Shown here: positions 1 through 43,111 of the stretch, piece by piece
Position numbering within the stretch: position 1 is the stretch's first letter
How the letters are laid out: every line of letters starts with the position of its first letter
DNA from: Cystobasidiomycetes sp. EMM_F5
Taxonomy: Eukaryota
Assembly (NCBI GenBank): GCA_051047955.1
Contig: JBPGPT010000044.1
Location: forward strand, 62,001-105,111
Direction: 5' to 3'
Length of the DNA: 43,111 bases
Program-made: the position numbers and the translations under genes
The notes under the pieces: model-generated
The model's database searches: none
Told to the model about the DNA's origin: nothing
The model's input: only the letters and a program-made list of their open reading frames with translations

Positions 1-389
1 AGACCCTCCACGTTTACTAAATTCACGCATCAGACATTGTGCGGACCTGGTACTCTAGATTGCGCACTTAGAGGTTGTAGACATAGACATGTCATTCCCA
101 GCTCTTTAATCAGATTGCCTATTCGCTTTGCTGCAGCGATGTGGGCCGGTGTAGCGGACCATGGGTTGCTCGAGTCGTAACCAGGTTGTTGAGATAGGTA
201 GTGGAGCCAATCCTGATCGAACAAGTCGATATACTTGTGGCCTTCTGCCGCCATCGTGCGAAGGACATCTGTTACAGTGCATGCGGTCAATTGGGGTGAT
301 CCGGTACACAGGGCGGAGTCTGACGTACCTTCGAGATTGAAGTGGAGGCGTGAAGCAATGCTCACTGTGCAGGCACCGTACTCTGGCAT
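1..389 (-). CDS. Xylose-isomerase-like TIM-barrel protein (AP endonuclease 2 / 3-dehydroshikimate dehydratase-like), 5' part; runs off the window start
   Basis: ATG at 389. In-frame 60-nt GT-AG intron at 269-328 and a second intron near 17-67. Spliced peptide ...FNLEDVLRTMAAEGHKYIDLF...IAAAKRIGNLIKELGMTCLCLQPLINVEG aligns by eye with the neighbouring gene's LRAAAANVKRIADKLCLDIAVLSPFVTYEG. Confidence 0.65.
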
Positions 390-542
390 TGTTGCAAATC
401 GGCTTAATCTCTGTCAAGCTTCGTGTAAATTCCAGGCTATATGACGGACTGCGCGGAATACGTTTGCGGAAAAGGCAACAATATAAATTCAGCATTCTCC
501 GAGCATGCAACATGAAGCGCTGCTGAGCTGCCTACATCTGAG

Positions 543-1751
543 ATGAGTGCGCTGCCGCCTCTGTACATTCCGACGGTATCGTTGGGCAGGGTCAGTGCAG
601 GTCACAAGGTGAGGCTGCTTATATTTGACGTCAGGGTTCAGCCAGCAACTGAGCTGTTTGCGACGACAGCTCCTCGCAAAACTCCATGTAGCTGCCCAGT
701 ATGGCTATGCCGGCGTAGAGGTAACATTCGAATGCCTCGAAGACCTGGCAAGCTCGACTGGCGAACCTTCGGTGCCTCGAGAAGAGCGGCTCCGTGCAGC
801 AGCAGCCAATGTCAAGAGAATCGCCGACAAGCTTTGCCTCGACATTGCAGTATTGTCGCCGTTTGTCACGTACGAGGGATGCAATGACCCGCTCTTTCGC
901 GAACAACGGTTCCAAGAAGCTACGTTGTGGCTGGAGTTGGCCAGCATCCTCGGGGCTACAGTGATGCAGGTGCGCCGTTCTTTGTAGGTATATGCATCTT
1001 ACGAACGCTAATAGTATTCCTGAACTTACGTACAGCTGCCGTCCAACGTTCTCGAACGAGAGCAATGCACAGACGATCTGCCAACCATAGTGTCCGATTT
1101 TCAACGCCTTGCTGATGCCGCAGCAAAGTACAAGCCAGCCATTCGCATAGCATACGAGAATCTAGAGTGGGGCACATACGTCAAGACATGGCAAGACGCT
1201 TGGAATATCATCCTCGCGGTTGATAGACCAAATTTCGGCCTCTGCTTCGACGTGTGTGCGTGCTACTGCTCTATAATCTGCTCTATACACGGAGATACTG
1301 ATATTCTTCCTCAGTCCACATCGCAGGCTTGCTTTATGGCGACCCAACAGTCACTGGTGGGCGGCGAGTCGATGGCGAACGAGCTCTTGAGTCGAGCATG
1401 GCAGAATTTGAAGCTACAGTTGACATCAACAAGGTCTTCCTATATCAGCTTTCCGACGGTCACCTGATGGATCCTCCGCTGGGCAAACCTGGGAATGCCT
1501 TCTATGATCCGTCGCAAAGACCAGGTTTAACGTGGTCTCGCAATGGCCGTCCGTTTCCTTTTCAAGATGGCTACTTGGCCATCCTCCGTATCGCACGGAC
1601 AATGGTACGGCTAGGCTATCATGGTATTACAAGCATGGAAGTCTTCGTGCCACGCCACCACGACAAAGACGATGCAGTCCCAACGGAAATGGCCGCACAA
1701 GGTATGCAGAGCTGGAACTTGTTGCAAGGTGGTCTAGCAGACCTCTCATAA
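543..1751 (+). CDS. Xylose-isomerase-like TIM-barrel enzyme, 3-dehydroshikimate dehydratase (Qa-4/QutC)-like; 3 introns
   Basis: Joined exons give TVSLGR...KLHVAAQYGYAGVEV...RIAYENLEWG...VDRPNFGLCFDVFHIAG...YQLSDG...TWSRNGRPFP...SMEVF, the metal-binding motif series of this family. Confidence 0.8.
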
Positions 1752-1920
1752 CGAAAATCGCTACGGGAACCTAGTCTGATTAGCCGAGCGCGAACGACGT
1801 TGTAATCATGAGACGCATTTCGACGCTTCATCAACTCATCCCGGCCTCCGTAAAGTTGCCTTCCATGATAATATGACTTGCATGGGATCAAGAAGGTGGC
1901 TGTCTAGACAGTCCGAGACC

Positions 1921-2098
1921 TCACGGGTCGATGTTATGTGAATGAAGGCGTCGTCTGAGTCGCAGCAATGAGCCAGGACCGAGCCCATCGGCGCCAGACA
2001 CCAGCACAAAGCATTACACAGTCAACATGTGACATGCTAAACGACAGCACGGGTATCCCCATGAAGGCGGTCCCCGTAAACGTGTCTGGAGGCACGTT
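1921..2098. promoter_or_regulatory. Candidate Pho4-type bHLH sites upstream of phoD
   Basis: AACGTG (2079-2084) and CACGTT (2093-2098) form an inverted pair. CACGGG occurs at 1922 and 2048. Confidence 0.35.
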
Positions 2099-2254
2099 CG
2101 ACGGCGACTTGCAAATGATGATTTATACCGGAAAGAAGGCACACGGACTGATTCGATAACGTTGTCCTGGCTAAAGCTCCTTCCCTACCTTCGTTCACTA
2201 CTAATACTTTTATTGTCGACTCGCATCGGATCCCGCCCAAGACGATCAAGCAAA

Positions 2255-4582
2255 ATGCCTAATGTGCTTAGGGCTGTGCTTTGTGGTTTGGCAGCACAGG
2301 TGGTAGCTACTCACGGCTTTCAGCTCAATGGACGAGATGGACGCATTGATCTGTCTGACAACCTCGCCTACCGGTCTCCATCTCTCCACCCAAAACTCAG
2401 CGTTTTGGAAGTCGGACTTGATGACGTACACAAGCGCATGGACGTTGAGCGTTCTGCTATGCAGAAACGCCAAAGCATCATAAACCCATTCGCAAATGGT
2501 ACAAATCCTACAAATGATGTATACAGGGGCGAATTGTCATTTCCTTACGGCGTTGCGTCCGGCGATCCCCTCAACACAAGCATCGTCCTGTGGACTTTGC
2601 CTGTCAAGGTTGACGATGAAGGTCTCTATGGCGGAAATTCATACCCCCCTGTCTGCTTGACCTGTACGTCCTGATCGTTTTGACCGTCACATACGGTTTG
2701 CTGAAAGTCCGTCAATCAAGACCAAGTTTCGTTGACGAGCGCTTTCAATGGCTCTCTGGTCACTAGCGGCAATGTATACACAACGTGAGAAGGGATTTCT
2801 TTGCCTCTTGACGCTAGCGCTGAAGCCGTCCTCAGATATGATGTTCGCTTTGCGACAAAGGTCATTGCAAGCAATCTGCAAGCGTAGTATGTCGGCTTGT
2901 TACACTTATTTCGATTTGAGCTGATACGTTCCAAATGCATAGCACGCCGTACTTTTACAGATTCATTTCTTGCTCCGGAGCAAGCCAAGGAGCTTCAGTT
3001 GTAGGCCAGTTCAAGACTCTGCCCAATCCGGATGATATGCCGGCAGAAATTGGCCTTGCAGTTTTCAGCTGCTCAAATCTACCGTTCGGATATGTGAGTC
3101 TTCGGTGGAAAATATGTATCGCAACTTATTGACGGCATGTTACCGATGAGCTAGTTCAATGCGTACGGAAATGCTGCTAATAATTCTGCACGCCTGGATT
3201 ACTGGCAGCACGTCGGAGATTACATTTACGAGTACGCGAATGGTGCATACGGAGATGGGACAGCCCTTGGACGAGTGCCGCAGCCGCTGCGCGAATGCTC
3301 CAGTCTGGACGATTACCGAGAGTCAGCAATCACGTCAGTCTGTGCAAAGTAATGTACTGATCAGTGTAATTGCAGCCGATATGCTTCGTACCGCTCAGAC
3401 CCTGATCTTCAGAAATTACACCAGCTTCTAGCGGTGCAAGCCGTCTGGGATGATCATGGTATGTGACGATACATCTATGTGCGCTGCGACTATTGATGCT
3501 GTTTCAATCAACAGAGGTCGCAGATCAAGCTTTCAACAACGGAACTGCAGATTCCAATAACACGATTTACGGCGCCGTCAATGGCCTTCAGTTCAGCCAG
3601 CGAAAGGCCAAGTACGTTCCCGACGATAGCATAGTGTTTGCACCGCTGACGGATGTACGTCTCATCTGTACAGTGCTGTCCGCGCCTACTTTGAGTTTCT
3701 CCCTATACGACAAGTCGATACGGATGATTCTTTGCGTATTTGGCGTACGTTCCAGGTCGGAAAACTGTTCGATATGGTGATGTTGGACACCCGGAATTAC
3801 AACCGCTCAATCACCGATTTATACTACAACACGGATATTATCGCAGCTCAGGCGAATAGCTCAGACCGCTCGATGACTGGATTGCCGCAACAGAACTGGT
3901 TCTTCAACCAATTGGACAACTCTCAAGCACGTAACGCTACGTGGAAGCTTGTAATGCAGCAGGTGGTATTCAATCGCGTCAATTATTCGTCAGTAGCTCC
4001 CACAGCATCATTTGACCTGGACGCATGGGCAAGCGTGATACTACATCTTTTCCGTTATCCACGCTGACCTTAAGTGCATTTGTTGGACACCCACAGGAAG
4101 GATACCGGTACCAACGTCGTCAAATAGTCAACCACATCGCTCAGAACAATATCAGCAATGCCGTCATCCTCTCCGGAGATTCGCACGCCAGCTGGGCTTT
4201 CGACTTGACACAAGATGATTACGCTGGATACAATTCAACAACGGGCGCGGGTGCCGTAGGAGTAGAATTTGCTGGGTCTGCTGTGTCTTCACCATCGTCA
4301 TATGGCAAGCTTTCGGATCCCCTATACGTGGCAGTTGCCGCGAACCTTACGAAGAACAACCCCTCCTTGCAATACGCAGAGGGACAATTGCGGGGTTATT
4401 TCGAGCTGCATATCACTCCACAAACAGTCCGCTCCGACTACTATGGCTTCTACGACCAACTCAGCCGCAACTCAAATGTCACAAAGTTGGCCACGTTCTA
4501 TACCGACAGAGGAACTAACAAGCTTCGCAGGCCAATTAATAATGGCACACGGCCTGCATTTGGGTCTGTGCGGGGTTTGTAA
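2255..4582 (+). CDS. phoD: Secreted alkaline phosphatase D (PhoD family); about 9 introns, one GC-AG
   Basis: Signal-peptide-like start MPNVLRAVLCGLAAQVVA. Motifs GVASGDP, FSCSNLPFG, HVGDYIYEY, VWDDHEVAD, MLDTR, DAWEGY and LSGDSHASW appear across the spliced exons. Confidence 0.92.
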
Positions 4583-4606
4583 GGCGTTCGTAGAAAAAAT
4601 AAATAG

Positions 4607-4638
4607 CCTAATATTGCTATTAACCTAATATTGCTATT
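4607..4638. repeat. Tandem duplication CCTAATATTGCTATT x2 in the AT-rich convergent terminator region
   Basis: Exact 15-nt copies at 4607-4621 and 4624-4638, just after AATAAA (4598). Confidence 0.8.
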
Positions 4639-4673
4639 GGGCTCTGTCCTACTGCGAAATGATTGTCCAGCCG

Positions 4674-6953
4674 TTATAGGCCTAAGCGCGAGAGCTGATA
4701 CTGCGTATATACCGAGATGGATGAGTTTCGGAAATTATCGGTGATTGCAACGGTGGCATCATTTTGAAATTGAATAGCTTGGCTGTTATTGCCGTAATTC
4801 GGCCAGATTGTGCCGTTTGTGCCGCCTCCGATATTCGGGTCGCCATTGACAACGAAATTGATCCAGTAGGATTGCATTTGACGCGAGAGGGCAAGATCTG
4901 CAGGTCGCTGCGACATGGGGTTGCGGACAGTTTGATTCATGATGCCAAATACCTATAGAACGATAGAGGTCAGCAGAGCCATATCGTGCAATCACCAAGA
5001 CGTACATAGGGGATCTCGTAAAAGTGAGCCACGCCCAAGTCAGCGGATCCATTCTGGGGTACTTGAACGAAGTGATAGCGGTATGTAGGGAGCCCAAGCT
5101 TGGCGCGCTGCCCAGAGACCCAGCGTGCTCCTGTGAAAGCAGAAATGTAAGCAATCTTCTCGTGGGCAGGAACGCAACGACGACTTGCCTGAAGCTTGGC
5201 CATCGGTCACATACCACCGGATTCTCTTGTCTTGTGCACCGGTAGGCAGTGGATTTGGACCAGTATTGAATGGGCACCCCAGGCTGTTGTTGTTGGGGTA
5301 TGCTTGCAAGAAGGTCTGAATGGTAGCGTTACTGGGGCTGCCGAGTGATCCAGAGATGGCATTAATGAAATCCTGATCAGTCTGAATGCCAAATGGAGCA
5401 TTTAGGCCTGCAAAAAGTCTGACGTCAACAGGCTGCTTTTCTTCGCACGAGGTGTGTTACCTACCTTCTGTCGCTTCGTCGAGGTTGTTGCCCAGCATGA
5501 GCGGTAGCTTGACGTATTTACCCTGTTGGATCAAGACTGTGGTCGAGTCTTGTAGGAAATCTCCGTCGATGACTGAAAAAGGTCCAGTTCCGTTAGCAGC
5601 GGTGTAGATGCTGGCGAAGCTGATGTTTCGCAGGCATGCAAGGTCATCACTGCATCCTGTCCTGTTGAGGACTGCAATCGAAATGTCAAGTCATGCCAAA
5701 CCAAATCACACCCCCGAAACGCCTCACATTGATTCCAGCCCGTAAGAGTAGCATTCACGAAGGATTTGCTACCGCTGACAGAGGTCCCAGAATCGACAAT
5801 GCTTGCTCGGAAGAGATTGTCGTTTCGGCCGCCGTCTGCGCGCTCAGTTAGCCATCCAGCCGGATTGAACACAGTAATGCCTTACAAGCGATGTTCTGAG
5901 CAACGACAGCGCTTCCCCCGGCACTCTGACCCCACAAGGTCACCTTTAAGATGTTCCTTTAGTTATTGTGGCATGCTAGAGATGCTCAGGGACTGACTTT
6001 GCTTGGATCGCCACCGAAAGCAGCAATATTTTCCTGCAACCATCGCAGAGCCATACGCTGGTCCTTGTATCCTAGATTGAGTGATCCAGCTGCTGCTACA
6101 GCATTGCCTCCTGGGAATCCGAAGGCTGCCAGGCGATAGCTGGTAGAGGAAACCTGGTCAGCCGACGCCGAAACAAAGAATCGATGCTGCTCCGCCTCAC
6201 TTTACGCCGACAAAGATTATCGGAGTTCCCCGTGCCGCTGAGTACTGTGCAAGGTACGATCCGTTGTATCTGGGATCTTGATTTGTGCCCTATCCGTTCA
6301 AGGGACCGGTCAGCTGTGATTTTCACGATACAAACTGGTCAGCAACTGACTTGGACTGATCCACCGCCGAAGCTGGTATGAGTAGCTGTTTCAGTCGATG
6401 ACTCTAGCAGGAAGCCGTTCAGACTCACATCCAGAAAAGGACCGGAAGACTTGCATTGGCAGAGATATTTGCGGGTCCTGCACCAATACATTGAAACGTC
6501 AGAAACCCACTGCCATTCAAGAGGCGAGATTTACGTACGCCATATGTTTACATTCAGGCAATTCTCGGAAATGACATACGGTTGACCGGCCGTCACATTG
6601 GGATACGAAGAGACACCATAGCCAGGGCATACGTTGCCAAGACCAGTGGCATCGAACGTCCCGTTGTATGCAGAGTTGAGAGATTGCGGAACTCGGAAGC
6701 GCTGGAAGCAAAGTGTGTCAGTCTTGGGTCTCTCTTTATACAACCGGAAATGATGTACGTTTTGACCGCCGGTGTCTTGTGCATACGGAACACCCAAGAA
6801 CTGGTGTACACCTAGACCAGGTAGCAGAGCTCCACGGATTGTGCCATTTCGAACTGTCACAGTCGGTGCGGAAACTGCCTGACGTTTTTGGAGCGGGGAA
6901 GCTGCAGCAGCGGTCAGTAGGGAGAGAGCAATGACGGAATCGGATAGCTTCAT
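4674..6953 (-). CDS. Secreted type-B carboxylesterase/lipase; multi-intron, one GC-AG
   Basis: Signal peptide MKLSDSVIALSLLTAAAASP plus KR propeptide. Motifs FLGVPYAQ, SENCLNVNIW, FGGDP, nucleophile WGQSAG (~5910-5935), VAHFYEIPY and YWINFVVNGDPN. Confidence 0.92.
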
Positions 6954-7728
6954 CGTTGCGTAGCAGGCTGATCTGGGCAAAGAAGTAAAAGCTCTTTAGC
7001 TGCAGCTGGCAGATGGCGTAAACGACTTCCGCGTTCTTCTATTCAAAGCGGGTTTGCCAAGGACAGTCGATGCCGAAGGCGGCACAGTGAGCCGCTCTTT
7101 CCGCCCTCGTTAAAAGCCCCACATTGGACCAGCTTTATGCTAGTCTCCACATGGAGTCCCATCAGCATTGCGTTGTGTGCGGATAATCTTCTGGCGCCAT
7201 GGCTTTAGTTCGGCTTTCGACGCGGACTCGGAGCATATATGCCCGGGGGGAGTGAATACCACGAAAGCGTACGTAATGCGCGAGCATTGGATGGTGTCAT
7301 ACCGTGTTGACCGTGTCTTCTATTCCAAGGATTACCTTCAACGGGTCAATCACTCGGTAGCAGTGTTGAGTTGGCTGGGAGAAGGAGACCGCCATGCATC
7401 CGTTGAAAGACAATGTCACTTGAGAACAAAAGCAAACGACAGTCGAGCAAACATCAAAACAGCCTGCCATTTGTACTTTGTTCAATTCAAGGTTGTCCCT
7501 CATCTGGTCCAGTCCCTTCTCCAGTGAATGAACAGACCATCTTCATTCGGCATTTGATTTGATGCTGCTGGACAAGACTTGCTGTAGCTGCAAGTGCCGG
7601 TATATCGTAGTTCTAGTACTGCTATGCCATACCTTGCTTTGCTAGATTGGATAGACTCGTTTGGCTTTGCTGTTGGCTATACTTGACCACGAAACGCTGA
7701 GCTATCTGGAGCTGAACCCAGTGCATCG

Positions 7729-10700
7729 ATGCTGGTGGATGGCACACCGCACACCCGCTCGTCCGTGACGCACACTGCACAGGCTGGAGTCAGCAGCGGG
7801 CTACAGCCAACCCGGTCGAGTGAGCGTCAAGCTGCTGCTCAGAGTCCCGTAGCCAGCACGTCGACAGCAGGCGTAGCAGCCGCGCCAGAACGCAGGCCAT
7901 GGCATCAGAAGAGGCCACAGTTGGTGGGTGGTGTACGTCCTGGAGCGATACTCTCAGAGTCTCGTTGTTGAAGTCGATTTATCAAATCAAACAGAACTGC
8001 GCCCAGTGTGACGGTACGCAGTCGGTCAATGCCCACGGACGCAGTGAAGGTATGGTGTCCTGTCACCAGTGCGGGAGAAGCTGTGAGTGTCGCTGCTTGC
8101 TGTCCCGCGCCGTGCTGAATTGGCCCACTCTCCCAGTCCACCCTTCATGCCTGTCTGTCGAGTCGAAGCGGCTCATCGAGCGAATGCACACTCTTCCGTG
8201 GGCATGTCGAGACTGCAAGACGTGCCAAGTGTGTAAATACAAGGGAAAGGCAGTCGAACGGCAGAGTAATCCGACAGAAACGACGACCGAGCTATATTCG
8301 TGCGACAGGTGCGACAGAGGATGGCACGGTGAATGTCTCGATCCACCACTAGCCAACAGACCTGAAGGTCACTTTGCATGTCCGCTGTGCCGGGAGGAGT
8401 CGCAGAGAAACCGGCAACGAAACAGACAATCTTCCAATACTAACACGCAAGGCGAAAGGGCACCCTCAACATCGCCAAAGAGGCAATCAACCCAGGACTT
8501 TGTACCTCCGCATCTACGCTCACCTCCCTTGGCGCTCCGAAAGCAGATGGACATGCAAAAGGAGGTCGACACGACAAAAGACGTGAAAGCAGGCTTTCTA
8601 TCCCTGCTCGAGGCTGCCGAAGCCATGGACAGTACGCAACTATCCGTCGTCCCGCACACTAGGGCACAACGTACCTCTAACCGCATCTCAAGGAGTCGCG
8701 AAGGGAGTACTCGGAGAGACGACGTGCAGGAAGTGGAAGGAGAGGCTGAAGCAAATGACGATGTGGTCATGGAGACGCCAAAGGGCTCAGAGACGGATCA
8801 GATGGACTCCCTCATTGATCCGCAACTCTTGCCTGCTCGAATTCAGCACAGTCCCGAGCTTCCTATAGACGAATCCGCGTCTCGAGGGAGATCTTCCAAG
8901 CTACCAGATAGGCAAGCGCCGCAGGCGAAACATCCGCATACCCTCAAGTTACGATACGGTCGTAGCCTGGCCGATATAGACCCATCACTTACAAACACCG
9001 CCAGCCCTTCGCCAAAAAAGCGTCGTAGGACTGGGATACTGGCGGAACTAGGGCTCGATGAGGCTTCCGTTGCTGCAACACAAGATGATGTTGAAATGGA
9101 TGAAGATGCCGAGGGCTCTGTCGAAGAAGACGATGCAGATGCAGAGCAGGCGCCGGAGGAGGAACCAGACTCGTTTGTAAATCGTACCGACATGTCAGAT
9201 GCTGATGGAGAGTACGTAGAGGAGGAAGACGATATAGCCAGGCGCGTTTCGTCAAGACCTCAACGCCAATCCGGGCGCTCCCTTCGCAATCAAGACCAAT
9301 CCTACAGCGACTTCTTTCCCGATGTCAATGCTAGCTCCCCACGCAATGGCGTACCCACTACCCTTTCCGGTCGCTCACGTCGACATCCGCCGATTCTATA
9401 CAAGCCAGACGGCGTGCGCATACAACCATCGTCCAAATCGTCTTCTCGACGCGCTCAAAAACTGCCGTTGAGGCCAGCCAACGATGAGGCTTCGTTCGAC
9501 CGGAGCATGAGCATACGAAATGATCGACCCGTGTCTCTGGAACTGGAGGAACCTCGCCAGCCGGAGGATCCCTTCGGCGGGTTTCTGACAGGCCAGGCTG
9601 CAAGTCTGGGAGACAGAGTGCCTGAAGCGGCAGATCGACAATTGTACGAGCAGGTCATTTCTGCATCAGAGCAGACTTTGCTGCAGAATCTCGAATATCA
9701 CCCGCCAGTGACAGCTAACGGTGATGGACCGCTTGGCCATCGACGTCCTAAAAGGGAGGATCTGAACGGCTTCCGCTCGGCGAGTCCTATCAATGCCATG
9801 ACGCGTGGCTTGAAGGACAGCCTGACAACAGCCGAGCCACCTTCGCGTCTTCGCATGCATGACAATAATATGCCCATGCCGGCCGCATCCCATGGATCTC
9901 CGGCTCCTCTGACCAATGGCAGTTTCGTTCCCTCACGAAGCGAGTCTGTTGCGGCTCTAACTCTGCCAGAAGGCGCATACTCTAACATAGCTGCAATCCG
10001 CTTTGGTCAAGAATGGGAGATCAAGACTTGGTATCAAGCACCGTACCCGGAAGAATACGCCAGAGTACCGGATGGCAGGCTGTGGCTATGCGAGTTCTGT
10101 CTACAATACTTTCGCACAGGCTTTACCGCTGGCCGGCATCGCGTGAGTGTACTGACTGGATCACAGCTACACCATCATCTGTCTGACACGACAGTGTCTT
10201 ATTGTTCAGCTCAAGTGCCAGAATCGGCATCCGCCAGGCGATGAGATATACCGCGATGGTAACGTTAGTGTCTGGGAAGTTGATGGCCGGAAGAATAAGG
10301 TATTTACTGTCGTGCTTGGATTAACAAGCATCCTGCCTGACGAGGAAATCAAGATATATTGCCAGAATTTATGCCTTCTTGCAAAGATGTTTCTGGACCA
10401 TAAAACGCTCTACTACGACGTCGAGCCTTTCCTCTTCTATGTCATTACCGAGGGCGATGCGGAAGGCGCGCAATTTGTTGGCTACTTCAGCAAAGAGAAG
10501 CGGAGCCCGACAAATAACGTATCATGCATCATGACTCTGCCCGTGCGGCAAAGGCGAGGATGGGGCAACCTACTCATCGACTTTAGCTACCTGCTGAGCA
10601 AGAAGGAGAAGCGGCTTGGAACGCCAGAAAAACCACTGTCAGACTTAGGTCTGGTTACTTATCGGACTTACTGGACATTGGCCATCTATCGATATTTGCT

Positions 10701-11181
10701 GAGCGTCCCAGAAGCTGCTCAGACCACTCTGTCTATTGAAGACATCAGCACGGCCACATGCATCATACCAGACGAAATATTCTACATCCTGAAAACTTTC
10801 GACCTCGTCGTTCCGACTGATCCGTCCGGCCGAGACCAAGCATCGCAAAACGAAAGCTTGAGCATGGGCGGCGGTCCGATCGGTCCACCAAGTCCTCGCA
10901 ACCCAAATTGGCAGGGTAATCAGCACACTCGTCGTCGCCAATTAGCGGATGCTCGTGCAGCAGTCACCTCGGTCAACCTGAGTATCCCGTCTTCGTATCG
11001 GATCGCGTTTGAAAAGCGCGAAGAGATGCAAGCATATGTCGACAAGTATGACGCCAAGGGTTACCTGCGCTTGCGCCCAGAGCGGCTGCAGTGGACACCC
11101 TTTCTTGTCACTCGTGGAGCCCAGCCGCCAGAGATGGCAGAGATGGAAGCTGCGGCTCTTGAGCAGGAGATGGAGCACTGA
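7729..11181 (+). CDS. SAS3: MYST-family histone acetyltransferase (Sas3/KAT6-like) with N-terminal double PHD finger; 4 introns
   Basis: Likely start 7729, with a phase-0 intron at 7933-7994 joining to NCAQCD. PHD Cys/His pattern ([34 protein letters not shown]). MYST motifs [48 protein letters not shown] and [11 protein letters not shown]. Confidence 0.9.
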
Positions 11182-11316
11182 AGCACAGATTATTCGATGC
11201 TTGTTGTAATGACAGTCACTCATCTATCGTTCATTTTCAATGCTCAAATATCAGTCGCGGGTCTTTGCGGAGCAACAGTCGTCCGTCATCGTGGCTTCTT
11301 TCGCTGTCGCCCAACC

Positions 11317-13250
11317 ATGCGCAGGACTCTGCTAGCACTGTCGCAGCCTGTAAACACTGGCAGCAGCTCTGGCAGCCATGGCGTCCGAAAGGCGTACAAT
11401 CCATATCGTCCAGAAGTCCCGCTCCCGGCTGCCCCGTTGCGCCGTGCCGTCATCAGGAAGCTCAAATTTGTGACCGAGAGCCATGGGCTGTTAGCGAGCG
11501 ATGGCAGCGTCAGCAGTGCTCATAGCGAGGTGACTCCATCGACTCTTTTGCAAGATGGCCTGCAGACCTCGTACATGGTTGGAGCCGAACCTGGCACCGG
11601 ACAGCCACTGAATCTCAATTCCCATGTTCCAGCCGGTGGTCGTAGCGTTAATATAAACTCCGCTGCTCATACCCTACACTCGTCCTCCTCACACTCTCGT
11701 CATTCCAGTCTAGCAGACCCTTCAGACTCGCAGTCAGACTCCCTTCCACCCAAAAGTATTGGCAGCAGCCGAAACTCTCGTTATAATCACTCGTCTTCAG
11801 CACCTTCCGCCTCGTTGGTATGGCTCCTTGCACTCGCTGCAGCTGCCGCCGGCGGAGGATATTTGTACTCAAGATCCAACTCTTCAGAAAATAACAGTGT
11901 CTCGGCGCAAGTAGCCCGCGACGCAGCATTGTCGAATGAAGTACGTAATCTGCCTGACGCGCGGATATGACTTAGAAAGGCTGATATTGATGTATCCGGC
12001 AGCCGTACAATGCTCAACTCCTGCAACAAATTCTTGCGGATTTCCCGCGGCCGCCGGAGGATGATCCGTCTTTGCCAATGGCTGAGCGCATGGAGACATG
12101 GATCAAATCACTACAGAACCGGATCTGCCAAGCTATTGAGCGGGTTGAAGCGGACGAATGTCATAGCACGACTTCAAAGCAAATACAGCGTGAGCCAGGG
12201 ACCTTTTACAGAGACTCTTGGCTCCGCAAAGAAGGCGGGGAAGGTATTTCCTGCGTATTGCAAAATGGTAGGATATTCGAAAAGAGCGGCGTGAATGTCT
12301 CTGTCGTCTATGGCAAGCTCCCGCCTAGAGCTGTGGAATCGATGACTGCGGATCACGAAGGCAAATTCAAGGTCTGCTCTCGTCCGATCAAATACGATCG
12401 TTGCTGCTGACCACGTATTTTGCTTTCAATATAAACAAATTAGGGATGGTACGACGGGAAAAGCTTGCTGCCGTTTAAAGCGCTTGGCATCAGCTGCGTT
12501 ATGCATCCTCATAATCCAGCTTGTCCGACCGTGCATTTCAACTACCGCTACTTCGAGTGGGCAAATACAATCTTGATCATGCAATGATTGATTAGTGACC
12601 ATATGACCCTCGCGTCCATTGTTTTCAGAGTCGAAGATCCCAAGAATCCTGGACAACCTAAGGCTTGGTGGTTTGGCGGCGGGTCAGATCTGACTCCCTC
12701 ATATCTCTTCCCGGTTGACGCGCAGCACTTTCATACCAGCATAGCTTCGCGATGTACGAACCCAGCCTACTCTTACGCTCGTTTCAAGAAGTGGTGCGAC
12801 GATTACTTCCTGATTAAGCATCGCGGAGAACGGCGAGGTCTGGGCGGTATCTTCTTCGACGACCTGTCTACTGCCCCTGGCGATACGCAAGGTCGGGAAG
12901 ACCTCTTCTCCTGGGTCAAATCATGTGGGGAGGGTTTTGTCGAGAGTTATGTGCCAATCGTACAACGCCGCAAGCACGCAGTTTATACAGCTCGAATGAA
13001 ACAATGGCAACAGCTTCGCCGAGGTAGATATGTCGAGTTCAACCTCGTTTATGATAGAGGAACACAATTTGGATTACGCACGCCCGGTGCACGCATCGAG
13101 AGTATCCTGATGAGCCTGCCGCTCACTGCCCGATGGGAGTACTATGCCAAACTCGGCCAAGATGAGGGTTCTGAAGAGGCGAAGCTATTGCATGTTCTGA
13201 GTACGCCGGCAACGTTGTGGAGCATAGATATGCGGACGAGAAGAAGCTGA
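11317..13250 (+). CDS. HEM13: Oxygen-dependent coproporphyrinogen III oxidase with long N-terminal extension and TM segment; 3 introns
   Basis: Motifs [84 protein letters not shown] and ESILMSLP. Confidence 0.95.
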
Positions 13251-13372
13251 GCAGAGACTTCCCGCAGAAAATCCGCAAGATTGGGTGAAACAGGATGCTT
13301 AACTTGTATTCCGATACTATGCACCAAACCTGACACGGGCAGAGAAGGATAATAACAACACTTTCCGGAAAT

Positions 13373-16300
13373 CTAAACTCCGGTACTGGCGCGACTTATC
13401 ATATCCTTAATGGACACAGGCCTCCAAGCAGTTCCTACCGCATCCTGAGCGTATATGAGGTCGCCGTGCATATAAATTGTGACACCACTGCGGCCATCGA
13501 CGCCAGGAGAGACGCGGAAAAGAGCCATGCCCGATACAGGATGCGCTTTTCCGGTAGGCATAAACAAGAGATTGTTCTCCGCAACGAGCTCCTCCACCAC
13601 GTTACGAAAAGTAACATCGGGCGCATCTGGGAGCGCCCTGCTCGCTGTCTTTGGTGGAAGATGCCCATTCGCTTTGTCGAGCAAGGTCGATGGAACGCTG
13701 TTATCGGGCTTCTTCAGTCGGTATTTGGCATCCTCACCAAAGGCCATGGCCTGATTCATGAGGTCTAATGCCCTGCTGAATCCTCGCACCACGACCGGCA
13801 TGTCATCATAATTCGCGAAGACCTCCCTCTTCCACCAGGTGTACCACTCTACAACTTGCTCGTAATTGACAGAGGGAGCGATAAGCCATGTATGTAAGGC
13901 ATCCAGAAGTTTCGGAAAGAAGGCAGCTTCGAGAAGTTGGGAGAGCATCGATTCTCGTAACAGGGGTCGCCACGAGAGAACAAGTTGAAGAGGGGCCAGT
14001 TCTTGCTGACGAGGGTTGATCGTGAACCGCTCGCGCAAGTGACTTCCCAGTTGCGGTACAATATGTTGTAAGCAGAGGTTGTCCCATTCAGCTGGTGCAA
14101 TAACATCTCGCCAGGGAGCAAGATCTTCTGGTAATCCATCTTTAGGTCGCCAATTCTTGGGTAGACCGCGCACGCGACGTTTGGCTTCATCAATTAGTGT
14201 ATCAGAGCGAGATGCTGCGTGCTGCAGCCAGGGAAAGACAATATGGTGCAAACTTGTTGAATTCTTGCTCGCGGCTTTCTGACTGGCTCTCGTCGGCACC
14301 CAGTCTGATATGGCTTTGTGGACTTTCGGTAATATCAGCTGGTCCAAGATATTGTCGCTAATGAAGCGGGGTAATAAGCCGGACGCTTTCCAATTCGAGT
14401 ACAGTTCAACAGCGGGTTCGGGTTGCGCTGCAGACCAGTCATTGTTGATGGCCGAACGAATTCTTGGCATCCACATGCTCCACATCATGGTCTCGAAAGC
14501 CGTCATCTGCTTCTCTGGCTGCTTGCCATTTTGTACAGAGCGAGCAGAGCCGTACAGATCGACCTGGAGTGCATGATCTGCATGATTGTCATCCCGTCTT
14601 TGCAGTCGAAAGGCTTTCTTCCAACGCTTCAGGTCGCTTAGATACGCCGTAGGATTCGTGAGCGGATCCCAATCCGCCCATGCGCGCTTCATCTGTCGCA
14701 ACAGACGTCAATCGTAAGATTGCACAGTCGACATACTCTACTTACAGTTGGCGCAATTGCAGAAACCACCACTTCATCAAGCCTTTGTTGCTCAAATTCT
14801 TCCGAAGAGGCAATCGTCAATAGCTCATCGAAGGGGTCGGTGAAGGCCTCCAAGGGTTTCTCCGGAACGTCAAACTGACTTGTCGTGACCATAGAAACTT
14901 TATTGATGGCGGATGTGATGTCCAAGATTTGCTGCAATCTGGCTATCCCTGTAAACGATGTGTCAGCTAAATGCCCCATACCGGCGGTTCAAACGACAAG
15001 CTTACTATCTTCCATGTCGTTCACTATGGCCTTGACCTTTTTGTCCTCTCGATCCAGCCATTTACGCCTGTCTTCAACCGCATGAGCTTCGTGGGCTAAG
15101 TTGTCGAGATCACTTTTAGCAGAATCTGTAATAAGTCTCAGGTTGTCACGAAATTCGGGGATCCGAGTAGCATCGCTGGTCGGCACATCGTGATGATGGG
15201 ACATAGCTGACAGTGCAGATGTTGACAGCTGTTTCCCAGAAAGGTCGGTGATGAGCCCAACACCGCTTGAAGGTCCAGCAGTCGCATTTGCGACAATCTC
15301 TTCGTATGTGAGATGCTGAACCTTTGCTTTTCTAGGTCGCGGCTGCTTCCAAGCTGGCGTCCCGGCTGGCTGCTTTGGCTTCCCTTTGCCCGTACTCTTG
15401 CCCTTGCCACGTCCTGATTTCCGATGTCCGGCATCACTCTCCTCATCATCGTCCGTGACATCCTCGCCGCCGTGGGCTTTCCTTCGTTTTTCCTCGACCT
15501 TGGATTGCTTTGTTCGTTCGGTGAAGCCCTCATAAGCCAAACCCATGCCCTTTGGACGCAGCTTGGACTCGAGGGGAGTTACGATTCCTGTGCCTTCATT
15601 CCCTAACCCTGTCCCTGCAGACCAGCCCATCTTGCTGAGCAGCTTGAAACCATAACCACCTTTTGAGGCCAGACTTGCAAAGTGCTTCTCCTCATCTCTG
15701 GCAAGCTTGACAGGTTTGCGCTGAGCAGATGACACGCCGGGAGTGCCGCTACGGGAAGAAGCTGCTGCGCCTAGGAATGCACGCCTCTCTCTTGATGGAC
15801 CAGGCTCAGGTGTTCCAGAAACAGAAGAAACGTTAGAAGTGGTGGTTTGCGCAGCAGCTTGAGCAGAGGTCTGCGGTGTAAAAGCTTGTGCAGCAGCTCT
15901 TGAAGCACTTCCTATACCTCCCCTTGCTCGTTGTCCGATTGCAGCTTTGTTTGGCTGAGGTTTGGGTTGTTCGGAAAGAGCTCCTGCGAGAAGATCATTG
16001 TTGACCGGTCGATTTCTACCAATACCTCCCGCACCAGGGATCTCCTCCTCTTCCTCCTCGTCTCTGTTTCTTGGGACTCTCGCTCTCGGTCGTTCATCGC
16101 CCGACGAGTCATCGCTGCCTGAGTTTGCATCATCTTCGCTTTCTTGGCCATCTTCGTCTGCTGCGTCGCTTTCAGCCGAGGATGGCGCTTCAGAAGCTAC
16201 TTGTGCTTCAGGTATTGCATCGGCGAGATCCATAGTCTGATTATTTGGGCCATTATCGGAATTAGCAGTTGCAGATGCTGGCACGAAGGCTTGAGTTCTG

Positions 16301-16653
16301 CATGATTATGACACTGCCGTCAGCATTATAGAGCAATTACGAAGACTTCTCGTTCAGCATCCTTACCTCTTCAAAGCCTTGTCGCCTTTAAGCCCACCAT
16401 ACTTTTGACCGGCATCATCATCATTTTGTTCAGCCCAGATGCCATACAGCGCTTCCTCCTTGCCATTGACCCGCCGCCGTTTGTTCTTTCCTTTCCGACC
16501 ATATGGATCGCTGAATCTCAGTCGCTCAGCCCGCGCATCGGGGTCCTCGTCGTCGTCATGGTCCAGCTCGTTGTCGCCGGGATCCTTGTCGTCAGAGCCG
16601 TCAGACGAGTCGAGGTCGTCATCAGAGATGTACTGCTTCCTGCGTCTTCCCAT
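13373..16653 (-). CDS. TFIP11: G-patch/GCFC spliceosome disassembly factor (TFIP11/Spp382/Ntr1); 3 introns
   Basis: TIP_N-like KEEALYGIW motif, G-patch GYGFKLLSKMGWSAGTGLGNEGTGIVTP..RPKGMG, and a GCFC domain (DNILDQLILPKV, INPRQQ, FFPKLLDALHTWL). Confidence 0.9.
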
Positions 16654-17020
16654 CAATCGTAGAGGCAGGTAATGGCAGTATTCACTCGAGACAGGGCTTC
16701 AGCCTGATGGGTAACCAGTCAAGCCAGGCCGAGTCACGGTCAAGGTTCATCATCAGGTAAACAGGAACGAATGCATTGCACATCGCCGACAACAATTATA
16801 AAGGACAGAGACTGAGAACAGCGAATGCAAGCTTCGACGCTGGCTTGCCGAGCGGAAGGAGAGAAAGCTCTATTCGCAGACCAAGCTGGACGGTAGAAAG
16901 AAGCGCGAAAAGGGTATCACTGGGATACCTGGCGATCAAGACTGTAGAGCGATACCAAAGAGTCACTGAAAGTCTGCTATGGAAGCTGCGGACGACTCAC
17001 TGCCAACCAGCTAATCCGTG

Positions 17021-17615
17021 CTAGTTCTCCGAATGAAGGAGACGAAGTTTCCGTGGGAAGCCTAAAAGATCGCATAGAAGCCGTTAGGCAAGGGCGACTT
17101 CGGCTATGTATATACTCACGCTTGCGGACATTGAGACTGTTTGCCGAAGAGTGGAGGGCGCGTCTTCTCCTCTTGGCCAGGCGAGCCAGCGTATTCTCAT
17201 TGGTGTAGGCTGCTGACGATGCATTGCTGGAGCGGATACCAAGCAGGTTCAAAGGAAGTGCTTTTGTGATACCTTCGAGGGATTTAGCCTTGGTGGGGAG
17301 TCGCGGCATAGACAGGGGTAATCCGGCAGGCAGACCAGCGGGCAAACCAGCAGGTAGGCCAGCGGGTAGTCCATTTGTCAATCCGCCCACATCGGGTACG
17401 CCCTTGACAGCCTTCAAAGGTGATGAGATGTCGTTCATCTTGATTGGGAGCGCATCGAGGGGTCCGCCAGAATGGCTGCCACTGCCTACGATAGGTAGAC
17501 CGGCAGGGAGGGACGGAGTGTCGATGGGCAGTCCTCCTAGTGGGAGTGCCAGTGCACCAGCTACGATGAATGCGACCAACAGGCGGAGGATGGCGACGAC
17601 GCAGCGTTGAGTCAT
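17021..17615 (-). CDS. Small secreted Pro/Gly/Leu-rich protein with PAGL tandem repeats
   Basis: Hydrophobic signal ending ALA-LP, (GLPA)n tract and basic KRRRR/KR sites. A probable intron at 17062-17119 (GTGAGT..CTAAC..TAG) gives a stop at 17021; the unspliced ORF ends at 16977. Confidence 0.7.
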
Positions 17616-17962
17616 GGTTGTAATTTGACGTTTGAAGGGGGTAGTCGATGAAACGCGAAATTAGAATGAAGGTGAAAACTATTCGACAGATGTGAAGCGC
17701 GAAAGTAGATGTGAAGAGTTGGAAAGTGAATGAGAGGAGCGGACACCATTGACTTGAATTTATAGCCCACTCTTGTTTTTCTGTTTACGCGCTAGTACTG
17801 TGCCCGCCTGCCCCTCGTCGCGCCCTGCCCGGCCACCCAGGTAGCGCTTACAGCCTGCCATTGCATCTTGCGTGATACTGACGTTGTGTTTGTTGCTCAC
17901 AACAATTCTGACTGGTGTGAGGCTGACAAGCTGCTCCCAGGCTCTGTGCGCCACACACATCC

Positions 17963-19035
17963 TTAGACTGACATTATATTTTGATGAACAGAAGCTGGCA
18001 GGTTGTTGCGAAGAGTGTCGCCCGACATGGTGGAGCCGTCGTTGCTCTCAAGGCGCCTGCGAGCGCTTTCCTGTAGAAAGGACCGATTCTCCTGTACGAC
18101 CTCCAAGACTGCTTCAATTGGCTTCAAATTCGCTGCGGCCTTGTACTTTGCTGGGTCTGACGAACGCAGCTTGGCGTGTTCTCGACGACGTGCGGTATAA
18201 CCCGGAATATCGTCCAAAGCGGGCGCAGGACTGTGATTTCAGATCGTCAGAATGTATCTCCGCCATATGCCAAAGGTGGACGTACTCGTTCCATTCGTCA
18301 ACGAGCCGTCGTGCTACTGAAATCGCGCCATTCGGCTCCAGCACGATGCACTCTGCCTGTGAAAGGAAGACGTCAGACCAGGGCAAGACAGCGAATTCGA
18401 TTCCTACCTGAGCTGGATCTGCAAAGCCATAAACTCGAAGGGCCTGATATATCTTGCGCCGATGAACAGAGTAACGCTGCAGCTGGCTCTCCAAGATTTC
18501 GCCTCGAAAAGCAAGCAAGACTGGCTCTTTCTGAAAGATCTTTGCGAAATATGTTCCACGCATCACGAGCCAACCAATCACAGACTCGAAGAGAATTATT
18601 GTAAGCAATGCGAGTAGTCCACGAGTGAGATTGAGCTCCGGCTGCGTAATGATTCGTGACATTGTGCTGCGGAGAGATGTGACTCAATATCAACTGACGC
18701 ACGAACGGCTTTCTCGTCGCATTGCTTGTCAACCTGCCTGCCTAGCGTGATATTCGCTAACACGGAGAAGATGGATAGATTGGACAAGTGTCGTGCAGAC
18801 GCAATGCGCAGGTATCTGTAAGGCAGGGAAGAAGCCAGTCAGGCTAGTACAGTTGAAAAGATGTCGCAAGAACCTTACATCCATACACAGGCGATGACGA
18901 TGGCTTCGAAGCATCAACGGGATATATCCATCAAAAGCGGGCGAGGTCGGTCATGGTGGTGGACTTACCTCCGACAGTGATTGGGTGCAATATGGAAGTA
19001 CTGACATAGAAGTCGGACACGTTAATGACAGACAT
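17963..19035 (-). CDS. DUF421/YetF-family membrane protein; 5 introns, one GC-AG
   Basis: Spliced model MSVINVSDFYVSTSILHPITVGAIVIACVWIYLRIASARHLSNLSIFSVLANITLGSTMSRII...KEPVLLAFRGEILESQLQRYSV...IYQALRVYG..AECIVLEPNGAISV matches the YetF pattern (R..G.R.LS....D.....LGS; P.LL...G; LR..G; LE.NG.ISV). Confidence 0.8.
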
Positions 19036-19188
19036 GGCGTGAGGCTTTTTGTTACTGGTTCATTACTCGTACATGAGGCTCTTGCGGTTAATAGAGGTCT
19101 ACAATCAAGTCTCGCCTTTCATATAACAACTTTCGGCACCGAGCCGGTGATGATCGAGCAAACGCGTCTCTTGAAGTGGCGCAGTGTG

Positions 19189-20208
19189 TCAAGCGGAGCC
19201 TCGTCTCCCTTGGTGAAAGATTAATCGATTCGCAGGCTGAGTATTGCTGTAGCTAGATCTCCTCACTGTTTTGACCGACCCGCGGTAAACCCTGGCTATA
19301 CGTACCCGGTTGTGCTTCATGGGAATAAATACCTTTTCGTGACCGTGTTGTGCTAGCGTTCGTTTGAGATCCATCAGAGATCTGTAATGACTGCTGGCAA
19401 CACTCGTTCTGTATACCCTGAGACTGTGCAGTTGCATAGTCGATAGAGCAGCTTCAAGTTCTCTAAAATCTTGCAAATACATCGATTTTTCGTACGCGCC
19501 TCCGTTTATTATCGCAGTCGAATTCGCACGGAAGTGAGCAGCTCGCACTCGCAGGTGAGACTCAGCGATGTCGTAGTCGTGCAAGCCAGCGAGAAGAGGG
19601 AGGTCCATCTGAACAAGCAAAAAAAGGAGATTGTGCAACTCCCGAAATTTCTGCAGAACCCCAAAATGGCGCAAGGCTCCTCTCGTGAAAGGTGTGGTGG
19701 TGCGCCAAACTTTGCGGCAGCTGTCCAGGAAGCGCCGCAACTCGTCTATCGTTGAGGGAAATCTTGACGGCATCGCCAGATCATCCAGCCATTGCCAGGT
19801 AGCCATCCGGTACATGACGTTCAACAGAACTCGTGAGGCGAACTGTTCGAATGTAGTTCCAGGGCGCGCCTCCCTGGTGGTTGTTTTCAATTGCTTGAAG
19901 ATGTCAGACTGCCAGTCTTGTTGCTCCGAAAACGACTTGAGAGCTGCGTAGGCAATGATCTGCTGTTCCGCTGGTATCACGGTATCCGTTGGTAAGAACG
20001 GTGTGTATCTTGCAAGAAGAGACTCTAGTGCTCCTCTGTCGCCAATGTGGGGATCCGTAGGCTTAACAACGCGAGGTTCACTGAATATCGTGGTTGCTCG
20101 CTTTAAGATGCCAGGCTGCGGTGTATCAGGTATCTCGCTCGCCGGGGTTTCAGCATTTTTGGTCTTACTAAGCGCGAAGTTCTGTAGCGCCTTGCTGAAC
20201 TTGCGCAT
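19189..20208 (-). CDS. Hypothetical (orphan) protein
   Basis: Long ORF. A CTAAC..CCAG acceptor near 20220 suggests an upstream intron and a start at MRKFSK (20208) rather than 20274. No recognisable domain. Confidence 0.6.
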   Translation of the reverse strand: MRKFSKALQNFALSKTKNAETPASEIPDTPQPGILKRATTIFSEPRVVKPTDPHIGDRGALESLLARYTPFLPTDTVIPAEQQIIAYAALKSFSEQQDWQSDIFKQLKTTTREARPGTTFEQFASRVLLNVMYRMATWQWLDDLAMPSRFPSTIDELRRFLDSCRKVWRTTTPFTRGALRHFGVLQKFRELHNLLFLLVQMDLPLLAGLHDYDIAESHLRVRAAHFRANSTAIINGGAYEKSMYLQDFRELEAALSTMQLHSLRVYRTSVASSHYRSLMDLKRTLAQHGHEKVFIPMKHNRVRIARVYRGSVKTVRRSSYSNTQPANRLIFHQGRRGSA

Positions 20209-20708
20209 GCTGCAGGAGCTGGAATAGGTTAGAGCCATCAATTTCAGGACCGTCCGAGATGTCAGATTTTGCATAGCCCAGTAACCGCCTCGTAGGGGCG
20301 GCGAATACGAAACAATGGGTACTCTTCGATTGCTGGGGTCAGGGACTAACCACGGCTAGGTAGGCATTGATTGTGGGGAGTGGGCGCTGGGGAGATGCCC
20401 AAAGGTAGTCGCGATACCAGGACGTAAACAAGCATCGTCGCTGAACTCATCCACCATACATCGACACATGGAGAGTACTGTGACGATTAACATTACTGCT
20501 GCAGCTGGTGTTGCTTTTAACCAAAATGCAACTTATTGCAGTATTCTGCCCATTAAATTATGACTTCATTATCGCCACCGGCGGCTGTTCTGCGATCCGA
20601 TGCCCGTAGCGTAAGCTGGTGCTTCGTAGCTTGCTTCTAGTTCAACGACATTGTTTTCTGCTCAGTAGAGGAAGACCCTGCCTTGACATAAGCCCCGACA
20701 CCTCAGCC

Positions 20709-21084
20709 ATGGACGGAATCAAGGTGGGCATTCGAGCTGGAGCACAAGCATAAATGCGTCCGCCTGACGCGACCAATAATTTTGTGCATACGATAGCAAA
20801 CCGTGGCTCAAGCAGCCGGCTCATTCCGCGAGGATGGTGCGATAGGATCCAGCTTCAAGGCTGATGGAACAGCTGGCGGCACCGCTCAGTCGGTCGGAGG
20901 ACCACTTGACAAGAAAGGAGCGATAGGTCACCAGTTCACAACTGAGGGTGAGAGGCCTGTCCTTTGGTATCTGCGGACCTTCATTGACTCCTTCGTTACA
21001 GGTGCGATTGGAGGGACGGTCCAAGCTGCGGCCGAGCGAATCTCCGGTGGTAAGGCTACCTTTGCGACCAATGACGACGAATAG
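20709..21084 (+). CDS. Small Gly-rich protein with internal repeat; 2 introns
   Basis: ATG GAC GGA ATC AAG|gt..ag|QTVAQAAGSFREDGAIGSSFKADGTAGGTAQSVGGPLDKKGAIGHQFTTEG|AIGGTVQ.. with a repeated F..[DE]GAIG motif. Confidence 0.75.
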
Positions 21085-21404
21085 CTGACGGTGGTTACTT
21101 GCGTCACAGCCGCCGCTGCTTCCAGTTCAGATCCTTCAGTCGCGCACAGAACAGGCGTTGAGCATGAGACTAAGAAATACGCGTAAAGTGCGCGATGTAT
21201 ATGGTGGACCAATTCGTTGTAAAGGAAGCCAATGGAGCGCATAAAGACAGAGAGCGGACACAGAACACCGGGAAAGTATCACGGTTACGGGGTGTCATTA
21301 GCATGTCCATTAGTGTGTGTTGACCATTGCATTGTGGACCGAGATCGTCGCGTGACGGAGATGGTATCGAGTGCTTGACGCGCTTGGTTCCGCACCCATC
21401 ATTC

Positions 21405-21902
21405 ATGAATCGACTTCGGCAATGCTGCTGCTCGGTGTCGTCTGCAATGAACAGACAACCACCAATCCGACGTGTCTTGCCGCCATTGCACCGATCAATG
21501 GCAACAGCTCGCAAGCCAGCCAAAGTCGTCGCGGCTGCTGGTCATGAAGTCGAGGCGCCTACGCTCTCCGTAGGTCTCTACCAGAAGCATAAGACGCTTA
21601 CAACAGAACACTGAAACGGCTTCTTCGCCAGTCGCAGCAGTTTGATACCAGTGCAACGGAGAGCAAAACGAAAGCTCTCACACAAAGAGAACGCGACGAA
21701 TTGTTACTAGCAAAGATGAAGGAGCGCATGTCTCAGGATGGCGATGAGCGTGAGTTGCTCTGCATCGCAAACATCGAGTATACGATGGTCTGACACTCCT
21801 GCTTTATCGCACACGCTTAATCGAACAGTTTGGGAAGACGGAGAACCGGCATCGTCTGGACTGCGAAAGAATGTAAAGGCCAACATGTTTCGTGTCATCT
21901 AA
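21405..21902 (+). CDS. Small (~118 aa) probably mitochondrial protein; exons 21405-21569, 21632-21749 and 21829-21902
   Basis: Canonical introns (GTAGGT..CAG; GTGAGT..CTGAC..CAG) with consistent phases. Arg-rich, acid-free N-terminus. C-terminus ERDELLLAKMKERMSQDGDELWEDGEPASSGLRKNVKANMFRVI*. Confidence 0.75.
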
Positions 21903-22253
21903 TCAGTTCGATGATTTAAAGCTCGGAAGGTCAGCCTTGCCGGAAAGCCCGCTTCAAGGCCTAAGTTGCGCAATAATCGACGCTCCAGGAAGCTCAGTCG
22001 CTGTACACGGTCAGCAATCCTGTTGGGAGAGGGTGAGCAGCGTAGTGCAGGTGCTTGCATGATCATCGACAGTGCACAGAGAAGGAGAATGAGAATCAAG
22101 CAGTCCGGGGCTGTATATGCAGGATTGGCGTTGCATTGCAGACATTGTGACCTCTTTGTGTAGCATATCACACAACAACCTATAGAGTCCCAAGTATCGC
22201 ATGCACGGCCGCATCTTCCTTATGGGAACTGAGAAACCAATGAAGACGAGATT

Positions 22254-23076
22254 TTAGATGAATCCGATCTGCATACAGCAAACGAGGTCAGCTGTGCAGG
22301 AATTGTTGGAATATGAGGACGCTACACACCTTGTTGGCGATGTCCAACGCATCCACTTCCGGTGTTAACCTCACAAAGGCCTTCTTGGATCCGTCAGGGC
22401 TGAGTGGGATAGGAGATACATATCAGCTGCTGTCGTATCGTACAAGTAAGACTACGAGGCAACCCACCGAATGAGAGTGTTGATCTTTGCGGCCTCGACA
22501 TCGTACAATTGCTTTACGGCCTGCTTGATTTGCCTCTTGTTGGACTTCAAGTCGACAATAAATACGAGAGTGTTGTTTTCCTCAATTTTCTTCATGGCAG
22601 TTTCGGTGTTGAGAGGGTGAATCATGACACGGTGAGCGTCCATTCGCGGCGCATGGGGAATGCTCTTTCGCGGGTACCGGGGTGACCGTGACAGGCGGAG
22701 TGTCTTTGGCAGGTGGAAAGTAGTCGACGTTCGCACTTTGCGCAGCGTCTTGCTGGCAGTTCCCTTCAACGCCGCCTTCTTGGCCACCTTGGCCTTTGCA
22801 TCCTGAGGTTTCGCTGCTACTATCCCAAATTTCCCATTTCCCACATCACCACGTCGTGTTTGCGGTAGCAGCAGGTCGTAGTGGCACGCCGAAGGGTATA
22901 TCATAGCCAGCATAGTATCATCATATCACAGTAGCATCGTCGGCAGTAATGTCGTTCATTGTCGTCCAGCATGATACAGGCGACCGGGTCGAAATTTAAA
23001 AGTTGAAGCAGTGGAACAGTCAGCACCATTCGAATGAGTGACGAACAGCACTCATACACTGACCTTTGGGAGCCAT
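22254..23076 (-). CDS. RPL25: 60S ribosomal protein L25/L23a (uL23); 4 exons
   Basis: MAPK|..[85 protein letters not shown]. Introns at ~22820-23063, 22400-22467 and 22269-22329. Confidence 0.97.
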
Positions 23077-23382
23077 GGCGTTTGATTGTGATGGTATGTG
23101 TCAGTCTCCGGTCTCCTTTCCGCGTTTGGGACTCTTCCTTCTCGGAAGAAAATCTCGGGGAAAATCAAACGAGAGATCCCCGCCTCGCTCAAAGAGTTGC
23201 TAAAACATCAGATAACATTGCTACGATGCGTGGTCGGGCTGTCAGCTAATACACATTCCCTCGCCTTGGTTGATGCTCCGCTAAATTAGTCAAACTTAGA
23301 AGCGGGCATATGCAGCTTACATGCTCGCCTTCTGAACTAGACTAGCCATCGAAACAAAGCTCATATACATTAAACCACACTA

Positions 23383-24727
23383 ATGCTGGCAGAAGTGGCT
23401 TGCTTTCTCTTACATGAATTACTGATGACTGGCTCCTTCGCCCCCGTCCCCTCGCCCCTTACGCTTGCCGGCGGCGGGCGCAAACTCCGCTCGAGGGGCA
23501 GGCCGATGTTTCACCCACCGCAGCCAGTCTACTGGACGCTGAGATCCTCTCTTCTTTCTGTTCCGCTTCGTACATACTGTGTATCTGCATCTCGCTTCGA
23601 ATATCGCAGCCCCAGTCACTCCACCACGGATACGCACTTAAAGGTGATCTCAGTACCCCTGCGCAACGTCCATTATTTGGCTGAGTCTCAGCCGTCACAG
23701 ACATACGTCGCAATGTTCACTAAATTGGAGTTATTTACCTGGATCCTCCTGTCTTTTCTGATCATCTCCGCAATCAACTGCCGGTATATCTGGACAGTCC
23801 CGTTTCTTGCCGTCTTGCTGGGAAGGAGCTGGTCGTACCTTGGCAACGAGCTGTTGCCGGGTATATGGAACCAGCCTCAGTCACTCTTTTCAGTATTTTT
23901 CGACGAGTGGTACTGCTGGGATACGATGTGGTTCAACGTGCTGCCTTTTACCGATTACCGCAGCAAGTCGATCCAGGACGCATATCGTCTGGGTGGTCCT
24001 GAGAAGCTACGTCACTACCTGCACTGCGTCATTCACGTCCGCTCTCGCGCCAGCAGGGTGAGAGACTGGATCAGAATTTTCAGACTATGCGCAACATGTC
24101 GACTCTGGCAACGCTGCCGACCATATCAAACATCTCAAATGGATTCGCTATGGCGGCAGAATTTACGAGTTCAATCGACACCTTGAGCCATTCCGACCTG
24201 GCCAATCAGCGCTGGTGGATCCCATAAACAATATCATTGACAGCTTGATCGGAAGCATTGAGAGAAGGTTTCCTGCCGAAGACGATCACCTCCACATGTC
24301 ATCAGACAGTATGCGTCAGACTCTTCGGCCTTATCATGACAAGAATGGGCAGTTGAAGGAGCTACACGCTATGTGCATACGATACCTTACCGTCGTTGCC
24401 ATGTTGGCAACAACTTACTGTCCAGCAACAAGCGCAGAAGCCGACGGCACTGTAGACGCAAGTACTCCGATGACGAGAACAAACAGCGAGGAAAGCGCGC
24501 ACACCCTCGTCGACGAAGCACTTGAAGACTTCAGCTACAGCGTCCAAGTAAGCGGCGAGCTACATCGAGAGCGAAGAATACGCGACGTTGAGAAGCGCCT
24601 GGCAGAGATGGCTCGGAAAAGTGCTATTCTCGAAAAGTACCGGCGTGTTCTGATGCGCGAAACATCGAATCCTATCCAGTGCCTTGGAGATTTACGTAAG
24701 CGTAGATTTTTCCTTCCCGTGGAATGA
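23383..24727 (+). CDS. Hypothetical membrane protein; two ORFs probably joined near 24030-24083, junction unresolved
   Basis: 267-aa ORF with hydrophobic segments (LELFTWILLSFLIISAINCRYIWTVPFLAVLLG) overlaps a second frame that is open from 24062 to 24727. Confidence 0.45.
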
Positions 24728-25358
24728 ACCCGCAAGCTGAAGATCTTCAGACTGCAGCCCTTGATCAGAGAGAGACCGCTGCAGGCGCGATATCGCTCAC
24801 CGCTTGCATTCTCCGAGGGCAAAATTGTGTTGACCTGATGTGCGGAGCGCTTATGTGGAAGTGCATCGTACTGCTCGTCAGGAAGTTTAGTTAGATGCCA
24901 TGCAGTCTTGCTGCGGGCTTGTTGCTGTTTAGTCATGCCGTGCCAAATTCTGATGTTGTTTCCTTTTGCTCTCCGCGATTGCCTTCGCATGACCTGCACC
25001 CGAATGACCAAATCGCCGTATTTGACTTGCCAAACCGTCCCGGTCGACGCTCATTTTCGATGCTTGATGGACCGTTGCGTGTCCTGCGTGCGTGTCAGTC
25101 CACGTCAAAAGCGCTCAGGCGACAATGTCAAAAGCTAGACATCTGTCAAAAGCTGTTGGACGAGTACGAAGCTAGAGCTTTTGACGGATGGACTAAACGC
25201 TTGAATGACGCATGGCTGAAGCTACTGACGTGCAGGCTTTTGCGCTAGGAGGCCTACAGCGCTTTAGTCTTTGGACCTCGACCTCGCTGACTTTGACTAA
25301 AGTCGCTTCACTTTGCTACCTTGAGCACTGATAGGTCTGCAACAGAAGCACAACAGCT

Positions 25359-27455
25359 ATGCCTACTTACATTCGACCCAAGTTCAATGGCTCCAGCTCA
25401 ATGCCTGTTGGTCTCCAAAGCGAGCATCCTCGCGCGGATACCTCGTCCATACTTCACGCACACAAGAAACAGCAGTCAAGCACCACACAGTACACGCTCG
25501 ATTCGGTGTCAGACCGGTCTTCATTGGACTCGGTCGAGCCGCGACCATCGCTCTCGTCCAAATTCTCGTCAGACAACGTCAATGCCCTGTTGACTGCAAA
25601 GAAGCTAAGTGTAACACGGTGAGCACATCTCCAAATTCATTATTTAGACTTCGCATACTCACGCGAACGGCAGGGCCTGGCTGCAGAATATCACATCGAG
25701 TGCGAGGCTGTCGGCTGGATCGGCCCTCGCCCGCGATGGACAAAGCGAACGACCGATGGTAATCTCCAATCCTTCCCTTGTCCTCAACGCTCATACAAAG
25801 GCAAATACGGAGCTTGGAAAAGGAGCGCGACGGGTTGCGAAACCGCTTGATGCATTCCGGTACGTTCTCACCTAGGGTGTGGTAGGGACTGTCGTCGCAG
25901 TATGCTAACGCATCACATATGCTCATTTCCCTGTAGTGATGCTCCTGAACCATGGACATCCACGCCGAGGTCGAGTGAAGATAGTATGCGAAGTTTCGCG
26001 ACGTCCTCCTCGGTTCGTCAAGAGCGAGCATTGCCCCAGCTTCCTCTGCGCATAAAGACTCCTTTACCTCACGGCGACGACATCGAGCAACTCGTCCCTA
26101 CGCCCTGCTTGCCTGTAGCGGCGTCCGGCTGGACAGATGACTCTACTACTCTCGGTTCGAGCAGCCGATCCAACTCCCCTACAGCAGAAACGGCACCAAA
26201 GGCTCAGGCAACAGACATTCCCTTGATTGTTGAAAGTTGTGCATCGCCACCAGCATCGACACTTCGCAACGAGGGCTGTGACAAAGGCACGCCAACATTC
26301 CATGCAACCCTTCTGGGCTCGGCGCCAATGTATCCTGCTCATGTCTCGGATGATGCGAAAATAGTATCTCTACACATTGGATCCAGAACACTTTGTACAA
26401 CCATCAAGACCATCACGTCCAGCCCCTCTCATCTGGAGATTTTCGTACGGAATGCGATTACGGTACCGCAGAACTGTCAGCTTGCAACAATCGTGGCTTC
26501 ATCTTCATCGTCGACATATTCTCAAGGTTCGCTGGCGGAAGATGTTCCTCACCTACATAGTACATGCAAAGCTGCCGCACCCGTTATTGTCAGAGCCTCG
26601 ACGTCTCCTCCCACTGCTTTAAGGTCATCTCGCGCCTCCGTCTTCGACGATGTGCCTTCCGACGAGGGTGAAGAGGAGGGTGAGGAATCGCCACGCTGGC
26701 ACAACATTCCGCGTGGTGATCTGCTAGGAGTCCCAGCTATGCGACGTGTCAGTAGCCTGGTGACGTTTGGCTCGCGGAGTTTTTTAGACACGACGCCAGA
26801 TGATGAGATGGACGACCCTTTCAAGTATGCCAAGAGGGAAGACTTCGAAGCTGATGCTGGTTCGCAGCCGCCCTCGCTATCAACCTCTCCCGACCTATCG
26901 GATTACGGTCCGATCCTGAACATCGCTGGTCGTCCTCTCGATACTATCGCGGTTTCGGCTATGAGTCTGGACATTATGCTGGATCGATCTCCTGAACCCT
27001 ACGAGGCAATTCTACACTATTTGCGCGAAGGTGAACTTCCCCGCAAGCTGGCTTTTACCACTAGCTTCGCGTTAGCAACAGCTCTACGGTCATTCACGAA
27101 TTCAGCGGTTCATCCAAGCAAATGGTCGTCTGCTGAAGGAAAGCTTCCGGCTGTGGCCAGTCTCGATGCCATCGTGTCAAAGATGGATGCGAGATCTCGC
27201 TTGGCTCTCTTGCCTTTGCTTCTCCATCCGATCATCGCACAACTAGAAGATCTGAGGGACGAAGCGCGCTTTCTTGGACTAAAAACACTTCAGTCAGCAG
27301 CTCAGAGGGAGATAGAGCTTTTTGCTACACTACTACTGCAGCCACCGTCGCCTTCGCCTCCAAATAATCTCACGGTGTTAAGGAGGCCAGGACATCGTCA
27401 ATATCGGTCTGAAGCCAACGCGCTTGGCAGTGTGGGTGATTGTGATTGGATATAA
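25359..27455 (+). CDS. Ser-rich protein with a split T1-type BTB/POZ domain (KCTD/Whi2-like); 2 introns
   Basis: Motifs VSLHIGSRTLCTTIKTI ... IMLDRSPEPYEAILHYLREGELP ... LEDLRDEARFLGL. Exons joined by GTGAGC..CAG and GTACGT..CTAAC..TAG introns. Confidence 0.7.
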
Positions 27456-27716
27456 GGCTAAATCCATGTCAGAAGACAAGTTCAACGTGATTGATCACTC
27501 CTAGTAGTACTATATGAAAATTCTAAGCCGCCGCTCGAAGCGTAATGGGTAATGTAAGGTTAGGGAGCAGCGGTGTGTCGTCTGTGGAGTCGATATAAGG
27601 TGCCAGTATCTAGCGGATGCTTGTCCCTTAGGCACTACCAATTTCTTCGCGCGACTCTTGTGCTCTCCGTCCGACGCGTGAATCAATGATGACTTGCTTC
27701 GCGCCTTGCTTCGCAG

Positions 27717-27795
27717 CGATAGCCCTGTACAAATCTACCCCATCTCTGAATTCTGCGTCGGCGGGCCACCCCGCGATAAGGATTATCACGATAAG
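27717..27795. promoter_or_regulatory. Clustered GATA elements (nitrogen catabolite repression) upstream of DUR3
   Basis: GATAAG at 27775-27780, TTATC at 27783-27787, GATAAG at 27790-27795 and GATAG at ~27718, all about 170-250 nt before the ATG. Confidence 0.65.
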
Positions 27796-27964
27796 GGACT
27801 AGCTCCAGGACACGCGAACTGACCCGCGAAATCCCGCCCGATTATTGAACGCCCCGTACAATTCGCTATTCAAGCTGAGAATGTCCTGCAGCACTTCTCT
27901 TCTTTCCAATCCTTCCAGTACTCCCGCCCTTACTTCTCGAAGTCACTAGCTTTCTCCCGACAAG

Positions 27965-30681
27965 ATGCCGGGGGTAGCCATTCTGCCTCAGGCTGCCGGT
28001 TACGGCGTTGTCCTAGGGTGAGGCGTTGCAACATTGTCACACACCAAGCTCAAAGCTGACAATGGTTTGCATTCCCAGCGTTGGATTTGGCTTCGCATTG
28101 CTGATGATTGGGCTCTCGAAGATCCAAAATCGATACACCGTCTACAAGAACAGCGACGTAAACGAATTCACATCAGCTTCTCAATCTGTGAAGCCAGGCC
28201 TGATTGCTTCTGGCATCGTCTCGGGTAAGGGACGCTTCTCCAGAGCCAATTCTGTCTGCTGTTAACATTGTCTTTTGAAAACAAAGCTTGGACATGGGCA
28301 GCTACGTTACTTCAAAGCTCTGCGGTCGCTTACAAGTTTGGGTACGTTGCAGCATCAACGCAGGAGCACCAAACCCTGCTTAGCCAATGATTTTCACCTT
28401 CCTCGTATCAGTATAAGCGGACCATGGTGGTATGCTGCTGGGGCTACTATACAGGTCATGCTCTTTGCACAGAATGCTGCGAAGCTCAAATTGCATGCGC
28501 CGAAGGCTCATACGTCCGTGTCCTTTACTATCGTACCGCAGCCAAATTCTGAAAAACCAGCCTTGATAGATACTTGGAAGTCATTGGAGCAAGGTGGGGA
28601 ACACTCGCACACCTGACCTTCATGTTCTTTGGCTTGGCAACAAACATCATCGTCTCTTCAATGTTGATTGTCGGTGGCTCCGCAACCGTCACGGATCTCA
28701 CTGGCATGCCTACTTTAGCAGCATGCTTCTTAAGTAAGTGATAAGTAGTGCAAAAGATAAGCTCCATGCCATTTGCTGAAGTGATCCAAAGTTCCCGTTG
28801 GAGTTTGCTTTTATGTTTATGTGGGCGGCATGCGAGCAACTCTTTTGTGTGACTACATCCACACTTCGATTCTCCTACTGTTCATCTTATCCTTCATGTT
28901 CACCGTGTACACTACATCCTCAAAGATTGGCAGTCCCTCTGTCATGTACAAATTGCTAGAAGAAGCGGCCATCCGAGCTCCGGTTGATGGAAACGCTGGA
29001 GGCAGTTACCTCACTATGCGCTCCAAGCATGGTCTCATCTTTGGTGTTAAATGTGGGTCATTTTTTTTCCCGTTGTGAAACTGGCTGATTTTGTGCATAG
29101 ATCGTCGGAAATTGTTAGTATCTCTCTAGATCTCGTACTGCATTTGCAACTTACGTATCGTCAAACTAGTCGGGACAGTCTACAATGACCAGGCGTATTG
29201 GCAAAGGTGTGTCCCCTGGGAGCAGTTTTTAAGACGTCGATCTCACCATACTTCTTTCATCAGAGCAATCGCCTCGAAACCTGCATCAGCCGTCAAGGCA
29301 TTCAGTCTCGGAGGTACAGCTTGGTTTGCTGTCCCATTCGGCATGGCCACGACAATGGGATTGTGCGCGGTCGCGCTGACGACAAATCCAAGTTTCCCGG
29401 GCTATCCAAACGCTTTATCGGCCGGCGAAGTATCTGCCGGTCTACCAGCACCGGCTGCTGCTGCCGCATTACTGGGTAAGACCGGAGCAAGCATGATGCT
29501 TGTTCTCCTATTCTGTACGTTGCCTGCTGCCCGTGTCTGGGGACGAAGTCCAGCTAATTTCCCCCGAAATTTCCCCCACGACAAGTGGCTGTCACAAGTG
29601 CGACTTCCGCAGAGATTGTAGCCGTCTCTTCGATCGGTGCATACGATTCTTACAAAACTTACATCAACCCCAAAGCCACAAATGCGCAAATCCTCAAGGT
29701 TGATCATTACTGCATAGCAATTTATGGCGTCTTTATGGGATTACTTGGCTTGATTTTCTATTACATAGGAATATCTATGGGTTGGCTATACGAAGTAAGT
29801 GAATCGTGATCGTTTGCGTCAATTGCGAACAAATTGATAGGTTAACACGTATTCCTTTTGTTCTTTCTATTCTTTGGCCATGGGAACGCTCATCGGGAGT
29901 GCTGTTGCACCTAGTAAGGACTGAGATGTTTAGTGAGGAAAAAAACCGCTGATCTCGCCGGCATATTCAGTTGCGTTATCAATTATGTCACAACGAGCCA
30001 ACAGATTAGGCTGTATTATTGGTGCATGGGCTGGCCTGGCTTGCGGAATCGTAGCTTGGCTCGTAACCACATCAACTTTGAATGGCGGTACCATAAATAT
30101 TGATACAACCGGACAAGTAAGTACAATTCAATAAAGAAACAGCTTGGACACACTGAGCGATCTACGACTAGGACTATCCCATGCTTGCTGGAAATTTGGC
30201 TGCACTCGGTGTCGGGACAATTATTAGTGTTGGGTCAACCTTGATCTGGCCGGACATGACGTTCTCATTTGCAAGCACCCCCTTCGCCGACGAAAATACC
30301 AGCGGAACTCCTCAACTGGCAACGGATGAGACGGACGATGAGAAAAAAGGCGGCTACGTCGACGTGACCACGGCTGCAGTACCGCAATTGCCGACCCATG
30401 CTCAGACTGAAGACTCCGTTTCACTTAAGCGAGCTTTTCGATTCGCCGTCATCTTCAGCTTGGTTCTCACCCTCATACTCATCATTCTGATACCGCTCCC
30501 ATTATTTTTCACGAGTTATGTATACTCGCCAGCGGGATTTACTGGCTGGGTCGCGGTCTCCTTCGTCTGGGTTTTCTACGCCATCGGATGCGTGGTGCTT
30601 TATCCTATCTTCGAGTCTCGTACAGCTCTTAAAGAGATCACGAGCAATATCATTAAAGATTTCACAGGACGTGGAAAGTAG
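27965..30681 (+). CDS. DUR3: Urea active transporter (SSS family); about 12 introns, two anomalous junctions
   Basis: [87 protein letters not shown] and YPMLAGNL. Confidence 0.93.
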
Positions 30682-30924
30682 ACACGGCTTGTAGTGCTAA
30701 AGGTATAGAGTAGTATGGTGTAGATGCGTCACGGGCACAGATGGGTTGTAGGCTAGAAATGTGTAGGTGAATCCATGTCTTTACGTAATGCGACGAGGGC
30801 ATTGTATACTGCGATGACCGAGGAGTAACCAGGAAACCTGGCGGAGGCGACAAAAAGCATTGTATCGGCGGGGTAGGCGGCGGAAGAGCTGAGCTAGCTG
30901 GCTGCGGCCGACAGACCTTCGAAA

Positions 30925-32200
30925 ATGTCTCGCACGTCGTCGAAACTTAGCCTGGAGTCCTTTGGATACAGAAGGACAACATTAGCCAGCGCGGGTATCT
31001 CGGCAGATGAGACGACCATGGACAATCTGCCCGACGAGCTGTACGAACAAATTGTGGTTCTAATCGACCGTTCGAAGACCGTTCCAGACCACACAAAAGT
31101 TGTGCGTATGCAAACATTGCAGATCTCAGTCAATCAACGCTGACTGGAGGGGCTCTCTTTGCTCCAGGCGGAAAGATGTCGCCGAATACACGAATCATAC
31201 CGTGTCGCTAGCGACGACGAGCAGGCAACTGCCCTGGCGAGATTATCGCTGGCGGAAAAAGTATCGAGCAAGGCTCTGGACGCCGTCAGCAGACCTGAGT
31301 CACGCTGGACAAACGTGATTGAGGCAGCCATCGGCGCCTTGCTGAACGATCCTGAGATCGATTACATGTAAGCCCAACATATACAACAATTCCCGCCTTT
31401 CGGAATCTGTCTTTACTCATCGCGCTGAGGCTACAGGAAGGACGTCCCCTGGGATGCTGGGCCACATCCCTTTCCCACTGCAGGCTCCTTACCCGAGCCG
31501 AAGCCTGACTTTGCGGTCGGTTTCAAAGCACAACGGCCCGCAGTTGGCGATGTACGGTCAGCTCCAACATGGTCAATGGCTTACCAGAATGCCCTGCGGG
31601 AATTGGCCGGATTATACCTCATCCCGCATGTTGCCAGCAGTACGGTATATGCTGTTCTGCGTGTGTTATGCCGGTCTTATTCACACGCAATAACTTGATT
31701 GTACAGCTTATCCCGACATCCTCTACCCTTTCTTCGTGTTCGAAGCCAATTCCTCATTAGGAAGCAAATTCGGCGCGGTCAATCAGCTTTGCGGCAGCCT
31801 TTCCCACGTGGACAACCCGCTTCAACCAAGCGGTTACACGTGTTTGGTGCAGTTTGCTCTGGCGACTCGTGGGAGATCTACGTAGCATACGAGGCGGATG
31901 TAAACAATCCCGAAGCTCGATGTGTAAGCGTTCTTACGTGAAACAACGGACGGAAGGGTATCATTGCCATCGCTGAGATGAGACTGTCTTTTTGTGCTCT
32001 CAGAACCTAGTCGCAATCTGGTCTGGTTCCGTCCGCAACGTTTCTGCCGCATTGGATTTTATGTGCATAATGGAGCGTTTGCGGACCTGGGCTACATCAA
32101 GTCTGAAACCTACTCTAACTGCGTGGTTGGAATCTTTTCGTCCCACGGCGAAAAGCTGCCTACCGCAATCATACGGTTCAATACTAACGACCAAACGTGA
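30925..32200 (+). CDS. Hypothetical protein with F-box-like N-terminal motif; several introns
   Basis: MDNLPDELYEQIVVLID resembles the F-box LPxE consensus. Chain of short ORFs flanked by GT/AG signals; the 3' end is uncertain. Confidence 0.45.
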
Positions 32201-32222
32201 ATCAAGGTAAGAATATAAGAGA

Positions 32223-35200
32223 CTACAAAGTATCGTCCGTCGATGCCTCTGTTGGCGGATGATTACTACTCGCATCACTCTCGCTCTCTTCGTCATCTTG
32301 GAGGGCCTCCTCGTCACTCTCCTCGAAAATTGGTTGGGCAGGTTGAACGACTGCCTTCGACTTCCTGCCAGATCTCCGAGCAGTGGCAGTGGAGAGTATA
32401 GATTCATCCGGATCAACGCTTGTCGACTTGCTTGCCCGTACGGACGCCCCTCGTTTTCGAGAAGCTGGAATTTTCTTGCCGGTAGACTTCTTCAGTGGCA
32501 CTGCGCTAGACCCGTCCTCGTCTTCCCTTTCATGATTCTCTTCGATGATCTTGTCGATGAATTGTGTTGTGGCTTGGGCTTGATCAAGTGCCCGGAAATC
32601 TGCTTCGTCCATCGGTTGCATCTGCTCGCCGAAGCGTTTCTGCAGGCTGGTCTCGAACCGTTTGAGCGCGTTACGAGATACGGTATCATGTAGAGGTCGA
32701 TGCTGTACTGCCAGCATTAGCAACGACGTCATACAGCGAGGATTCGCTGGGATGCTTAGTACTGACCATATCGAGCTGAATAATGAGGAAATGCATATTT
32801 TTGAGTTTCCACTCGTCTGCATTGTCTGGCAAGTACAGCTTGCTTAGAGTTTGACAAAACATTTTCCGAGTCTCCCCTGTACATTGATGTCAGTGGTCGT
32901 CCCAGACATGTCATGGAAAATGACGCACTGGACCCATCTTCGTAGATGGCTTGTAAGAGCTGGATGCCTAGATCCACATGTACCTGCTCGTCTACTGGCA
33001 GCCCTTCAATAGTTCTGCTCAATGGCATATCAGCAATGCGATCGATGCCCCGCACAGTGAGGCGTACACGACTTTGTTGGGGTCTGTCCAGTCAAGAAGC
33101 TGATTAAAGAGCTGAGGGGGCGAAATTAAGACGGTCTTGTCCTGAGATTCGCTATTGTATACATCGGCGAGAATGCCGAAGATAGAGAGGACACGCTGTC
33201 AAGCAGAGAGAATTAGCTTGCTAGAAGACATCCAATGTGGTGGCTTGTCATACCTTCTGCATCCTTCTTTGATTAGTCGAGGTTGAGTAACAGTATACCG
33301 GCAAGAAATAGCTTAAGCATTGCCGCAACTCGAGGTTGTCAATCGTTTCGGGCGCGAAATAGACCAGGGTGAGCTGTTCGAGAACAGCTTCTGCTATGTC
33401 TTCGTCGACGACCATGCCGGACAGCATGAGCTTGCATATACAGACGGTAGTCACTGCCTGAATCTCCGGAGTCTGGTGGTTCAGGGCGTGCATGAGGAAG
33501 TCTACGACTTCTCGTAACTGCCACAAATAGCATCAGCGTCTGTCCGGTGACAGACAGAATGCAGGTTCCAAGCTCACGCCGTAGCCTTTGACTTCAAGGA
33601 GAGCTGGACCGTGCAGCATGATGATGTCGAATATGATCTTGAACGTGTTCATCTGCAGATCGCCTGTCGCAGACTGAGCTTGATGGACGAACAAGCCAAA
33701 CGAGTCAAGCGCCATGTCCTGCTCCCTCGTCACGTCAGAAGCCTTCACGTCAGTCTCCCGGAGCATGAATTTACCTTGTCCAACAAGCAGCACAAGCCCA
33801 AACACATCAGGCCTTGGCTTCTCAACTCCAAGTCTTTCGTGTTGACTGCTGGGACTATTAGCTCGTTGACGACGCCCCGCAGGGTTGGATTGTCTTGTAG
33901 TGCCTGCCTCTACCCGTTAGCCACCATGTTTGGCACAGCGTACACTTGCTCACCCCTGTCACTCTAGCGAGAAGTGCGTGGACAATAGCCAGACAGCGAA
34001 GGTACGTCTCGACCTTGGTCATATCCAAACCGCGATTACGGATCTTCTTGGCAGCCTTCTCGAGTCGCTTGCGTTGATCCGCCTGAATCTGCTCCACGGT
34101 CGCGGTGTTTAGATCTAGCTCATCCTCTTCATCCTCTTGCTCCTCCTCCTCTTCCGCGTCATCATTTTCTGGCTCTTGAGAGGACCTGACTGCATTGGCA
34201 TCTTCTCGGACATTCTGCACTATCTCCACTACGACCCGCATAAAGTCCCGCTCGCCAGTGCTCAATTTGGACAATACATCCATACAGCCGCCGATAAGTA
34301 TCGAAGGTAGCATAGGATCGCTTAGCATGTCACCTGGAAGGAACTAAGGTCAAACGCGCTCAACTTTTAATGAGCTACACTCACGTATCAAGGTAAACAT
34401 CTTTCGTCTTCCTATCTCGTCGCCGTAGTCTGCCATCATTGCAATCGCAAGAAGCTGATTCGTAATAAAAGCCGTCTTCTGGAATTCTTCGTTGAGCTGA
34501 TCTGCCAAATCCTTGTCTGCTTCGTTGCCGGTAACAGTAGCTAGATCGTCGCCTAACGCCGTGAGTCTCGAATGCTGATCTTGAATGCGGAATGCTAGGG
34601 CAGTGACGACTGGCAGACATGCTTCCAGACGCATTTCATCCTGCAGTTTAAACGCGTTTCGTTAGTATCATCGCCAGCTTTGTTCGGTCGTGACTTCTCA
34701 CATTCGCGCTCTTACAGTATGCAATATACAGGTTGGCAATCAGTGCTGAGACTGGTGTCAGCTCTGTCCAGTACACCTCTATGATACGAGTGTCAAAGCA
34801 ACTTCACATCCTCCGTCATCATGATAACTCGTACCATCAAATTGGAATGCGCCAGCTAGATCTGACCGGGTTGCAATGACCGATGTCAAAGCTGCTTCGG
34901 CAACTTCCGTATCGTTCAACACGTCAAACGCCAAAGCGAACTGGTTGTAGCATCAAAGTATTGTTTCAGGCTTCTACCCTTTCTGCTGGAAAGGCTTGCA
35001 CGCACCTCTTCAATGCCGCCTTGTACTTCTGCCCATTTGCCTAACAACTTGGCTGCTGCACCAGCTACTGCCTCTTCCCGGTCACGCAAGCCCGTCTTGA
35101 CGACGGTACCTCGTTGATGTGGCGTCAGGGCGAGGATACTAGGGAGCTCAGCCAGAGCCGACGTGTATAGACTGCGACGGGTCAGCGGATCTACATCTCG

Positions 35201-36330
35201 GACTCGCTCCAGAATGTACGGCAGGGTGAGCGGATGGAGTTCTATCTGAAAGAGGGCAGCGCGGCGAACTTCGCTATATTATTTGAACGATTGTCAGCCA
35301 AGGCTCCTGCAAATGAACGGCAGAAGCATGACTCACGCAGAAGGATCGGTAGACATTAATTCTATCAATTTCTCCGTCGGGGTCTGCTCATCCTCATCTC
35401 CGTCGTCCTGCTCGCCAGACAGAATGGCTTCGACACGTTCACGAAAGTGTTCTTCATTCTCTGGGGATAGTTGGTCTGGATTTGCCAGCTTGCCCAGACC
35501 GAGTGCAGCTTGAACGCGTATAGAAGCCTCCTTGTCGGAGGCTCTGGCCAGCAGGGCGCTGTACATGAGTTCATAGTCGCCGGAGCTGGATAAGCCGTGA
35601 AACTAGTCAGTGGTAAAGACGCTGTGGGACGTAGCCCATTCCACTCACTCCAGCTCGCCGAGACCAGATAATAAAGTGGCAATGAATTGGGTCGACCTGA
35701 AGCGTACATTCTTGTCCTTTGCGTTGAAGCCTTTGAGTAGGTGTTTGATGAGATGGGAAGTGAGCCTCGAAGCGGGGCCAGGGTCTTGTTCGACGTCTAT
35801 TCGACATCCCACGCGTCAGTAAACAGTCAGTAAACACGGTCATTCAAACACGTTTCCATCACATGTACACACCGCTGTGGGTACTCGCGTGCACCACAAA
35901 AGTACACACAAACTTGATGCATCGGTCTGCATTCAGCACCCCCCGCTTGACTGGGAGTATCCTGTTTACCCCCTCGAGCAGGACGACATCGAGAAACTGC
36001 TTCTCCCCGACAAGGCGCGTGCTCGTCTTTCCTCTGCCGTCTGCCAACTGCTCAGTGACCGCCAAGCACCGCCGGAAGAGCTTGTACAGGACTGCGACAT
36101 TCTTGCGATGCGTGTTTGCAGACCGCTGGGCTTGGTCGAGGATTCCGAGTATCGCTGGGCGGACTGCGTCGAGCGACGTGCTGGGCGGCTGCATTGGAAC
36201 GGCGTTGAAGCTTGGTGGACTGTCGATAGTCGCAGCGACAGCCGCAGCTTGACAGATCAACAGGTTGGCGCGTTGCAGAGTAACAAACACCACATACCAC
36301 GACAAGCAAGTAATGATATGGCTTACACAT
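32223..36330 (-). CDS. YCG1: Condensin non-SMC subunit CAP-G (Ycg1/Cnd3); multi-intron
   Basis: ILDQAQRSANTHRKN, RASDKEASIRVQA, DYGDEIGRRKMF, CKLMLSG and YFAPETIDNLELRQCLSYFLPVYCY. Start is either 36330 (ATG T|gtaagc micro-exon) or 36194. Confidence 0.9.
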
Positions 36331-36413
36331 TCTACACGTGTGGATCTAGGTGACAACGCTGCGCTCTTCAAGTAGGCCGCTATCCCTTATGCTGCGGTTT
36401 CGAGACGGTACAC

Positions 36414-38173
36414 CTACCATCTCAGACTGGCCATGTCGTTGCGAATACGAGCATAGTCGAGCAGGCCTTCAGTCTGCCCCACAGCAGCAATGGCAATGTC
36501 TCTGTCCCACAGGTACGTCTGCGCTACCCTCTGAATATCGCCCACGGTGACGCCGTCAACGGCCGCTTCGATTTCCTGAGGAGACAGGCGTCTGCCAGTC
36601 GTGACGAGCTGTCGGCCAATGTCCTCTGCAATGGCAGTAGTGCCGTCGAGTCCAAGCAGGAGGGAAGCCTTGAGCTGCGCTTTGGCTCGTTCCGTCTCGG
36701 CTTCAGTCGGGTTGATGCTCATTCGCTGCCATTCCTTGAGGGTAAAGTGGGCGAGGTCGTCCAGAGACGTGAAATTCTCCGAGACCATGTAGATGCCCCA
36801 CAGACCGGTATCAGAGTACGAAGTGCTGAACGACATGAATGAGTTTGCCAGGTTGTTGGTCTGAATATGGTGTGACAGGCGAGACGAAAGCAGTGCAGAA
36901 GAGCCAAGCGAGCGATCCCAGTTGCCAAAGATGGACTGCATGACGAGCATTGGGTAAAAGTCTGGCGAGTTCCAGCCTACACCCTCCACGGCAATTGCAA
37001 AGTTGCAGGTCGGCGAAGTATCATTACGAACGCGAACATCACTTCCGACAAAGTCGGTTCGGGTGTTGGAAGCGAGTTTTAAAGGCTCGGAGGAGCCAGG
37101 CAGCTTGCCAAAGTGCTTTTCGGCCTGCTTGACCAATTCTTCGTGCTCGACACCGCCGGCGCCGACGAGAACCATGCGATCGGCAGTGTAGTTGGTCTTG
37201 ATGTAGTTTTGCAGATCGTCGCGACGGATTGACAGAATGTTTTTACGTGGTCCGAGAATCGTTCGTCCTAAGGGTTGAGCTGTGCAAGATCCAAGCAATC
37301 CGTTCAGTCCGATTGGTTGGTGAGGGAGTGAATCTACAAAACACTCACATTGGAAAGCAACAGCGTGCAAGTGATCAAAGACGACCTCCTCCGTCATCTT
37401 TTCGACCTCGTCTGATTCACGGAGAATGACATCTCGTTCCCTCTCGATCGCTGCCTCTTCGAGCTTGCTGTTCTGGAGAATATCGGAAATGATGTCGACG
37501 GCTTGCGGGACATCCTTTTTGAATGATTTGGCATAGTATACCGTCTGCTCGCGTGATGTGTAGGCGTTCAAGTGCGCTCCGAGCGTTTCCACCTCGAGTT
37601 CAAGCTGGTATTGAGATCGCTTTCCGGTACCCTGCGGCATGGAAGGACAGAGGCTTAGAGGCAGGTTTCTCTGCGGCAGCGTAATTGCCTACACACCTTG
37701 AATGCCATATGCTCTAGGAAGTGCGCCGTTCCCTCCGTTGCATCAGTTTCCGCCCGACTTCCTGCCTGAATATGAACGCCGACTGTCGCCGTCTGGGCGT
37801 ACGGATTCGACTCGGTTGCGACTGGGAAGGAGCGAGCAGCGGCATATGTCAGTCTGAAGTCATCACCGCGCTAACGTACAGACGGCAGACTCACTGGTAA
37901 AGCCATTGGGCAGAGTGGAGATTTGGGTGCGAACTCCTCCGACCGTCGTTGCGTACGGCCTCAGCACGCTGGTAGACTGCGGATGGGCGACATTGACGGG
38001 AGCATACAGGCATATTCGACAAACAAGTCAGCCCAGATATCCTGTTTGAGCTGTGTGCTGTCCAATTGCCCGACTTTACTTACGGGTTTGATTATCCTGC
38101 TCGCAGCAGCCGACCCAGCACGGGACAGCTGCTTGCTCGCACTCGCACCGTTCACCAGCAACCGCGATGCCAT
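36414..38173 (-). CDS. MAS1: Mitochondrial processing peptidase beta / complex III core 1; 4 introns
   Basis: Presequence MASRLLVNG.., TLPNGFT, inverzincin motif [23 protein letters not shown] and [14 protein letters not shown]. Confidence 0.95.
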
Positions 38174-38619
38174 ACTTCAGAGCTGTATATGGCAGAGCTG
38201 TCCGACTGTAACGTTGGAGCGACAAAGACAAAAAGGCTGCCTCTGCCAAAGGCCAATCGGTCGTTTCGGATTGCATGTCGCTGTATGTCAGGCTGACTCT
38301 AAACAACGGCTGACTGCTTTGAGTACTAACCTTTACCGCTGCTGATACACACACGGTTGTGAGGGTTATACCTCGTGAATCTCGCGGGATCATTGGATGG
38401 CATGCGTGTCACTGTCCTCGCCAAAGCACGTAGGGCAAGTGCTCACTGCAGAATATACCGCCGCCCAATGTTATACGTAAGAGTCTGCTGACGTAGCTGA
38501 TGTGACTGCTTTGGGTTGCATTCGCACTGCGTTTACTAAATTGCATGGATGCGGGGACCATACCCCTGTGATTCACATGTAGGACAGAAGACAAACTTCA
38601 ACAACAGGCAGCGGCGGTA

Positions 38620-39033
38620 TTGCGTAGAATAAACTCTCTTCTCCGCCAGACATCTCCCGGCCGCGACAGCAGCAGTCTGAACACCCCGATGTTGGTTCCC
38701 CGGCGCAATTCGTCTCCTTCGCATCACCGTGTCGAGGGGCATTCATCTATTGCCGGCAGAGTATCGCGCGGTCGGACAAGATCAGCGTCTCTACCAGCGG
38801 GACCTACGCCTCTACAGCGGATGCGGTCGCCTATACCACAATTCGAACCTACGGGACACCCGAGATGGACGGCCGAAATGCACTCTCAACGCACACCGCC
38901 ATCGCATCAGGCGCAGCAGAAACGTGGTCCACCCTCAAGCAGCTCTGGATCATCGGTTCCGTCGCCAGGTCCGTCGGCGAGACCGCGGGGTAAGCGACAT
39001 GAGAAACGTAGGGCAGAGTATCAGTCAGACTAG
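38620..39033 (+). CDS. Possible low-complexity S/R/P-rich hypothetical protein
   Basis: 137-codon open frame in an otherwise unassigned gap; no domain recognised. Confidence 0.3.
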   Translation: MRRINSLLRQTSPGRDSSSLNTPMLVPRRNSSPSHHRVEGHSSIAGRVSRGRTRSASLPAGPTPLQRMRSPIPQFEPTGHPRWTAEMHSQRTPPSHQAQQKRGPPSSSSGSSVPSPGPSARPRGKRHEKRRAEYQSD

Positions 39034-39158
39034 AATCGAGTCTTGCTCCATTCGACTGTGATACGCCACCATTCATCGCACGTCGTTACATGTCAGTACT
39101 GCAATATTGGAAAAACCTTGTATGTCATTCAACCACCCTTTCTGCTTCATAGTGCTGA

Positions 39159-40701
39159 CTACTTGTGATCCAATCTAACAAGCTCGCCGAAGCCAATAAC
39201 AATCACACCAATACCCTGAGTAGCAGTGACCGCAATCTTATTGTCCTTCCAGTACTGTTTTGCGTCCCCACTATTCTTGCAGTCATTGGCGTGCACGCTG
39301 ATAGCCCCTAGATCGGCGCCTGGCATGCGGTATCCCGATTGCTGTCGATACTGTTGGGAGCTCATATCTCCAACTAAACTGTCGCGTGGATGTTTGCTTG
39401 GCGCGAAAAATTGCTGGAGCACGGTAATGGAGTTTTCGACAAAGATAATCTGTAACAACATGTTCAGCTACCTGGCACTCCCGCGTATTGTCAAAGGAAC
39501 TCACTCCGGGTCCAGCCTTGATGCTTGACGGATCTTGGACATTGATGTCTCCTGCCAGCGGAGTCTTACTATCCGTAATGTAGACGTAGACTGGTCCCTC
39601 AATTCCAGCAGGAATTGTGCAAGAGTCCAGGGGAAAGACCACGGCGGATGGAGCACCACCCGTGAGCATCTGACAGAAGAGGCTGGAAGCGCTAGCCATC
39701 ACTTCCGAGGTAAAGAATAATTGATCGCCGGCGCTGAACGTAGTATCTCCTCTGCGCTTATTGCGGATAGAGACTGGGAGATTGGCTGGGAGACATGAAT
39801 TTCAGCCCACTGCCCATTTTCGGGAAGCGCAAACAGTCAGAACTTGCCGGTCAGTCCAAGATCAGTGGCTTTGCAAACAGTAAGAAACCCGCCGGCTAGT
39901 GCCAGAACTTGAGGCGGCGTAAGCGGCATATCGAAGGCCTGAGGTACAAACTTGGCAGCATTGAAGATGTTGAGTGCGGTTTGATGACGAGCTTCGATGC
40001 TGTCAATGTGATTGTCTTAGCATACACACAGTCACCATACAAGTTTGGAGTGACTCACGCATGAATGCTCAGTGCTGCCGAAAGTATGGACTTGTCGGTG
40101 ATCAGGGTAGCTCCGCCTTGATAAGCGCTGACGCCAACGTTCTCAACCGCCTGTGCAGCAGCCAAGAAGACTGCGACGATACGGAGAAGCACTAAATTAG
40201 TGACGGCCTCGTCAGAATGGCCACACGAGCATACCCATGGGATCCCCGAGAACCGGATTGAAGTTAAACTGGCAAGGCTGGTTGACTGTTCCGCCTAGTG
40301 CCTTGATAGCTCCTTCCAGAGCAACAGAATGCGAATTCTCATCGTTGGCAATGACCGCGATAGATTCCATGATGACGGTGGCCTGAGTACTACTCAGTCC
40401 TGCCTTGATGAAGTCATTGATGGAAAAGGTCGCCAAGGCTTGTAAGTAGAGGGTAGTCTCAAGCTTCCTGTATGAGCGTACAGATTCAGAAAAGTCACGG
40501 TGGCCCTTGACAACCGCGCAGCAAGACCTACTCGAGCGTGTTTGCAAAGTTCAGCACCAAGATATCCGTGTCGGAGGAAGAGGCTTTTGCAGCAGGGGAT
40601 GGCATTGTACGCCTATGCAACCGAGGGACGAATGCTGCGCTCGTTGCACAGGCTAGCAGTGGCAGGGAAAGTACGATTTGGGCGGGCGAAAGGTACTTCA
40701 T
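39159..40701 (-). CDS. Secreted Rds1-like ferritin-like-domain protein; about 5 introns, one GC-AG
   Basis: Signal MKYLSPAQIVLSLPLLACATSA. Motifs TDILVLNFANTLE|KLETTLYLQALATFS..DF, IANDENSHSVALEGAIKALGG, EARHQ-type segment and PQAFDMPLTP. Confidence 0.8.
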
Positions 40702-40805
40702 AGTGACAGAGACAGTATGCGGCGGAGAAATGGGCCAGACGACGCGTATATAATTTCAGAAAGGGTTTGCAACGACCGGCGTTGAATAAGGGAACCTGAG
40801 AGACT

Positions 40806-41850
40806 GTGGGGCCGGCCCAAGCGAATGTGAAAGCCGAAAGACAGCGAGGGTGTGGTATAGGATGTAGACAGACGAGAAGAAAGAAGAGACACATCAGCTG
40901 CACGAATCGCTGTATTTCCAGATTGTGCTTCAGTCGGGTCAGGCGGTCGCGAAGGGACCGATGGGTTAGCAACGATGGGTCAGTCTTGGCTCGCAACGGA
41001 GTCACTATGGGATTAGACAACACTGAGTATGGCATGCGATATTTGCAAGATCTCCGCAGCTTTGTGCTAGCTTCACAGTCTAGATCTGAGAATGATGGAC
41101 AACTCTTTGAAGTATGCAGAACCACTCGTTTGGAGAGGCGGAGCATGTGACGATGCAGGATGTGTATCAGACTGCTGTCTTGGAGTTATGAACAACTATA
41201 CCTCAGTCGTGCATGTCGTCGACATCTCAAGAAACTGTCAGTCTGTCTCGCATCCAGCACCGCTTCTGCCAACGCCGAACCATGATCTTTCGAAACCATG
41301 CCTGCTGAGACTGGGACATAGTCGTCCGGTCAAGTCTGCACTGACGCTGAGCCTCTTCACCAGGTCCAAGCTGAAGAGAGTCCTGACGAGCTGGTACGAA
41401 AGGCCTGGCAGCGTCAACAGCCAAAACATCAATGGAGCCAGACCAGTAGAAGTGAGCAGCACGAGCAGCGAAGACAGTGAAGACAGTATAGCATTGCAGC
41501 GGCAGCGCGTGAACCACGCAGCTGTTGACGGATTGGTCGACGACGAAGAAGCACAAAACAAGGACGCTGCCAGTGCGGTGCAGGACGATACTGATATCGG
41601 ACATGACGGGCAGCTTCAAAGTGGAAGCGCAGCTGCAGACTCGACGACAACAACGACGGCAATGAGGTCGCGCAGAGTAGCTGCGGCAACGAATAGATGG
41701 CACCCGCCACGCGAGAAGCCCGTAACATCGCTCGAAGACCATACAAACCATCAGCATCTTCCCATATTCCTGTCTCGCATCCTTCGATGGCTTATATATC
41801 TACCCGTCATCACGGTATTATGCAGCTTCATCGCCGGTTCCCCACATTAA
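40806..41850 (+). CDS. Hypothetical Cys-containing protein with C-terminal hydrophobic segment; ends uncertain
   Basis: An intron at ~41027-41078 joins RNGVTMGLDNTD|LDLRMMDNSLKYAEPLVWRGGAC..CCLGVMNNYTSVVH. TM-like ILRWLIYLPVIT near the end. Confidence 0.5.
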
Positions 41851-42197
41851 CAATGCATCCGCCATAGATCTACAAGTGTCATACCCGCTAGAACCGATAG
41901 CGACGCTGACGGTGCGCGGCACGCGTTGCTGACGCTATCCTTGAGTCTAGATATTCTTCTTCTGACAGAGAAGGTGTCTCTTTATATAAACGAACATTAC
42001 TGCCCAGTGGCTTCGGACTCCATCATGCTGTCTGGCCGCTGTGTAAGCCATGTCGTACAAAGATTCTCCATATAGCAAGTCCGACATGTATGCCTTTGTG
42101 AGAAAATGTGTTGCATAATACGGAGCTACAACGCACACCGAAAGCTTGCAACAACGAACGTGATCTTCGCCAACCGGAGAAGATGGAGATAGTACAT

Positions 42198-43111
42198 TCA
42201 GTCTGCAAGACGCATCGGCATTTGACGTTTGGCTTGACGGATCACTTGACGTTTCCTGCCCGGTAAAACGTCTTCAGTGGGAGTCTCCGTGGAATCGGTA
42301 TTGCCATTGTTGGTGGTGGGGTCGGTGCCAGAATCGGTACCACCATTGGGATTGGGTTTGGTCGTATCGACGTTGGTTGCCGCACTTTGATCCAAACCGG
42401 TGCGACCTGTCGTTTGCTGCTGCTGACTAGGGCCAGTTTGATCCCAAACTTCGCCGCTGGACTGACCATCTTGCCCTTGATCACCGCCCGATCCCGAAAC
42501 TTGGGCGCCCTGCATAATTATCACCTGGTTAATATGATGTTTGCACGACAAATCTGGGCACTGACCGGCAAACTATCATAAAGTGTCTCGACTGCCGCTT
42601 TCAGCTCGCTCCCGACCTCCATCTGCATATCTTGCGGCCATGCTTTGCCGGTTGCCTTTTGGCTCGCTTGTTGTAGGTCGGTGAGCAGAACTCCCATCTG
42701 AGTCAGACGATTGAAAACGTCAGCCCAACCTCCTGTCAACGCTAAAAGAACGTGGAATGTGTCTATCACCTGCGTAGTGGCAGAACTGAAACTTTCGGGT
42801 GTATATTGCGCCCACCTAGTCTTCAGCTGGGCAACAAGAGAGTTGACGATATTACCAGGCGCTGCCGTACACAAAATTAGCGATACGCTTCTTTACAGGC
42901 GATGGAGACTGACTGCTGGGATCGCTCCAGTCTGGATTGATGCCAGGGGCAGCATTTGCGTTACTGTTACTTTGCCCCGACTGCTGGCCAGAGCTACCGC
43001 TACCGCTACCGCTTTGCCCGCTGCCAGATCCGCCAGTGTTGCCGCTGTTGCTTTGACCGGATTGCTGGCCAGAGCTGCCGCTACCGCTTTGACCGCTGCC
43101 AGATCCGCCAG
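42198..43111 (-). CDS. G/S/Q-rich repeat-containing protein, 3' part; starts beyond the window end
   Basis: ORFs 42521-42874 and 42198-42551 are linked by splice signals. The upstream exon encodes GGSGSGQSGSGSSGQQSGQSNS repeats. Confidence 0.6.
42960..43111. repeat. Coding tandem repeat, ~75-nt unit x2, containing a (GCTACC)n microsatellite
   Basis: Two near-identical copies of ctggcggatctggcagcgg.caaagcggtagcgg.agctctggccagca.tc.gg.caaag.aacag on the minus strand. Confidence 0.85.

Follow-up and report, generated by a model that had tools for sequence, protein, structure and literature searches.

A candidate AG-exclusion zone behind a putative distant branch point in the first intron of a fungal uL23 (RPL25) gene

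Introduction

AG-exclusion zones have been described in vertebrates for PTB exon 11, GABBR1 exon 23 and alpha-tropomyosin exon 3 (Gooding et al. 2006, PMC1431707). According to the sections of that paper cited here, such a zone carries the branch point and a pyrimidine tract at its 5′ end, AG occurs at normal frequency upstream of it, and closely spaced AGs at its end compete (PMC1431707). If the second step of splicing takes the first AG after the branch, AGs would be selected against between a distant branch and its 3′ splice site.

The intron of COF1 is reportedly a yeast case of a branchpoint-distant 3′ splice site, and Meyer and colleagues (2011) are said to have carried out thermosensor work. 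In S. cerevisiae, RPL25 has a 13-nt first exon and an intron of roughly 400 nt, and the introns of the ribosomal-protein genes RPL30 and RPS14B are autoregulated. Autoregulation is also described for the introns of RPL7B (PMC12311795) and RPL22 (PMC5755908) in the cited parts of those two papers. The distance from branch to 3′ splice site averages 36 nt in S. cerevisiae, and S. pombe splices efficiently below ~30 nt; in the latter species ~40 of ~5250 introns have a spacing of at least 30 nt, and reporters with such a spacing splice poorly, with folding or Sde2/Cactin/Tls1 providing help (PMC9508853, sections on spacing). S. cerevisiae introns often carry "downstream stems," as stated in the excerpt drawn on here (PMC12350175). 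A limited literature collection that was searched for fungi, Cryptococcus and branch point yielded no description of a fungal AG-exclusion zone.

Here we describe intron 1 of a uL23 gene in a window of 43,111 nt, the whole stretch of DNA that was analyzed, from Cystobasidiomycetes sp. EMM_F5 (contig JBPGPT010000044.1, positions 62,001 to 105,111). All coordinates below are those of the window unless another sequence is named.

Results

Gene model of uL23

The uL23 (RPL25/L23a) gene lies on the minus strand, as do all of its features given below, with the ATG at 23076–23074. The precomputed Pfam families PF03939 and PF00276 (Ribosomal_L23eN and Ribosomal_L23) are found in the product of exon 2, and named fungal uL23 proteins are 79% identical to the window protein, the best named match being Kwoniella. 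Exon 1 (23064–23076, ATGGCTCCCAAAG) comprises 13 nt, the ATG and 10 nt more, which code for MAPK and the first base of the following codon. When joined across the junction, this MAPK N-terminus matches both the inferred N-terminus of a relative (L020) and the deposited Kwoniella protein. The 5′ splice site GTCAGT (23058–23063) forms a phase-1 junction that is in frame with each of three tandem acceptors (22814–22821), which read AG/TAG/CAG, or ATAG/TAG/CAG with T22822 included, and place three AGs 3 nt apart. Because all three terminal AGs are in frame for this phase-1 intron, intron 1 is 244, 247 or 250 nt long. Use of the first AG would give M-A-P-K-V-A-A-K-P-Q-D, which equals in length the x-A-A-K-P-Q-D of relatives. 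Since the protein then has the same length as in relatives, we take 22820 as the most likely 3′ end of intron 1, giving an intron of 244 nt from 23063 to 22820.

The remainder of the gene consists of exon 2 (22468–22819 if the first AG is used), intron 2 (22400–22467, 68 nt, with GCTGAT 23 nt upstream of its 3′ splice site), exon 3 (22330–22399), intron 3 (22269–22329, 61 nt, with GCTGAC 19 nt upstream of its 3′ splice site) and the coding part of exon 4 (22254–22268), which was read from the sequence and the contig described next and encodes IGFI and the stop codon TAA. A contig from run X1 that is 100% identical to the window skips 22400–22467, making the joint 22468/22399, and in it 22250–22268 abuts 22330–22399. 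As this contig joins exons 2, 3 and 4, introns 2 and 3 are real and the contig is RNA-like. Exon 1 and intron 1 are covered by no contig of the four coded runs. One contig from run X2 stops at 22818 with one letter unmatched, an end that fits use of the second AG and equally an unspliced or variant molecule, and we make no claim from it. Public ORF calls for uL23 and its relatives (P0001, window 22452–22925; P0002, on the related contig L001; and P0003) are prokaryote-style, and because they begin at an ATG inside intron 1, the deposited proteins have N-termini derived from the intron.

AG-free zone in intron 1

On the transcribed strand, AG occurs in intron 1 at positions 4, 12, 243, 246 and 249 and nowhere else, which corresponds to 23060–59, 23052–51, 22821–20, 22818–17 and 22815–14 in the window. 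Between the second and third of these lies an AG-free zone of 229 nt (22822–23050, on the transcribed strand). With 23% A and 24% G, the zone would be expected to hold ~13 AGs, and the probability that 229 nt contain none was 5.6 × 10−8 under a first-order Markov model of the window and 7 × 10−7 under the zone's own base composition. AG was the sole depleted dinucleotide of the 16, the next lowest being CC with 10 occurrences. Outside the zone AG occurs at normal density: exon 2 has 6.8 per 100 nt, the sequence upstream has 8.9 per 100 nt, and the first 13 nt of intron 1 alone contain two.

The corresponding gap between AGs, 231 nt, is the longest in the window on either strand. As other gaps reach 204 and 173 nt, the window taken alone is suggestive and not conclusive. 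The second-longest AG-free run (21171–21375, minus strand, 204 nt) has two CTAAT motifs near its start and ends at TTTCTTAG; it is apparently intergenic, upstream of a small plus-strand gene ending at 21902, and no gene model fits it. We also ranked the AG-free runs of at least 120 nt in 73 distinct sequences, on both strands, by how many AGs the composition of each would lead one to expect. The orthologous intron in L001, the closest relative found, came first (22 expected), the window zone second (13) and a run in another relative, L009, next (10). The L009 run (2716–3027 of that contig, minus strand) is 309 nt long and lies in an apparently hydrophobic, membrane-protein, pyrimidine-rich coding region, which shows that composition alone can give long AG-free runs.

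Candidate branch point and comparison with short introns

The motif TGCTGAC (23019–23025) is the only NCTRAY in intron 1 and is the candidate distant branch point. Its presumed branch A, at 23020, lies 43 nt past the donor and 200 nt ahead of the first AG, and the AG-free stretch starts 31 nt upstream of it. Directly 3′ of the motif we read a pyrimidine-rich tract of 28 nt (TGTTCCACTGCTTCAACTTTTAAATTTC, 22991–23018), and CTRAY is absent from the last 195 nt of the intron. A weak alternative candidate, GGTGAT (22845–22850), would place the branch A at 22846, which is 26 nt ahead of the first AG; this motif has no C at the position where the branch motifs of the six supported short introns in the window always have one.

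These six introns, 52–79 nt long, each had outside support and made up the comparison set. Introns 2 and 3 of uL23 were supported by the spliced contig, those of the genes for a MYST acetyltransferase, a coproporphyrinogen oxidase and a PhoD protein by Pfam matches that continue across the junction, and that of a small convergent neighboring gene by its L001 ortholog, which reads through without the intron. All six carry a CTGAY motif. The donor-to-branch A distances in the set are 44, 41, 43, 43, 32 and 43 nt, compared with 43 nt in uL23 intron 1, and the distances from branch A to the 3′ splice site are 23, 19, 8, 18, 29 and 35 nt, compared with 200 nt in uL23 intron 1. Because the donor-to-branch spacing in intron 1 is the usual one, its 5′ part would be a normal short-intron module and only its tail abnormal. 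A spacing of 41–44 nt is found in the introns at 10143–10194, 11941–12002, 21750–21828, 22269–22329, 22400–22467 and 22820–23063, and the PhoD intron (4035–4096), with 32 nt, is the exception; this uniformity suggests that the length of the 5′ module is tightly constrained in the introns of this genome. Between branch and 3′ splice site the six short introns have no AG, apart from one located 6 nt past a branch A, and this near-absence fits a first-AG rule in the organism.

Across both strands of the window there are 294 CTRAY motifs, and none is farther from the next AG than the one with its A at 23020 (200 nt, the runner-up having 145). Eight CTRAY motifs precede at least 100 nt without AG, and only that at 23020 has a GTNNGT-type donor upstream at the usual spacing. 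An ORF-bridging intron scan of the window returned 2262 candidates, or 37 under stricter settings that still included evident false positives, and its results are a rough guide only.

The preliminary description of this DNA had reported an intron of ~244 nt where most introns measure ~50–70 nt, and a single consensus branch point, TGCTGAC, ~40 nt past the donor and followed by a pyrimidine tract; our gene model, the six supported introns and the tract reaching to ~22991 bear this out, except that the end it gave, 22814, is the third AG. The AG-free interval it placed from 23050 to 22822, and its estimate that chance would produce such an interval with a probability below 1 × 10−6, held under both null models.

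The best named matches of the window's MYST acetyltransferase are from Ustilaginomycotina (Pseudozyma, Sympodiomycopsis and Parajaminaea), at ~32% identity over a quarter of the query. These matches, together with that of uL23 to Kwoniella, mark the organism as a basidiomycete that has no close sequenced relative in the collections searched. At 13376–16305, on the minus strand, two adjacent ORFs have G-patch and GCFC domains and, taken together, resemble a spliceosome disassembly factor of the TFIP11/Ntr1 type.

Intron 1 in related fungi

A scan of metagenome contigs with the exon 2 protein identified 80 fungal uL23 loci. An intron 1 was inferred in 11 of them; in the other 69 the upstream sequence was too short or the N-terminal exon structure was different or unclear. 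We screened up to 800 nt ahead of the match at each of the 80 loci for AG-free gaps measuring at least 100 nt; five loci have such a gap, and it ends at the acceptor in L001 and L002 only.

L001 is 88% identical to the window in amino acids, and its exon 2 is 75% identical in nucleotides and 51% at third codon positions. The contig starts inside intron 1 and shows neither donor nor branch point. Ahead of the orthologous phase-1 acceptor (CAATAG|CC) it has 304 nt without AG (P ~2 × 10−10), and CTRAY is absent from these 304 nt. The window intron and the L001 intron do not align, with a global score of 1 compared with a shuffle mean of 2.1, and the AG-free state thus recurs in an ortholog that cannot be aligned here. 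Given this replication, it is very unlikely that the AG-free zone is due to chance. The segment L001:1–306 contains one GT where ~16 are expected, and the window intron contains 15. With AG absent and GT nearly absent, both splice-site dinucleotides appear to be avoided in L001, and a first-AG rule leaves the missing GT unexplained.

In the alignment of L001:307–1426 with window 21671–22819, uL23 introns 2 and 3 and the neighboring gene's 79-nt intron (21750–21828) are missing from L001 and intron 1 is kept; synteny with the convergent neighboring gene is conserved. P0003, a second relative at 88% identity known as a protein alone and encoded on a 938-nt contig, also has neither intron 2 nor intron 3 and reads into intron 1. 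L001 may be genomic DNA from a relative with few introns, or else a contig derived from a transcript with intron 1 alone left unspliced.

The ten further relatives rest on a heuristic search for exon 1 and sequence-only models, and represent approximately six or seven independent sequences. Their intron 1 is 265–405 nt long, has CTRAY 6–28 nt ahead of the acceptor and contains 9–27 AGs, with 16–27 expected. A long intron 1 (244–405 nt) is thus common to the window and all 11 relatives examined. Among the 12 sequences compared, the AG-free state appears confined to the two that have no CTRAY near the acceptor, the window and L001. Because the relatives with a proximal CTRAY have normal AG, the loss of AG accompanies that of the proximal branch motif. 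A comparison with related fungi had been put forward as a check in the preliminary description, and this outcome, together with the AG-free stretch of at least 304 nt in L001, the usual donor spacing and the normal AG outside the zone, favors the AG-exclusion layout behind a distant branch that it had proposed.

In eight intron 1 sequences (window, L001, L002, L008, L010, L017, L020 and L023), the 4-mers TGGA, GGAT, GATG and ATGG are over-represented 3–4 times. TGGA was observed 49 times with 11.4 expected and occurs in 8/8, although the signal is weak in the window (TGGA 1, GGAT 1). These 4-mers may represent a class of intronic motif that the sequences share, or they may reflect a compositional bias of intron 1.

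Structure and sequence elements of the spacer

Just upstream of the acceptor are three GGG runs (22840–42, 22833–35 and 22824–26, within 22824–22842). Neither these runs, nor the GAC/GAU richness of the spacer, nor its sequence is present in L001, whose intron ends C/A-rich. The fold of intron 1 has no excess stability relative to shuffles (z = +1.24). A long-range helix of 11 bp is predicted between a 5′ arm (UUUUAAAUUUC, 22991–23001) and a 3′ arm that ends 2 nt short of the first AG (GAAAUUUGGGA, 22823–22833), with pairing probabilities of 0.67–0.90. This helix would shorten the exterior path to 13 nt and bring the first AG to ~22 nt from the branch. In 300 dinucleotide shuffles, 39% did as well, and as the bridging helix is no better than shuffles we keep it as a hypothesis.

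Rfam gave no match up to E = 10 in window 22200–23400 and none up to E = 1 at the loci of seven relatives, so that the non-coding RNA that might have accounted for the spacer, which the preliminary description had asked about, was not seen among known families. A box-C-like ATGATGA is present at intron positions 139–145 with no CTGA (box D) downstream. Tandem Repeats Finder reported one 15-nt repeat in the window intron and one 25-nt repeat, in 2 copies, in the L001 intron, which is rich in GGATG/GAATG-like units. The idea that the spacer itself is a selected regulatory element finds no backing here, given that its sequence, GAC/GAU richness and GGG runs are all absent from L001, its fold is not unusually stable and no Rfam family matches it.

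Discussion

We propose that uL23 intron 1 is a distant-branch-point intron in which an AG-exclusion zone is kept by selection because the 3′ splice site is the first AG after the branch, and we assign this explanation a probability of roughly 70%. The sequence has the features by which such zones are recognized, namely the AG-free run, a candidate branch with its tract at the 5′ end, normal AG outside and retention of the AG-free state in one ortholog. We infer that A23020 serves as the branch, that a first-AG rule operates and that the acceptor at 22820 is used. In this mechanism, an ordinary 5′ module, made up of GTCAGT, GCTGAC with its A 43 nt past the donor and the pyrimidine tract, would form the lariat. 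In the second step the spliceosome would pick the first AG downstream of the branch, 200 nt on at 22821–20, and the next two AGs, 3 and 6 nt beyond it and also in frame, may compete with it. A new AG in the spacer would create a premature 3′ splice site, the mRNA of this essential and highly expressed gene would become longer and in most cases lose its reading frame, and purging of AG-creating mutations would leave the 229-nt stretch free of AG.

This layout seems to be one known from animals, and it would lie far outside the spacings measured in model yeasts. Like the introns described in the cited sections of PMC1431707, uL23 intron 1 is AG-free up to the 3′ splice site, over 229 nt compared with 220–438 nt there, and it shares with them the tract and, in its candidate motif, the branch at the 5′ end, the normal AG outside, a zone kept in an ortholog and close terminal AGs. 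Unlike them, it comes from a fungus whose introns are short and whose CTGAY branch consensus is tight, it lies in a constitutive ribosomal-protein gene where no alternative exon is involved, and its spacer is not pyrimidine-rich. It resembles the yeast branchpoint-distant sites, as far as the cited excerpts describe them, in being fungal, in having a 3′ splice site that would lie far from the branch and in inviting explanations by folding or second-step factors, with the predicted helix reducing the distance to ~22 nt, but the spacing here would be 200 nt and the bridging helix is not above chance. Like the introns of RPL7B and RPL22, it is a long first intron of a gene for a ribosomal protein and could couple splicing to ribosome supply. 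Those introns, in the parts of the two papers relied on, have a conserved protein-bound structure, whereas neither conserved sequence nor conserved structure was found in uL23 intron 1. The GGG located 3–5 nt ahead of the first AG recalls the REPAG 3′ splice sites, and so does the distant CTGAC branch motif, which the study of those sites links to them, yet no fungus is named among the species enriched at alternative exons in the portion of that study considered, and the GGG runs are missing in L001 (PMC6339879). The terminal AGs are similar to NAGNAG tandem acceptors in being 3 nt apart and all in frame, and differ in being three rather than two.

Because S. pombe reporters with a spacing of at least 30 nt splice poorly, a spacing of 200 nt in a highly expressed gene would need help. 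One view of the spacer, which is compatible with the AG-exclusion explanation, is that it is a regulatory device, in which slow ligation or dependence on second-step factors, folding, or uL23 itself would let ribosome demand, stress or temperature decide whether intron 1 is retained or spliced. Such a role would fit an intron 1 that is long in the window and all 11 relatives when the other supported introns are 52–79 nt, and L001 and P0003, which keep intron 1 and lack introns 2 and 3, look as a transcript would if it were spliced in part, with intron 1 retained. It is just as possible, however, that L001 is genomic DNA from an intron-poor relative. The predicted helix, at 0.67–0.90, is like the yeast "downstream stems" in bringing the 3′ splice site to ~22 nt from the branch (excerpts of PMC12350175 and PMC9508853), and GGG runs between a pyrimidine tract and an AG are splicing silencers in animals, according to the cited part of PMC6339879. 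Yet the window and L001 share neither the sequence nor its GGG runs, the z of the fold is +1.24 and 39% of shuffles reach an equally short effective distance, and we therefore consider a regulatory device unlikely. Also doubtful, and bolder, is the idea that the 200-nt tail would be the longest such spacing known in a fungus and would act as a second-step "delay line," in which reliance of exon ligation on folding or second-step factors lets intron-1-retaining transcripts, of which L001 would be one, build up and tune ribosomal-protein output.

Were the proximal GGTGAT used, with its A at 22846, GCTGAC would be a decoy or unused and the AG-free state would have some other cause. Its position 26 nt ahead of the first AG is inside the usual 8–35 nt, but it lacks the C found in the motifs of all six short introns, and its use would leave unexplained why the 200 nt upstream of it are AG-free, why L001 shows such a stretch as well, and why GCTGAC stands at exactly the usual donor spacing; we think this improbable. 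An origin by chance or through base composition, such as descent from a simple repeat that lacked AG, gains something from the AG-free runs of 204 and 173 nt elsewhere in the window, from the 309-nt run in the pyrimidine-rich coding region of L009 and from the GGATG/GAATG-like units and two-copy 25-nt repeat of the L001 intron. The zone is not purine-poor, though, and AG alone is missing from it; P is at most 7 × 10−7 in the window and at most 2 × 10−10 in L001, two orthologous introns that cannot be aligned are AG-free at the same acceptor, and the only repeat in the window intron is the 15-nt one, so that this account has very little left to recommend it. It is just as hard to credit a stable non-coding RNA, such as a snoRNA, that is hosted by the spacer and happens to be AG-free. 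The box-C-like ATGATGA and the length of the intron in all relatives examined would suit such a host, but no box D follows, Rfam matches neither the window interval nor the seven relatives' loci, and neither conserved sequence nor excess structure is present.

We conclude that uL23 intron 1 is a well-supported candidate for a new fungal case of an intron type already known, with a spacing that would be extreme for a fungus. Gene finders built to look for a branch no more than 40 nt from the acceptor will mis-model such introns. If the explanation is true, the intron would be a compact natural substrate for studying how a 3′ splice site is searched for, whether by linear search, folding or second-step factors, and it would mean that the spliceosome of a fungus with short introns can reach a very distant 3′ splice site in one of the most highly expressed genes, with the arrangement retained in a diverged relative.
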